Shown in pieces: positions 1 to 64,000 of a stretch of DNA of 64,000 nucleotides. The notes beneath the pieces are model-generated. The model saw only the letters and a list, made by a program, of their open reading frames with translations, did no database searches and was not told the DNA's origin. The position numbers and the translations under genes were made by a program. This DNA is from Promethearchaeota archaeon (GTDB lineage: Archaea > Asgardarchaeota > Lokiarchaeia > Sigyniarchaeales > SOKP01), in contig JAHPZA010000004.1 of the NCBI GenBank assembly GCA_019058445.1, forward strand, positions 354,184-418,183. The letters run 5' to 3'. How positions within the stretch are numbered: position 1 is the stretch's first letter; each line of letters starts with the position of its first letter.

Positions 1-358
1 CTGTACTCCCAATCCTCGGTTTTAAGCTTTTTAGTTCTGCATCTTTTTCTTTTCTCTTCTCTATCATATATGCTTTCTCTCCTAGAGAGGACTCGATAGC
101 TTGAGCCGTTTTTTCCATCTCTGGTTTAATCTTTTTTAATTGTGCATCCCTCTCTTTTTGCTTTTCGATATTCCAAGCTTTCTCACTGACAGATTTTTGA
201 ATTTGTGATTTACTTGTTTCAAATTTCTTTTTTCTATCCACTTCAGTGTTCTTTAAATATTCTTCTCTTTCTTCCTTTTCTTTTTTATACAGATCTTCGA
301 CAATTTTCTTCTGTTGTTTAATTTCTTCTGAAGACAACGGTTTATCATTATCACTCAA
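1..358 (-). CDS. Partial (runs off window start) highly charged, Lys/Glu-rich coiled-coil protein with an internal repeat
   Basis: Hand translation from TTG at 358 (GGTG upstream): MSDNDKPLSSEEIKQQKK...; repeats EKAWNIEKQKERDAQLK and EKAYMIEEEKKKDAELK; no stop before position 1. Confidence 0.6.
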   Translation of the reverse strand, partial: MSDNDKPLSSEEIKQQKKIVEDLYKKEKEEREEYLKNTEVDRKKKFETSKSQIQKSVSEKAWNIEKQKERDAQLKKIKPEMEKTAQAIESSLGEKAYMIEKRKEKDAELKSLKPRIGST

Positions 359-501
359 TATTCTAACACCCTTTCTAATTATAACATTTTTTCTAAAATA
401 ATTATGAGAACAGATATATATTAATTTACTTATTCGATGGAGATGCAAGAAATTAAGATTCCTAAGGAGTTAAACTTGAAGCTTTCTAGAGGGTTTATAA
501 C

Positions 502-1245
502 TTATCCTTCAGCCTTTTTGATGGGGATTGGTTCATAAGACTCATCAACAGATTCCATTAGGCTTAAAACAGTCAGTTTCATTGCTAACATTTCATTTAC
601 TTCTTTTAATAGCTTTGAATATATCTCAGATTGCATTGAAAGATTACAAGAAAGCACTAAACTATCATAAACCTCTTTTAATTTTATTCTTAATTCATCT
701 TGGTTGTTTAAGCTGATAAATTGAGAGTCTAGCCATTTGTCTATTTTTTTCTTAATTTCGATTTCATTCGCATCGTTGAGGATATAGCTTACTTCAATTT
801 CTTCATAGTCCTTAATTTTATTTAAATAAACTTCATCAGAATACATAGGTTTGAGGATTAATCCAAGATTAATAATCAAAGGCTGAAGCTCTAACTTTCC
901 TAATGATTGGGCTAAAAAGTTGAGGATTTCTTCTTTTTGTGATAAGTTAGAATAGGTTATATACTCTTGGAGAAACCTCATTATAGCGTTTTTAACTAAA
1001 AGTTCTTCATAATCATTGATCTCCGCTTGAATTTCTAAGGTTTTCTTGATGCAAATATACACGGAGTTCATAAACGGCTTTAATTCTTTGAACATATAAA
1101 AGTTTTGGATAAACTTTAGAACTTTATCGAGCACTGCGTGTTTCTTGTCTTCGGGCCAATTGAAAATAACTTGGTCTAAATCGAATTTCCCATCATTTAT
1201 TGCTAATAGTGTTTTTATTTCGGAATATTTAGATTCAAGTTCCAT
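502..1245 (-). CDS. Hypothetical helical protein
   Basis: 247-aa ORF with normal composition; no motif recognised. Confidence 0.7.
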   Translation of the reverse strand: MELESKYSEIKTLLAINDGKFDLDQVIFNWPEDKKHAVLDKVLKFIQNFYMFKELKPFMNSVYICIKKTLEIQAEINDYEELLVKNAIMRFLQEYITYSNLSQKEEILNFLAQSLGKLELQPLIINLGLILKPMYSDEVYLNKIKDYEEIEVSYILNDANEIEIKKKIDKWLDSQFISLNNQDELRIKLKEVYDSLVLSCNLSMQSEIYSKLLKEVNEMLAMKLTVLSLMESVDESYEPIPIKKAEG

Positions 1246-1456
1246 TGATGAGAGAAAAAAAGTAAATTAAAATTTGGTAACAGTTTAAATAATTATCTCC
1301 TTAATTATTTAAATAGCTTTTGATTGGATGATAATTTTGTTCTATAGAGACATATTTTTTATTTGAAAATTTTTGAATTTATTTATCAACTTTCTCGTTT
1401 AGTCATTGCTATATATCTAAAGATTAAAATTCAATGGGGATATTATTTCTTTTATA

Positions 1457-3070
1457 ATGAAGAAACGACATATAACAAAAGAGATTCTTTCCAGTGCCGA
1501 AATAATTGCTGGCTTGGAATTCAGTGATGAGAAAAGGGAAAAAATGTTAGGTTTTCTTAAAGTATTTCTTTCTAATTATATAGAACAAAGGAAAGAAATT
1601 TTGGGATTTAATAAAGAACCTCCTATTTATTTTAATCCACAATTGCCAGGTATTAGTTATTTTAAAGAACCAAAACAAAATAATTATAGTATATTAACGA
1701 GTGTAGAATTACCCTCAAATACCGAAGAAGTTGCTTTTTATTCTCTTATTCAACTCTCTTGGTTATTAAAGGAACAAAAGATAAGTTCAATGGAACTAAC
1801 GAACATGTATCTCCAAAGGTTGAAAAAATTTAATTCTAAACTTGAATGTGTTATTACATTTACAGAAAATATTGCGTTAGAACAAGCAGAAATAGCAGAC
1901 AAGGAAATCTCAGAAGGAAAATATCGGGGCCTTTTGCATGGTATTCCATATGGAGTAAAAGATTTATTTGCATTTCCAAGCTTTCCTACAACATGGGGTG
2001 CAGAACCATACAAAAATCAAATAATAAATGAAAAAGCCACAATTATTAAGAGATTAGAAAAAGCCGGTGCCATCATGATAGCTAAGTTGTCTACGGGTGA
2101 ACTAGCATCTGATCACATCTGGTTTGGAGGTAAGACTAAATCACCTTGGAATTTGGAAAAACCAGCGGGTGGTTCCTCTTGTGGACCTGCTGCAGCAGTA
2201 GCAGCAGGATTAGTAGGATTTGCGATTGGTACAGAAACATGGGGTAGTATTATCAATCCATCAGAAAGATGTGGTGTTACGGGTTTGCGCCCTACTTATG
2301 GGCGAGTAAGTAGACATGGAGCTATGACATTAAGTTGGACAATGGATAAGATAGGGCCAATTTGTCGAACTGTTGAGGATTGTGCCATTGTTTTTAACAC
2401 CATTTATGGCCCTGATAAGTATGACAAAACTATTGTAGATATACCCTTTAATTGGAATGTTAATCAAAGATTATCTGATATAAGAATAGGATACACAAAA
2501 AATTTATTTGAAAGAGAGAGAGAGTCGAAAAAATATGATGATAAGACTCTTAATGTTTTAAGAAGATTAGGAGTAAATTTAATACCAATCAATCTTCCAA
2601 ATATATCGAATATAGCATTATATATTATAATCTTAGCTGAAGCAGCCACATTTTTCGAAGAACTTACTCTAACAGGAAAGGATGAATTACTAACTAATCA
2701 GAGTGAATATGGATGGGCAAATGAATTCAGAGTCGCAAGAATGATACCCGCAGTAGAGTATCTTAAAGCAAATCGGATTCGGAGATTAATTATGGAAGAA
2801 ATGCTTAAAATATTCACAAATACGGACGTATTTATTACGCCTACGATTGATCATTCGAATAATTTTTGGTCAACAACATCGAATTTCTTGACTAACTTAA
2901 CCGGTCATCCTGCCGTTGTAGTTCCAAATGGTTTTAAAGAAAATAATATGCCGTCAAGCATTACTTTTATTGGTGATTTATACAAAGAAGCGGAAACCCT
3001 AAGAGTAGCAAAAGCATATCAGGATGCAACTGATTTTCATATAAGAAGACCAAACTCATTTTTACCTTAA
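1457..3070 (+). CDS. Amidase-signature family enzyme
   Basis: LHGIPYGVKDL, GGSSCGPAAAV, IGTETWGSI and GLRPTYGRVSR motifs. Confidence 0.9.
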   Translation: MKKRHITKEILSSAEIIAGLEFSDEKREKMLGFLKVFLSNYIEQRKEILGFNKEPPIYFNPQLPGISYFKEPKQNNYSILTSVELPSNTEEVAFYSLIQLSWLLKEQKISSMELTNMYLQRLKKFNSKLECVITFTENIALEQAEIADKEISEGKYRGLLHGIPYGVKDLFAFPSFPTTWGAEPYKNQIINEKATIIKRLEKAGAIMIAKLSTGELASDHIWFGGKTKSPWNLEKPAGGSSCGPAAAVAAGLVGFAIGTETWGSIINPSERCGVTGLRPTYGRVSRHGAMTLSWTMDKIGPICRTVEDCAIVFNTIYGPDKYDKTIVDIPFNWNVNQRLSDIRIGYTKNLFERERESKKYDDKTLNVLRRLGVNLIPINLPNISNIALYIIILAEAATFFEELTLTGKDELLTNQSEYGWANEFRVARMIPAVEYLKANRIRRLIMEEMLKIFTNTDVFITPTIDHSNNFWSTTSNFLTNLTGHPAVVVPNGFKENNMPSSITFIGDLYKEAETLRVAKAYQDATDFHIRRPNSFLP

Positions 3071-3105
3071 TTATAAAAAGGAGTTTGAAATAATTTTTTT
3101 AATTA

Positions 3106-4434
3106 TTACAAGGGTGTTAAGGCAGTACTTCCATGTTTTTGAGCTTCTTCAATTAAAGGCATAAGTTCTTCAGCCGGAATGGGAACCAAGTCAAAAACGG
3201 TCATTCCTGCTAATTTTAATATTGCTTTAACAGTTTCTGCTAAGTTATTACAATCCCCCGAAAAAAAAACTTTCCTCTTACCAAACGCTTCTACTAATTT
3301 TTCTCCAACTTCATCAATTGCACAATACCCCGCTACAAGACCTTTTTTAAATCCTTCAGCTTTTAATTGATCCACAAGATTTTCGTCATGGCCTTTACCC
3401 ATTATTACAAACCAACCTCCCTTGAATTTATCGGGATAATCATAGGCAAATCCTTGTAACGTTGCAAGTACATTATTTTTACATCCCTCTATACAAAGCA
3501 ACTCTTTTCCTTTAATGATTTTAACATCATTAGGAAATTCCTGTAATAAATCCCAATCATATTTCTCTTTGTATTCTTCTAAGTCTTTTCCAATAACATT
3601 GATTTTGCTTATATCTCCTTCTCCTAATCCTCGCTCATAGGCTATTTTTAAGTGAGGAACTTCATTCATAGATAATCCAAATATTCTTGCTCCTATGACA
3701 TCCACTGCTAAGGTATCTCTTCCTCCAATCAATATATTAAATGGAATGACGAGACGATCTGCAAAAGCAGTAGGAGGGTAATGCCCGTGAATTGTTCCTT
3801 CAATCCCATCAATGATGGTTATATCTGGTTTTATATATTCATACACATCAACCAGTTTTGAATGTAAATTGAAGTTATGATCTTTCCCACGGTCTTCATG
3901 TTGAGGAAAACCCCATTGATTCTTAATGCCAAGAGTTACTCTAGCCATAGAGTGCGTTTTAAGTTTCGGTATATTTATATATGTAATTGATTCTCTATTT
4001 TCCATAATTTTGATGATAGTCTGAGGCAATCTGAATGTTTTTAAATTATATCCCTTAGGATCATCTTTTACCGAAGCTTTTCCTTTAAATTCAAAGGTTT
4101 TGCTATCTTCCTCATCTAAATAGATAATGTCTGTTCCTGTTCTATCACATACATCTTTAAAGCCACTTATTGCGAAAACAATACGAGTCATATTTGCTTG
4201 TGTGGAGTTTTCCATCACATATACTTTTGCGCCTATACCTTTTAGATATTCAATTACCATTTCAAGTACTTCTGGGGATGTATACACATGTTTTTTGAAA
4301 TCTATACCATTAACTTTGATATAAACTTCTTTTGAGCTTTTTAAAATAGGACCAGATTTTTCTAAATAGGAAAATAGTTCTTGAACTGCTAAATTTATCC
4401 CTTTTTTTGTATCAACAATATATACATCTGTCAT
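3106..4434 (-). CDS. DUF362-family (Fe-S associated) protein
   Basis: IKVN, INIPKLKTH, TLGIKNQWG and IIDGI motifs; Cys residues in the C-terminal part. Confidence 0.8.
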   Translation of the reverse strand: MTDVYIVDTKKGINLAVQELFSYLEKSGPILKSSKEVYIKVNGIDFKKHVYTSPEVLEMVIEYLKGIGAKVYVMENSTQANMTRIVFAISGFKDVCDRTGTDIIYLDEEDSKTFEFKGKASVKDDPKGYNLKTFRLPQTIIKIMENRESITYINIPKLKTHSMARVTLGIKNQWGFPQHEDRGKDHNFNLHSKLVDVYEYIKPDITIIDGIEGTIHGHYPPTAFADRLVIPFNILIGGRDTLAVDVIGARIFGLSMNEVPHLKIAYERGLGEGDISKINVIGKDLEEYKEKYDWDLLQEFPNDVKIIKGKELLCIEGCKNNVLATLQGFAYDYPDKFKGGWFVIMGKGHDENLVDQLKAEGFKKGLVAGYCAIDEVGEKLVEAFGKRKVFFSGDCNNLAETVKAILKLAGMTVFDLVPIPAEELMPLIEEAQKHGSTALTPL

Positions 4435-4609
4435 GAACTAATCACCTTAGAATACTAAGTCATTCATCAAATAAAATTTTATTATTTCTTAAATTACCAA
4501 AATATTATTGGGATGTATAATTATAAATTTTAAGCCTTAATATTATATATTCTATTAAAATAACAGATTAATATATAAAATAAATTTTAAATAAGAAAGG
4601 ATAATTAAA

Positions 4610-5935
4610 TTGACTGAAAATATCATTGAGGTTAAAAATCTTACTAAAATTTATGAAGAGGGCAATGTTTTAGCTGTTGATAATATTAGTTTTAATATAA
4701 AAAGAGGGGAGATATTCGCTTTATTAGGACCTAATGGGGCAGGTAAAACTACTACCATTTCTATTTTAGCCACTCTGTTGTTTCCTACTGAAGGAACGGC
4801 TATTGTAAATAATTTTGACGTCCAAAAGAATCCAGATTATGTTCGAAGAAGCATTGGAATTGTATTCCAAGAACCCTCGTTGGACAGTGAAATGAAAGGT
4901 GTTGAAAATTTAGAAATACACGCTGTTTTATACGGAATGTCAAAAAATAAAAGACGAAAAAAAATTAAAGAGGTACTTAAGCTCGTTGATTTAGAAGATA
5001 AAGCAAGTGCATTTGTAAAGAATTATTCAGGAGGAATGAAAAGACGATTAGAAATTGCGCGAGGTTTATTACATGAACCTCATATTTTATTTTTAGACGA
5101 ACCAACTTTGGGCTTAGATCCTCAGACGCGACGAAAAATTTGGGAAAAAATTATGGAGTTAAATAAGGAGTTAAATATTACAATTTTAATTACAACCCAT
5201 TATATGGAAGAAGCAGATGAGCTGGCCGATAGAATTTGTATCATGGATCATGGTAAAATAATTGCTCTGGATTCTTCTGAAAATCTTAAAAAACAAATCT
5301 CCGGAGATATAATTGATATCCAATTCGAAAAATTTGAAGATAAAACTAGAATTCCTATGCTAATTACTCAGCTTAGAGAATTGCCAGGAATTAAAAATCT
5401 TACCTTTGGTAGTTTGAAAGATCTCACAGATGAAATCCCTGCGAGTCTTAATCTCCCTAAAAATATTCCTAATGTTAATCCTGAAATGATCAAAGCACGA
5501 GTAAGAGAGATAATATCAGATCCTAATAAACTTATAGCAGCATGGAAAAAATATCCAATGGCATCCCAAATGTTTTTAAATGCTCCCTTAGAAATGAAAA
5601 AAAGGGTTGCGAATCTTTTTACGGATGATCAATTAAATCAAATTCCAGAAGAAATTAAAGATGAGATTGTAAAAATCAGACAGGGAGAAATTACAGAGCT
5701 AGAAAATGAAACTGAGCCAATAATTTCTATTTCTTGTGAGAATGGAGGAAAAAGTCTTCCTCAAATTATTCAAAAAATCAATAATAATAATTTAATCATA
5801 AAAACGGTTAATATGCACCAGCCCAAATTGGAGGATGTTTTTTTGCATTTTGTGGGTAGAGCGATAAGAGAAGAATCGTCGAATCGTTCTAAAAATATAA
5901 AACAATTTATTCAAATGAGGCAATTAAGGAAGTGA
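4610..5935 (+). CDS. DrrA-type ABC exporter ATP-binding subunit
   Basis: GPNGAGKTT, YSGGM, LFLDEPT, TTHY, C-terminal LEDVFL. Confidence 0.92.
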   Translation: MTENIIEVKNLTKIYEEGNVLAVDNISFNIKRGEIFALLGPNGAGKTTTISILATLLFPTEGTAIVNNFDVQKNPDYVRRSIGIVFQEPSLDSEMKGVENLEIHAVLYGMSKNKRRKKIKEVLKLVDLEDKASAFVKNYSGGMKRRLEIARGLLHEPHILFLDEPTLGLDPQTRRKIWEKIMELNKELNITILITTHYMEEADELADRICIMDHGKIIALDSSENLKKQISGDIIDIQFEKFEDKTRIPMLITQLRELPGIKNLTFGSLKDLTDEIPASLNLPKNIPNVNPEMIKARVREIISDPNKLIAAWKKYPMASQMFLNAPLEMKKRVANLFTDDQLNQIPEEIKDEIVKIRQGEITELENETEPIISISCENGGKSLPQIIQKINNNNLIIKTVNMHQPKLEDVFLHFVGRAIREESSNRSKNIKQFIQMRQLRK

Positions 5936-6741
5936 GAAGAATGGCAGATTTAACTCAAATGGAAAGAAAATTTAATTATCAGGCCGTGTGGATTTTGGCC
6001 AAAAGAGAAGTGATGGAATATTTGAGAAGCAAACCTAGAGTTATATCATCATTAGCACAAGGTTTTCTTTTTTTATTAATATTCAGTGCCGGATTTGCAA
6101 TTATTAGAATTAATATTCAAGGAGTAGCTATCGATTCCAGAGCATTCATCGCTTCAGGAATTGCAGCTATAATGATACTTTTTACAGGGATTTTTGGTGG
6201 AATGGGAGTAATGAGGGATAAAATGTTTGGTTTCATGAAAGAATTAATCGTGGCTCCTGTTAGCAGAAAAACATTGATGATGGGTAAAACTTTAGGAGTA
6301 GGTTTGCAAACTTTAATTCAGGTTGAAATAATTGTGAGTTTAAGTGCAGTGTTAGGTTTTTTTGGTTATGATATTAGTTTAATTTGGCGCATGTTGTTAA
6401 TTATTCCAGTAGCATTCTTAGCAAGCATAGGTATTGTAGGTATAGGATTGACTATTAGTACAAGGATTAGGGACTTCCAATCGTTTGGATTAATACAAAC
6501 TTTTATCGTCATGCCCATGTTCTGGTTTTCTGGAGCACTATTTGCATTCAATAATGTCCCCTTTTTTATGCAAGTTATAATGATGTGCAATCCTTTCACT
6601 TATAGCGTCGATTTATTCAGAGCTGTATTATTAAATGTTTCATTTTTTCCCGTATGGTTGGATTTATTAGTTATGATTATGTTTGGAACCATATTCATCC
6701 TAATAGGAGCACGATCATTCAGTAAAATGGAAATTAGTTAA
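5932..6741 (+). CDS. ABC-2 type permease
   Basis: About 6 TM segments; KELIVAPVSR, FSGALF and NPFTY motifs; overlaps the ATPase stop. Confidence 0.9.
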   Translation: MRRMADLTQMERKFNYQAVWILAKREVMEYLRSKPRVISSLAQGFLFLLIFSAGFAIIRINIQGVAIDSRAFIASGIAAIMILFTGIFGGMGVMRDKMFGFMKELIVAPVSRKTLMMGKTLGVGLQTLIQVEIIVSLSAVLGFFGYDISLIWRMLLIIPVAFLASIGIVGIGLTISTRIRDFQSFGLIQTFIVMPMFWFSGALFAFNNVPFFMQVIMMCNPFTYSVDLFRAVLLNVSFFPVWLDLLVMIMFGTIFILIGARSFSKMEIS

Positions 6742-6832
6742 TATCGAATTTCTTTAACTTATTTTTTCGCTTTTTGGATTATTTTATTAAAAAAAATAGA
6801 ATAAAGATTATTAATTATTAGGTAAATTCAAA

Positions 6833-8038
6833 TTAAAGAAATTTCAAATATTTATAATTTTTCTTTTTTATTGTTCTATATTTCTGACAAATGGGCGTTA
6901 GAATAATCATTATTAAGATTGCGTAAATTATTACTAGAACATAGCTCGGAAAACTAAAAATTTGGATCAACAATACAATTAACCAAAAATGAATTACATA
7001 ATAAAACAATGGAGTAGAACCTGTAATTGATATTTTCTTTAGAAGCGAATTTAGTTTAAGTTTATTGTGGATTAGATTTTCAACAGTAAAGAATATGTAA
7101 AAGACAATAAAAGTTATACCTGTCCAAAATAGAAAAAATGGTATTGATGGGGGATACTTCGTAAGATAAAAGAACGTTATTAGATTATCTGGATCCCATT
7201 TATTATAGTTAATATTGATATTATTACCTATATATCTAAACGGAAAAAAAAGAAATAGAAATATGAGTCCTACATATAAGATATGTTTCATAGTAGTTTT
7301 ATGATCTTTATTTATATACCTTCCAAACATCATACCTAAAAAAAGGATGGACAACCAAGGAATGACAGGATAAGTTACATACAACCATTTTGACTGTCCA
7401 GCATAAAAAAACATTAACATAATAAAAGGAAAATCACTACTCGGGAAAGGATCTTTTGGAATAAAAAATATTGGACAGATTAATGAACTTATAATAAATA
7501 TTATAAATGGATATTCATATTTTTTTGATGGAATCCATTGAGCTAAAGCTCCAATGATACAACACATACCTGTCAGCCATAAGATACCTAAATAAATCCA
7601 TATCTCTTCATTTTTAGAAGAAATTGAGGTAGGAACACCATGTTCTGAAGGCGCAAAAAGCCATGCTATGTTAACAATTGTTAATTGTAATAAAATCAAT
7701 ATTAAACCGCGAATAAGAAGGTAATTAGTAAGTTCTTTTTTAATTATCAATCTCTCTTCCAAATCATCGCTTAAATAATATTTCTGATGTCTTAATGAAA
7801 TTGAAATCCCTAAAAGAAAAATAAAACCCACCGCTGCTACATGGGTAATGACTCTGAATATAAATTGGGGGGTTGAAGGATACATAAATTGAGTGCCCCA
7901 ATATTCCTTTCCATATAGCTCCATACCCATAAAAGAAGATATATGATCTAAAGTCATTAAAAAGATAAGAAAAGCTCGAAAAAAATCAATGTATAAATAT
8001 CTTTCTTTTGGTTTATTTATATTTATTATTTTATTCAC
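6833..8038 (-). CDS. DUF1624/HGSNAT-like membrane acyltransferase
   Basis: RYLYIDFFRA..IFLMTLDH, KYPPS and YPVIPW motifs; polytopic. Confidence 0.75.
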   Translation of the reverse strand: MNKIININKPKERYLYIDFFRAFLIFLMTLDHISSFMGMELYGKEYWGTQFMYPSTPQFIFRVITHVAAVGFIFLLGISISLRHQKYYLSDDLEERLIIKKELTNYLLIRGLILILLQLTIVNIAWLFAPSEHGVPTSISSKNEEIWIYLGILWLTGMCCIIGALAQWIPSKKYEYPFIIFIISSLICPIFFIPKDPFPSSDFPFIMLMFFYAGQSKWLYVTYPVIPWLSILFLGMMFGRYINKDHKTTMKHILYVGLIFLFLFFPFRYIGNNININYNKWDPDNLITFFYLTKYPPSIPFFLFWTGITFIVFYIFFTVENLIHNKLKLNSLLKKISITGSTPLFYYVIHFWLIVLLIQIFSFPSYVLVIIYAILIMIILTPICQKYRTIKKKNYKYLKFL

Positions 8039-8073
8039 CTAAAATATAATTAAAAAAATTTTAATTTTTAAAA

Positions 8074-8814
8074 TTAATCATTTTTGAGAAGTGTTTTTTT
8101 TAATTTTTCTGGTAAAAAGAGCCCAAATTCGTAAAATATTGAACTAGTAATTAAGAGAGCACCTACTAAAATCCATAGAATTGGCGGTAAAACAAACGAT
8201 TCTAAAATTGCTCCTGAGCAAAATAATATGAACCCAGACATCAAAAATCTTCCTCTCCAAACGGATTCCTTCTTATCTGACTTTAATAATTTATTAGAAA
8301 ACAAAAATCCTATTATTAAACCCGAAAAAACGGCGAAAATATTGAAAACAATAGTAACAAAAAGCTGATAAGAAACTAAAAATATACTTCTTCTAGTAGC
8401 CTCTATTTCTAATATTGTATTTTTATCTAAAAACATAAAAAACAAAATGAAATAAATTTCATACAAAATACAAATTACCAAATATATCGAAAGTAGTTTT
8501 ATTTTATATTTTTCATATATTAACGAAAACACTGAATATATCAAACAAATAATAGCCAAGGGAATAAAGATATTTTGAACTACTAGCATAAATAGACTAT
8601 CTAAGATAATTCCAAATAAAATATATAGAAAGAAACTCAAGGCTCCTCCCCACCATCCTGAGCACATAAAAATCCAAGCAAATCCAAAACTAGCTTGTAC
8701 TGTTTTATTAAGTACACTTCTAGATTTTATAATTATTCTTAATCCTATTCCGAGAGATATGATAACAAAAAGAAATACTATTCCTCCATACAATAAATCA
8801 ATAGAACTTACCAA
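8074..8814 (-). CDS. Polytopic (~7 TM) membrane protein
   Basis: Hydrophobic segments throughout. Confidence 0.7.
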   Translation of the reverse strand: MVSSIDLLYGGIVFLFVIISLGIGLRIIIKSRSVLNKTVQASFGFAWIFMCSGWWGGALSFFLYILFGIILDSLFMLVVQNIFIPLAIICLIYSVFSLIYEKYKIKLLSIYLVICILYEIYFILFFMFLDKNTILEIEATRRSIFLVSYQLFVTIVFNIFAVFSGLIIGFLFSNKLLKSDKKESVWRGRFLMSGFILFCSGAILESFVLPPILWILVGALLITSSIFYEFGLFLPEKLKKTLLKND

Positions 8815-8949
8815 TTTAAATCACCCTTGTTTTACAATTTTATTTTAATATGAAGAATAATTGATTCTTTTTATAGTTTAAATATATTATGATAATTTTA
8901 ATTATAATTTATCATTAATAAAGGAAGGAAATATATAGGTGAATGTTTT

Positions 8950-9543
8950 TTGAGTTTGAATATAAGTGAGGTAAATGAGGAGGATAGAGGATCGCTATCT
9001 CCTTGCGGGATCCTATGTTTAGGGTGCGATACTCATCTTGGAGAAGGTATTGAAGCAGCTAATAAACTTGTAGAGATGTGGGAAGGTTGGAACATGTTAG
9101 ATGTAGGTCCAGTTCTAGGATTAAACGAAAAAGGGATAAAAACAACTTTGAAAACATTGAAAAAATATATAAAAGCAGGTAGTAGAGGGCTATGTCCTGG
9201 ATGTTATATCAATCCAGGGCCACCATCAGCTATTTGTGGTATCGCAAATTGTGTAAAATCTAAGGGATATTGGACTTGTGCTGAATGTAGTGAATATGAT
9301 CCTGACTCAGAAACTCCGTGTCCAAATATCGATGAAAATGCTATGCCGATTGCAGATAAAGGTCAAATGAGTAAAATGATTTGCGCTCGATATAGTAGGG
9401 ATACTGCTGAGAATTTAAAGAAATGCCGTGATGTCGGTTATTCTGAGTTTATAAAAGAGGCTAAGGAAAAAGTCAGAAAAGGCTGGAGAACTTGGCAAAT
9501 CATTAGCGATGAGAAAGTTTTTACAAATACAATGAAGAAATAG
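8950..9543 (+). CDS. DUF3795-family Cys-rich protein
   Basis: PCGILCLGC, CPGC, CGIANC and TCAEC motifs. Confidence 0.75.
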   Translation: MSLNISEVNEEDRGSLSPCGILCLGCDTHLGEGIEAANKLVEMWEGWNMLDVGPVLGLNEKGIKTTLKTLKKYIKAGSRGLCPGCYINPGPPSAICGIANCVKSKGYWTCAECSEYDPDSETPCPNIDENAMPIADKGQMSKMICARYSRDTAENLKKCRDVGYSEFIKEAKEKVRKGWRTWQIISDEKVFTNTMKK

Positions 9544-9640
9544 ATTAATTGAAATAATGATTTAGCTTTTTTTTTATTAATTTTATTTTATTTGTTTCAT
9601 TCTTGAGTACAAAACTAATTATATTAAAAAAACAGATATT

Positions 9641-10411
9641 ATGCCATTTTTAGAATATAAAGAAAAGAAAATATTTTATCAAATTAAAGAAGCTGAGACT
9701 AATAAAGCTATTATTTTTATACACGGCTCAGGAGGTAATTCTTACGTGTGGTATAATCAATTAGCTAATCTTGGTTTGAATTATAATATTATAGCAATTG
9801 ATTTACCTTCTCATGATCAATCTGACAAGTTTTCAGAACTTTCCCTTGAACTTTATGTAGGGGTTGTTAAAACCCTAATTGAAACTCTAAAGATAAAAGA
9901 AGTTATTCTCGCAGGTCATTCTTTAGGTGGAGCAGTCATTCAATCTTATTATTTCAATCATCCCGATGACGTATCTGCGCTAATTTTAGTAGGTACAGGT
10001 GCTAGATTAAGAGTCAGTCCAATAATACTTACATCACTACAAAACGACTATCAAGAATTTTTAGAAGGACTGCCAATCGGAGCTTTTTATCGCAAAACAT
10101 CTAAAGATTTAATTAATGAATATTTAGCTGAAACATCAAAAACGAATCCTCGAGTAACTTACAACGATTTTAAAATTTGTGATGGGTTTGATGCGATGGA
10201 CAAGTTGAGCTTAATTGATGTTCCATGCCTGATAATATGTGGTAAAGATGATAAGCTTACTCCACCTAAATATTCGAAGCATTTCCATGAAAATTTAAAG
10301 ATATCTGAACTGGTGATTATAGATAAAGCTAGTCATATGGTTATGCTTGAGAAACCTGAGGAAATGAATCAAGCTATAGAATTGTTCATAAAAAAATATT
10401 TATCAGTTTAA
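9641..10411 (+). CDS. Alpha/beta hydrolase
   Basis: FIHGSG, GHSLGG nucleophile elbow, GKDDKLTP, SHM. Confidence 0.9.
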   Translation: MPFLEYKEKKIFYQIKEAETNKAIIFIHGSGGNSYVWYNQLANLGLNYNIIAIDLPSHDQSDKFSELSLELYVGVVKTLIETLKIKEVILAGHSLGGAVIQSYYFNHPDDVSALILVGTGARLRVSPIILTSLQNDYQEFLEGLPIGAFYRKTSKDLINEYLAETSKTNPRVTYNDFKICDGFDAMDKLSLIDVPCLIICGKDDKLTPPKYSKHFHENLKISELVIIDKASHMVMLEKPEEMNQAIELFIKKYLSV

Positions 10412-10424
10412 AAAAGGGGCAGTG

Positions 10425-11039
10425 TTATTTTCGCAACATAGCGAAAATCCGAAGGTTTGTATGGGGAGTTATATCTTCTTCAACAAGATCAAAACCTAAA
10501 TGCTGATAAATAGGAATATTTTCTACGTCATGAGTTTCCAAATAACAGGGAATATTTTGCTCCTCACATTGAGCCAATTTCGGTTTTAATAATTTGCTCG
10601 CATAACCTTTACCTTGGTGTATAGGGTCTACGCCAATAGAGCTTAAGTACCAATGAGAAAAGTCTGCTGTATGGCGTTTATGGAGTAAAACTTTGTGACT
10701 TTCACAAATTTCTAGTCTTTTAAAGTATTCATCTCCCATCTTTTCATAGAAAGAATTAAATCCCGCCTTCCTTATTTTTTTTGCCTTCATTTCTGCTTCC
10801 CAGTACGGAAGCCAAATCGCAATGCCCTCCATATTATGAGATGTAGTATATACCTCACCAAATAAAGTCCCATATCTTAACATAAACTCAAAAATATATG
10901 GATTTTTTTCTATTCTGTCTTGACTGTCGGGAAGAGTATATACAGTGAATGGTTCTTGTTGAAATGCTCTGCTCATAACTTTCGCAGCCGTTATAATTTT
11001 TCCTTCGGGTAAACAAAACGGGCTATTTGGATCTAACAT
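10425..11039 (-). CDS. GNAT acetyltransferase
   Basis: WYLSSIGVDPIHQGKGYA and CYLET motifs. Confidence 0.88.
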   Translation of the reverse strand: MLDPNSPFCLPEGKIITAAKVMSRAFQQEPFTVYTLPDSQDRIEKNPYIFEFMLRYGTLFGEVYTTSHNMEGIAIWLPYWEAEMKAKKIRKAGFNSFYEKMGDEYFKRLEICESHKVLLHKRHTADFSHWYLSSIGVDPIHQGKGYASKLLKPKLAQCEEQNIPCYLETHDVENIPIYQHLGFDLVEEDITPHTNLRIFAMLRK

Positions 11040-11219
11040 TAAAAGATCTCACTCTATGAGGATTACTTCTGTTAAATAAAGATCTAAAATATAAAAATAT
11101 GCTCTCATATCAAATAATTTTAATATAAAATAGCAAGAATACATGTATATTTATATAATTAAATTAATTATCACTTCCCAATTCAATGTTAACATTCTTC
11201 TAAAACAAGGGAAGATAAA

Positions 11220-12227
11220 ATGAATAGTAATGGAGAATTATGGACCGATAGAGAGAAAAGCAAACTTGAGAGAAAAATTTTCAACGAATTTGTAAAAAGA
11301 AATGATTTATCTAAATTTGATAAAGAAACATTAAGAAAATGGAAAGTGATTTTGAATTTTAACTACGGTTTTTATAGAGGTGAGTTTTATAACTATTTAA
11401 TGGATAATCAAACATCCTTTAATAATTTCATTAACAAATTGGATAATGAAAGTAAGGAAGTAGTAAATTTGATAATTAAAGATGTTGAGTATATCAATAC
11501 GCATAGTTTTATAGAACTACTTCAAGATATTTTAGATAAGGAAGAAAAAATTATGGATTACTTAGAAGTAATGAAATCATTCACACATCTAAAATTACAT
11601 GAAAATGTCTATGAACAATCTGTATTTGGTTATAGGCATGGTTTAGTCTATTTACCAGAAGATATTCTAAAGTTCTTAAATAATAAAGATTTCCTTGATT
11701 GTGGGGCTTATATTGGCGATTCAGCATTAATTTTTGAAAAATATTATAATCCGAGGAAAGTCTATTCTTTCGAACCAGATGATGAGAATTATAATTTACT
11801 TTTAAATACCATGAAGTTAAATGACTTAAAGAAAGTTAAACCTATTAAATTAGGTGTCGGTTCGTATGATAACTTTGCAAATTTTTTTCATTCTACAGGA
11901 GCTTCACATATTACTGATGAAAATAGCGAAACCCAAATTAAAATTACATCAATTGATAAATTTGTTTTTGATAACAACATAGATGTAGGTTTAATTAAAA
12001 TAGATGTGGAAGGGTATGAATTAGAAGTACTAGAAGGTGCAAAGAGAACTATAAAAGAATTTAAACCTGTCTTATCAATATCTATATACCATAATGCTGA
12101 GCAATTTATCCATACAATGGATTTTATCCAAGATTTAGTCCCTGATTATAAATGTATCATTAGGCATTTAGAGGATATTCTTCGTGTTTCTGAAACTTTA
12201 TTAATAGTATGGATAAATAATGATTAA
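11220..12227 (+). CDS. FkbM-family methyltransferase
   Basis: FLDCGAYIGD, SFEP, IKIDVEGYE and ISIYH motifs. Confidence 0.88.
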   Translation: MNSNGELWTDREKSKLERKIFNEFVKRNDLSKFDKETLRKWKVILNFNYGFYRGEFYNYLMDNQTSFNNFINKLDNESKEVVNLIIKDVEYINTHSFIELLQDILDKEEKIMDYLEVMKSFTHLKLHENVYEQSVFGYRHGLVYLPEDILKFLNNKDFLDCGAYIGDSALIFEKYYNPRKVYSFEPDDENYNLLLNTMKLNDLKKVKPIKLGVGSYDNFANFFHSTGASHITDENSETQIKITSIDKFVFDNNIDVGLIKIDVEGYELEVLEGAKRTIKEFKPVLSISIYHNAEQFIHTMDFIQDLVPDYKCIIRHLEDILRVSETLLIVWINND

Positions 12228-12424
12228 TTCAATTTTTTTTCTAAATTTATTTAATAAACGACTTTTAACTCTATATTAAAATTATTATTGAAATAAGCTA
12301 AAGATATAGAAACGCAATTCACATATATATCATCCAATTAATATTTAAAAAATAGAAAATCTTTTTGGATTAAATTTTATAATTATAAAAGGTTAATTTG
12401 ATTAAATCAAATTTAATATAGCAA

Positions 12425-13225
12425 TTGAATTTTTTGAGAACATATACCTATGGACCATTTCAGTCGAGACGTTTAGGACTATCCTTAGGCATCAATATTT
12501 TACCCAAATATAAATTATGTACCTTTAATTGTGTGTATTGTGAAATAGGTTCCACCGACCAATTAGTTTCTCCGAATTATCGAATAAAAGCCCCTCCTTC
12601 TCCGCTATTTCGGAAAGAACTTAAAGACATCTTGAAATTTTTTCCCCATTTAGATTCAATTACTTTCGGTTATAATGGTGAGCCTAGCTTGAATGAAAAT
12701 TTATTAGATTTCCATAAAATTGCATCAGATGTAAGAGAGGAGGTCGAATGGACTCAGAAAAAGCCTCTACTTACACTTTTTACTAATTCCAGTACATTAC
12801 ACATACAAGATATAAGAGAGAGAGTAAAACAGTTTGATTTGGTTTTAGCGAAGTTAGATGCTGCGATAGATGAAGATTTTCGAAGAACAAATAATCCTCA
12901 TCAAGAAGTTCCAGATATCGAAACTTTAATTGATTCACTTGTGAAGTTAAAAGAAGAAATGCCAACAAATCATAAATTAGCTATTCAAAGTTTAATTTAT
13001 GATTCCTATAGAGAAGATTTTATTCCTAATAAGAATCCTACGAATATATCGAAATTGGCTCTGGCAATCAAGAAGATTAAACCAGATATAGTTCAAATCT
13101 ATTCCGTGGCAAGAATCCCCGCAAATTATTTTGTATTTTCTATTGATACCACAAGAAAAAAGCAAATCGTTCAAGAAATTCAAAAAATCGTGAATGATCA
13201 AAATGTTGAGATATCTTATTATTGA
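12425..13225 (+). CDS. Radical SAM protein
   Basis: YGPFQSRRLGLSLGIN, CTFNCVYC, NGEP. Confidence 0.88.
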   Translation: MNFLRTYTYGPFQSRRLGLSLGINILPKYKLCTFNCVYCEIGSTDQLVSPNYRIKAPPSPLFRKELKDILKFFPHLDSITFGYNGEPSLNENLLDFHKIASDVREEVEWTQKKPLLTLFTNSSTLHIQDIRERVKQFDLVLAKLDAAIDEDFRRTNNPHQEVPDIETLIDSLVKLKEEMPTNHKLAIQSLIYDSYREDFIPNKNPTNISKLALAIKKIKPDIVQIYSVARIPANYFVFSIDTTRKKQIVQEIQKIVNDQNVEISYY

Positions 13226-13301
13226 TAAGATCTATCTATTTTTCTTAATAAGTTATAAAGGAAAATTCAAAAATTACATAAATTTATGTTTGTTTGTATA
13301 A

Positions 13302-14720
13302 GTGCAGATGGAGAAAAAAGATTTAATACTGAAATTAAATGAAATTAAAGGAAACATTGGTACAAAATTAAATCCCTCGATAATTAAAGATATTGCTTCT
13401 ATCTATGGATTATGGCTTAGAAATCATGGTAATCAAGCGATAATCGGAAGAGATACAAGACCGAGTGGGGATTTAATTCAGAATGTAATAATTGAAGGTT
13501 TACATTCTGTGGGGTGTAAAGTTAATAATTTAGGAATTTGTCCTACTCCGATAGTTTTCTATTTAAAAAATAAATTCGAGATAAAAGGAGGGATTTTAAT
13601 TTCAGATTCTAATAAACCTATTAACTGGAATAAAATAAAATTAGATATTGATGAGGATTACTTATATACTATTGAATTAAAAGAAGAATATAGAAATCAA
13701 AATAAAGAGTATTCAAAACATTATGATTATATCCAAAAAAATCAGATATTACAAAATATTAATCCCATTTCTACTTATATTGATGATTTATTAAATAATT
13801 TTAATGTTGAAAGAATTCAAAGTCAAAATAAACTTCGGGTAATTGTAGATCCAGGTGCAGGCGCAGGTAAAATCGCTACTCCAAATATATTGGAGAGATT
13901 AGGATGCGAAGTCTTAGTGATCAATAAACAATTTGATAAGAACAATGAATATCCTCGAGAATTAAAACCTATAAAAGAAAATTTAAAAGATTCAATTTTA
14001 GCATTATGGAAAGGGAATTTAGATATAGGTTTTGCTCATGATTGTGATGCTAATAAGGTAACTGTAATTGGAGATGATTTTGAATGCTATTCTGAGGATG
14101 TCATATCAGCCCTCATCATAGATAATTATCTTACTTCGAAAAATGCGAGTGAAAAAAATTTTATTTTCTTTTTAAATTTGGCTTCATCTCTGCGATTTGA
14201 ACATCTTGCTGAACGTTATAACATTCAAGTATTAAAATCTTATAATGAAAACCAATATATGGAACAAAATATGGAAAAAATCCTTAATGAAAAAGAATAT
14301 ATTGTGTTTGGATCTGAAGGATTATGTGGAGGACCAATTTTTCCTAATTTTAATAAAGTTAAGGATGGATTTTTTATAACTGCTAAATTAATAGAAATTT
14401 TAGTCGATTCTGAGAAGAAACTATCGACTCTTATTTCCAAACTTCCTAAATTTTATTCATATCAAGAAAAGATCCCTATAATAAAACAACAACTTGAATC
14501 TCTCATAAAAGGAGTATATGAGGAGTTATCTAAAGAAGGAGAGACTGTAAATAAAGTGGGTAATATTTTAAGGTTTGGTCATAACAAAGACTGGTTTGTA
14601 TTAATTTACCCTTCAAATTATTACATTAAAGTGTATAGTGAAGCAAAAAGAGATTCACTAGCGAGACTTTATTGCGAAACTGCAACAGAATTAATAAAGA
14701 TGATTATTTCTAGGACATGA
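13302..14720 (+). CDS. Alpha-D-phosphohexomutase (PMM/PGM) fold protein with degenerate active site
   Basis: IGRDTRPSG and LGICPTP are conserved, but SDSNKP replaces TASHNP and DCDANK replaces DxDxDR. Confidence 0.8.
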   Translation: MQMEKKDLILKLNEIKGNIGTKLNPSIIKDIASIYGLWLRNHGNQAIIGRDTRPSGDLIQNVIIEGLHSVGCKVNNLGICPTPIVFYLKNKFEIKGGILISDSNKPINWNKIKLDIDEDYLYTIELKEEYRNQNKEYSKHYDYIQKNQILQNINPISTYIDDLLNNFNVERIQSQNKLRVIVDPGAGAGKIATPNILERLGCEVLVINKQFDKNNEYPRELKPIKENLKDSILALWKGNLDIGFAHDCDANKVTVIGDDFECYSEDVISALIIDNYLTSKNASEKNFIFFLNLASSLRFEHLAERYNIQVLKSYNENQYMEQNMEKILNEKEYIVFGSEGLCGGPIFPNFNKVKDGFFITAKLIEILVDSEKKLSTLISKLPKFYSYQEKIPIIKQQLESLIKGVYEELSKEGETVNKVGNILRFGHNKDWFVLIYPSNYYIKVYSEAKRDSLARLYCETATELIKMIISRT

Positions 14721-15140
14721 AAAGGGATTCCTTTTAAACACAACTTTTAGATTTTCCCATAGTATTCCCACTAAATTACTCCAATAGGCAAAATCGCACG
14801 ATAGATTTATAAATTATGCAATTAAATAAAGTCTTAATCTACAAAATTGTTGAGATTATCATGACTCTTAAAACAACTCTCGGACTTTGGATTAGAACAC
14901 GAACCGTATTAATCCGTACTCCGATTGCTTATAATCCTACCGTCATGATAAATGATTCATTCCTTTTAGGAATGTTCATTATCTAAAATAATTTTGGCGA
15001 CTCGACTACATTCCCTCTTTATTATTAGCAATATTTCCTCATTCTTCTTAGATATCATATCTCTCAATCATAGAAATCTATATGCCAAAATTGTTTTATT
15101 GCGATATTATTAAAAAATTTTTAAAAAAAGGTGTGAAAAA

Positions 15141-16379
15141 ATGTCAGAATTGGAAAAAATCAAAGAAATTGGAAAGGATTTAGCAAAAACAGATAAAATT
15201 TTCAAAGGAATCAGTTTTGAGGCTAATATATGGAAGTCATATTTAGTATCATTTTTTAGGGGTTTCCATTTTGTCTCAGGAGTGCTTTTACCATTCTTTT
15301 TAGGATGGGGTAAATTATCGTTTTTCCAAATAATGCTGTTACAGAGTTATTTTACGATTATGATTGTACTATTTGAAATTCCTTGTGGAGCAATATCAGA
15401 CTATATAAGCAGAAAATTTTCATTATTCCTTGGTGCACTAGCAATGGCATTGGCAGCTTTAATCTATTCATATTTGCCAAATATTTTTTTGTTTATTCTT
15501 GGAGAAACTTTATTTGCATTGGGATACGCTTTAGTGTCTGGAACTGATGAGGCTTTTATATTCGATACATTAAGAAAAATGGAAAGAGAGAATGAAATGC
15601 CTAAAATAATGGGAAAATTAAGAAGTTTTTTCTTAGCAGGAATTGGGATATCAGCGCCTATTGGATCTATGATAACATTGTTTTTTCCGATTCGGTATTC
15701 TATGACATTTATGTTTTTTCCCTTTATCATAGCAGCTTTAATTTCATTATCTCTTAGAGAACCCAATCATGATTTAGAGAGAGAGCCATCAAATTATTTA
15801 TCTGTTGTTCAATTAGGATTCAAAGAACTTAAAAAAAACAAAAATTTGAGAATTCTGGCATTTGACTTTATCATTATTGATGTGTTAGTTTTTCTCTTAT
15901 TATGGACTTACCAGCTATATCTTGATGTACTATCAGTACCTTTAGTATTTTTCGGTTTTGTCGCAGCATCGATGACCCTTACACAAATTATATTCTTTAA
16001 TATAATACCAAAACTTCAACAACGTATCAAAAATAAAAAAATGTTCCTTAAAATTTATACCATTATACCAGGTATAGCATATATTCTCATAGCATTCATT
16101 ATATTTACTCCAATGAGTATTGCTTTAATGTTAATTATCATTGGAGTAGGATTCTCACGCAATATTATATTCGTTGGGGGAATTAACAAAAATATAGAAG
16201 AAGAGAACAGAGCCACTGTTTTAAGCACAATTAGCATGATTCGCAGCTTTATAATTACAATACTCTATCCAATTATAGGATTACTTGCTATGTGGAATTT
16301 AAATTATACATTCATAATCTTAGGAATATCGATAATACTAGTTGCATTAATTTCCAGAGTTAAAAATGAGCATCTATAA
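15141..16379 (+). CDS. MFS transporter
   Basis: FEIPCGAISDYISRK, SGTDEAFIFD and RATVLS motifs; ~12 TM. Confidence 0.88.
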   Translation: MSELEKIKEIGKDLAKTDKIFKGISFEANIWKSYLVSFFRGFHFVSGVLLPFFLGWGKLSFFQIMLLQSYFTIMIVLFEIPCGAISDYISRKFSLFLGALAMALAALIYSYLPNIFLFILGETLFALGYALVSGTDEAFIFDTLRKMERENEMPKIMGKLRSFFLAGIGISAPIGSMITLFFPIRYSMTFMFFPFIIAALISLSLREPNHDLEREPSNYLSVVQLGFKELKKNKNLRILAFDFIIIDVLVFLLLWTYQLYLDVLSVPLVFFGFVAASMTLTQIIFFNIIPKLQQRIKNKKMFLKIYTIIPGIAYILIAFIIFTPMSIALMLIIIGVGFSRNIIFVGGINKNIEEENRATVLSTISMIRSFIITILYPIIGLLAMWNLNYTFIILGISIILVALISRVKNEHL

Positions 16380-16499
16380 ATCAATAATTAATTTCTTTTT
16401 TTTAGGGTATTATAATAATACTTAAATGATTTTATAAAAGGTAAAAGATTTTATAAAAAAAGAAATCTATTCCTTAATCAGGTTGTAGGTAATTTATAA

Positions 16500-16949
16500 T
16501 TGCTTGTAATTAGAAAATTTGAAGATGATGACGCATTAGAAGCATCAGATTTAATCAGAAAAACATTATCTGAAGAAAATAGTAAGTTTTATCCTAATTC
16601 AGTTATAGATTATATGTCTAATGAATATTCTCCTAAATTTTTAATTGAACTTTCAAAAGAGCGAGAATTTTTTGTAGCGGTTGCAAATACTAAAATCATT
16701 GGAACTATTACCATCATCGATGATTACATCGGTACCGTTTTTGTAAATCCTGAGCATCATAATAAGGGCATTGGTACAAAATTGATGGAGACCATTGAGA
16801 ATTTGGTACGAGAAAAACGTATTAAAAACCTCAGATTAGAATCAAGTATTAATGCTGTAGAATTTTATGAGAAATTAGGATATAATAAGAAAGAAAAGAA
16901 AGATGATAGAGATTATGGCATAACCTATATAATGACTAAAAAACTCTAA
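16500..16949 (+). CDS. GNAT acetyltransferase
   Basis: VFVNPEHHNKGIG and NAVEFYEKLGY motifs. Confidence 0.88.
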   Translation: MLVIRKFEDDDALEASDLIRKTLSEENSKFYPNSVIDYMSNEYSPKFLIELSKEREFFVAVANTKIIGTITIIDDYIGTVFVNPEHHNKGIGTKLMETIENLVREKRIKNLRLESSINAVEFYEKLGYNKKEKKDDRDYGITYIMTKKL

Positions 16950-16954
16950 ACCTT

Positions 16955-17191
16955 ATGATTGAAGCTAAATTTTATTTCTATATAGGTTTAATATTTTTTA
17001 TTATTGCTGTAATTGGTTCAGGATTTCTAATATTTGGTATTTATATAATTTCTGCATATAAGCAACCAATATCCATCGCTTTTAACATCATCATAGTAGG
17101 AATAGTACTTTTACCTATAGGGGTGATTTTCGCAATAGTGTTTTTTAAGCAAAGTATATCAACTCGAAAGAAAGCGAAGAAAACTGAATAA
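16955..17191 (+). CDS. Small two-TM membrane protein
   Basis: Two hydrophobic helices and a basic C-tail. Confidence 0.6.
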   Translation: MIEAKFYFYIGLIFFIIAVIGSGFLIFGIYIISAYKQPISIAFNIIIVGIVLLPIGVIFAIVFFKQSISTRKKAKKTE

Positions 17192-17273
17192 TTTAATGAA
17201 ATATCAAAAATTTTATTTTTAATAACTCTTTTACTAACTCATTGAAAATGCATTAAAATATAATAGAAAAAAT

Positions 17274-17459
17274 TTGATAAGTATGGTAAAATGTGAATGT
17301 CCCTCATGTTATTTTGAAATTCAATTAGATGAGGGTACAATTGAAGGAGAAGTTATTCCATGCCCTGACTGTGGAGTGGATTTAGAAATAACCAAGATTA
17401 ATGGAGAAGTAGCTAAAGCTGAAATAGCTGAGATGGCTGAAGAGGATTGGGGTGAATAA
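17274..17459 (+). CDS. lysW: Amino-group carrier protein LysW
   Basis: CPSC...CPDCG Zn ribbon and C-terminal EDWGE. Confidence 0.95.
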   Translation: MISMVKCECPSCYFEIQLDEGTIEGEVIPCPDCGVDLEITKINGEVAKAEIAEMAEEDWGE

Positions 17460-17553
17460 ATCTCTTCCTCGATTAATTACATTTTCATGCTAATTAGATA
17501 CTCACTATTTCAATCTCTTTTTTGAAAAATATTTAACAATCTTTATATATATC

Positions 17554-19377
17554 TTATTTTAAATTGCTAACTAAGAGTTCAGCTAACTTTTTCCCGACAA
17601 CTTGAGTTAATTCTTCTATAGAAGCATTTTTAACTCCTTCATAACTTCCAAAATGAGTTAAGAGTTTATTTCTAGTTGCGGGACCTATACCCTTTATTTG
17701 ATCTAATACAGAACCTGTTATTTTCTTCATTCTCTGTTTTTTATGAAGTTTTACTGCAAATCTGTGTGCCTCATCTCTGATTCTTTGAAATAATTTTAAT
17801 AAGGGAGAGGAATTCGGTAAAATAATTGGCTCTTTTTCTCCAGGAATATAAATCTCTTCGAAACGTTTGGCCAGACCAATAATTGATACACCTTCAATTC
17901 CTAACTCCTTTAAAACAGAAACACCTGCATTTAATTGTCCTTTTCCACCATCTACTAAAATCAAGTCCGGTAATTCATAACCTTTTTCTATTAAAAAAGT
18001 ATATCGTCTCTTTATCACTTCTTTCATCATTGCAACGTCATCCGGTGTCGATTTCGAACGAATATTATAATGGCGATAATATTTGTTATATGGCTTCCCC
18101 TCGAGAAAGTAGACCATTGAACCAGTTGCATTTGTCCCTTCTATGTTTGATATATCAAATCCTTCAATAATTCTTGGCTCATCAGGTAAGTTTAGAATTT
18201 CTTTTGCCTTTTGTAGGGCAAATTTTATTTGATCATCTTCTTTTTGCCTGATATCTTCCATTTGAATCTGCTGTTCTAATATCACTTTCGCATTCTTTAA
18301 TGCTATCCGCATTAAACCAATTTCATCAGCTATGGGTGTTCTAATTTCAATTGATTTTTTTATTTCTTTTAACACATCTTTTAAAAGGTTAATTCCCTCA
18401 TCCTCTTTTGGTATGACAATAATATCGGGAAGACTGTATTTAATATCTTGATAATATTGCCCTAAAACAGAAACGAATATTTCTTCCCTCAAATCTAGTT
18501 TTTCTCTTAAGTCAAAATTAAAGGAACTCTTATTTGATATTTTCCCCTCACGAATATGAATGATAGCTAAGGCAGCATAACTTTTATTGCTCGTATACCC
18601 AATTATATCCTTATTTACTTCATGATCTAAAAGAACATGTTGGCTTGCTGTAGAATGATCAATCGCTTCTAGTTTGTCTCTCCAAAATGCTGCCACTTCA
18701 TAGTCTTGGTTATCAGACGCATTTTCCATCTTTTGTTTGATCTGGCTTTTAAGCTCTTCAGTTTCACCTTTCAAAAATAATTCAATTTGTTTTACATTTT
18801 CTAGATAATCAGATTTCTTAATTGCGCTTATACATGGCCCTGGGCATAATTTCAATTGATAATATAAGCATGGTCTTTGCCTTTTTTGCACTTTCTTAGT
18901 ACATGAGCAATAAGGAAAAATTTTTCGTAAATCCCGTAAAATTCTTCGGATCTCTTTCTTATCGGTATATGGTCCCAAGAAAAGATTTTCCTTCGAATAC
19001 CATTGAGGATTTCTTAAAATTTTAATTCGTGGAAAATCTTCAGAGTAAAATATTCCAATCCAAGGGTATGATTTAGAATCTCGCATAATCACATTGAAAC
19101 GGGGCAAATGTTTCTTTATTTGAATATTTTCCAGTATTGATGCTTCTTTTTCATTTTCAGTAACAAAATAGTCTATAGTATTGATTCTTTTAACAAGATC
19201 TTTTATTTTATCCTCATAATATGGATCATTGTATGTGGATTTTACAAAATATTGTGATACTCGTTTTTTAAGATTACGCGCTTTACCAATATAAATGATT
19301 TTATCATTTTTATCTTTAAATAAATATACTCCCGGTTCATTTGGTAAACTTTTTCTTTGTAATTCTAAATCGGACAT
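17554..19377 (-). CDS. uvrC: Excinuclease ABC subunit C
   Basis: PGVY...IYIGKA GIY-YIG domain, EGFDISN, LVDGGKGQ, RDEAHRFA, C-terminal HhH. Confidence 0.96.
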   Translation of the reverse strand: MSDLELQRKSLPNEPGVYLFKDKNDKIIYIGKARNLKKRVSQYFVKSTYNDPYYEDKIKDLVKRINTIDYFVTENEKEASILENIQIKKHLPRFNVIMRDSKSYPWIGIFYSEDFPRIKILRNPQWYSKENLFLGPYTDKKEIRRILRDLRKIFPYCSCTKKVQKRQRPCLYYQLKLCPGPCISAIKKSDYLENVKQIELFLKGETEELKSQIKQKMENASDNQDYEVAAFWRDKLEAIDHSTASQHVLLDHEVNKDIIGYTSNKSYAALAIIHIREGKISNKSSFNFDLREKLDLREEIFVSVLGQYYQDIKYSLPDIIVIPKEDEGINLLKDVLKEIKKSIEIRTPIADEIGLMRIALKNAKVILEQQIQMEDIRQKEDDQIKFALQKAKEILNLPDEPRIIEGFDISNIEGTNATGSMVYFLEGKPYNKYYRHYNIRSKSTPDDVAMMKEVIKRRYTFLIEKGYELPDLILVDGGKGQLNAGVSVLKELGIEGVSIIGLAKRFEEIYIPGEKEPIILPNSSPLLKLFQRIRDEAHRFAVKLHKKQRMKKITGSVLDQIKGIGPATRNKLLTHFGSYEGVKNASIEELTQVVGKKLAELLVSNLK

Positions 19378-19605
19378 CCTTAACTTCTAGCGTTTATATT
19401 GAAAAGAGAAATTGCGAGATTCATTGATTTACTTATTTTACAACAAAATGCTTTTTCTTAGCATATCTCTATTATACTTTTATATTAAAAAGGATTAATA
19501 TTTATGTGTTATACGGTATAAATTTATTAAAAAGGTGTAATATTACCTTATTTCTAAAATTTTTAATGAAACTAATAAATCTAATGAGTATTTCTTTACG
19601 ATAAG

Positions 19606-19806
19606 ATGACAAAAATTAGGCTGTGTCCAAAATGTAAGAAACCAACCTTAAGAAATGCCACGAATGTCAGTGGATGGCTAGCCCCGAGTATGTTTGAATG
19701 TAGTGATAATAAGTGTGGCTATGTTGGATATATTTATATTGAAGTGGACCCAAAAGATTTTAAACTTGATGGTGAGGATAAAGTAAGTGAAGATGCAAAA
19801 GAATAA
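19606..19806 (+). CDS. Small Zn-ribbon protein
   Basis: CPKC...GWLAP..FEC...CGYVG. Confidence 0.65.
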   Translation: MTKIRLCPKCKKPTLRNATNVSGWLAPSMFECSDNKCGYVGYIYIEVDPKDFKLDGEDKVSEDAKE

Positions 19807-19866
19807 AACCCTATAGATTCATAATATTAATAATATGTACAGTAATTCTTCAAATAGTGAGGAGAA

Positions 19867-20805
19867 ATGAACCAACTATTAAAAGATGCAGAAAAAATTA
19901 AATCTTTAGAAATTCAAGGAGCGACTAACGTGGCTCTGAGTGCAATTGATTTTTTAAGTAGCTATGCAAAAAGGCTGAAATATAAAGAAGTTGACAGTTG
20001 CTTAGGAGATTTATACAAAGCAAGAGAGATTTTGATTAATACAAGGTCTACAGAACCTGCAATGAGGAACGGATTAAATTATATCATGAATAAATTAGAG
20101 AAGGAAAAAAATGAATGCAGCTTAGACGAATTACCAGCAAAAATTGAAATTTATAAAAACGAATATCATGAAATGCTTCTAAATTCCAAAAAAAGAATTG
20201 CTGAAATCGGCGCTCGTAGAATCCCTGAATCGGATAAGAAATTTATTGTTATGACTCATTGCCACTCATCTTTAGTAACTGCAATCCTATTAGAAGCTAA
20301 AAAACAGAATAAAAAGTTCACAGTAATAAACACAGAAACTCAACCAAGACTACAAGGAAGAAAAACCGCGACTAAATTATTAAATGCGGATATAGATGTC
20401 ATTCATGTCGTTGATAGTGCAATGAGATGGGCTATTAAACATTTTCAAGTAGATCTGATTATAATTGGAGCTGATTCAATTACTTCAGAGGGTACTGTTT
20501 TGAATAAAATTGGTTCACGATTACTTGCTCTCGTTGCTCATGAAGAAAATATTCCTTTTTATGTGGCATCCCCCTTATTAAAATATAATCCTGAAACAAA
20601 TTTAGGGACTTTAGAAAAAATAGAAATGAGAGACGCAGAAGAAATATGGAAAAATCCTCCAAAGGGGAAAATCCAAATTTTAAATCCTGCTTTTGAAACG
20701 ATAAGAAGAAGATATATAGATGGTTTAATAACTGAAGCCGGTATATTTGCCTCTAGTCATGTTCCAAATTATTTCGCTAAATTTTATCCCGAATTGGCAG
20801 AATAA
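19867..20805 (+). CDS. Ribose-1,5-bisphosphate isomerase (eIF2B-like family)
   Basis: IQGATNVA, MTHCHSS, TETQP, GADSI, NKIGS and NPAFE motifs; near RuBisCO. Confidence 0.85.
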   Translation: MNQLLKDAEKIKSLEIQGATNVALSAIDFLSSYAKRLKYKEVDSCLGDLYKAREILINTRSTEPAMRNGLNYIMNKLEKEKNECSLDELPAKIEIYKNEYHEMLLNSKKRIAEIGARRIPESDKKFIVMTHCHSSLVTAILLEAKKQNKKFTVINTETQPRLQGRKTATKLLNADIDVIHVVDSAMRWAIKHFQVDLIIIGADSITSEGTVLNKIGSRLLALVAHEENIPFYVASPLLKYNPETNLGTLEKIEMRDAEEIWKNPPKGKIQILNPAFETIRRRYIDGLITEAGIFASSHVPNYFAKFYPELAE

Positions 20806-20890
20806 GTTAATCACGTCTCTATTTGTTAATTACTTTTTTATATTCATTTTTTTTAGAAAAGATTTTTACTAATTATCGTATTTCATACAT

Positions 20891-22105
20891 ATGGATCAAT
20901 TCGAATTAGCAATTGATTTAATCTTTAAAACTCCTTTATATGCGCATCTTTATAAATCACATGGAATCAAAAGAAGTGACATCAAGAGCAAGGAAGATTT
21001 AACAAAATTACCAACTGTGTCAAAAGAACACATAAATGAGGACTATACAAAAGCTATCGCAAAACCAGAAGATATAATTAAGTATCATACAACATCTGGA
21101 TCCTCAGGAAATCCCACCATTGTCGCATATACGAAAAACGATTGGGAAATCTATACACGACAAAATGCAAAATGTCTCCAACTGATTGGAGCAACTAAAC
21201 ATGATACTTTTTACAATACTACTCCTTATGGTATGTTCTTTGCTGGAATGGTATTGCATGATGGAGCTATTAGATTGGGTGGAAAGGTTGTTCCTGCAGG
21301 AACGCTTTCGACAACAGAAGCACATTTACAGCTCATTAAGAGATTTAATCCTACAGTTTTTATAGGTATTCCTCAGTTTTTACTTAAACTTGGCAAAATC
21401 ATTAGGGACGAAGGAAATGATCCTAGAGAATTGTCAATTAAGAAAGCATACTGTTTGGGAGAACCCCTACCTGATAAAAAACGTGATCTAATTGAAGATT
21501 TATGGGATATTGATATTTATTTAGGATATGGTCTGTCAGAAATAGGTGCTGGAGCAGAATGCAGTGAAAAATTGGGCTATCATTGGCCTACTGATGATGT
21601 GTTAGTAGAAGTACTAGATGAAAAAAATGGTAAAGGAGAATTTACGTACACAACTCTTACTAAGACGGGTACGTTAGCTGTACGTTTTAGATCAAGAGAT
21701 CTGGGATATATTTTTGATGAACCATGCCCCTGTGGAGAAAAAACCCCTTTAATTTCTCATATTGAAGAGAGAATAGATGATCTGGTTAAAATAAAAGGAA
21801 CATTAATTAGTCCTTTTGCTGTTGATGCTGCATTGTATTCTTTTAAAAATGTAAATAATTATCTATTCATAATCGATGATGATGAAGGGATTGATACAGT
21901 AAGAGTATATGTAGATGGAAGTGAAATAGATCCCTTGAGAATTAAGAAAGCGATATATTCAAATATATATATTACCCCTAATTCAATAAAATCGGTAGAA
22001 AAAGACTCAATCCCTTTAATTAGTCGTAAAGGTAAGCGTTTTATTGATTTGCGAAAGGACAATCCTTATAATAATCAAATTAGAAATTTTGAAAAGCGAG
22101 TCTAA
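20891..22105 (+). CDS. Phenylacetate-CoA ligase-like adenylating enzyme
   Basis: TTSGSSGNP, YGLSE and RIDDLVKIKG motifs. Confidence 0.85.
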   Translation: MDQFELAIDLIFKTPLYAHLYKSHGIKRSDIKSKEDLTKLPTVSKEHINEDYTKAIAKPEDIIKYHTTSGSSGNPTIVAYTKNDWEIYTRQNAKCLQLIGATKHDTFYNTTPYGMFFAGMVLHDGAIRLGGKVVPAGTLSTTEAHLQLIKRFNPTVFIGIPQFLLKLGKIIRDEGNDPRELSIKKAYCLGEPLPDKKRDLIEDLWDIDIYLGYGLSEIGAGAECSEKLGYHWPTDDVLVEVLDEKNGKGEFTYTTLTKTGTLAVRFRSRDLGYIFDEPCPCGEKTPLISHIEERIDDLVKIKGTLISPFAVDAALYSFKNVNNYLFIIDDDEGIDTVRVYVDGSEIDPLRIKKAIYSNIYITPNSIKSVEKDSIPLISRKGKRFIDLRKDNPYNNQIRNFEKRV

Positions 22106-23385
22106 CTTTTTCCCCATTTCTCAAGAGCTCTCCTCAGTTCAGAATTTGTCTTCGCCTTTTGCTCCAAAGTTGATCCTTCTAAAATGGCTTCAACTGCTTG
22201 TCTGATAGCTTTAGCTCCTGATAAAGTCCCATCGGGATGACCATGACAACCCCCACCAAATTGGTAAACCATATCTATTCCTAATTTTTGGATGAGTTCA
22301 GGAACATGGAGAGGACTTAATCCACCAGAGGCAACAGGCAGGACTGGTTTAATGTTGCCCCAATCTTGATCAAGTAAGGTTATATTGTTGCCTTGAATTT
22401 TATTTTTAGTAATGACTCTATTTATTTCAAGCACTTCCTGTTCTCCACCTTCCATTTTCCCTATAATAGTTCCTGTATGGAGTTGATCCATTCCTAATAG
22501 CCTCATAATTTTCCCGAGAACCAACATTGTCATCCCATGCTTTTTGTTTCGAGTAATTGCTGCATGCATCGCTCTATGAGCATGGATAATAATATTTTTA
22601 CCCTCAAGATAATCTCTTATTTCTTGAAGTGCAGAAAAACCAACCGTTAAAATATCTAACATAATATATTCACCCCCATGACTAATTACAAAGTCAGCTC
22701 TTTTTTTCATAGTACTCACAGGAGCAGTTATGTTGGGCATGTAGATTTTCTTCTCACCAGTTTCACTTTCTATTTTATCTCTTATTTTTAAAGTTTCTTT
22801 GATCCTCTTTTCAAATCTATTAAATTTCATGCTAGTTAAGTTTTCATCATCTTTTACTACGTCTAAACCTCCAATCCAAGCCTCTCCACATACTTTTGCG
22901 TGTTCTATCTCATTCAAACCAACTTTAGGTTTGACAATCGTTCCTAAGAGGGGTCTTTTTTCTATTTTTGTGAGTTTTCTAATTCCTTCAATTCCAAATT
23001 TTGGTCCGGGATAAGCGCTAACAATATCTCGAGGAAATGTAATGTCAAGTAATCTTAGATTTTTAAGAGCTTTCATTCCATAAATGTTTCCTGCAATCGC
23101 ACTTAGAATTTGAGACATATTTTCCGCTTCGAATAAATCTTGCGTATATGCGATCTTAACTATATGATGATCTTCATCAATATAATAAGCAGAGGGCCTT
23201 AACTTTTCTGCTATTTCTTTTGACATAGTTATTATATCTGTCCATGTTCCTATTGAGCTTTCTTTAGCAATTTCTTCACATGCTTGTTCAAGACTAGGAC
23301 ATTCTTCTGGAGTCCTCTCAACATAATACATCGCAATTAAGTCCTTATCATTTGGGGAATAATTTTTATCTACATAATGTATCAT
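22102..23385 (-). CDS. rbcL: RuBisCO large subunit, form III (archaeal)
   Basis: ESSIGTW, GTIVKPK, KDDE, HAHRAMH, GKMEG, SGG and GGG.HGHP motifs. Confidence 0.95.
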   Translation of the reverse strand: MIHYVDKNYSPNDKDLIAMYYVERTPEECPSLEQACEEIAKESSIGTWTDIITMSKEIAEKLRPSAYYIDEDHHIVKIAYTQDLFEAENMSQILSAIAGNIYGMKALKNLRLLDITFPRDIVSAYPGPKFGIEGIRKLTKIEKRPLLGTIVKPKVGLNEIEHAKVCGEAWIGGLDVVKDDENLTSMKFNRFEKRIKETLKIRDKIESETGEKKIYMPNITAPVSTMKKRADFVISHGGEYIMLDILTVGFSALQEIRDYLEGKNIIIHAHRAMHAAITRNKKHGMTMLVLGKIMRLLGMDQLHTGTIIGKMEGGEQEVLEINRVITKNKIQGNNITLLDQDWGNIKPVLPVASGGLSPLHVPELIQKLGIDMVYQFGGGCHGHPDGTLSGAKAIRQAVEAILEGSTLEQKAKTNSELRRALEKWGKS

Positions 23386-23504
23386 TTTATATCGCTCGAT
23401 CTACTAATAATCAGTAAGTAAATTTTGCTACTTATAATTCTAAATAGTTTTGAAACCATAAAAAATTTATAGCATATTTAATTATCAAAAAGAGTGGTTA
23501 TATA

Positions 23505-23813
23505 ATGAGTGAATTAACAAAACAGATCTTTTTAGATATTAAGGATTTAAGTTTCAAGAGTGAACAACTAGTTGTTGATTTATTGAGATATTTAACTGAG
23601 GCTTTACCACAGATAGATATAAACCGCGAAGGTTTTGATGTTGATATAACCGTGCCAAAAAAGCTATCAAAAAGAGCAATTAAGCTCCGGATTAAAAAAT
23701 TTTTACATAAAAAAGGAATTAATAACGATTATAGACCCATTTCGCTAAAAGATGTTGATAAGGATGGGTATAGGATTAAGGAAAAAAGGATGGTAGAGTT
23801 AAGTTATTATTAA
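23505..23813 (+). CDS. rpl22e: Ribosomal protein eL22-like
   Basis: LSKRAIKLRIKKFLHKKG..DYR resembles eukaryotic eL22 (SKRYLKYLTKKYLKK); size fits. Confidence 0.7.
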   Translation: MSELTKQIFLDIKDLSFKSEQLVVDLLRYLTEALPQIDINREGFDVDITVPKKLSKRAIKLRIKKFLHKKGINNDYRPISLKDVDKDGYRIKEKRMVELSYY

Positions 23814-23874
23814 TTTTTTAAAAAGAGTGCTTTCCTTAATAATAATTAAATAATTTAATAATTTAATTTTAAAC

Positions 23875-24846
23875 GTGTCTTTTAAAGAAAATCTCATTTT
23901 GCACATCAAGTCTATTGATGACTTGATGCGATGCATAACTTTAGCCAGTTCATTAGAACTATCTGGATGGCCCAAACCGGGTAATGTACATAGAACAAAA
24001 GATTTTGAAAGCACGAGATTTGAGCATTTTTTAGCAGGAATCGCTTCAATTCAACCTAACTTTAGGGATTTGTGTCAAAGAGTCTATAGAAATTCGAAAA
24101 CTACGAGAGAAAACTATAACTATATTAATCTAGGGATTTTTTTTAAAGAAGCCTCTAAAGAAATGATGAAATGGCAGAAAGGAGGAAATGTTTTATTAGG
24201 GCATATCTTAATTTTAGGGCCTCTGGCAGCTGCCGCAGCTATTTCTTTAAAAACAGAAAAGATGACCTTTGACGAGTTTAAAGCGAATTTAAATAAAATA
24301 ATTGAAGACTCTACAGTTGAAGATACTATCGATTTATATAAGGCTATTAGAATATCTAATCCAGGGGGCCTTGGAAGAATAGATAAATATGATGTATATA
24401 ATGAAAATTCAGTAATACATATAAAAGAAGAAAAAATTAATCTTAAGAAAATATTTACCTTTTCTAAAGAGTACGATTCAATTAGCCTTGAGTACTCACA
24501 GGGATTTAAAATTATCTTGGAAGAAGGATTGCCCTACTTTTTTGAGAGATTTGACTCAACGAAAGATATTAATACGGCAACAGTAGATACATTTCTTAAA
24601 ATTCTTTCTGATTATCCTGATACATTAATAATAAGAAAATCAGGGTTATCTAGCGCATTAAATGTTTCTAAGGAAGCTTCAGAAATTTTAAAATTGGGGG
24701 GTATCTCATCTGACGCGGGATATAATTTGATTAAGCAATTAGATCTTAAATTGCATGAACAAAAGGGCAAACTGAATCCGGGAACTACGGCAGATCTCTT
24801 AGCAGGAATAATATTTTGTGCTCTCTTATTTGGATTAAGTTTTTAA
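23875..24846 (+). CDS. CitG/triphosphoribosyl-dephospho-CoA synthase family protein
   Basis: PKPGNVHR, PDTLIIRK and NPGTTADL motifs. Confidence 0.85.
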   Translation: MSFKENLILHIKSIDDLMRCITLASSLELSGWPKPGNVHRTKDFESTRFEHFLAGIASIQPNFRDLCQRVYRNSKTTRENYNYINLGIFFKEASKEMMKWQKGGNVLLGHILILGPLAAAAAISLKTEKMTFDEFKANLNKIIEDSTVEDTIDLYKAIRISNPGGLGRIDKYDVYNENSVIHIKEEKINLKKIFTFSKEYDSISLEYSQGFKIILEEGLPYFFERFDSTKDINTATVDTFLKILSDYPDTLIIRKSGLSSALNVSKEASEILKLGGISSDAGYNLIKQLDLKLHEQKGKLNPGTTADLLAGIIFCALLFGLSF

Positions 24847-24930
24847 ATTATTATCAAAAGTTTTTTGTAGGAAGATATCCTTTTTTTCATAATAGAGACA
24901 AATTTAGACATATCTGGAGTTTGAAAAGCA

Positions 24931-25284
24931 ATGGTGGAATTTTGTGATGAATGCGGAGGAATGATGCTTCCCTCTAAGAAAGATGGTATTAAAATCTTTA
25001 AATGTAAATGTGGAGCGATTAAACCGTTTACTGAAGAGCAAAAGGACTCATATAAGCTGAAAACAAAAATAGAACATTCAATTCGAGATGAAGTTACAAA
25101 CCTTTCAGATGTGATGAATTGGAAAGAGAAAAATTTAAAAAGCACTATTAAAAATTTTAAATGCCCAAATTGCGGATATAACAAGGCACATTTAGAGACG
25201 AGACAAACGAGAAGGGCTGATGAGGGTATGACTCATTTTATTATATGTTTGAAATGTGGACGTCATATTAAGATTGGTAGTTAG
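24931..25284 (+). CDS. tfs: Transcription cleavage factor TFS (RpoM/TFIIS-like)
   Basis: N-terminal FCDECG..M.P and C-terminal CPNC..QTRRADEG..C..CG. Confidence 0.9.
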   Translation: MVEFCDECGGMMLPSKKDGIKIFKCKCGAIKPFTEEQKDSYKLKTKIEHSIRDEVTNLSDVMNWKEKNLKSTIKNFKCPNCGYNKAHLETRQTRRADEGMTHFIICLKCGRHIKIGS

Positions 25285-25293
25285 CTAAAATAA

Positions 25294-25590
25294 TCAAGTG
25301 GTCAATTTTTTCATAATCTCCTCTACATGAGTTTTCCTATTAAAATTCAGCTTAATTATTTTATTATTACTTTTTAGACCTGATACAATTTGGACTTGAT
25401 TTGATGCAATATTAAATTTCTTTCTTAATATATTAATTAATTCTTTATTTGCCTTGTTTTTAGTGGGTTTTGAGAGAAGATGCATAGTGAGAAATTTCCC
25501 ATCCTCTTCAATAGTAACCTTTTTAGAATTTGGTTTCACATTAATATGAAGGAAATAAGTATCATTCGTTTGTTTTTCAATAAAAGTCAT
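25294..25590 (-). CDS. DUF167 (UPF0235) protein
   Basis: VKPNS, KANKELI and IVSG.KS..K motifs. Confidence 0.85.
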   Translation of the reverse strand: MTFIEKQTNDTYFLHINVKPNSKKVTIEEDGKFLTMHLLSKPTKNKANKELINILRKKFNIASNQVQIVSGLKSNNKIIKLNFNRKTHVEEIMKKLTT

Positions 25591-25631
25591 TTTCTTGATT
25601 AATTTACTATAAAACTGAATTTAATTAGAAT

Positions 25632-27011
25632 TTAGAGATAATCTGAAATATTTTTTTTTAATCGGTTAAAAGATGGTTTGGATAAGCGAAGTCCACCCGC
25701 TAGTTTATGTCCTCCTCCCATACCGCCTAAATCTTCTTTAATCCTTTGTATTATCATGTTTACTCCATTACCTTCATGCTCAGCTAAATATTTCCTTGTA
25801 CATCTAATACTTAATTTTATAGTATGGTTCTTATGCTCCTCATCGCCTAAAAATAAGATTTTATAAGGATCAAGAAGTTCATTTACCATACTAAAACTGG
25901 CGGTGTCTGACCAATTAGACGCAGGAATACTTTTACCAGCTTCAATAAAAATAGCATTATTTGTCTCGTAACGAGGTAATTTCACTAATGTTCTTAAATT
26001 TTTGACTAAATTAAAAATATACTCGTAATATATTCCCTTTGCATAAAAAGTAGTTGATTTTCGCTGAATAATTGACACCGCAGCATTAATATTTTTAAAG
26101 CATAGGATATTTAATAAAAGAGCGTGTTCAAAAGCAAATTTGAGTATTCCTTGTTTCTGGGGTAAAATTGCATAATGTCCATAACTATTGAAATTTCCCT
26201 CATCTTGAATTTTTTGAATTTCCGTAGGGGTTAAATCAACAATCTTTTTATTAGGATTTATTTCTAGAGTTTTTAAGAAGGGTTTGATGGTATCGTCTTC
26301 TTCACCACCTAATCCTTTAATAAAAGGAAGTATTGAATATTTCAAACCATTTTTTATTGACTCATACATACTTCCAAATAAGATCAATCCTTTTTTATCT
26401 TCAATAAGTTCTTCACTTATTAACTCCTCATAAACTTCTTTATTAAATGATTGGAGTTTGTCTGTTGATCTTAAGGTATCACCCGCAATCCCTATAATTG
26501 TCAACCACCCTAATTTTCTCACTGGAATAGGTTTGATTTTTTTCGCAAACATATATGCTAAAGTTGAGCCTGCTATATGATCCAACCCATCATATCCTGC
26601 AGTAGTAGGATTTACGAAGAATAAATTATCTGGAACACTTATTTTGTTAATATCTACATCTACTTCATGATGATCTAAAATATAAAAATGTTCCCTTCTC
26701 TGTTTTATAATAGGTATTAATTCTGTGAGATTAGAGCCAACATCAGTAAAAATCAAGGCTGTTTTATTGGTTTGATTTTTAGATAATATTCCCTCTAAAT
26801 AATTTGCCCAAGAAACAGATCGATTATAAATAAAATAGTCATATGAAAGATTCATCCTATATAGTAAATTTTGAATAATATGCAGGGCACTAATTCCATC
26901 CGCATCATTATGGGAAATGGCTATTACTTTATCGTATTTATAATCAATAAACTGATCAATTGCATTATTAAGGGCTTCTAAAAATCTACTTCGATTAGGA
27001 ATTTCAGTCAT
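25632..27011 (-). CDS. DHH/DHHA1 phosphoesterase, RecJ/GAN(Cdc45)-like
   Basis: SHNDADG, FTDVGS, LDHH and GGGHKLAGG motifs. Confidence 0.85.
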   Translation of the reverse strand: MTEIPNRSRFLEALNNAIDQFIDYKYDKVIAISHNDADGISALHIIQNLLYRMNLSYDYFIYNRSVSWANYLEGILSKNQTNKTALIFTDVGSNLTELIPIIKQRREHFYILDHHEVDVDINKISVPDNLFFVNPTTAGYDGLDHIAGSTLAYMFAKKIKPIPVRKLGWLTIIGIAGDTLRSTDKLQSFNKEVYEELISEELIEDKKGLILFGSMYESIKNGLKYSILPFIKGLGGEEDDTIKPFLKTLEINPNKKIVDLTPTEIQKIQDEGNFNSYGHYAILPQKQGILKFAFEHALLLNILCFKNINAAVSIIQRKSTTFYAKGIYYEYIFNLVKNLRTLVKLPRYETNNAIFIEAGKSIPASNWSDTASFSMVNELLDPYKILFLGDEEHKNHTIKLSIRCTRKYLAEHEGNGVNMIIQRIKEDLGGMGGGHKLAGGLRLSKPSFNRLKKNISDYL

Positions 27012-27273
27012 TCATCTCAATTAGTATTTTAAATAAAAAACGAATAATCTTATATATATAATTGTTTAGGAGAAATAAATTTATATTCTTACTTTTCTTT
27101 AATTTTTTATTTAAAAAATTGTCAAAAAACCTACTTATAAACCTAATAATTATTGAGTTATTTTCCTAAAAATAATAAAATACAAAAATAAATTAATAAA
27201 AATTAAAATCTTAAGAAAAATTATTTAATGTTACTTAATTTTGTGTTCTAACTGAGAATAAATAAAGATATAT

Positions 27274-29031
27274 ATGATGTTACCGTTGCGTAAGAGTAGA
27301 ACATCTCTGAGGAAACTCTTATTTATATTTATATTACTAAATATATTCATCCCAGTATTATTTAATAGTTTAAACAATACAACTTCTCCTAACTTTACAA
27401 GTTACACTTCTAATGATAATATGAGTGTTCCTAAGACGCAAGCGTTTTCAAAAGATGAGTACGAACCTATCCTTGAGGAAGAAAAGCAAGCTCTTGGCGA
27501 TATCAACATCACAGATTTAGATTTTAGTGAAATAGGAATAAATCTTTCAAAAAGTATGGATAATAAGTACAAAGATGATTTATTATCTGGAGCAATTGAT
27601 ATGATTTATAGAGGAACTCAGTTTTCAAACACTATCAGATTAGCTCAAGTTGATAATATAAATGAAAGCATTACAGATTATAAAAAAATAACAGTTTTAA
27701 TAAACGAATCAATAAGCGTAGCATATGATAACTCAATTCAAAGCTTAGAAGGATATTTATTTTATGCACCACGATTAAACCCCTTCTTAAGTGCTGAATT
27801 ATGGGTTGAAAATGATACAGGAGGTTCAGGAGACAGGATTCAGCTAAAGCAGGTAAATGTGGGAAACTTTTCAATTCAAACCATTGATAAAATCAACTTT
27901 GTAAGATTTAAATATAAGGAGTATTTTAAATATAACGCTCTCAACTTTACCTTACATCTTCTCTGGCAATATAATTTCACAATTCAAAATTGGAAATTAA
28001 CACAAGAAATTGACCAAGAATTATTTTTGGATGATGAAGAAGATAATATTATACGTCCTAATTTTAATTATGAGTTTAAAATAATTGGGAATAAATATAA
28101 TCGATATGCTAATGAAACTATTTTAGCAGATAATTTAGAAGTTAATCTCACGATAAATCTTCCAGATAAACGATTATTAGGGAACATAAAATTCAAAATA
28201 AATTCTAAAAATCAAAATAATTTTTTAGCAACAGAGAATTCCATAGTTACTCGTGGGCAACTCGTTAAAGTAAACGGAAGTCTAATCGAAATAGCCTTTT
28301 ATGCGAGCTATAGAATATTATTTGTTGACCCTGTGAAAGATACATGGGGTATAGATAGACTTGTGGAAGATACCGATATAAGAGAAAGAATTTATTTTCC
28401 GTATATCTCTTCAGGTCCCGCACGAATATATATCAAATATGTGAATGTTATAGATAAGACCGTTTCATTTGAACAAGTCATAAGTACTAGTTCTTTATTT
28501 GGGAGGTCTATCTTATATGATGAGGTAAACGTTACACAATTTGAAGAGGATATAAAAAATAGCTTGATCTTTAATGCAAATGCTACGAAAAAGGCGGGAA
28601 TCAAAATCACCTTGCCCTATTTAATTAAGGGGGAAATCTGCCCATTTACTATAAAATATGAAACAGAATTAGATTTGCATATAAAAATTACGGATAATAT
28701 TCGGATGCCTGTTTCTGGTTTAGATGTTAAAATTTACTATTACGGAGAATTATATGGAACATATATATCAAATGAGAAGAGCCAACCAATCGGGAAAACA
28801 ATTACAGATGAGAACGGCGAAATAATGGTTAAAGATGTCCCCAATGGAAATTATACAATTAAGGTATATCAAGGTGAAACTTTAATAAAGGAAGCTGAAG
28901 TGAGCGCCTACATAGAATTAAATTATGTGATTACTCCAATTTTTCATATTCCTTTTGTAGTTATGATTTTAGGGTCGATGTACGGATTAATTTTTAGTAT
29001 TGGGTATTATATTTTTCGTAAAAAAAAATAA
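27274..29031 (+). CDS. Membrane-anchored extracellular beta-rich protein (C-terminal carboxypeptidase-regulatory-like domain)
   Basis: N-terminal TM/signal, many NxS/T sequons, TDENGEI...PNGNYTIKV, C-terminal TM plus basic tail. Confidence 0.7.
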   Translation: MMLPLRKSRTSLRKLLFIFILLNIFIPVLFNSLNNTTSPNFTSYTSNDNMSVPKTQAFSKDEYEPILEEEKQALGDINITDLDFSEIGINLSKSMDNKYKDDLLSGAIDMIYRGTQFSNTIRLAQVDNINESITDYKKITVLINESISVAYDNSIQSLEGYLFYAPRLNPFLSAELWVENDTGGSGDRIQLKQVNVGNFSIQTIDKINFVRFKYKEYFKYNALNFTLHLLWQYNFTIQNWKLTQEIDQELFLDDEEDNIIRPNFNYEFKIIGNKYNRYANETILADNLEVNLTINLPDKRLLGNIKFKINSKNQNNFLATENSIVTRGQLVKVNGSLIEIAFYASYRILFVDPVKDTWGIDRLVEDTDIRERIYFPYISSGPARIYIKYVNVIDKTVSFEQVISTSSLFGRSILYDEVNVTQFEEDIKNSLIFNANATKKAGIKITLPYLIKGEICPFTIKYETELDLHIKITDNIRMPVSGLDVKIYYYGELYGTYISNEKSQPIGKTITDENGEIMVKDVPNGNYTIKVYQGETLIKEAEVSAYIELNYVITPIFHIPFVVMILGSMYGLIFSIGYYIFRKKK

Positions 29032-29046
29032 AGCGAACAAATAGAA

Positions 29047-29382
29047 TTGATAGTCATATTCGTAGACAATATTGAAGATTTTATCTCATTCTTAAATAAG
29101 CGGGTTATGAATGAAGTATTTTATGAGATAAAACGATCAAAATCGAAAGACGATCTTTCCAGTGATGTTAAAATTGAGTTAATTTTACATTTTCTTTCGA
29201 AAGTAGAAGAGTTCATGGTACTTTTCGAAACAAAAGTCGAAATCTCTAAATCAAGGGATCCAACTTCAAAGGAACCTCAAGAAATCATTGATGAGTTACA
29301 AAAAATTATCAATCAAGTAGATTCATCAATAAGCTTAATTAAGGGAAAAATAAGGGAGATTTATCTTTCATTCTCAACATAA
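29047..29382 (+). CDS. Hypothetical protein
   Basis: 111-aa ORF co-oriented with the previous gene. Confidence 0.6.
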   Translation: MIVIFVDNIEDFISFLNKRVMNEVFYEIKRSKSKDDLSSDVKIELILHFLSKVEEFMVLFETKVEISKSRDPTSKEPQEIIDELQKIINQVDSSISLIKGKIREIYLSFST

Positions 29383-29455
29383 ACGATATCTTTTATTATT
29401 GCTTTAGATCATATTAGAAATTAGAAATTAAATTGTAATTATAATATTATTACTT

Positions 29456-31059
29456 CTATTGATTGTGATTTAGGTTTACACCATACCCAATCAATCTATA
29501 TCTTCTATTGATAATTCTAGAAATAGCAAATATAAAATTTTCAGCAGGACAGATTGGGGGATTTAATTTAATAACAACACTATCTTTTAATAATTTGGTA
29601 ACCACTCCTCCAGTTTTTTCGGTACCCACAACTAACAATAATTTTTCATTATGTTTAAGCGCATGGACTTTAATCATATTTTCTGAACCTATTACCCTGT
29701 CTAATAGGTGGACTTTCAATTCAATTTCTGAAAGGATTTCCGGTAAATTTCCCGGTTTTCCAACTAAATGTCCAATTAAGGAGTCTCCCTTAGTAAGCGC
29801 AGGATCTAATTTTGTGCCAAGACCTATAAGACCCCCAGGTTTAGCTTCTTCTAAAAGATTATTACCTTGACTAATGCTTACAACAGTAGTTTTTATGGGA
29901 ATATATTCATCCTTTATATGCAATCCTGGTCGAATTTCAATTTGATCACCTACTTTAATTTCTCCCTTTAATACTGATCCACCAATTACCCCTCCTTTAA
30001 GTTCCTCAATATCTTTCCCGGGTCTATTGATATCAAATGAACGGGCGATCAAGAATTGGAATTCCTCTTCTTTACTCAGCTCTGGAGAAGGTATTATCAG
30101 TTCAAATGCTTCAACCACAGCATCGATATTTGATCCAAAAACAGCAGAGGTGGGAATAATAGGTGCATTTTCGGCTACAGTCCCCCTTACAAATTTTCTA
30201 ATTTGATTGTAATTCTCCAAAACTCGTTCTCTTGAAACAGCATCAATTTTATTTTGGATAATAATAATGTTTTTTATTCCAGCTATATTTAAAGCTGCTA
30301 AATGCTCTCTTGTTTGAGGTTGGGGACAAATTTCATCTGCGGCAATCAATAGACACGCCCCATCCATTAGCGAAGCGCCACTTAGCATAGTTGCCATCAA
30401 TATTTCATGCCCAGGAGCATCTACAAAAGAAATATTTCTCTTAAATTCCAATTGCCCTTTACAATCGGGACAGGAAAATCTGGGTTCACCCTTTTTTCTT
30501 TCTTTTTCGGCCATATATGCAGTTAAATAAGAATCACAAGAAGGGCAATAGAGAATAGTAGCATTTGAATAACCCAATTTTATTGAGATTCCCCGTTCTT
30601 GTTCTTCTGAGTGCCTATCAGTCCAGTCCCCTGTTAAAGATTGAACCAACGTGGTTTTTATGGGAAATGCCGAAACGACATTATCATACCATGGTCAACA
30701 TGACCGACTAGACCGATATTGCATTCAGCTTGCCTTTTTATAAGGTCCTTAAGATTAGTGGCCTCCTTAGAGGGTTTTCTTTTTACTGATTTTTCCTCTT
30801 TCGTGATTGCATCTGCTTTTTTTGGCTCTTTTTTTTGAGTTTTGTCTTTACCTTCTTTATGTTCTAATTCTTTATGTAATTTTTTAGCGCTATTAATGTA
30901 TTTTTCTGCGGTAGCCTTTCCGATACCTTTAATTTTTAACTTTACTAAATCTTCGGGCTTCAATGAAGCTAATTTTTGAACCGTATCTATTCCAGCCGCT
31001 TTCATTCTTTCAGCAGTTGCTTTTCCAATGCCACTAACATTTTCCAAGCGATCTTCCAT
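29456..31059 (-). CDS. eif2g: Translation initiation factor aIF2-gamma with N-terminal (HhH)2 extension; spliced CDS = complement join(30687..31059, 29456..30657), 524 aa
   Basis: Exon 1 ends QAECNIGLVGHVDHG; exon 2 continues KTTLVQSLTGDWTDRHSEEQERGISIKLGY, DAPGHE, QPQTREH, QNKID, RSFDINRPG, RLIGYG; 373+1202=1575 nt in frame. Confidence 0.9.
30658..30686 (-). other. 29-nt BHB/BHL-type mRNA intron in the aIF2-gamma P-loop
   Basis: Central helix AUGG/CCAU, bulges UA^U and AA^A, intron hairpin GA(U)AAUGUCG-UUU-CGGCAUUUC; removal gives GGU AAA ACC ACG (GKTT). Confidence 0.85.
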
Positions 31060-31191
31060 AATATTTTATTATACGTTATTATAAATAATTTTTATTGAAA
31101 ACCATATTGTCAAAATCTATCTATATTCAAAATGGAAAAGAATTCAAAGAAAAATATATAAAATTTACCTTCAAAATCATACTATAATATT

Positions 31192-31440
31192 CTAAATTTC
31201 AATGTCCCAATCATCGGATAATTGCTTAACTGTATTTCTACCCACATTATACTTTTCGCCTAATTTTATGAGAAAATTTTCCTTAACTAAAGTTTGCAAA
31301 TTTTCTCTGCTTCCTATCTTACGTTTTAACTTTTCTTTTGCTGAATACAAACTAACATTTATTTACTTTTCGTCTATAAGAGCTTCATGGGCCTTTTATC
31401 CTGTTTTCAATTTCATTATTGCCTTATCTCTACCATAAGT
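31192..31440 (-). pseudogene. Relic of an HTH-containing (possibly homing-endonuclease-like) gene
   Basis: One frame reads YGRDKAIMKLKTG*KAHEALIDEK*INVSLYSAKEKLKRK...KLGEKYNVGRNTVKQLSDDWDIEI*, with an HTH-like C-terminus. Confidence 0.4.
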
Positions 31441-31569
31441 TTTGATTACCGAACTCAAAAAAATTAATATAATTATTATGTAATAATCATTAATTATAAT
31501 TGGATGATTTAAATTATAGCTCTTATAATGTAAAAAAAGTAGTATTACAAAAATAATGGTGTTTATTAA

Positions 31570-32268
31570 ATGGCAAAGAAAAAGGATGCAAAAGAGAAAA
31601 ATAAGTATAACGAGCTCTATGATATTGGTCTAACGGATTCAGTACTTAAAAGATTAAAACAGTTCAAGAAAATTATTGATATAGGTAGAGAACTATTTGG
31701 TTCACGAGGCTCATACGGATTTAGTACACATGAATTAGCAAAACAATTACATATGTCACAAGGGAATATATACAATTATGTAGAGAGTAAGAGAGAATTA
31801 TGGTTAGCGATAAGGAAACAAGATTATAAAGAATATAAAAATGAAATCAAAAGTATGATAGACAACCATGAAGGTTCTTATATTTCACTTTTTAGAAAGT
31901 TGGCAGTCTTTTTTCTTGACTTTGCCAAAAACGAGCGCCATAAATTTCAAATGATGTATTTAATACCTGTCCCTCCTTCTAAAAAACTTGGAAAAATAGA
32001 AATAAATTATGAAGCACATTATCCACAATATCTCTTAAAGGAAGTCATAGAGAAAGCAATCGAAGCAAAAGAAATAATCGATGTTGATAGTACTAAACTC
32101 TCATGTTTATTGTTTGCTATGATGTATGGCATCGCAGCAGCAGAAACAGGACTTAGCTTAAAAAATCCTATTCAAGAACCTTTATTTGCTCCTGAAGATG
32201 CAATTAATCCCCAAGAATTTAGAGAATTTTCCTTAGATTTTATATTTGATATTATCAAAAGGAAATAA
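31570..32268 (+). CDS. TetR/AcrR family regulator
   Basis: FSTHELAKQLHMSQGNIYNYVESKRELW HTH. Confidence 0.88.
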   Translation: MAKKKDAKEKNKYNELYDIGLTDSVLKRLKQFKKIIDIGRELFGSRGSYGFSTHELAKQLHMSQGNIYNYVESKRELWLAIRKQDYKEYKNEIKSMIDNHEGSYISLFRKLAVFFLDFAKNERHKFQMMYLIPVPPSKKLGKIEINYEAHYPQYLLKEVIEKAIEAKEIIDVDSTKLSCLLFAMMYGIAAAETGLSLKNPIQEPLFAPEDAINPQEFREFSLDFIFDIIKRK

Positions 32269-32467
32269 CTGCTTTATTTATTTCTTTAAATTATTCTTAA
32301 GAATACTTAAATTTACCATATAAAAATAAAAACTACTACTCATTTTTAAACTACTTTAGGACAGTAATATTTAAATATGAAGTCACTGATTAGTAATTAT
32401 TTTATCATAATTATTAATTATTAGGAAATAATTAAAAATTGATATAAAAATCAGAAAAAATCTTGGT

Positions 32468-32710
32468 TTGAGTGCAAAAATGAATGAAGTAGAATCTGAA
32501 ACAAAGTATGAACCATTTAACAATAAACGAATGTTCGCATTTAGCCTTGGAGTACCAATAATAACATTGATGTGGAGCATACGGGCAATGATCCAACTAT
32601 ATGCAGAAAAAGGGTTAAAATTGTCTATATTTGCAGTATTAATAATTTTAGCTATTTATGCTATCTGGGATGCTAATTTTTTGAATTTAAAGTCGAAAAT
32701 CATCATATAG
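32468..32710 (+). pseudogene. Truncated N-terminus of a GPH/MFS_2 sugar:cation symporter
   Basis: Two TMs ending AIYAIWDA, where family members continue with xNDP; the sequence breaks and abuts a convergent gene. Confidence 0.55.
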
Positions 32711-32939
32711 TCTCGATGGTTTTAATATCGCGTCCAGTTATTGATTTTTTCTTACCAAGTTCTTTATATGAGACTCGCAATAAGCTATCTACGTAAAATG
32801 TAGATGTTTTGTTGCACGATTCATCCTTATGTAATATATAAACAGGAGCAGGATAGAGAGATTGATCAATATCTTCCTTCTCTATTTTAAATACGATTCT
32901 TTTATTACAATATGGGCAATAATTATAGCGCGTGGTCAT
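32703..32939 (-). CDS. Small Zn-finger-like protein
   Basis: CPYC...YPAPVYILH....C...FYVD..LRV. Confidence 0.65.
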   Translation of the reverse strand: MTTRYNYCPYCNKRIVFKIEKEDIDQSLYPAPVYILHKDESCNKTSTFYVDSLLRVSYKELGKKKSITGRDIKTIETI

Positions 32940-33047
32940 TAATATAAAAATCGTTTATTTTTACATATTAACAAATAAATTATTATTTTTATATTCTTAT
33001 TTCTATAAATAATAAAAGTCAATTTACTTTTTTATCATTGATACTAA

Positions 33048-35231
33048 ATGTTTAAAATTTCTTCTAAAAAGTCCCTCTATTTACTGTTTCTATTGTTTAT
33101 TATATTCCCATCCGTAATTCTTAATTATTCTCTTTTAGAGGGAACTATTCCAAATTCTTCGATTTATATAAATGTTGTAGCAGATAGTGAACCTGATGTA
33201 GATATGAGGGAATTGCCAGATTTTCCTTACGATGAATTAAATGAAATGTGGTATGATCCAAAAATTGAAATGCTTATTATCACACCAGATGGAAGACAAG
33301 ATTTTGTGAATGCTTGCAAACCATTAATGGAGTGGAAGAATGAGAAAGGAGTAAAAACAATTATTTTAAGCAATTTCTCTAGTTACCCGGGAAGAGATGA
33401 TCAAGAGAGAATTCGTAACATGATCAAATCTTATTATGAAGAAGAAAATATTCAATGGGTTCTTCTAGCAGGAGATGCCCAAAGTGATTTAATCCCTATA
33501 AGAGAAGTGCTAAATGATGATGTGGGATTTTGGGGTCAATCGGAAAAAGTGGGGGGTGATAATTATAAACCGACAGATTATTATTATGCTGATTTAACAG
33601 GTACCTGGGATAATAACGGTAATGGTGTATATGGTGAGTCTACATTTAAAACTGGAGGGCAAGATGAGATCGATTGGATCCCTGAAGTCTATGTCGGTCG
33701 TTTACCTGCTAGTAATGCAATTGAACTTAGTGAAATGATTAATAAAACTCTGAAATATGAAACAGATCCATATATTGAGAATTGGATGGGCAATATGCTA
33801 CTTGCTGGTGGTGTTTCAGATGTACCAGGAGAAGATGATGATGTTGATGGTGAGGATGAAGCCCGTTTAACAACATATATCTGGCAACATTATACTCAAT
33901 ATGAAATGAATTTCACTCATCTTTGTAATTATAATGCCGCCTATTATACACCTCCAGGCACTCATTCAGAATTAAATCAAAATAATTTCACTAATTCATT
34001 TAATTCTGGCTATTCCACTGTATTATTTGCAGGTCACGGTGATATTGGAGCATATTCAGATAAGATCGGTGTAAATACTTTTCGCACAATTTATACCTCT
34101 ACCGATGCTAGTGCAAGCAGCAATATAGACATGCCATCATTGATATATGCTGATGCTTGTAGTACCTCCACTTTCGATTATAATGATAATAGCATTGGAG
34201 AGATTTTAATAAAGAGGTCTAATTCAGGAGCTATTGGATATGTTGGTTCCCTGCGAGTCACATGGTATATACCAAATGATTTGGATCTAGAAATTTTGAA
34301 TAGAGCAAACGCAAAATTATTTTGGGAGGAATTTTTTCAAAATAAAAAATTTCAGCAAGGTAAAGCATTATATGACTCAAAAGTTACATATATGAATAGC
34401 GATTATTTTAAAGACGAGCGTGTTAATGCTGAGGACTATGATGAAGCTGAAAGAAAAAATCTATTAACTTATTGTTTATTAGGCGATCCCGAAGTTGATA
34501 TTTATACAGATAAACCTGCGAATGCCTCAAATCCATTCACTCAAGACATTTACGAGGGTCAATTAATAACTACAATAATAAGAAACATTAATGGTAAAGC
34601 GGTTCCTTATGCGAGAGTAAATTTAAAAACAACTGATAAAAAATATCGTACTGTTTATAGTGATATCAATGGTAGAATAAGCTTTCGCCTTCCGGCTCAA
34701 GCGTATGAAAATTATAATGTAACAATAACGGGACACAATTTGATCCCCACTTATTTCAATTTCACGACTTTACCGGATAATAGCAAACCTAACTTTATTG
34801 ATGAAAAATGTACTCCTAAAGATCCTACAGTATCCGATAATATATGTTTCGAAATTGAAGTCGATGACTCTGAATCCGGAATTGAAAATGTGTATTTGTT
34901 ACAATCTAAAGATAAAGACTTCGAAACGTTTAGCTATTATAAGATGGTACATCGTTTCGAAGATAATAAAGATGAGTTTAAATATACGATAAATAAATTA
35001 GATCCGGGGAAATATTACTTTCTAGTCGTTGCGAGAGATTGGGCTAATAATAAAGAAATATTAGAGGATAAGAGTTTTAAAATCTTAATACAAAATCCTA
35101 TTATGGATTATGTACTCGTTACCTCATTAATTATGGTAATAGCTTTATTATGTATATCAATTTTTACAAGTTATAATGGAAGAAAACAATATCAACGCAA
35201 AATCAATAAGTTAAAATTAACTAATAATTAA
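33048..35231 (+). CDS. Membrane-anchored peptidase C25 (gingipain) family protein
   Basis: VLLAGD, TDYYYADL, VGRLP, catalytic FAGHG and ADACS, LLGDP; N-terminal signal and C-terminal TM. Confidence 0.88.
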   Translation: MFKISSKKSLYLLFLLFIIFPSVILNYSLLEGTIPNSSIYINVVADSEPDVDMRELPDFPYDELNEMWYDPKIEMLIITPDGRQDFVNACKPLMEWKNEKGVKTIILSNFSSYPGRDDQERIRNMIKSYYEEENIQWVLLAGDAQSDLIPIREVLNDDVGFWGQSEKVGGDNYKPTDYYYADLTGTWDNNGNGVYGESTFKTGGQDEIDWIPEVYVGRLPASNAIELSEMINKTLKYETDPYIENWMGNMLLAGGVSDVPGEDDDVDGEDEARLTTYIWQHYTQYEMNFTHLCNYNAAYYTPPGTHSELNQNNFTNSFNSGYSTVLFAGHGDIGAYSDKIGVNTFRTIYTSTDASASSNIDMPSLIYADACSTSTFDYNDNSIGEILIKRSNSGAIGYVGSLRVTWYIPNDLDLEILNRANAKLFWEEFFQNKKFQQGKALYDSKVTYMNSDYFKDERVNAEDYDEAERKNLLTYCLLGDPEVDIYTDKPANASNPFTQDIYEGQLITTIIRNINGKAVPYARVNLKTTDKKYRTVYSDINGRISFRLPAQAYENYNVTITGHNLIPTYFNFTTLPDNSKPNFIDEKCTPKDPTVSDNICFEIEVDDSESGIENVYLLQSKDKDFETFSYYKMVHRFEDNKDEFKYTINKLDPGKYYFLVVARDWANNKEILEDKSFKILIQNPIMDYVLVTSLIMVIALLCISIFTSYNGRKQYQRKINKLKLTNN

Positions 35232-35232
35232 T

Positions 35233-35799
35233 TTAACTCGTTTTAGAGGGATTTTTTATTGCTTCTTCTTTTTTTAAATGAATAAGATATTGAATAGATC
35301 TATATGTAGAGAGCCCACCTTGACATATTAAAGCCAAACATATAAAAAGTATTGCGATTAAATCATTGAATATAAACAAAAATAACAGAATTAGAATCCC
35401 AGAGAGAGTAAATGTGAAGATAGATGAGATTTCACCAAAAATTATTTTCCAAGATTTTGATTTCTTTATATGCACCTTCAATTCTTCTTGATATTTCTCC
35501 TCACCAACTTGTTTAACATACCAACTACCTTCTATATTATTGGCGAACAAAAAGAGACTCCAAAAAAAAATAAAAAACGCAAAATAAAAGTCTAAACACC
35601 CAAGAATAATGAGCGGAACTTGGATAATAACAATACCCTTCCAACCAAGTTTTCTGGCAATTTTATTAGTTTCCAGTTTTAATTCTTTAGTAACATATCT
35701 CGTTGAGAGGATGTCAAGAGATCTGCCAAGTATTACAATAAAAGCATTTATGAGATATTGGTACCATTCAGTGGAATGAAATATAAGTTGGAGTATCAT
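35233..35799 (-). CDS. Polytopic membrane protein
   Basis: Several hydrophobic segments; D..ST...L.LE.N motif. Confidence 0.7.
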   Translation of the reverse strand: MILQLIFHSTEWYQYLINAFIVILGRSLDILSTRYVTKELKLETNKIARKLGWKGIVIIQVPLIILGCLDFYFAFFIFFWSLFLFANNIEGSWYVKQVGEEKYQEELKVHIKKSKSWKIIFGEISSIFTFTLSGILILLFLFIFNDLIAILFICLALICQGGLSTYRSIQYLIHLKKEEAIKNPSKTS

Positions 35800-35983
35800 C
35801 TTAACTGATATTCTAATAATGATTTATAAGTTTAATGTTTTTCGTTTTAATCTTTAATTCTTTTAAAAAGAAAGATTCAATATCAAAAATTTAGAAATTA
35901 TCCTCCAAAGTTAATGGAATTAGAGTATTTTTGAATACTTTTGGACTGTATAGATTTAAATAACAAGGTAAATATAGAGAGCT

Positions 35984-37324
35984 GTGAAAGAGAAAAAAGA
36001 TTTGCAATGTAAATATGAGAATTGTACAAATAGGAAGATAGATTACAACGAAAAAAATACTAATTCTAATCTATTGTTTTTGGATATCTTCGAAGATAAG
36101 AAGACTTTAGAAGACTATGTTATTGAACAAATTCAGTATTATTCTAGAACAGGTGAAAGATTATATCAACAAGAAGACATTACGAAAGCACTTAAATTTA
36201 GAATGGCTGATTTCAAGCCTAAAGTAATGAATATAATTAGAAGTATATTTTACACAAAAAAAGAGGATATTATTCAGACTATCTACGATATGACTTTTGG
36301 GAAAGTTAGATTTGCAATTCAGAAATTACGACATTGGGCTTCGCAAAATGGAATGGAAGTATTAACGACATCTCAAGAATGGTTTGATATGGTACTTAAT
36401 AGAGATGAATATCTCAAAACTGGACCTAAAAAGACAACAGAATTTTTAAAAGTTTTAATAAAGTGTGCTCAAGGCCATATTTATGTTAAATATGCAAGGG
36501 AAATTTCAAAGGGATGTAAACATTGTCAACCGTATAGGGTCGGTATTGCATATACTCGTACTTTAGAAGAATACTATGAATATATAAAGGATGTCTGCTC
36601 AGTAAGAGGTTATGAATTAATAACTACGAAAAAAGAGATTATATTAAAATTAAAGAAATCCAGACAGATTAAAGATCGTACTAGTTTTGAAGGTCGTGAT
36701 GAAAATGTTGGGATAGAAGTGAGACATAAAGGATGTAATCATGAATTTAAAATTCGTTTTAAAGCTGTTTTGTATAATCCTGGATGTAAATTCTGTATTT
36801 CACACAAAAAACAAAAAATTGTACAATTAATAATAGAAGAGATGTTAGGAGAAAAATTTGAACCTGAGGTACAAATTCATAGAGTATTTAATAAAGTGAA
36901 GCATAAAGAAGTAAATGATTTCGATTTTAGAGTCAAATTGGATATGTTTAAAAAGGTAGGAATTAGAGATAAAAATGGAAATTTTATTAAATTGGCTATT
37001 GAAAGACATGGCCAACAACATGAGCCCACACTAAAAGGATTCAAAATCTATTTAAAAATAGCTAAACATCCTGATATAAAAAGAGGAAGTAAAATATATA
37101 AAACATTATGGAAGAAGTGGATGAAACAGTTAAACACTGATAAAAAAGAAATAGAGATATTTCAAAAATATAATGAAAATGGTTATTATTTAATTGTAGT
37201 GCATCATAAGATTAAAAATCATCAAGTAGAGCAATTTATTATTAACGAATTGATGAGACAAACAGGCAATAAAATTAGCTATATAGGTATTCAATGGCAA
37301 ACCTTATTTAATAAGATAAAGTAA
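35984..37324 (+). CDS. Zn-ribbon plus PD-(D/E)xK/Vsr-like (EDxHD-type) endonuclease, free-standing homing-endonuclease-like
   Basis: C..GH...GCKHC and H..C.H...GCKFC modules; KLDMF..., LAIERHGQQH, D.KE.E....NGYYLIVV. Confidence 0.65.
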   Translation: MKEKKDLQCKYENCTNRKIDYNEKNTNSNLLFLDIFEDKKTLEDYVIEQIQYYSRTGERLYQQEDITKALKFRMADFKPKVMNIIRSIFYTKKEDIIQTIYDMTFGKVRFAIQKLRHWASQNGMEVLTTSQEWFDMVLNRDEYLKTGPKKTTEFLKVLIKCAQGHIYVKYAREISKGCKHCQPYRVGIAYTRTLEEYYEYIKDVCSVRGYELITTKKEIILKLKKSRQIKDRTSFEGRDENVGIEVRHKGCNHEFKIRFKAVLYNPGCKFCISHKKQKIVQLIIEEMLGEKFEPEVQIHRVFNKVKHKEVNDFDFRVKLDMFKKVGIRDKNGNFIKLAIERHGQQHEPTLKGFKIYLKIAKHPDIKRGSKIYKTLWKKWMKQLNTDKKEIEIFQKYNENGYYLIVVHHKIKNHQVEQFIINELMRQTGNKISYIGIQWQTLFNKIK

Positions 37325-37338
37325 AAAATTTTTAAAAA
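37323..37338 (-). terminator. Oligo-T terminator for the 5S precursor
   Basis: T5 and T6 runs on the minus strand directly after the processing stem. Confidence 0.45.
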
Positions 37339-37357
37339 TAGTCATATAACTTAACGT

Positions 37358-37538
37358 TTCCGGGTTCCCGAACCATCCATAAATCAGATGATTTTTCGGA
37401 TGGGACCGGGTACTATCCTCGATAGCCATGACCGTAAGCAAACTTATGCTTGCGTTGCAATACACAACGCAATTTACAGTTTGATAGTTCCCACAGATTG
37501 CAACTGCAGTACTATTATCAACGCGTATCGAGTTTAAC
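37358..37538 (-). rRNA. rrf: 5S rRNA gene, circularly permuted and intron-containing; mature order = 37437-37395, 37364-37358, 37538-37474
   Basis: Helix I UUACGGU/ACUGUAA; helix II GCUAUCGAG/CUCGAUA(C)GC; helix III ACCCGG/CCGG(AA)GU; loop C UCCCAUCCGAAC; helix V UUGAUA/UAUCAA; loop E AGUA/GAA; helix IV CUGCAG/CUGUGG; total 115 nt. Confidence 0.88.
37365..37394 (-). other. 30-nt BHL intron in 5S rRNA loop C
   Basis: Central helix UCCG/CGGG, bulges AA^A and AA^C, intron stem AAUCAUCUG/UGGAUGGUU. Confidence 0.85.
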
Positions 37539-37599
37539 CTTCGGCGTTATGCGAAATGCTTTGTTATATGATTATATTATAAAAAAGAAAAATTATGAA

Positions 37600-37620
37600 G
37601 AATAATAAATTTTATCATTT
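37600..37620 (-). promoter_or_regulatory. Candidate BRE/TATA for the 5S precursor
   Basis: Minus strand GATAAAATTTATTAT ~25-30 nt upstream of the outer stem; the AT-rich background makes this weak. Confidence 0.3.
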
Positions 37621-37717
37621 TTTAAGAACTTAGATGTCTATGTAATTCATAAATTAATTTTTTATGCGATAAATTATATCATTAAATATCTTAATAAAGC
37701 CAAGTACGGATGATTAG

Positions 37718-38338
37718 ATGCCTAACAAAATTGTAATCTTATTGAAAAGAATTCTAAAATTTTGGTTTATCGCCCTTATCGTAGCTATTCTTATAGTATA
37801 TCTTTACTATCCGAATTATGCAATATGGATGACTGTGATTAGCATAATTCTGATAGTTTTATCATTTATCCCCAGTCTCTATTTTCGTTTTAGATTAGTG
37901 AGGTTTATGAAAGAATATTATAGAATAGATGATAAAACAATTGCAAGATATTTTAAGAAACCACTGAGAAAAATACAAAACAAAATGTTTGCGATGTCTC
38001 AAAAGCAAGAAGGTAAAAGTTGGTGGAAAAGGCTTCTCGAAAGACTTCTAAAAAAGGAGGCTGAACCAACATTAAAGCTAGACAAAAAAAAATGGCTTAT
38101 TATTTTCTTTAATAGACAATATATCTTTTACCACATGGAAACTATTGAAAAAATAAAAGAACTCTTTATAAAGGGCTATAACGACAAAGAAATGTTAGAA
38201 GATCTTAAAGAATTTGAGATAAAAAATAGAGATGAGATTAAAGCAATCATTCAGACGCTACTAAAAAACAAAAGAATTAGTGAGAGGACCACGAGTGTTA
38301 AAGAACGTCAGGAAAAAAAGCGTTTTGAAAATTTATAA
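37718..38338 (+). CDS. Hypothetical protein, two N-terminal TMs plus basic cytoplasmic domain
   Basis: Hydropathy of the 206-aa ORF. Confidence 0.7.
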   Translation: MPNKIVILLKRILKFWFIALIVAILIVYLYYPNYAIWMTVISIILIVLSFIPSLYFRFRLVRFMKEYYRIDDKTIARYFKKPLRKIQNKMFAMSQKQEGKSWWKRLLERLLKKEAEPTLKLDKKKWLIIFFNRQYIFYHMETIEKIKELFIKGYNDKEMLEDLKEFEIKNRDEIKAIIQTLLKNKRISERTTSVKERQEKKRFENL

Positions 38339-38396
38339 AGAAAATAATTGAAAAACATAAAAAAATAAGTGTAGTATTAGTTCTCCATATTTATTA

Positions 38397-38530
38397 TTAT
38401 TTATCTCCAAATTCTATATCAAAGTTATAATACTTCCTTACGGGCTTCTTAACTTTCCAAACATATTGTAATCCTTTTTCAAATTGGACAAGATCTCCTT
38501 TTACAAACTCCATTTTCTCTTCAGTATCAA
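38397..38530 (-). pseudogene. Orphan 3' half of the cupin gene at 45051-45341 (direct repeat)
   Basis: Translates DTEEKMEFVKGDLVQFEKGLQYVWKVKKPVRKYYNFDIEFGDK*, versus ETGEKIEFGKGDLVQFEKGLKCIWKVKKPVRKYYNFDIEFGNI* in the intact gene. Confidence 0.85.
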
Positions 38531-38826
38531 TTTATATGAAAAACTTTTGTATATTTAGGAGTATCTTTTGCATAATAATTATAGAATGTAAAACGAGGGT
38601 GTATAGTGGGATTAATAGAACCCCCAATGATAAAAGCAATTGGAGTGGGGCCCGCATCGTAGCGTGTAATAGGGCAACCGTAAACTTTTTAGTATCATCT
38701 CTTCTAATGCATGAGGATTATTCTCGCAAAGTAATAGATTATTCAATAAGATATGCTTAAAACAGCTCGAATTTTTTTAGCTTTAAAATTTTACTTATTC
38801 AAAATCAGTAATGGAACTTAGTTTTT

Positions 38827-40140
38827 TTATTCTTTATCTTTTTCTTCATTTAATTCATTAAAATCTTCTTTAGGAATTCGATCAGTTTCAATGCTCAACT
38901 CTTCATAAAGATTTAGAAACTCTTCAGTTGTATAAATCGGGGATTTAAGAATTTCAGATTTTATATATTCATATTCCTGCCCATCTGTAAAAATATATTT
39001 AAGTTTGTCTTCTAATTCTAAGGGTATTTCTGCATATTTCCCTGATAATAATAATGGATGGGATTTACTAGGAATAATTCTAAATGGAAAGTTAGAAAAG
39101 TATTTATCAATTAAGAAATAGGCGGGTTCGTATGCGGACATATCTCTAATGGATTTTTTCAGTTCTCTTCTAAAAAATTGTTGAAATTCATTAGAAAAAT
39201 TAACCAGTGACTCTCTTAATAATTTAGAAGTTTTAGACGCAACTAAGCCTACTGTAACTAATTCTGATTCATACAATATGAGGATCCCCTCTTCCAAATT
39301 AATGTTTACAAGTCCACCGATGTTCATAACCTCTTCACTCATCAGCTGTACCGCATTTATAAAACCTGTAAACATCATTTCATCAATATTAGATTCAGAC
39401 CAATCATGATCAAATAAAGGATATCCTTGTTTATCTTTAATAAGAATTCTATTAATGGTGAAAGGCAAGATATAAAGAAGTTTAGGTTCTTTTAAAATAA
39501 AAACCATAAATATAATCAATCCAAGCGCTAGAGTTATATCTGCTAAAAGGATTAAAGAGGGTATCCAATAGGAAAAAAAGTAAATTGAAAAAGTAATTGG
39601 AACGACAAAAATTATTCCTATCATAAAAAAATTAGCATCCCTTTTGATTAAAAAGGGTGCATTAATCCAGGTTTTTAATCCCCAATAAAAAACAGCACAA
39701 GCCACGTAAAATTGGAAGATATTTCCAACAATAAATAATAAATCTCTCCAAATTATTGTTGGATAGCCATATTCACTACTATGTACAATCATTCCAGGTT
39801 GAAACGTCAAATAAACTAATGGAATTCCTAAGCATAAAATTGGGATTAAATTTATAGAAAGAAAATTTTCTTTCATAGTATAATTAATTCCTATTAAAGT
39901 AAAGAGAGCGGCAAAAAAGATTGTAATGGTGTGAATTTGATTTAATAATATACTGCCAAAAATAAATGAGAAACCTTCCAACAGGAGAAATATTCCCATG
40001 AACATAATACCTAACCTTAAATAAAATAGCGATTTTATTTTTTTAGTCTTTGGTGCAATATAAGTTAATATTGAGGCTGAAAGAATAATTATTGCCACTA
40101 TCAAATCCACTATTGCTTCAGGAGTCCAGTTTAAATTCAT
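38827..40140 (-). CDS. ~7-TM membrane protein fused to a longin-like cytoplasmic domain
   Basis: TM helices, then ILIKDKQGYPLF...MFTGFINAVQLMSEEV...GLVAS...L..FSNEF longin-like pattern. Confidence 0.65.
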   Translation of the reverse strand: MNLNWTPEAIVDLIVAIIILSASILTYIAPKTKKIKSLFYLRLGIMFMGIFLLLEGFSFIFGSILLNQIHTITIFFAALFTLIGINYTMKENFLSINLIPILCLGIPLVYLTFQPGMIVHSSEYGYPTIIWRDLLFIVGNIFQFYVACAVFYWGLKTWINAPFLIKRDANFFMIGIIFVVPITFSIYFFSYWIPSLILLADITLALGLIIFMVFILKEPKLLYILPFTINRILIKDKQGYPLFDHDWSESNIDEMMFTGFINAVQLMSEEVMNIGGLVNINLEEGILILYESELVTVGLVASKTSKLLRESLVNFSNEFQQFFRRELKKSIRDMSAYEPAYFLIDKYFSNFPFRIIPSKSHPLLLSGKYAEIPLELEDKLKYIFTDGQEYEYIKSEILKSPIYTTEEFLNLYEELSIETDRIPKEDFNELNEEKDKE

Positions 40141-40211
40141 TTCTTTTTCTCATTTTATAATTATTTTTAAAACTCTTATATTTATCATTCAAATTTATTT
40201 AATTGTATTTT

Positions 40212-40910
40212 TTATTTAGTATTTAATATTCGAACTATATTTTCTCTATTTTCTGGATATAGATATATTTTATTAGCTTCTACTTCATCTAAGGAGATTA
40301 TATCATTATTTATTAGATTATTAATGCGATAATACACATATTCTCTTTTCTCATTTATAAGCTTGTAAATTTCAGACTTTTGGATTGGTTCTTGTTCAAT
40401 TAAAGTCTCAAGAATTTTTTTATTTATAGGATCGCTTATTAAGAAATAAATTATTCCTAAATCGTCCTCTATCTCAATTGGGAGAAAGATCGTATAATAT
40501 CCAACTTTAATTTTTTTAATGTAATTAAACCTAATTAACAATTCTAAATGCCAGATCAGTTGACCTGCGCTTCCAGTACCACCTTCCTTGGACAAAACTT
40601 CGTCTCTTATAATAGAAAAATGAGCACCTAAATTAGACTTAATATACTTATAAATCCTTTTTCTATGCGGATTTGAAATTACTGATTCTTTGGTAAATTT
40701 TGAACCCTCAACTAATATTCTTTTATTGAATAATAATTGAATTATGGAAATAAGTCCCCTTTTAGATAACTTTAAACGCTTTCTTGCTGCATTATAGAGT
40801 ATCTCTGTATTTAAAGGCTTATTTTGATTTATGATCTCTTGGGCAATTTTGATTACTCCTTGAACACTCGGATGATTTAATCCATTGGAACCTATCAATG
40901 ACAGCGCCAA
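40212..40910 (-). CDS. Multi winged-HTH transcription regulator
   Basis: RKRIYKYIKSNLGAHF...QLIWHL..L and a second wHTH (YYRINNL). Confidence 0.75.
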   Translation of the reverse strand: MALSLIGSNGLNHPSVQGVIKIAQEIINQNKPLNTEILYNAARKRLKLSKRGLISIIQLLFNKRILVEGSKFTKESVISNPHRKRIYKYIKSNLGAHFSIIRDEVLSKEGGTGSAGQLIWHLELLIRFNYIKKIKVGYYTIFLPIEIEDDLGIIYFLISDPINKKILETLIEQEPIQKSEIYKLINEKREYVYYRINNLINNDIISLDEVEANKIYLYPENRENIVRILNTK

Positions 40911-41191
40911 AAGCGAACCCTCTCATTAAGTTCTATTTTTAAAAAGTCGATCTCGATATAATAAATTCATAAAAGGAAATATAAACTTTATTATCCATCA
41001 ATATGGATTTCCTTTTCGATTCCTTTCTTTCTCTGCGAGAGATATGATAATTTGAGATTTAATTTGCCAAAATCATAGTTTTGTAAAAAATCAGTCCTAG
41101 TGCATTTATATATTCAATATAAAAGGTGGTTCTTAAAAATCTAACAAAAATGTAACAATCTTACCTTTTTAAGCGTAAAAATAATCAAAAA

Positions 41192-44100
41192 ATGTTAAAA
41201 GGTGAAAATAAAACGAAATCTAAACAAAAAGTAAAACTAATTATATTCGTCTTAGGGCTGATGTTGGCTATTTCAGTTTTGAATATCAACAAAACTGCGG
41301 AACAATCTCAAACTGAGCCAGAATTTAAAGATATCACAAAGGAAGAGGATGATATAACCGATGAGAACCCTTCAAGTTCAGGGGTAGAATATGTTGGAAT
41401 CGATAAGACGATAACTAAGGGAAGCCAAGGAATTGGGATTGAAGATAACATAAAGTATGATGATAACAACATTGATGCCACCAACTTCAAGAGGATTACT
41501 AGAAAGGTTAAAACAGAGGCGTTCTCTCATGCATGGCCGTGGGACCTGTGGCCCTTAGCACACCCACAATTTTTTACAACAGACGATTTATATATAATTG
41601 ACGCTTTAGCCAATGATGATAATAAATATCTTGGTATGGATTGCCAGTATGCCTCTATAGGCCACGTATGGAGTTGGAATGTTTTAGGGTTTGGAACCCG
41701 GGTAGGAGCCCCATTTGTAAACAATCCTGAGAAATACCGGGGAGTAAATCAAGTGCAGATAAAATACGAGATGGTATATACTAAGAGGGAACCTAATATA
41801 ACCCCTAATGCTGATAATATTCAGATAAGATTCAGGGCTGGTAATGGTTTAACTTCTATATCTAGCCATGATCTCGGTGAAGGAATTATGTATCAGAATG
41901 GCATTTGGAGCGATTGGGTATTAGTCGATGATAATCCCATTCACGGAGAACGCTGGACTAGAACGATTACGATAGATGGGTCGCAACATTCCGAGATATT
42001 AGCTGCTATTTGGCAAGGTTCCTATATAGATTGTATGGAAGTTCAAGTTAAGAATCCTGAATATCCTACTGTTCTCAGATCTAGGATTCGCGTTGACTGG
42101 GTTGACATTTTCTATCATTATATGGAACAACAGGTCGATTTTCAGTATGAACTGGAAATTAAGGAGTGTGAAATACCTGATTTTCAACAATTCAAATCAA
42201 CTGCTACTTTTACTGTTGATCTAGAAGATAGTTCACCTAATGTAGATTTATATCTTTATGATGATAGCAATTCAAAATGGGATAAATTCGGAACAACTAG
42301 CTCGTGGGACTCAGAAGTAATCCATTTTACCGTTGAGAGGCATATAGAAAACTATTTCAGCAACGAGAATAAAACACGAATAAGATTCTATAGACCCAAA
42401 TTTTTTCGCTATACAACCTTAACGCGTTTATGGGTGGACACGATTGAGATTGACTTCACAACAGGGATAATGTTTGATATACATTCTCCAGAGAATAAAA
42501 CATACTACAAAGATTATTTTGATTCTCATATGGATGGATATTATCTTTCGACAAATGGATTTGAAAACGATGAACCAGGCACCGAACCCGAATGGTTTAA
42601 ACAGGTAGGTACAGCCGGCGGTACTGTAGAAGTTATTGAAGAATTGGACCAACATAAAAAAGTCTTAGAATTGAATGATACCTCCTCCTTGCTTCAAAAT
42701 GCTCACGTGAGCAAAGATTTTTCTACACCACAGACGAATGGTACAATAGAATATTGGATGCAATCAGATGATGTCTCCAAAGTGAATGGATTTTTGGTAG
42801 AAAATGGGGGAAATTCTCTTGTTCGTATAAGAACTTGGAATAATAATTTACAAGTAAGAAATGGAAGTGTTTGGCAAGATGTAGTGCCCCTTCAAAATAA
42901 TACTTGGTATCACATACGGGTCGATTTCGAGTGTACTTCGGGTTTATATTCGGGGCTGTCGCAATATAATTGGTGCATTTATGTTGATGGTGTAAAATAT
43001 GGTAATTACAAATTTATTAGTAATGAAGTTCAGGCTGACCGAATCTGGTGGTTTACTGATTACTTAAATTTTATGTCTGGTTATATCTATTACATTGACG
43101 CAATTGGGGTGTCTTGGGATTCTGATTATAATATTGGGGAAAATTTTAACGAGGGATTATTGCTCAGTTTTACCAATTATACCAATTTAGATTGGATGGG
43201 ATTTTCCTTGGACAATCAGGATAATAAAACGATTTTAGGAGATTTTACTATACCTATACCTGATATTGGAACACATACTATTCAATTCTTTGGAAACGAT
43301 TCATTTGGAATAATGTATCATTCTGAAAAAAGATACTTCGCAGTCAGTTCTGCCATACCTAACATTACCATTAAAACTCCTGAACCTATCATATATACAG
43401 AGCCAATGTTGGGCTATTATCTTGCGACTTATGGATTTGAAAACGATGTTTACTGGTCGGAACCGGAACAGTGGACTAGTCCGGCAGCTCTTTCCAGAGG
43501 TACTGTGATTCGGTCTCTAGGGAATCATGAAAAAGTAGTCGAAATTGATAATATTGATTGGAAATATTACTACATAATAAATTCTTTTGAAGGACAAGAA
43601 AATGGAACGATAGAATTTTGGTTGAGAATAACAGATTCCGGTGAGGTATATCAAATGGGATGTTTAGGTCCAAATGGTGGCCCTGGACCTACGTTTAAAA
43701 TCGTGAATAATAAATGGCGATATAGTCATTCGGGAGCAACGGGTACTTGGAGTGATATTAACAATCTACCAGCTCCATTAAACAATACTTGGATGCATAT
43801 TACATTAGAATTCGAATGCGGTAATGGTGGATATAAAGGTTTAGCCCCTGATACCTATAGGATTATCATGAATGAAAATTCTTCAGAAGATTTACCTTTT
43901 AGATATGAAACTGTTAATCTCACTACATTTTATGTCTCTACAGGAATAGATTTTTTTCATGATAACTACAGGGTATATATTGATGCAGTAGGCTATTCCT
44001 GGGATGTTCATTATGAGATCGGAGATAATAAGAATGAAGGATTGCTGCTAGATTTTACTCTCCCTATTGAATTAGACTGGATAGGATATTCATTAGATGG

Positions 44101-44986
44101 GCAACCAAATAGGACCATACTAGGGGATATCGTTATTCCATTCCTTGAAGATGGAAATCATTCAATTCAAATATTCGGAAGAAATCCTCATAATAAAATT
44201 ATTAAATCTCCTGTGAGACACTTCATAACAGATGCCAATGCACCTTCAGCGTCAATCTCATTCAATCCTTATAAGGGAGATAAAATTGTGAACCAAACCA
44301 CCTTATTTGCGATAAATGCAGATGATGATGCGGGTTCCGGAATTGATACAATCAAATATAAATTGAATAACACAGAATGGTTAGATTATAAGGACCCTTT
44401 TGATTTAAATTACTATGCTCCCGGACTTTATAATCTCTTATATTATGCCACCGATCTTGCGGGGCATGCTGGAGAAGTACAAAATATTACCATTGAATTG
44501 TTAAGGGTCTCAATAATAGACATCGATATTCTGGATCATATGTATTCCATCGAAGTGTTTAACATCACGCTTTTCCTATGCAATGAGTTCGGTAAGGGAA
44601 TCAATTCCGCTACAATACAGTCGTGGTGGGACGGTAATCAGGTGTCTCAAAGTGATATTACGAACCTCGGAGGAGGATTATACGTCCTATCGCTTACACC
44701 TATCACTGTGGCTCCGGGGGGAGATCGGATACTTTTAAACATGACAATCACTGCCGAAGACTGCTTTGCGAAATATTATAAGACCTATCTTGCGGTTGAT
44801 CCTGATAGCATTGATAAAGGCCCTCCGTTTTCGTCTTCAAAGGGGGACGATAAAGATGACAATGAGAAAAAGGGAGTAGATCCTACAATTCCTCTCATTA
44901 TCCTTGGAATCTCTATTGCTGGCTGTTGTATAGTGGTTATTGTTGCATGGAAAAAAGAGTTGCTAAAGAAATTCAATAGAAAATAA
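41192..44986 (+). CDS. Large cell-surface protein with two tandem LamG/ConA-like modules and a C-terminal TM anchor
   Basis: Duplicated GYYL.T.GFEND...NGTIE.W...NNTW.HI...FEC...YIDA.G.SWD..Y.IG.N.NEGLLL.F...LDW.G.SLD.Q.N.TILGD; signal peptide and C-terminal TM. Confidence 0.75.
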   Translation: MLKGENKTKSKQKVKLIIFVLGLMLAISVLNINKTAEQSQTEPEFKDITKEEDDITDENPSSSGVEYVGIDKTITKGSQGIGIEDNIKYDDNNIDATNFKRITRKVKTEAFSHAWPWDLWPLAHPQFFTTDDLYIIDALANDDNKYLGMDCQYASIGHVWSWNVLGFGTRVGAPFVNNPEKYRGVNQVQIKYEMVYTKREPNITPNADNIQIRFRAGNGLTSISSHDLGEGIMYQNGIWSDWVLVDDNPIHGERWTRTITIDGSQHSEILAAIWQGSYIDCMEVQVKNPEYPTVLRSRIRVDWVDIFYHYMEQQVDFQYELEIKECEIPDFQQFKSTATFTVDLEDSSPNVDLYLYDDSNSKWDKFGTTSSWDSEVIHFTVERHIENYFSNENKTRIRFYRPKFFRYTTLTRLWVDTIEIDFTTGIMFDIHSPENKTYYKDYFDSHMDGYYLSTNGFENDEPGTEPEWFKQVGTAGGTVEVIEELDQHKKVLELNDTSSLLQNAHVSKDFSTPQTNGTIEYWMQSDDVSKVNGFLVENGGNSLVRIRTWNNNLQVRNGSVWQDVVPLQNNTWYHIRVDFECTSGLYSGLSQYNWCIYVDGVKYGNYKFISNEVQADRIWWFTDYLNFMSGYIYYIDAIGVSWDSDYNIGENFNEGLLLSFTNYTNLDWMGFSLDNQDNKTILGDFTIPIPDIGTHTIQFFGNDSFGIMYHSEKRYFAVSSAIPNITIKTPEPIIYTEPMLGYYLATYGFENDVYWSEPEQWTSPAALSRGTVIRSLGNHEKVVEIDNIDWKYYYIINSFEGQENGTIEFWLRITDSGEVYQMGCLGPNGGPGPTFKIVNNKWRYSHSGATGTWSDINNLPAPLNNTWMHITLEFECGNGGYKGLAPDTYRIIMNENSSEDLPFRYETVNLTTFYVSTGIDFFHDNYRVYIDAVGYSWDVHYEIGDNKNEGLLLDFTLPIELDWIGYSLDGQPNRTILGDIVIPFLEDGNHSIQIFGRNPHNKIIKSPVRHFITDANAPSASISFNPYKGDKIVNQTTLFAINADDDAGSGIDTIKYKLNNTEWLDYKDPFDLNYYAPGLYNLLYYATDLAGHAGEVQNITIELLRVSIIDIDILDHMYSIEVFNITLFLCNEFGKGINSATIQSWWDGNQVSQSDITNLGGGLYVLSLTPITVAPGGDRILLNMTITAEDCFAKYYKTYLAVDPDSIDKGPPFSSSKGDDKDDNEKKGVDPTIPLIILGISIAGCCIVVIVAWKKELLKKFNRK

Positions 44987-45050
44987 TTAAATTTCAAATA
45001 AATTTTTTTTTTTATTACATTTTTATTCTAAAATTGAAAAAAAAAAGGAA

Positions 45051-45341
45051 TTAAATATTCCCAAATTCTATATCAAAATTATAGTATTTCCTTACTGGTT
45101 TTTTAACTTTCCAGATACATTTTAACCCTTTTTCGAATTGGACGAGATCTCCTTTTCCAAATTCAATTTTCTCTCCGGTTTCAGGATCGGATACTTCTAC
45201 TTCTCCTTCTAAGATATAGCAAGTTTCAGTATCTCCATATGACCAATCAAACTCACTTGTTTCTTTAGACCAAGTACCCCATGATTTAACCTTTAATTTA
45301 TTCAATTCCTCTTCTGAAGGGATTTTTTTTTTCATTTTCAT
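45051..45341 (-). CDS. Cupin_3 (DUF861) protein
   Basis: WGTWSKE.SEFDWSY..ETCYILEGEV, GDLV.F.KGL.C.W. Confidence 0.88.
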   Translation of the reverse strand: MKMKKKIPSEEELNKLKVKSWGTWSKETSEFDWSYGDTETCYILEGEVEVSDPETGEKIEFGKGDLVQFEKGLKCIWKVKKPVRKYYNFDIEFGNI

Positions 45342-45667
45342 ATTATTTCACTTCTATTTTACAAATTTTACCTATTTTCATTTGATTTTAAGATATTTTA
45401 TTATAAGATAACTCAAAATTTATAATTTTAAGTAAAATCGTAATTTTAATATGAATAAAAAGAAATTCTAATTTTTTTTTTGAAATTATGATTTTTCTCT
45501 TTCGTTTAAGATAATTTTTAATAAGGATATTATTATTAGTGAATTAAAAAATTTTTAAAAAAAAACACAAATATAAAAAATTTTATTTAGAATTAAGGTA
45601 AATAAAAACTATCCTTAATAAAGATTTATATAAATTTAATTGCATAAAAAAAGTTAAATCAGAATAA

Positions 45668-46201
45668 TTGGGTACTTCGATGACGAAAAAGTTCATACTA
45701 AAAATCCTTACTGCAGGGGAAGGAGGCGTGGGTAAAACTACATTGCTACATCGTTACGTTGAAGGTAAGTTCAGTGCAGATACTAAAATGACAATAGGAG
45801 TGGAATTCTTTTTAAAAGAAATTGATCTTGATGGAAAACAATGTACTCTCCAACTTTGGGACTTTGGTGGACAAGAACGATTTAGATTTTTATTAGAGAG
45901 TTATGTACTCGGAGCTAAAGGAGCTCTATTAATGTTTGATTTAACTCGGCCAATGACATTGGAAAATTTGCAACAATGGGTAACTATTTGTCGTAAAGGT
46001 GATCCAAACCTTCCTATCTTATTCTTGGGAACTAAACTGGATTTGGAAAATGACATAATGGTTGATGATGATTATGCTTTCACGTTCAAAGAACAGTTTG
46101 AGCTATTTGATTATATGAAAATTTCCTCAAAATCAGGACAAAATGTTTCAGAAGCATTTGAATTATTAACAAAAAAGATATTAGAGCGACAAACCTATTG
46201 A
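45668..46201 (+). CDS. Rab-like small GTPase
   Basis: GEGGVGKT, TIGVEF, WDFGGQERF, TKLD, SSK. Confidence 0.92.
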   Translation: MGTSMTKKFILKILTAGEGGVGKTTLLHRYVEGKFSADTKMTIGVEFFLKEIDLDGKQCTLQLWDFGGQERFRFLLESYVLGAKGALLMFDLTRPMTLENLQQWVTICRKGDPNLPILFLGTKLDLENDIMVDDDYAFTFKEQFELFDYMKISSKSGQNVSEAFELLTKKILERQTY

Positions 46202-46647
46202 GTTTCCCAAAAAAAAAAGAGATTAATGTTGTAATATTCGATTCTAATTTTATTTTACTTCCTTACCAATTTAAAATTGACTATTTAAGTGATATTTATT
46301 TAAAATTAGAAGGAAGAACCAGGTTTTATGTATTTAAACAAAGTTTAGACGAGATTGAAGCAAAAATTAAAAGGGATCCTAAAACTAGAAAATTAAAGAG
46401 ACAGTTTAAGGGGAGTATGTCATATTTAGATAAAAACGAGAAGATTTATCCAATTTATTTTATTAATGAAGTTAAGGATGCAAATGAAACTACAGACGAT
46501 TTTCTATTAAAATGGTGTATTAGTTTTAAAAAAGAATTTAAAAAAGTTTTTTTAGCAACGAATGATGCAGCACTTCGTAGAAGAGCAAAAAAATCTAATG
46601 TAAATCTCATTTTTCTCAGACAAAAAAAATATTTAGTTATAGAATAA
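46198..46647 (+). CDS. PIN-domain nuclease, Fcf1/Utp24-like
   Basis: FDSNFILLP..FKID, TDD, LATNDAALRRR, LRQKKYL. Confidence 0.8.
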   Translation: MSFPKKKEINVVIFDSNFILLPYQFKIDYLSDIYLKLEGRTRFYVFKQSLDEIEAKIKRDPKTRKLKRQFKGSMSYLDKNEKIYPIYFINEVKDANETTDDFLLKWCISFKKEFKKVFLATNDAALRRRAKKSNVNLIFLRQKKYLVIE

Positions 46648-46999
46648 AGCTAAATCGGTTTGTATTGAACTTGGTCTTGATTAGCTTCAAATTGCTTAAC
46701 TAATTCTTATCCTTTTTGAATAAACTCATTTTAAGGTTAAAACTTAGATCTGGATAAGATTAAATAAAGCAAAAACCATAAATAAAAAATTTAAGATTAA
46801 TTTTTTAAGATACATAAAATTTACTTAATAAAATTATCTATTCAAAAAAGATAGGAATACTATCAGATTGTTCAAATTAAAGTTGTGGGTACTTATGGAT
46901 TTCTAAGTGGGATATTATTTACAAATATTACAAATTTTAACACAAGGTAATCGATTAATAAAAAATTAAATCAATAATAAAATTGAGGAGATCTTCCTA

Positions 47000-47518
47000 A
47001 TGAGTAAGCCAATCGTCTTAAAAGTGCTAACAGCAGGGGAAGGTGGGGTTGGTAAAACAACTTTACTTCATAGATATGTTGAGGGAAAATTCTCTTCTGA
47101 AACTAAGATGACAATTGGCGTAGAATTCTTTTTAAAAGAACTTAATATTGATGGTCAAAAAGTTATGCTGCAGCTTTGGGATTTTGGTGGACAAGAACGA
47201 TTCAGATTCTTACTTGAAAGTTATGTTATTGGAGCCCGTGGAGCATTACTTATGTTTGACTTGACTAGAACGATGACTTTAGAAAATATTGATCAATGGG
47301 TACAGATTGTACGCAAAGAAGACCCAGAATTACCTATTTTGTTTTTGGGATCAAAATCTGATTTGGAAGATGATCTATGCGTGAAAGATGATTACATCGA
47401 AGAGTTTAAACAACACTTTAACTTGTATGATTATTTACGCATTTCCTCAAAAACGGGTGAAAATGTAGAATATAGCTTCGAAAATTTAACTAGAGAAATA
47501 TTAAAGAAAATTTTATAG
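47000..47518 (+). CDS. Rab-like small GTPase (paralog of 45668-46201)
   Basis: GEGGVGKT, TIGVEF, WDFGGQERF, SKSD, SSK. Confidence 0.92.
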   Translation: MSKPIVLKVLTAGEGGVGKTTLLHRYVEGKFSSETKMTIGVEFFLKELNIDGQKVMLQLWDFGGQERFRFLLESYVIGARGALLMFDLTRTMTLENIDQWVQIVRKEDPELPILFLGSKSDLEDDLCVKDDYIEEFKQHFNLYDYLRISSKTGENVEYSFENLTREILKKIL

Positions 47519-47553
47519 CGTGAATTAGGAAAAAAATCAGTCTAGTTGGAAAA

Positions 47554-48741
47554 TTATAACCTGTTTAAAATTATTGTTTCTATATCCTTATCGTTTAAAT
47601 TAACAGGATTATTTTTTAAACCCGCTTTTTTCACTATTTTTTCAATGTGTTCAGAAGTTATTCCATACTTTCCTAATCGGTCTATCTTCAGTTCTTCAGT
47701 CCATTTTTCAAGGGTACTAATTAATATCGAACAATTTTCATCAATTTTTCCTTCGCCATTCAATTTATTACCAGATAATAACGCGCCAATATTAGCATGT
47801 TTTTTTAATCCCGCCTTTCCGGCAACACTTAGTTCTTTAAGCTTTTTAATATTCATCCTTGTTGCTTCGGCTAAAAGCGTACCGCATACTACTCCGTGAG
47901 GGATATCAAAAAAACCTCCAATGGGAGAAGCAAGTCCGTGAACGATTCCTAACCCCGCATTCGCAAGCGTAATCCCAGACATAAGAGAGCCATAAGCCAT
48001 CGCAGCTCGAACATTCACATCTGAAGCTCCGCCAAAGCATGCCGGAATCATGTTTTTGTTCATATATTCCATTCCACTATACGCTAACGCATCCGTCATA
48101 GGACTAGCCTTAGTTGACACATAAGCCTCAAGTAATTGGGTAAAGGCGTCCATTCCGCATGCCCCCGTTATTGAAGGAGGGCAAGAAATCATAAGCTCTG
48201 GATCTATTAATGCAATATTAGGAATTAAATTATCATGTCGAAGAGATTTTTTAAAACCTTCGGAACCTATATCTGAAATAACCGCATTTTTAGTGGCTTC
48301 ACTGCCAGTTCCTGACGTGGTTGGAATTGCAATATAAGGTATTTTTTTTCCGTCATGTATTTTTGTACCAACTCCCTCAAGATAATTTTTAATTGAATCT
48401 TCTTTAGGAATCATGGCAGATATCGCTTTACCTGCATCAGTAACGCTACCTCCACCAATTCCAATAATTAAATCAATATTTTTGTTCCGAAAATTTTCAG
48501 CAATCTGGTCTACGATCGGTGGGGAGGGTTCGCCTTTAACTGAAACTGAAGTATAGGTAATTGATTTGTTTTCCATTGAGGAGGAAATTTCCTTCCATTT
48601 GCCTGATCGTTCAAGAGAACTTCCACCGATCACAAATAAAACATTATTACCGAATTTTGGAACGATTTCATACAATTCATTCAGCTTCCCAGCACCAAAA
48701 ATTATATGCGGAATGCTTGCAAAATTAAAATTTTGAATCAT
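47554..48741 (-). CDS. Iron-containing alcohol dehydrogenase
   Basis: GGGSVTD, PTTSGTGSE, DAFTQ, GIVHG, PHG. Confidence 0.9.
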   Translation of the reverse strand: MIQNFNFASIPHIIFGAGKLNELYEIVPKFGNNVLFVIGGSSLERSGKWKEISSSMENKSITYTSVSVKGEPSPPIVDQIAENFRNKNIDLIIGIGGGSVTDAGKAISAMIPKEDSIKNYLEGVGTKIHDGKKIPYIAIPTTSGTGSEATKNAVISDIGSEGFKKSLRHDNLIPNIALIDPELMISCPPSITGACGMDAFTQLLEAYVSTKASPMTDALAYSGMEYMNKNMIPACFGGASDVNVRAAMAYGSLMSGITLANAGLGIVHGLASPIGGFFDIPHGVVCGTLLAEATRMNIKKLKELSVAGKAGLKKHANIGALLSGNKLNGEGKIDENCSILISTLEKWTEELKIDRLGKYGITSEHIEKIVKKAGLKNNPVNLNDKDIETIILNRL

Positions 48742-48929
48742 AATACCTACCTTATTGTTGTTATCAAAATTAATTAATTTTTTACATGGTTTTTAAAGTT
48801 CATCCTAAAATATATATTATATTTAATTGAAGTATGACAAAAATTAAGTGTTTTACAATAATATTTATAACTTAATTAAAATAATTTGTTTCATAATAAT
48901 TAAAACCAAGGTGAACTATCATTAAGAAA

Positions 48930-49259
48930 GTGAATGAAAAGGATTTTGAGTATAGGAATAAAGACTCTGGCGTTAAATACCTAATGCGCGGTCCGAGTAT
49001 TGATTGGGGCTTGATTTTACTTAAACCCGGGGAACATATGGGTGGCAAACCACATGGTCATAACGAAATTGATGAGACATTCTACTTTATGGAGGGAGAT
49101 GGGGTAATGATTATTGATGGTAAAGAATATGACGCACCTCAAGGAAGTGTGTTCTTATGTGAGCCAAAAGAAATGCATAACATTCGAAACAGTTCTGATA
49201 AGCCCATAAAAATTGTTTTTATTAAGGGAGAATATAAACCAGACGATAAAATAGAATAA
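48930..49259 (+). CDS. Cupin_2 domain protein
   Basis: PHGH...DETFYFMEG.G and EPKEMHNIRN. Confidence 0.85.
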   Translation: MNEKDFEYRNKDSGVKYLMRGPSIDWGLILLKPGEHMGGKPHGHNEIDETFYFMEGDGVMIIDGKEYDAPQGSVFLCEPKEMHNIRNSSDKPIKIVFIKGEYKPDDKIE

Positions 49260-49297
49260 TAAAATATTTAACGAATTTTAAACTTGAGTAAATAATT

Positions 49298-49693
49298 ATG
49301 GCTAAAAAAAAGAAAAAACAGCAAAAAAGAGGGAAAAGAACTAAGGGATATCATGCTCCCGAAGAGATCGTTCCATCCAGAATTAAAATGCCAAACAAAA
49401 AAATGGGAGAATTGTTTGGTAGAGTTGTAGATATCCTTGGAAATGACCGGATGGAAGTATTTGCTGAAGATGGCAAACATTATATTGGTAGAATTAGAGG
49501 AAAGATCAAAAAGAGAGTATGGATAAGGAAAGGTGATCTTGTTGTTGTAAATCCCTGGGATTGGGCCACAGAAACAAAGGACGAACGTGGAAAATGTGAA
49601 ATCACGTGGAGATATATGAAAAGTGAAATTTCGTGGCTTTCACGTAATAATCGAGTCCCAGAGATTTTAGATATTAATAATATTCCTTTTTAA
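49298..49693 (+). CDS. eif1a: Translation initiation factor aIF1A
   Basis: LGNDRMEV, RIRGKIKKRVWIRKGDLVVV.PW, ITWRY. Confidence 0.93.
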   Translation: MAKKKKKQQKRGKRTKGYHAPEEIVPSRIKMPNKKMGELFGRVVDILGNDRMEVFAEDGKHYIGRIRGKIKKRVWIRKGDLVVVNPWDWATETKDERGKCEITWRYMKSEISWLSRNNRVPEILDINNIPF

Positions 49694-49873
49694 TGAAATT
49701 AGTTTATTCACTCCATTTTAGGAGTGTCTTCATTTCGTATTTATTATGCAGTCTTTAACTATATAGTTTCCCTTATAAAAAGCAAAATTTTATAATTTAT
49801 GATTACCTTGTGTAATATATACTTATTTTTCCAAGAAATTTTAAATTAAACCCAAATTAAATGAGGAAAAATC

Positions 49874-50638
49874 ATGTCAAACCATGAAGAGAAAATTGAG
49901 GAATCCGACGGAAATAAGGTAGATATAGATGGCGCGGTCAGTGAAGGACTTATCGAAGAAATAGAAGACTTAACTACGCTTTTTGCGGTAAGAACAACCA
50001 TTAATCAAGAGAGTAATATTTTAAAACAAATTTTTTATAGATTCCGCATTTTAGACACTATTCCGGATATCAAAGCGATGCTTGTAAGCCCTTTACTTCC
50101 AGGATATATCTTTATTGAAGCTTCACAGAAGCGCGACGTACAGATTGCTATACAAGGGATACCTCATATTAAAGGCCGCATTGTTGGACAGATAAAATTA
50201 AAAGAGATAAAACATGTATTAGTACCCAGAAGTGTAACTGAATTCTTAGAAGAGGGAGATACAGTTGAAATTATTTCTGGTGTTTTTGAGGGCTCGCGCG
50301 CCCTTGTCATGAGGATGCCCCATGATACTTCAAGTAGTGAAGAAGTTGTGGTAAGATTACTACAAGAAGAAACACCCATTACCATTAAAATTCATGGAGA
50401 CTACTTAAAACTGGTTGAAAAGAAGAAAAGACTAGAAGAGGAACCTATACCTGAAATTAAAGTAAGGTCCCCTGAAGAAATCGTCACAGATTTAGATCAA
50501 ATGATTACTTTTGATGATGAGATGGAGCTAGAGGAAGAACTTACTGAAGATTATGGAAACGATACATTCGAAGAATATGATGAGGAAATCGAAGAGGATG
50601 AGGAAGAAGATGAATGGGCAAAATTTGACGGTTTTTAA
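49874..50638 (+). CDS. spt5: Transcription elongation factor Spt5/NusG (NGN+KOW) with acidic extensions
   Basis: FAVRTTINQE, PGYIFIEA and GDTVEIISGVFEG KOW. Confidence 0.88.
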   Translation: MSNHEEKIEESDGNKVDIDGAVSEGLIEEIEDLTTLFAVRTTINQESNILKQIFYRFRILDTIPDIKAMLVSPLLPGYIFIEASQKRDVQIAIQGIPHIKGRIVGQIKLKEIKHVLVPRSVTEFLEEGDTVEIISGVFEGSRALVMRMPHDTSSSEEVVVRLLQEETPITIKIHGDYLKLVEKKKRLEEEPIPEIKVRSPEEIVTDLDQMITFDDEMELEEELTEDYGNDTFEEYDEEIEEDEEEDEWAKFDGF

Positions 50639-51050
50639 TCAAATTCCTCGAATTTATTTAATTTTTCTCTTATAAATCTTTTATCTCCTTTAGGAACTCT
50701 AGAACAATTAGATGCTCCGTGGTCTACAGGTTGGTCGTGATCAGTAATAAAGACTCATTCGTGAATAAATCCACGAGAATAGCAGCTCTATGGTCAATTC
50801 CATATTTTTCATGAAATTCTATTAGAAATTAACTATTTAATGAAAAAAGAAATAGAGTATTCCCGCTATATTGGGAGCAATCACATTTTACTACTCTAAT
50901 AGGATTTTTTTAACTTTATCCTCATTCGTATAAAATCCTATGATTTTTTTTCCTTGACTTCGAACTGATATATTTTAGAACAGATTTTTATATCAAAACT
51001 ATTATTAGACAAATATCAAATAGAAAAGTTTTGAAAAGGTTTATGAATTC

Positions 51051-51797
51051 ATGATTAAAAATATCTTCATCATGAAAGCAACCACGGGAGAATTAATTTT
51101 TCATAAATCATATGAGGATATTTTTGATGTGAAGCTGACCAGCAGCTTTCTTTCCGCTATTTTCTCGTTTGTAAAACAAACTCTTAAAACAGAAAAGCTT
51201 TCTGAAATCGAAGTAGGGCCATTTCGGTTTATTTTCGAAATTGAAAAAATTAAATCAGAAGAATTAATGTTTGCAATATTCGCAGATCGAACTGATAATT
51301 TAGTAGAGCTCAGGAACCAACTAAGAGAAGTTAAAGCGCAATTTTTAGATAAATTTGAATTAGCCTCTTTAACTGAATTTGATGGTGAAATTTCAAAATT
51401 TTTTGAATTTGAAAATAATATTGATGATATCATGGAAAAAAGTAAGCAATTAGTGTCTGAAGATATTCAAAAGGATTTATTAAATATTATTAACGAACTA
51501 CATACTTTTTCCTCATTTGTGATGGCTTCTGCGCTATTGACACAAACAGGAAGAGTTATTGTTTCTTATCTAAATCCTAATGTATTATCAGAAATAATTA
51601 AACTTCTCGAAGCACGTTTCTTAATTGGAAATAACAAAATTAATGAATTAATTACTTTAGAAAGCTTCGGAATTTTAAGTCTAGTAGGAATTAACTCCTT
51701 TATTTCAGTAATTCAGTTTAAGAATAATTGTCCATTTGAGACCGCACTCATTATCTCTAAAAAATTCTCATCTAGATTGCGAAATTTGATATTTTAA
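51051..51797 (+). CDS. Longin plus roadblock-like domain protein
   Basis: IKNIFIM...GELIF...LTSSFLSAIFSF longin pattern, then ASALLTQTGRVIVS roadblock-like pattern. Confidence 0.7.
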   Translation: MIKNIFIMKATTGELIFHKSYEDIFDVKLTSSFLSAIFSFVKQTLKTEKLSEIEVGPFRFIFEIEKIKSEELMFAIFADRTDNLVELRNQLREVKAQFLDKFELASLTEFDGEISKFFEFENNIDDIMEKSKQLVSEDIQKDLLNIINELHTFSSFVMASALLTQTGRVIVSYLNPNVLSEIIKLLEARFLIGNNKINELITLESFGILSLVGINSFISVIQFKNNCPFETALIISKKFSSRLRNLIF

Positions 51798-51946
51798 TTT
51801 TTAAAATCCAATTAACTATTTCAACATGATAATGATCTATTTTTATAATTTTATGTAAATAAATTACGTAAAAAAATTAAAAAACTATCAAAATCTCTTA
51901 TTCATAATATATTAGATATTAAATGTAAAAAAAAAAATAAAACAAA

Positions 51947-53248
51947 GTGGAAAAACAATTGTTAAAAAAAACTAGTTATGCTCAAGCAATAAATGACGAA
52001 ATTCTTGAGAAGCTTAGCCTGAAGAATAGATATGCCTGGGTGAATAATAATCTTCAATCGATTTTGACAACGGAACAATTTAATTTCTTTAGAAAAGTTC
52101 AAAGATTTTGTTTAAAATTTGAGAAGAAACACGATATTACTCATAAAACAGATGAGGATATTTATTCATGGATTCCCGAATTTGGAGCAGAAGGTTATAT
52201 TACCAGAGCTCATAGTTTTGAATGTTGTGATTTAAATCAAGACCCACATGGGGCAGTTCCTGACTTTTTAAGGAACCTGGCAATGGATATGTTCGATCCT
52301 CAATTTGCAATGGCAGGTGGGGCAACTGTTCTCGCAATCAACCCCGTTCATGAACATCATGAAAATATTCCCGTGAGACTCGAGGCTATGAAAGAATTGG
52401 CTACTGGTAAAACTCCAGGAGCGATTTGTATAACAGAACCTGAGCGAGGATCTGATGCGGTTCACATGCTTACTACTTGCGATGAGCAACCAGATGGAAG
52501 TTTTTTGCTTAATGGAAGAAAAATATTCAACACGAATGCGCCAAAATCAAAATGGATTGTCGTATATGCGACTTCTGAGCAAAATAACGGAAATACCATG
52601 GCACAATTCCTCGTTAATAGTGAATGGGATGGATGGAATTGTGAACGGGTTTTCATTCCGTGGGTTCCTAAAGTTCACTTAGGACATGAAACTTTTGAAA
52701 ATCTAAGAGTTCCAAAAGAATATATTTTAGGAGGTATCGGAAAGGGGCGTGAACACCTCTTTGAGGGTTTAGTACCTGAAAGAATAGGTATAGCCGCTAT
52801 GGGCATATCCGAGTCTTGGGGAGCTCTTTCTTTTGCCGCAATCTATGCAAATATGAGAAAACAATTTGACCAAGAGATTTTAAAATTCCAAGGTGTCGGA
52901 TTTCTCCTTTCAGAATTATGGGCAAAAACTACAAATCTCACATGGGGAATATTTAAGTTCATTGAAAATTATGACGAAAAAATGGAAAAATTTGGTGGTC
53001 AATTACCTCCAAATATCGCACGAGCATTAGTTGCTTCTGCATCCCAGTTTAAATTTCATTGTACGGCACTTACTAAGGAAGTATGTTATGAATGCGCCAA
53101 TTTGATGGGTGGAGCTGGCCTCTGTGATAATACCTTGATGCATGACCTTTTGAATATTTCTCGAATCCAAGAAATAGTAGGCGGTTCAAGGCAGATCCAA
53201 CAGTATATTATGAGTATGGCTCTCAGGCAATTATTTAAGATGATTTAA
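51947..53248 (+). CDS. Acyl-CoA dehydrogenase
   Basis: ITEPERGSD, LNGRKIF, RKQF..ILKFQGV, MGGAG. Confidence 0.9.
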   Translation: MEKQLLKKTSYAQAINDEILEKLSLKNRYAWVNNNLQSILTTEQFNFFRKVQRFCLKFEKKHDITHKTDEDIYSWIPEFGAEGYITRAHSFECCDLNQDPHGAVPDFLRNLAMDMFDPQFAMAGGATVLAINPVHEHHENIPVRLEAMKELATGKTPGAICITEPERGSDAVHMLTTCDEQPDGSFLLNGRKIFNTNAPKSKWIVVYATSEQNNGNTMAQFLVNSEWDGWNCERVFIPWVPKVHLGHETFENLRVPKEYILGGIGKGREHLFEGLVPERIGIAAMGISESWGALSFAAIYANMRKQFDQEILKFQGVGFLLSELWAKTTNLTWGIFKFIENYDEKMEKFGGQLPPNIARALVASASQFKFHCTALTKEVCYECANLMGGAGLCDNTLMHDLLNISRIQEIVGGSRQIQQYIMSMALRQLFKMI

Positions 53249-53581
53249 ATTCATTTATAGAAAAATTATTTTTCTATTTTTTTATTTTTAATCTATTTCG
53301 AAAAATGTGTCCATTCCAATATTTAGAGAATAGACCCATTTAAAAGTGACTATTTTTTTTTTAATCTTCTTTTGAATAGGAAAACTCTTAATTAGGAGGA
53401 ATAATTGGTAATTCGCAAAAAGAAATAGATGATTTTTCTACTTATTGTTTGCAGACCGATTCTATGGTATACTGATAATTTTTTAAAATCGTTTTTAGGA
53501 ATTTCAAGCCTAAAGGAGAGTAATATAAGATATAACACTTTAATAAAGAGAGAAAAAAAAAGTTTTTTTGAGTTTTTTAAA

Positions 53582-54877
53582 TCATACAGACATTTTATAT
53601 AATTGTCTCAAGGACATACTCATAATGTACTGTTGGATCTGCCTTGAACCGCCTACTATTTCTTGGATTCGAGAAATATTTAAGTAATCATGCATAAGAG
53701 TGTTATCACAAAGTCCAGCACCGCCCATACTGTTGGCGCATTCATAACACACATCTTTCGAAAGCATGGTGGCATGATATTTCAATTGGCTTGCACTCGC
53801 GACCATAACCTGTGCAATATTTGGAGGCAATTCCCCACCGAATTTTTCCATTTTCTCATCGAACAATTCGCAGAATTTGAGTAATCCTAAGGTTACATTA
53901 GTTACTCTCGCCCAGAGATCAGTTAATAGAAATCCGACACCTTGGAATAACAAGATCAATTTATCAAATTGTTTTCTTAAGTTTGCATAAATTACAGCAT
54001 GAGCTAATGAACCCCAGCATTGACTTATGCTCATAACCGCTATGGCAATTCTTTCTGGGACTAAACCCTCAAAGAGATGTTCACGTCCCTTTCCTACTGG
54101 TCCTAAGATATATTCTTTTGGAACCCTAGCATTCGTGAGAGTTTCTTTACCAAGAAAGAGTTTTGGCACCCATGGTATATATACTCGTTCGACATTAACA
54201 CCATCCCAAGAGGTATTTATCAGGAATTGGGCCATGGTATTTCCGTTATTTTGTTCAGCAGTAGCATATCCGACAAGCCATCTTGATTTAGGGGCATTCG
54301 TGCTGAAAATTTTAGTTCCATTAAGTAAAAAGCTCCCATCTGGTTGCTCATCGCAGGTCGTAAGCTGATGGACCGCATCTGAACCTCTTTCCGGTTCTGT
54401 TATTAGTATTGCTCCTGGGGATTTACCAGTGACCATTTCTTTTAGAGCCTCAATTCTTACTGGCACGTTATCATGGTGCTCATGCACGGGATTGATTGCG
54501 AGAACTGTTGCTCCTCCTCCCATGGCGAATTGTGGATCAAACATATCAATTGCGAGATTACGCATGAAATCCATTGCTAATCCATGCTCTTTATAGTTCA
54601 AATCACATTCAGTAAAAGGATGCATTCGCGTGATATAACCCTTTTCTCCAAAAGCAGGAACCCAATCATAAACATCCTCATCTGAATTATGTTTTATATT
54701 ATTTTGTTTTTCAAACTTAAGACAAAATCTTTGAACCTGGCGTAAGAATCCGAATTCTTCCGTTGATAAAGCAGAAGTTAAATTATTATTTAAAAAGTTA
54801 TATCGGTTTTTAAGGCTAAATTTACCAAGGATTTCATCATTTATCGCTTGAGCATATTTTGTTTTTTCTAATGGCAT
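53582..54877 (-). CDS. Acyl-CoA dehydrogenase (convergent paralog)
   Basis: Same motifs; aligns over the full length with 51947-53248. Confidence 0.9.
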   Translation of the reverse strand: MPLEKTKYAQAINDEILGKFSLKNRYNFLNNNLTSALSTEEFGFLRQVQRFCLKFEKQNNIKHNSDEDVYDWVPAFGEKGYITRMHPFTECDLNYKEHGLAMDFMRNLAIDMFDPQFAMGGGATVLAINPVHEHHDNVPVRIEALKEMVTGKSPGAILITEPERGSDAVHQLTTCDEQPDGSFLLNGTKIFSTNAPKSRWLVGYATAEQNNGNTMAQFLINTSWDGVNVERVYIPWVPKLFLGKETLTNARVPKEYILGPVGKGREHLFEGLVPERIAIAVMSISQCWGSLAHAVIYANLRKQFDKLILLFQGVGFLLTDLWARVTNVTLGLLKFCELFDEKMEKFGGELPPNIAQVMVASASQLKYHATMLSKDVCYECANSMGGAGLCDNTLMHDYLNISRIQEIVGGSRQIQQYIMSMSLRQLYKMSV

Positions 54878-55267
54878 TTTCTTTATATCCTTTTTTAAAT
54901 TTTTTTATAATTATATTAAATTATACTAATGGGAATGTGAATTTGTTTTTTAACTTTTTTTTCCACAATTTCAATTCTAATCAAATTGATTATTAATCAA
55001 TATATAAGTCCATAAGTAAGCTAAAAGCCATATTTAGATTAGACAAATCTTATCCATAAAAAATGGATTTTCTCATATTTGGTTAAGAAACTGAAGAGAA
55101 TTATACGAAATCTGTTGAATTGAGCCAAACTCTATTTCTTTCTATGGTTTTAAAAATTATAAACATGTAGGATCTTTATTATATAAGTAATTATGTAAAA
55201 ATTAAAAAGAAGTAAAATGATTTGATAAATAAAATTAAAATAAAAAGGTATTTTAAAAGATTAAGAT

Positions 55268-55489
55268 TTAGTCGTCTTCCTCTTCTTCACTCATGAGATC
55301 CTCGATTTTCGCTTCTAGTTCCTCGATTTTTTGATCGATTTCTTCAATTTTTTTAAAGACTTCACACGTTTCACATCCGTCATCTTCTTCACATTGGGGT
55401 AATGTATCACATTTTTCTTCTAAAGCATCTCTTTCATCCAATAAATTATCCACTTCTTCTTGAAGTTTCTCAACACTCATAATTTTCAC
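55268..55489 (-). CDS. Small acidic helical-hairpin protein with four Cys
   Basis: Heptad helices flanking C-x5-C-x5-CxxC; strong Asp/Glu bias. Confidence 0.65.
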   Translation of the reverse strand: MKIMSVEKLQEEVDNLLDERDALEEKCDTLPQCEEDDGCETCEVFKKIEEIDQKIEELEAKIEDLMSEEEEDD

Positions 55490-55568
55490 CTATTAAAAAT
55501 CAATGTTACTTCCTTTATTTTTTTTTTGATTAATATATTTGGATTAATAAACGGCTAATAACAATATA

Positions 55569-56381
55569 TTACGAAAAAGAAGGCAAGAAAAAAACAAGCA
55601 AGATAAGAGCGAATATTATTATGAGAGCTATGGAAAATAGTTTTTTTTTCCTTTTACGCTTATATTTCTGCATTAACTGGGGATCTTCTTTAGGATTTTC
55701 AATAATTCTTTCAACTGTTTCAGAATCTTCGGCAACTACCCTGGATATTTTTTCAAGTTTGCGAATTTCTTTAATTCTCTTTTTCTCATCTGCTATGGCA
55801 TTTTTAATTATCTCAAACGTTTCTTCAGGGAGATCTTCTTCAGCAAGCATGACATCTTTAACTAATAAATCCAATCCAACAGTTAATTTATAATTCATGG
55901 AAAAATTTTTGTCTACAAATTTTTTAATTAGAGAGCTCTTTCCTACTGAAGCGTCGCCAGCTAATAAGACCTTAAATCTAAAATGATTCGAATCAACAAT
56001 TTCACCTAATCGAGGCTTTATATTTAAAAGAGCAACAAGTGCTAATGTTTCAAAAAGTTTGTCTACATTAATATTGTTTAAAGCAGAGGTTTCTATATAA
56101 TCTATTAAATTATTACGATTTACTTTTTGAATTACGATATCTCTTTGAATAGATTCACCAATAGATTTAACTAAATCGATCTTATTACCAACCAAAATTA
56201 TTGGAATATTTCCTGAGCGCTCACGAATATCATCAAAATATATATCAATATTTTCGAATGTTTCATGACGAGTTAAATCGAAAACTAATCCAACAGCGGC
56301 AGTTCCTTTGAAGAAATCAGTTTTGAAAAAATCAAACCGCTCTTGCCCTCCAATATCCCATAAACTCAGAGTAATCCTCAA
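55569..56381 (-). CDS. Circularly permuted Rab-like GTPase (G3-G4-G5-G1-G2) with coiled coil and C-terminal TM anchor
   Basis: WDIGGQERF, GNKID and ETSAL precede GDASVGKS and LTVGLD; polybasic KRKRKKK then a hydrophobic C-terminal helix. Confidence 0.8.
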   Translation of the reverse strand: MRITLSLWDIGGQERFDFFKTDFFKGTAAVGLVFDLTRHETFENIDIYFDDIRERSGNIPIILVGNKIDLVKSIGESIQRDIVIQKVNRNNLIDYIETSALNNINVDKLFETLALVALLNIKPRLGEIVDSNHFRFKVLLAGDASVGKSSLIKKFVDKNFSMNYKLTVGLDLLVKDVMLAEEDLPEETFEIIKNAIADEKKRIKEIRKLEKISRVVAEDSETVERIIENPKEDPQLMQKYKRKRKKKLFSIALIIIFALILLVFFLPSFS

Positions 56382-56552
56382 ATATATTGCGCTCCTCGAA
56401 TCATTTATTTTTCACTATTTTTTCCTAAAAGGATAATGTTTTCAAGAAAATTATTGATATTATAATATTATGGAAAGTATAAATATCTTAAAGTTATTAT
56501 AAAATACTACGATAATGTGAAAAATGAGACTTGTTTTTAAATTTTTGTTGGT

Positions 56553-57275
56553 TTATTTTTCCCAAACTCCAATGAAATCATCGGTTAGTTTTAAAATTTT
56601 ATTAAAACCTAGGTTTTTATACAATTCCCTTAGACTCTTTTCATCATGTTGCCAGCTTGAGCGCTTGTGATATGAATTGATTCCATCATTATCGGCTAAA
56701 AAAAAATCTAAAAATTTAATTACTTTTTCAGGAAAAAATTTAGTTATAAACATTGTTGTTTTTCCAATGAAAGCATATGCATGCACATCCTGAGGCTTTA
56801 CCGCAATAGGCTCACATAAAATGATTTTATTCGCATGTTTTTTAGCATTCTCCACTAAATCAATGTGTCTATTTGTTTGAGCATCATAAATATGATGAAG
56901 AATATCACAGAAGACAATGACATCCTGAGGTTCTTTAGGATATTTATCATAATCGAAGATATTATTCTGTTTTAAAATTAATTTCTTTAGGTTAATTTTA
57001 CCGCTTTTCCAGTCTTTATGCATTTTTTTTAAAAATCTATGATTAAGGTCAAACCCAGTATAAGTAGTTGAGGAACTCAAAAATCTGGTGAGAAATCCAG
57101 TGCCACATGGCAGATCAAAAACTTTTTTTGATCCATTTCCTATTAATTTTGCAATTGTCGAATATTTCTCATATCTATCATACAGACAATCAGTAACAAA
57201 GTTATAAATAATCCCACTCCGATAGGGGAGACTTCTAAAACCCGCAAATCGTTGAAATCCCGTTTTAGTAGCCAT
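56553..57275 (-). CDS. Class I SAM-dependent methyltransferase
   Basis: VFDLPCGTG, GFDLN and DILHH motifs. Confidence 0.82.
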   Translation of the reverse strand: MATKTGFQRFAGFRSLPYRSGIIYNFVTDCLYDRYEKYSTIAKLIGNGSKKVFDLPCGTGFLTRFLSSSTTYTGFDLNHRFLKKMHKDWKSGKINLKKLILKQNNIFDYDKYPKEPQDVIVFCDILHHIYDAQTNRHIDLVENAKKHANKIILCEPIAVKPQDVHAYAFIGKTTMFITKFFPEKVIKFLDFFLADNDGINSYHKRSSWQHDEKSLRELYKNLGFNKILKLTDDFIGVWEK

Positions 57276-57518
57276 ATTGAACTCAATATCACAGTAATTA
57301 ATAAAAATTGGTTATTAAAAAAGTAGTTAAATTTTATTAAAAAGTTTATCTTTTTAATAAGCTAAAATTAGATAAAAATCACTTCATACTGAGCATATTC
57401 TCATAAATCTTAGGAAGTTGATAACCTTCTCAGATAATAATTTACTCATAAAATATGAAAAAAAATGAAAAAAGTTAAAATTGTTATGTTGGGAATGGTC
57501 ACTAATCCCTTATTCATA

Positions 57519-59570
57519 CTAAACTTTCAATTTCTCAATTTTTTCTTCTATCTCTTTATCGAGAGTTATCAATTCTTTTTCCAGATCTTTAATTTCTTGC
57601 GAGATGGTTTCAAATCGCTCTTCTTGGATACTTAGCTTTTTAATGTACTTCTCTTTTAAAGTATTTTCTTGAGAGGTATTGCCTAACACAGAAATATTTT
57701 CTCTCAGTCTTGCCTGTTCTTCAGTCATCTGATATTTTTCATCTTCTAACTTGGATTTCTTGGTATTAAGATCATTCTTTCTGCCTATTAGTTCACCAAT
57801 TTCCTTAAGTTGTGCTTCTAATTCTTGATTTATAAATTTTTGCCGGACATAAAAAGCGACTCGTTTGAGGAGATCTTCTTTTGTATAATTATAAAGATAA
57901 TAGCTCGAATAATCTTCCTTGCGTTCCTTGATTTCAAATTTAACAGCATCCTTAGGCTTAAGAGTTAATTTAAACCGCCAGAAATTAGGAGTCTCTTCTG
58001 GTTCAGTAGGACTTTCTAAAATTTTATACCCATACTGTTTGGGGTGATCTAAATAAAGTTCTTTATCTTCATTAGTTTTATTCTTGATTTTATAAAGTGT
58101 TCTTGAATTGGTATAATAGTATTCATAGCAATATGCTCCTCCAAATGAGATTCTATGAATGTCTTGATTCTGAGAAAAAGTTTCGTGAGTAATTACTACA
58201 GCTTGTTCTACAGCATAATTTAAAAGTCGGGTATCATCTTTATTTAAAAAAGGAATTATTGCTTCCCCGGCAAGGTTATTATCATAAATTATAGTTGCGG
58301 GGCCTCTCTCTAAAGTCAAACCAGAATCATTTGTAACCTCAATACAGGCATTTGGATTTTTATCGTATTCATTCTTATTATAAAGTAGAATTTTTTTTGC
58401 TTTTATTTCTTCAGTTAATATAGGAACAAGTGCACTATGCTTTCTTTTAATAGACACTGGATTTGAGATATTATATTCAAAAAGTTCACCAAGATCTTTT
58501 GTCTGGGTAGATGTTTGAGCCTTGACTTTATCCATTAAGGTTTCATCATCCATATCCGCAGCAAAACCCACGGTAGAGGCGGTCATTCTCCCTCCTGGAG
58601 CTGGTGGAGGCATTCCCCCTCGTGCTACTTGTTTAGCTTTTTCCAAGGCTCGCATAGGCATCGCTTCAGCTTCTTCCATTTTGTACTCTTTGAATTTATC
58701 CATTTCTAAGCCTTCCTCGATTTCAGTCGGTTTAGCACTTAATACGCGAGGAGGTTGAATTATATGTCTTTGAATATAAATAGGTCTATAAAAATCATAA
58801 ATAAACGATACAGGCATTCCAGCGACTAGAGATAATTCAATATCCTCCCAATCTACATTTGTAGTGTTTTCCACCAAGCTCCAACCAGAGAGCAAACATT
58901 TTTGGTCTAGAGCTTGTTGCTTACTCATAATTAACCTATAGGAAGTCTTCCATACTGGCGATTCTCTTATGAAACTGACAATAATTGTTCGTTCACCCTC
59001 TTGTCCTCCTGCTTCGCAATTAATTGTTATCTTTTTTGAATCCTTTTTTTTTCCAGCAATTACCGTGTCTAAGAAAAATTTTAAATCCTTTTGCAAGTCT
59101 TCACTTAAAATCTTAAAGGATGTTATTTCAGAAAAGGGAATCTTAGTAATAACACCATCATCCTTTAATAAAGCCAGTAATTTCTCAAGGACTTTTTCCT
59201 CTTTAACAAATTTTTCAACAAATTCAATTCCCATTATGGTGCCAGAGACTTTTTCACTACTTCCTATCGTTAAGTCTATTGCTGCACCTTTAATTTGAGT
59301 AATAAGAGATGACAGAGAATTTGTATCAGGAACGTTTAACATAATAGATTTTAACAATTGTGATGTCTCTAAAGCAGCATCATATGAAATAGATGAAATA
59401 TACCCTTTTTCGCTTGTATCTAAAACGAAAAGAGACTTCAAAACGTCATTCATTTCATCAATTTTAAACTCAAGTTCAAATGTACCAGTGCCTTTTATTT
59501 TTCCCTCATTTGTAAAGAATGATATTCCAGTTCTATGTATTATGACTTTTTTTACTTTTAATTTATTCAT
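57519..59570 (-). CDS. DUF4139/DUF4140-like protein with C-terminal coiled coil
   Basis: MNDVLKSL.VLD, PVWKTSYRL, VENTT..DW..I.LSLVAG.P.SF, GELFEY, SALVPI. Confidence 0.75.
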   Translation of the reverse strand: MNKLKVKKVIIHRTGISFFTNEGKIKGTGTFELEFKIDEMNDVLKSLFVLDTSEKGYISSISYDAALETSQLLKSIMLNVPDTNSLSSLITQIKGAAIDLTIGSSEKVSGTIMGIEFVEKFVKEEKVLEKLLALLKDDGVITKIPFSEITSFKILSEDLQKDLKFFLDTVIAGKKKDSKKITINCEAGGQEGERTIIVSFIRESPVWKTSYRLIMSKQQALDQKCLLSGWSLVENTTNVDWEDIELSLVAGMPVSFIYDFYRPIYIQRHIIQPPRVLSAKPTEIEEGLEMDKFKEYKMEEAEAMPMRALEKAKQVARGGMPPPAPGGRMTASTVGFAADMDDETLMDKVKAQTSTQTKDLGELFEYNISNPVSIKRKHSALVPILTEEIKAKKILLYNKNEYDKNPNACIEVTNDSGLTLERGPATIIYDNNLAGEAIIPFLNKDDTRLLNYAVEQAVVITHETFSQNQDIHRISFGGAYCYEYYYTNSRTLYKIKNKTNEDKELYLDHPKQYGYKILESPTEPEETPNFWRFKLTLKPKDAVKFEIKERKEDYSSYYLYNYTKEDLLKRVAFYVRQKFINQELEAQLKEIGELIGRKNDLNTKKSKLEDEKYQMTEEQARLRENISVLGNTSQENTLKEKYIKKLSIQEERFETISQEIKDLEKELITLDKEIEEKIEKLKV

Positions 59571-59737
59571 AGAATTATCACGATCTATTAATAATATAAA
59601 TTTATTCTTTGATTCAAAACTTTAATCAACCAAACAATTAAGAAAAATTATGAAAATCTCAATTAAATGCTCCAAAAATAATGAAAAATTAAATTACATA
59701 TAAAATAGATAAGTGGATACTCATTTTTCATGGTTAT

Positions 59738-61477
59738 CTAGATATAGTATCTACTAAAAATACTGTCAATTCCTTTTGGAGTGAAATTCTTATAAAGACA
59801 ATCATTTAACAATTTTTTATCTATACTTGGATAAATTTTATATAGTCGAATTAAAAATTGAAATAAATTAATAAATTGTCTAGGAGAATTATCTGCATAA
59901 TTTAAATCCTTTAAATCATCATATTCTTCATTCCAAATCTTTTTAATCACAGAATTAATTGTCACTCTCGTCTCCTTTAAATTCCGTGATAGCTCAATAG
60001 AAGTTCTGACACCGATTTTAATAAATTCTATTATCTTTGGCTTATAATAGTATTCCAATTTTGCTTCATTAAAAGTCATCTCTAAAGATTTAGCAATTCT
60101 TTGACTTATCGCAGAGTAATCCTTAAATTCAAACAATACTGAAATTGTTGTAGGAGAATGTCCATCTGATATTAATTTTATAAAGAAAAGACGTTCAATT
60201 TCTTCAAAAAAAAGTATTTTATTTATTAAATCATCAAAGTATGTTTTATTAATTCTTTGAAAAATACGAAATAATAATTGAGCTTCATAAAAAGTTAAAT
60301 CCCAGTATTCTCTTATACGTGCTCTTATAGTGACATTTGTCGTATTATAAAGTTCAGCAATTTTATATTCATCCAATCCCTCCTCTATAAGGTTCTTTAA
60401 CTCATTCTTAGGAATAAATACAAATTGGTAAGATTCTATGCCTCTTAATGCATATTCTAAATGTCTTTTATATAACCTTTCTTGATAAACATCCATAACT
60501 CCAAACAAGAACCGAACTTCCGTCAGATCTTTTATGCCTAGCGACTTCAGTCTTCGATATAATATTCCATGATTAATATTCAGTTTTTCACAGATCTCAT
60601 CATGAAATAATCCTTGTTCTATAAGTTCTATAAGCTTTTCAAGATCAACATCAATATAACCCCTAATTTTGAATGGAATCCACCCTCCAAAGGCTTTTCT
60701 TGCAGAATTAATAGTTGTAATTCCAAGATCCCCCCATAATTCTTTTATCTTAGAATTCACAGTAGAATAACCTATTTAAAACTCATTTGCTATATCTTGT
60801 GTGAAATAACCCGACTGTATCATCTTTTTAAGTTCATCTTCGGGAATATTTACATATCGAGGATTCAAAAAACCGTATAAAACAGGATATCCTGTGCCTC
60901 CACGATTTAGATTATATCCATATAAAGGTTTTATTTCTTGATTATCAAAAGTAAATTATTTGTAAACATAGGTTTTGTAAAATTCAATATATTATTTCTC
61001 TTTATTACAGTGGTCAATAAGATCTGTTGTATAATCAATAACTTGAATAGTAAACTCTCCTCCATCTGTTTGTGAGAATTTCTCATCTACAGTTATTACT
61101 TCAAAATCTTTGTTATACCTTTCAAATGCGTTTTGTAAATATTTATTATCAGAGGTTCTAATATGTTCCAAGAATCTTATCCTTAAACTACGAATAGTAC
61201 ATCCAATATAATACATTTCATGATCTAATGATTTATCTTTATTCTGATCGATAAGAATATAAATTACACCATAAAATTCACCCCAAAAATTATTGTCATT
61301 ACCATCATTTGTATTTCTGTTGGTGATTGTACGAGAATAGGTATTTAGAGGGTTGTTTATCTTCCTTACTGGTATTGTTGGATCTTTAATGGTATTTTTA
61401 AAAGAACAATAACGCTTTCTCATTTTATTATTTTTTTTTCCAATTTTTTCTGTTTTATAATTCGATTTATTATACAT
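59738..61477 (-). pseudogene. GIY-YIG endonuclease with multiple C-terminal HTH-like repeats; single frame broken by three TAA codons
   Basis: GVIY...YYIGCT, RFLEH, EK*YIEFYKT, GYNLNRGG; TAA at 60992-60994, 60956-60958 and 60776-60778; in frame with 59738-60760. Confidence 0.75.
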
Positions 61478-61804
61478 TTTTAAATAAAAAAATAAAAGGA
61501 GTGTGCAATAGATCTAGAAAATTTTCAATTTGAATCATTCTCTTTATAATAAAGTGGAAATGAGGAGTAATAAGTAATATATTAAAATTTTTGAAGACAA
61601 TGTCATGAACTGCTGAAAAGGTAAATTTAGAGACTGATTTCAATGAAAATTTGGTGAAAAAACTAAACTGAAACTAATGGCAATGAAGGTACAATAAAAT
61701 ATTAAAGATATCTATCATAATGAACTTATGTAAATATATTAGTCAAACTCATCAAGAGCTTGCCAGGCTAAGAACAAACATTAATAATAAAAAGGTGAAA
61801 CAGA

Positions 61805-62503
61805 TTGAATTTAAATGAAGAAATTCATCATAAGTTAATCTCTAAAGGCGCTTCAATAGTAGGTTTTGCAGATTTAAAAAATGTATCCTATCAAATAAGA
61901 AATGATCTAAGGTATGGTATAGTCATAGGAATAAAGTTAAATCCAAAGGTTATAAAAAAAATTAATCCAGGACCAAGTTTGGATTATTATAATGAATATG
62001 ACCATGTAAATGAAAGATTAAATGAAATTGGTGATTATACGGAATTACTTCTAAAAAGTAAAGGATATGATGCCTTTTCTAAAAGTCAAAAAAATATTTT
62101 TATAGATCAAAATACTAAAAGAACAGATTTACCTCATAAAACTGTTGCTACAAGAGCGGGTCTTGGATGGATTGGGAAATGTGCTTTGTTAATTACAGAC
62201 CAATTTGGTGCTGCAATTCGTCTTACTACTGTATTAACTAATGCTGAGATAAAGGTAGGGAGTCCAATAAATAGCTCGAAATGTGGTGAGTGTGAAGAAT
62301 GTAAAAAGATCTGCCCTGCAGAAGCCGTTAGAGGATATAATTGGGATATAAATCTGGAGAGAGATACCTTCTTTGAAGCTTTAAAATGTCGAGATAAAAT
62401 CATTGAAAGGGGAGAAAAATTAAAATTAAGAGAGGCTATGTGTGGTTTATGTATCTATATATGTCCATGGACGCAAAAATATCTAAAGAATATTGGGGAT
62501 TAG
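61805..62503 (+). CDS. QueG/epoxyqueuosine-reductase-like 4Fe-4S protein
   Basis: HKTVATRAGLGWIGK, CGECEECKKICP and CGLCIYICPW. Confidence 0.8.
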   Translation: MNLNEEIHHKLISKGASIVGFADLKNVSYQIRNDLRYGIVIGIKLNPKVIKKINPGPSLDYYNEYDHVNERLNEIGDYTELLLKSKGYDAFSKSQKNIFIDQNTKRTDLPHKTVATRAGLGWIGKCALLITDQFGAAIRLTTVLTNAEIKVGSPINSSKCGECEECKKICPAEAVRGYNWDINLERDTFFEALKCRDKIIERGEKLKLREAMCGLCIYICPWTQKYLKNIGD

Positions 62504-62708
62504 ACATAGGGTTTAAGATCTTATTTTTCTATCGTTTTTGAGAATTTTTTTTGCTTAAGAACAATTATAATTTATACTGAAATTATATTTAAGTAAAAAA
62601 TGGTTATTTCTTTGATAATGAAAGTAATAAAATCGCTGAGATAATTTTGATTTATGAAAAATAGAAGAGATCTGCTAAATTACTAAATTTAAAAAAAATT
62701 TTAAAATT

Positions 62709-63491
62709 ATGAAATGGAAGCATTCTTTACAAAAAAGACAGATTATTATCCTAATTCTAATTATAGGACTACTCACTGCAATAACTTCTTTAAATTTAAT
62801 TCAGATTGAATATCAAATGAGAAGAAAAAGTATTAAGATAATGACTTGGAACATACATAATGGAGTTGGGATTGATGATGAATATGATTTAAACAGAATC
62901 ACAACTATAATTAAAAGGAATCAACCTGATATTGTCGGTTTACAGGAAGTAGAAGAGGATATGGCTGAATATATTGCAGATGAGTTGAATATGGAATATT
63001 TTTTTGGGGCAGACTTTGATGATGATGAGGGGAATGCTATATTGAGTAAATATCCGATTGAAGATGTTGAAATTCTATATTTGTCTCCTGATAATAGCAG
63101 ATCACTTATAAGAGCAAATCTTATAATAGATTCTGAAATATGGTACTTATTTATAATTCATTTAACACTAAGACCTACAGAAGATAATTTAAGGCAAACA
63201 GAACAAATTTTATCCAAAGTATTAAAAGGGTATTCTAAACATGTTATATTAATGGGTGATTTCAATTTTGGACCCGATTCTGATCAATATGAAAAAATAA
63301 TGAATTATGAAAATATAGAATTTGTGGATACTTACAGATATTTAAATGAAGATCGTGGCCTTACTTTTAGAACAAATTATCTATTTAGGAGGATAGACTA
63401 TATTTTTTGTTCATCTGATCTGAAACCTATCAATAGTGAAGCAATTTATTCCCAAGCTTCAGATCATTGTGCTGTAATGACAACTTTCTAA
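62709..63491 (+). CDS. Endonuclease/exonuclease/phosphatase (EEP) family protein with N-terminal TM
   Basis: MTWNIH, LQEV, GNAILSKYP, GDFN, RIDYI, SDH. Confidence 0.9.
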   Translation: MKWKHSLQKRQIIILILIIGLLTAITSLNLIQIEYQMRRKSIKIMTWNIHNGVGIDDEYDLNRITTIIKRNQPDIVGLQEVEEDMAEYIADELNMEYFFGADFDDDEGNAILSKYPIEDVEILYLSPDNSRSLIRANLIIDSEIWYLFIIHLTLRPTEDNLRQTEQILSKVLKGYSKHVILMGDFNFGPDSDQYEKIMNYENIEFVDTYRYLNEDRGLTFRTNYLFRRIDYIFCSSDLKPINSEAIYSQASDHCAVMTTF

Positions 63492-63590
63492 AATAAAAGA
63501 ATCAAGTTGCGTTTGTCTTATTGTATTAGACCTTTAACTATAGCATAATTGTAAAAAGGAAAAAAAGGATAAAAAAAAACAGTGAAAATT

Positions 63591-64000
63591 CTAAATTTTC
63601 AATTGTTCTTTTTCTAATGTTAGTGTATAGGCTTCGTTCATTGCAATTTCGAAAATTTTAACTTTAAATCGATCATGCAGAGGGGAGATTTTACAACCCG
63701 CATAGGTTATTTTATATAAAAACTGTGTTAATTTTCCAACGCCACCAATCATTGCTGCTGCCCTCTCAAATTCTTTAAGAGTATTACTATCAAATCCGCC
63801 GAAAAAACCTGCAAGGAAAGCAAAAAAATACATAAAAACAAAAATACCGACAACGAATAATAATAACACGTTAATTATTTTATCTCCTAAAGGTATTTCC
63901 CATACTAATAAACTGACAAATCTTAAGCATACATACGTGATAATTGCGGCGATTCCAGGTGCGATAAACGAGGTCCAAGGATATAGTTTATAGTCGGAAA
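63591..64000 (-). CDS. C-terminal part of a membrane protein (runs off window end)
   Basis: ORF 63591-63869 stays open upstream to the window edge (DYKLYPWTSFIAPGIAAIITYV...). Confidence 0.55.
   Translation of the reverse strand, partial: SDYKLYPWTSFIAPGIAAIITYVCLRFVSLLVWEIPLGDKIINVLLLFVVGIFVFMYFFAFLAGFFGGFDSNTLKEFERAAAMIGGVGKLTQFLYKITYAGCKISPLHDRFKVKIFEIAMNEAYTLTLEKEQLKI

Follow-up and report, generated by a model that had tools for sequence, protein, structure and literature searches.

Results

The permuted GTPase gene and its neighbourhood

The gene lies on the minus strand of the window (the whole stretch of 64,000 nucleotides that was analysed) at 55569..56381, where 270 codons are followed by a stop codon (55569-55571). 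Translation starts at a TTG (56379-56381), and a Shine-Dalgarno-like GAGGAG, read by eye, is located 10 nt 5' of it on the same strand (56392..56397, minus). The frame is closed 10 codons before the start by an in-frame TGA (56412-56414) and an in-frame TAG (56415-56417), both on the minus strand. Because these stops lie 11 and 12 codons upstream, a longer N-terminus is impossible, as the initial annotation had already argued from the TGA. About half of the orthologs use TTG at the same codon and the rest use ATG one codon earlier, with GAGG found ~8-12 nt before the TTG or ATG in most orthologous loci. The nearest upstream gene, encoding a methyltransferase, ends 171 bp away. The window derives from a 4.6-Mb Asgard metagenome-assembled genome (MAG; 92.6% complete) with 56 Ras-like ORFs, only one of which (1/56), the window gene, is permuted. 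Its product is identical to protein P0001 of our protein-collection search. The sequencing runs listed with the sequence are of sediment or soil metagenome DNA, with no RNA runs among them.

In 40-57 of 63 loci the gene is part of a same-strand series that encodes a 683-aa DUF4139-like protein, a class I methyltransferase, the permuted GTPase and an acidic, Cys-rich protein of 73 aa, and that is closed by an acyl-CoA dehydrogenase on either strand. At many loci an opposite-strand gene of 331 aa is inserted between the GTPase and the 73-aa gene. In a congener (99% complete) the methyltransferase and the 73-aa gene are only 90 bp apart and the GTPase is cleanly absent, without any trace, and in another genus the methyltransferase and the GTPase are both missing. 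Since the cluster is maintained without the GTPase in relatives and the 73-aa gene is often split off from it, the arrangement does not point to a partner; the link is positional, not functional. No GEF, GAP or effector gene was linked to the GTPase in the conserved neighbourhood, and the permuted gene itself is dispensable in close relatives.

Order of the G domain

The window protein contains one Ras/Rab-type G domain and no more; its motifs run G3-G4-G5-G1-G2, and the break falls in the beta2-beta3 turn. Segment A (residues 1-120; 56022..56381, minus strand) comprises beta3, G3/switch II, alpha2 to alpha5, G4 and G5, with the motifs WDIGGQ (G3) at residues 8-13, NKID (G4) at 66-69 and TSA (G5) at 98-100. 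The alpha5-to-beta1 connector that follows (residues 121-134; 55980..56021, minus) is a new element with the family signature PRLGE..D..HFRFK. It leads into segment B (residues 135-179; 55845..55979, minus), which consists of beta1, the P-loop G1 (GDASVGKS, residues 142-149), alpha1, switch I with the G2 threonine T167 within YKLTVGLD, and beta2.

Profile and sequence searches gave this order. Pfam Ras (PF00071) matched residues 2-114 with profile positions 47-157 and residues 137-183 with positions 1-47, at a score of 121.1 bits against a cut-off of 21.6; jointly the two stretches account for positions 1-157 of 162, and the Pfam search returned no other domain above cut-off in the 270-aa protein. 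An HMM of 178 positions, built from 34 canonical small GTPases of the window genome, matched the listed members of the permuted family at positions 57-168 and then at 4-56, and phmmer with a canonical GTPase of the window as query aligned this ORF to query residues 46-157 and then 1-42. Against the PDB, phmmer matched residues 3-118 to Rab7 57-174 and residues 135-180 to Rab7 8-53, so that in comparison with Rab7 the sole missing part is the beta2-beta3 hairpin turn. The best PDB sequence matches were Rab7, Rab11 and Sec4, not Ras, with phmmer E values of 1.7e-26 for Rab7 and 1e-23 for a Thorarchaeota Rab (7ezb). RabF-like motifs (TVGLD, LSLWDIGGQERF, FFKG, LVFDLT) are visible by eye, rather than by a formal Rab classifier, and WDIGGQERF, read in the same way, was counted among the RabF-type similar motifs. 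The proposals that the motif order is permuted, that the two parts amount to exactly one G domain broken in the beta2-beta3 turn, and that the protein is Rab-like were thus all borne out.

Conservation and selection

The homolog set consisted of the best 120 matches from a collection of 5.8 billion proteins, and conservation was read from an alignment of these 120. All 120 keep the permuted order, with WDxxGQ at about position 8, and the same gene was found at 63 loci in GTDB species genomes, in each case permuted, stand-alone and with the same N-terminus. Upstream of the match, the stop-to-stop frames at the 63 loci leave no more than 28 codons, not enough to hide a G1-G2. Residues D9, G12, Q13, N66, K67, D69, T98 and S99 of the first half and G142, G147, K148, S149 and T167 of the second are invariant in the alignment, so that the intact G1-G5 motifs that characterize the Ras superfamily are present with their key residues unchanged across the 120 homologs. 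In the connector, R124 and G126 are invariant and P123, L125, E127, H133 and F134 nearly so, and the signature runs on into segment B with F136 and the invariant R135 and K137.

Pairwise dN/dS between the window gene and three orthologs was 0.10-0.19 for segment A, 0.06-0.17 for segment B and 0.13-0.24 overall. As judged from these values, both halves of the permuted G domain are under purifying selection. The helix after beta2 gave 0.2, and the spacer and transmembrane (TM) segment 0.5-1.0, the TM segment having retained its hydrophobic character alone.

These data bear on the view that a tandem two-GTPase protein has decayed or been truncated to this ORF, with G3-G5 left from copy 1 and G1-G2 from copy 2, and that the product is no longer functional. 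Asgard archaea, this genome included, do have tandem di- and multi-GTPases (P0137, P0138; C6:609090-610865), and a permuted query aligns contiguously over the domain junctions of such tandem proteins. Yet a remnant would hardly be expected to show identical boundaries in 63 species and 120 protein clusters, invariant catalytic residues throughout, the low overall dN/dS, conserved start signals, a family-specific connector and post-beta2 helix that are both conserved, and a clade of 27 permuted rows on a long stem in the tree described below. Tandem homologs had been named beforehand as the finding that would speak against a permutant; what was found instead were stand-alone permuted proteins in 120/120 homologs and at 63 loci, and we consider the remnant explanation extremely improbable. 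The window gene is a real, conserved permuted GTPase of Asgard archaea, the function of which is a prediction from sequence and model.

Predicted fold

An AlphaFold2 model made with the family alignment was of moderate quality (mean pLDDT 77.7, pTM 0.68), with pLDDT of 77-91 across most of both halves and lower values in the blocks with the two switches and the connector; the connector contains a short extra strand at 127-130. The best fold matches in Foldseek were Ypt7, Rab7 and Sec4. Foldseek against the PDB depends on sequence order and aligned the first half alone, so its result says nothing on co-folding, and canonical Rab, Rho and Ras chains likewise covered only model residues 1-120 in the structure search. 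The known permuted GTPases aligned over a longer range: chain 8pv1_Cd of a Chaetomium pre-60S particle matched model residues 12-178 (142 aligned, Z 11.0), YjeQ (2yv5) residues 22-178 (127 aligned, Z 10.4), RsgA (6h4d) residues 21-178 (120 aligned, Z 10.4), YlqF (1puj) residues 13-177 (136 aligned, Z 10.1) and YqeH (3h2y) residues 16-179 (131 aligned, Z 9.9). The pre-60S chain 3jct_m also aligned across the alpha5-to-beta1 junction. Since these permuted proteins span the junction, the model represents a single G domain formed from both halves. Co-folding of the two halves in cis, on which the initial annotation depended, was in this way shown in silico, within the limits of a predicted model.

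3D domain swapping is a general tendency of circular permutants and of proteins whose hairpins have been cut, and it gives some weight to a different arrangement, in which there is no fold in cis and beta1-alpha1-beta2 of one chain completes another, yielding a domain-swapped dimer or oligomer with nucleotide binding that depends on oligomerisation at the membrane. With 14 residues in the connector and with beta2 and beta3 ending freely, such a swap would be possible, but none of the analyses pointed to it. The monomer model folds in cis, with pLDDT of 84-91 in much of both halves, and across the junction its topology is that of monomeric permuted GTPases, so that we regard domain swapping as very unlikely and a single-chain G domain as the better description.

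Tail and predicted membrane anchor

After beta2 the chain continues into a conserved segment of DLPEET followed by a long, basic amphipathic helix (residues 183-217; 55731..55835, minus strand), for which AlphaFold places a helix at 186-217. This DLPxET segment and the helix are common to all members of the family, and P185, E187, K193 and E210 are nearly invariant in short and long forms alike. The window protein then carries a juxtamembrane polybasic patch, KYKRKRKKK, read from the sequence (residues 239-247; 55641..55667, minus), and a C-terminal TM helix at residues about 248-267 (55581..55640, minus), assigned from hydrophobicity. The hydrophobic 19-residue window (Kyte-Doolittle mean 3.34) spans residues 248-266 of 270 and ends 4 residues from the C-terminus, and an AlphaFold helix at 234-269 covers the region. 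By prediction, therefore, the protein has the tail-anchored arrangement of a single TM helix less than ~30 residues from the C-terminus, with neither an N-terminal signal nor another TM segment. The positive-inside rule would place its G domain in the cytoplasm.

In the long-form homologs (n=42), which share the spacer, polybasic patch and TM helix, the TM window stops 0-5 residues short of the C-terminus, and the C-terminal membrane anchor expected for this protein was thereby found to be a feature of many relatives. Short forms (207-243 aa) have no TM helix; because many orthologs are of this kind, membrane anchoring is not essential to the family. Parsimony on a quick tree, with subfamily II (see below) as the assumed root, gave the TM state at the root of subfamily I and at least three losses, which suggests that the anchor is ancestral and was lost several times, and that the window protein keeps a seemingly ancestral architecture. 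The tail had been described as a coiled coil, a polybasic patch and a TM helix: the latter two stand, while the region taken for a coiled coil is an amphipathic helix. The direct joining of switch I to a stalk holds as a matter of chain topology, with beta2 running straight into the conserved helix.

Family, distribution and relatives

A maximum likelihood tree (IQ-TREE, LG+C20) was calculated from 29 permuted domains, un-permuted computationally, together with all canonical domains of the window genome and the nearest database representatives. Twenty-seven permuted rows formed one clade with 100% ultrafast bootstrap and 97% SH-aLRT support, and within it are two subfamilies. The window protein belongs to subfamily I, whose members are 207-282 aa long. 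Proteins of subfamily II begin with the same permuted domain; the long ones (P0127, P0128, P0135, P0139, P0143) continue with a Pro-rich linker and a conserved C-terminal membrane domain, for which there was no Pfam match, and P0133, P0136 and P0142 are shorter members. One further protein, L086, has a degenerate G3 and sits on a long branch just outside the permuted clade, and carries the subfamily II C-terminal domain. An AU test did not reject the union of all 28 permuted rows including L086 (p = 0.51). Most likely, on the evidence of these sequences, the archaeal permutants arose once, in one Asgard order.

The named homologs all come from Asgard MAGs, in agreement with the Asgard origin proposed at the outset. 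Among 301 sampled Asgard genomes, in each of which the best 10-11 candidates were scored, matches were confined to two GTDB families of one order (30/68 genomes in the first and 2/7 in the second), with subfamily II-type matches occurring in the second; no permutant was found among the best 10-11 candidates per genome in the other Asgard families searched. Ten genomes were scored in full: five carriers had 1 copy each, and the gene was absent from three congeners (82%, 98% and 99% complete) and from two other genomes of the same family.

Closest among canonical GTPases in the tree were P0194 (Asgard), C10:375276-375800, which is a paralog from the window genome, and two tandem di-GTPases of Lokiarchaea, P0137 and P0138; the paralog and the tandem proteins are closest by identity as well. 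The sister relation to these was weak (57-58% bootstrap), and the wider group was supported at 90/79. The paralog (174 aa) is 47% and 54% identical to the permutant over the two halves.

Discussion

Our results place a circularly permuted, Rab-like GTPase in a restricted group of Asgard archaea. To date, this permutation (G3-G4-G5-G1-G2, broken in the beta2-beta3 turn) is on record only from cpRAS, a rare eukaryotic domain (Elias & Novotny 2008, Biol Direct 3:21; PMC2430557), and the initial annotation had described the cpRAS order correctly. The cpRAS domain belongs to the RAS family proper, typically with a 'TIE' G2 motif, is specific to eukaryotes and sits within CPRas proteins of 840-3933 aa that contain VWA or COG2373/alpha-2-macroglobulin-like regions (PMC2430557). 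The window protein has the motif order in common with cpRAS, but differs from it in a Rab-type G2 (YKLTVGLD) without a TIE motif, in being a stand-alone archaeal protein of 270 aa with a helix and TM anchor, and in having canonical Asgard GTPases as its kin. Because the archaeal permutants are Rab-like, are stand-alone or fused to membrane modules, and are nested among Asgard GTPases, they are not members of cpRAS, and we infer an independent origin, a separation drawn from their features and Asgard kinship rather than from a joint tree with cpRAS. In the full-text literature, coverage of which was partial, so that an earlier description is possible, no archaeal GTPase of this order was described and only the cpRAS paper matched; the Asgard Arf literature examined makes no mention of permutation.

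An earlier argument held the G3-G4-G5-G1-G2 permutation to be structurally impossible. A second, independent and strongly conserved case in stand-alone proteins would indicate that cutting the interswitch hairpin is compatible with the Ras fold. At ~190 residues, the permuted domain is also of a size that suits structure determination and biochemistry, which the CPRas proteins are not.

Other permuted GTPases resemble the window protein in part. YRG, RsgA/YjeQ and YqeH proteins are TRAFAC ribosome-assembly GTPases and not Ras/Rab-like. They share with it a permuted G domain, a covalent alpha5-to-beta1 connection and a C-terminal module attached directly to a switch element, but its break lies one strand earlier and the structural alignments to them have only 14-22% sequence identity. 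In these families, the YlqF/YawG (YRG) proteins among them, the order is G4-G5-G1-G2-G3, the break falls after beta3 and switch II is at the C-terminal end (PMC2430557). The window protein is not of this type, because its G3 precedes its G4.

Eukaryotic Rabs, the best matches in both sequence and fold, have the canonical order, are prenylated at C-terminal Cys residues and cycle on and off membranes through GDI. The window protein, in contrast, is permuted, ends in ...FFLPSFS, has no Cys anywhere and has a proteinaceous TM anchor; with neither canonical order nor a C-terminal Cys prenylation motif it falls outside the eukaryotic Rabs. In our judgement it is probably a functional, membrane-tethered, circularly permuted Rab-like GTPase that is predicted to act as a GTP/GDP switch at the membrane and to have had a single origin by duplication and truncation. 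The chain runs from beta3/switch II through G4, G5 and alpha5 to the new connector, then through beta1/P-loop, alpha1 and switch I to leave the domain at beta2, and from there through the conserved amphipathic helix, a variable spacer and the polybasic patch to the single C-terminal TM helix. If the positive-inside rule holds, the G domain faces the cytoplasm, and GTP/GDP cycling may recruit effectors to that side of the membrane, the TM anchor taking over the job of the prenyl groups in eukaryotic Rabs. With a protein anchor in place of prenylation, such a protein presumably could not leave the membrane, and extraction of the GDI type would not apply to it. Asgard archaea are the closest prokaryotic relatives of eukaryotes, so a permutant tied there to a proteinaceous anchor is relevant to the question of how membranes held their small GTPases at a time before prenylation and GDI cycling.

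In Ras/Rab structures the beta2-beta3 turn adjoins the C-terminal end of alpha5, so the membrane-facing side from which the old termini leave should be roughly where the new ones come out too, and the G domain could stay in its orientation although a different element is tethered. Because the tether leaves from the interswitch strand beta2 and not from alpha5, nucleotide-dependent movement of switch I and the interswitch might, speculatively, pass directly to the membrane-proximal helix. It may even be that the permutation is adaptive: by analogy with Arf/Sar, the cut hairpin and beta2 tether could free an interswitch register shift on GTP binding, which the DLPxET helix would relay to the membrane, making a mechanically coupled, prenylation-independent switch, possibly one that remodels membranes, and an archaeal alternative that predates or parallels the eukaryotic ones. 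We think this extended proposal rather unlikely.

One could also argue that the protein is a permanently bound membrane scaffold that does not cycle, and that its permutation is a neutral frozen accident with no mechanistic meaning. The loss of the gene without trace in close relatives, the repeated loss of the TM tail and the lack of a linked GEF, GAP or effector gene are in keeping with such a pseudo-switch. On the other hand, no variation is seen in the P-loop, the switch I Thr or the catalytic Gln of DxxGQ, which is unexpected for a protein that does not cycle, and the connector and post-beta2 helix are strongly conserved, and for this reason we give the scaffold little credence and favour a cycling switch.

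As to its origin, a canonical Asgard Rab-like GTPase may have been duplicated in tandem and then have lost the outer half-domains. The own-genome paralog C10:375276-375800 and the tandem proteins P0137 (MBN2150267.1) and P0138 have beta2 and beta3 nearly identical to those of the permutant (YKLTVGVDILTKDV...ATLSIWDIGGQQRF), but differ from it in their normal order, their intact beta2-beta3 hairpin with the turn TPGQM, and their lack of the PRLGE..HFRFK connector, the post-beta2 helix and the TM anchor. In the paralog the sequence is YKLTVGVDILTKDVEF-TPGQM-ATLSIWDIGGQQRF; the G domain of the permutant starts with (M)RITLSLWDIGGQERF and ends with ...YKLTVGLDLLVKDVML. One lineage therefore contains canonical, tandem and permuted forms, candidate stages toward circular permutation, a finding that fits duplication and truncation without proving it. 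Along with the two subfamilies, the test of a single origin and these candidate tandem intermediates, the present analysis gave a presence/absence polymorphism at a fixed locus, a history of the TM tail and order-aware evidence for co-folding in a predicted model. The remaining row among the 29 permuted domains of the tree, P0182 from a foraminiferan transcriptome, grouped with eukaryote-like Rabs and is unrelated to the archaeal permuted clade.

Permuted and tandem Ras-like proteins

The same permuted G domain occurs at the N-terminus of subfamily II-type archaeal proteins (database homologs P0127, P0128, P0135, P0139 and P0143; L086:5992-7551; and locus L110, G165:C17), where it is followed by a Pro-rich linker, probably disordered, and then by a conserved domain of ~200 aa. 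This domain has the pattern ERKTTVFY...PGC..VP...LDARKD...ITP..G and ends in hydrophobic helices; a Pfam search with it found nothing. In the L086 protein, G3 is degenerate and reads WDPPGD. Permuted paralogs can also be neighbours, as in one Promethearchaeota MAG, where P0136 (316 aa) and P0142 (284 aa) lie side by side on a single contig (L104:1730-3686).

The order G3-G4-G5-G1-G2 is also found in P0182, a 243-aa Rab7-like foraminiferan sequence from Bolivina argentea (EukProt), which was placed with eukaryote-like Rabs (99/95), outside the archaeal permuted clade. P0182 may represent either a eukaryotic permutant of independent origin or a piece of a tandem-Rab transcript. The genome from which the window derives (G000) has, in addition, Ras-like proteins of tandem or multi-domain architecture (C6:609090-610865, C3:78334-79299 and C9:472070-473719), one of which (591 aa) contains two full G domains.

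Genomic context and distribution

Upstream of the permuted GTPase, the gene for a 683-aa protein with a coiled-coil-like C-terminus (window 57519-59570, minus strand) is kept in 44 of the 63 loci. A Pfam search gave no match for this protein, and a protein-atlas search grouped it with DUF4139-type clusters of Promethearchaeota and bacteria (score 0.99). Downstream, 52 of the 63 loci carry the gene for a 73-aa acidic protein (window 55268-55489, minus strand), in which a C-x5-C-x6-C-x2-C pattern is flanked by helices and for which Pfam returned only a weak HSBP1-like match below the cut-off. This gene was also found where the permuted GTPase is absent (L108, L109). Many relatives have an opposite-strand insertion between the two genes, which the window lacks; it encodes a 331-aa protein in L065 (6718-7713, minus strand) and takes equivalent positions in ~30 loci. 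Inspection by eye suggests that the 331-aa sequence has a SWIM-like Cys/His motif and, after it, an HD-like region.

All carriers of the permuted GTPase fall within one order in our GTDB-based sampling. Some of the carrier MAGs (L025, L026, L042, L068 and others) are titled Hermod-, Hod-, Thor- or Odinarchaeota at NCBI, yet these differently labelled MAGs share the same syntenic locus, with neighbour proteins up to 88% identical, and their submitter taxon labels look unreliable.

The TTG start of the permuted GTPase (window 56379-56381, minus strand) is kept in ~25 of the orthologous loci (among L023-L083), and the remainder start at an ATG that precedes this position by one codon. In most cases a GAGG motif is found 8-12 nt ahead of the start. 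At several orthologous loci this motif overlaps an in-frame TAG (AGTAGAGG...).
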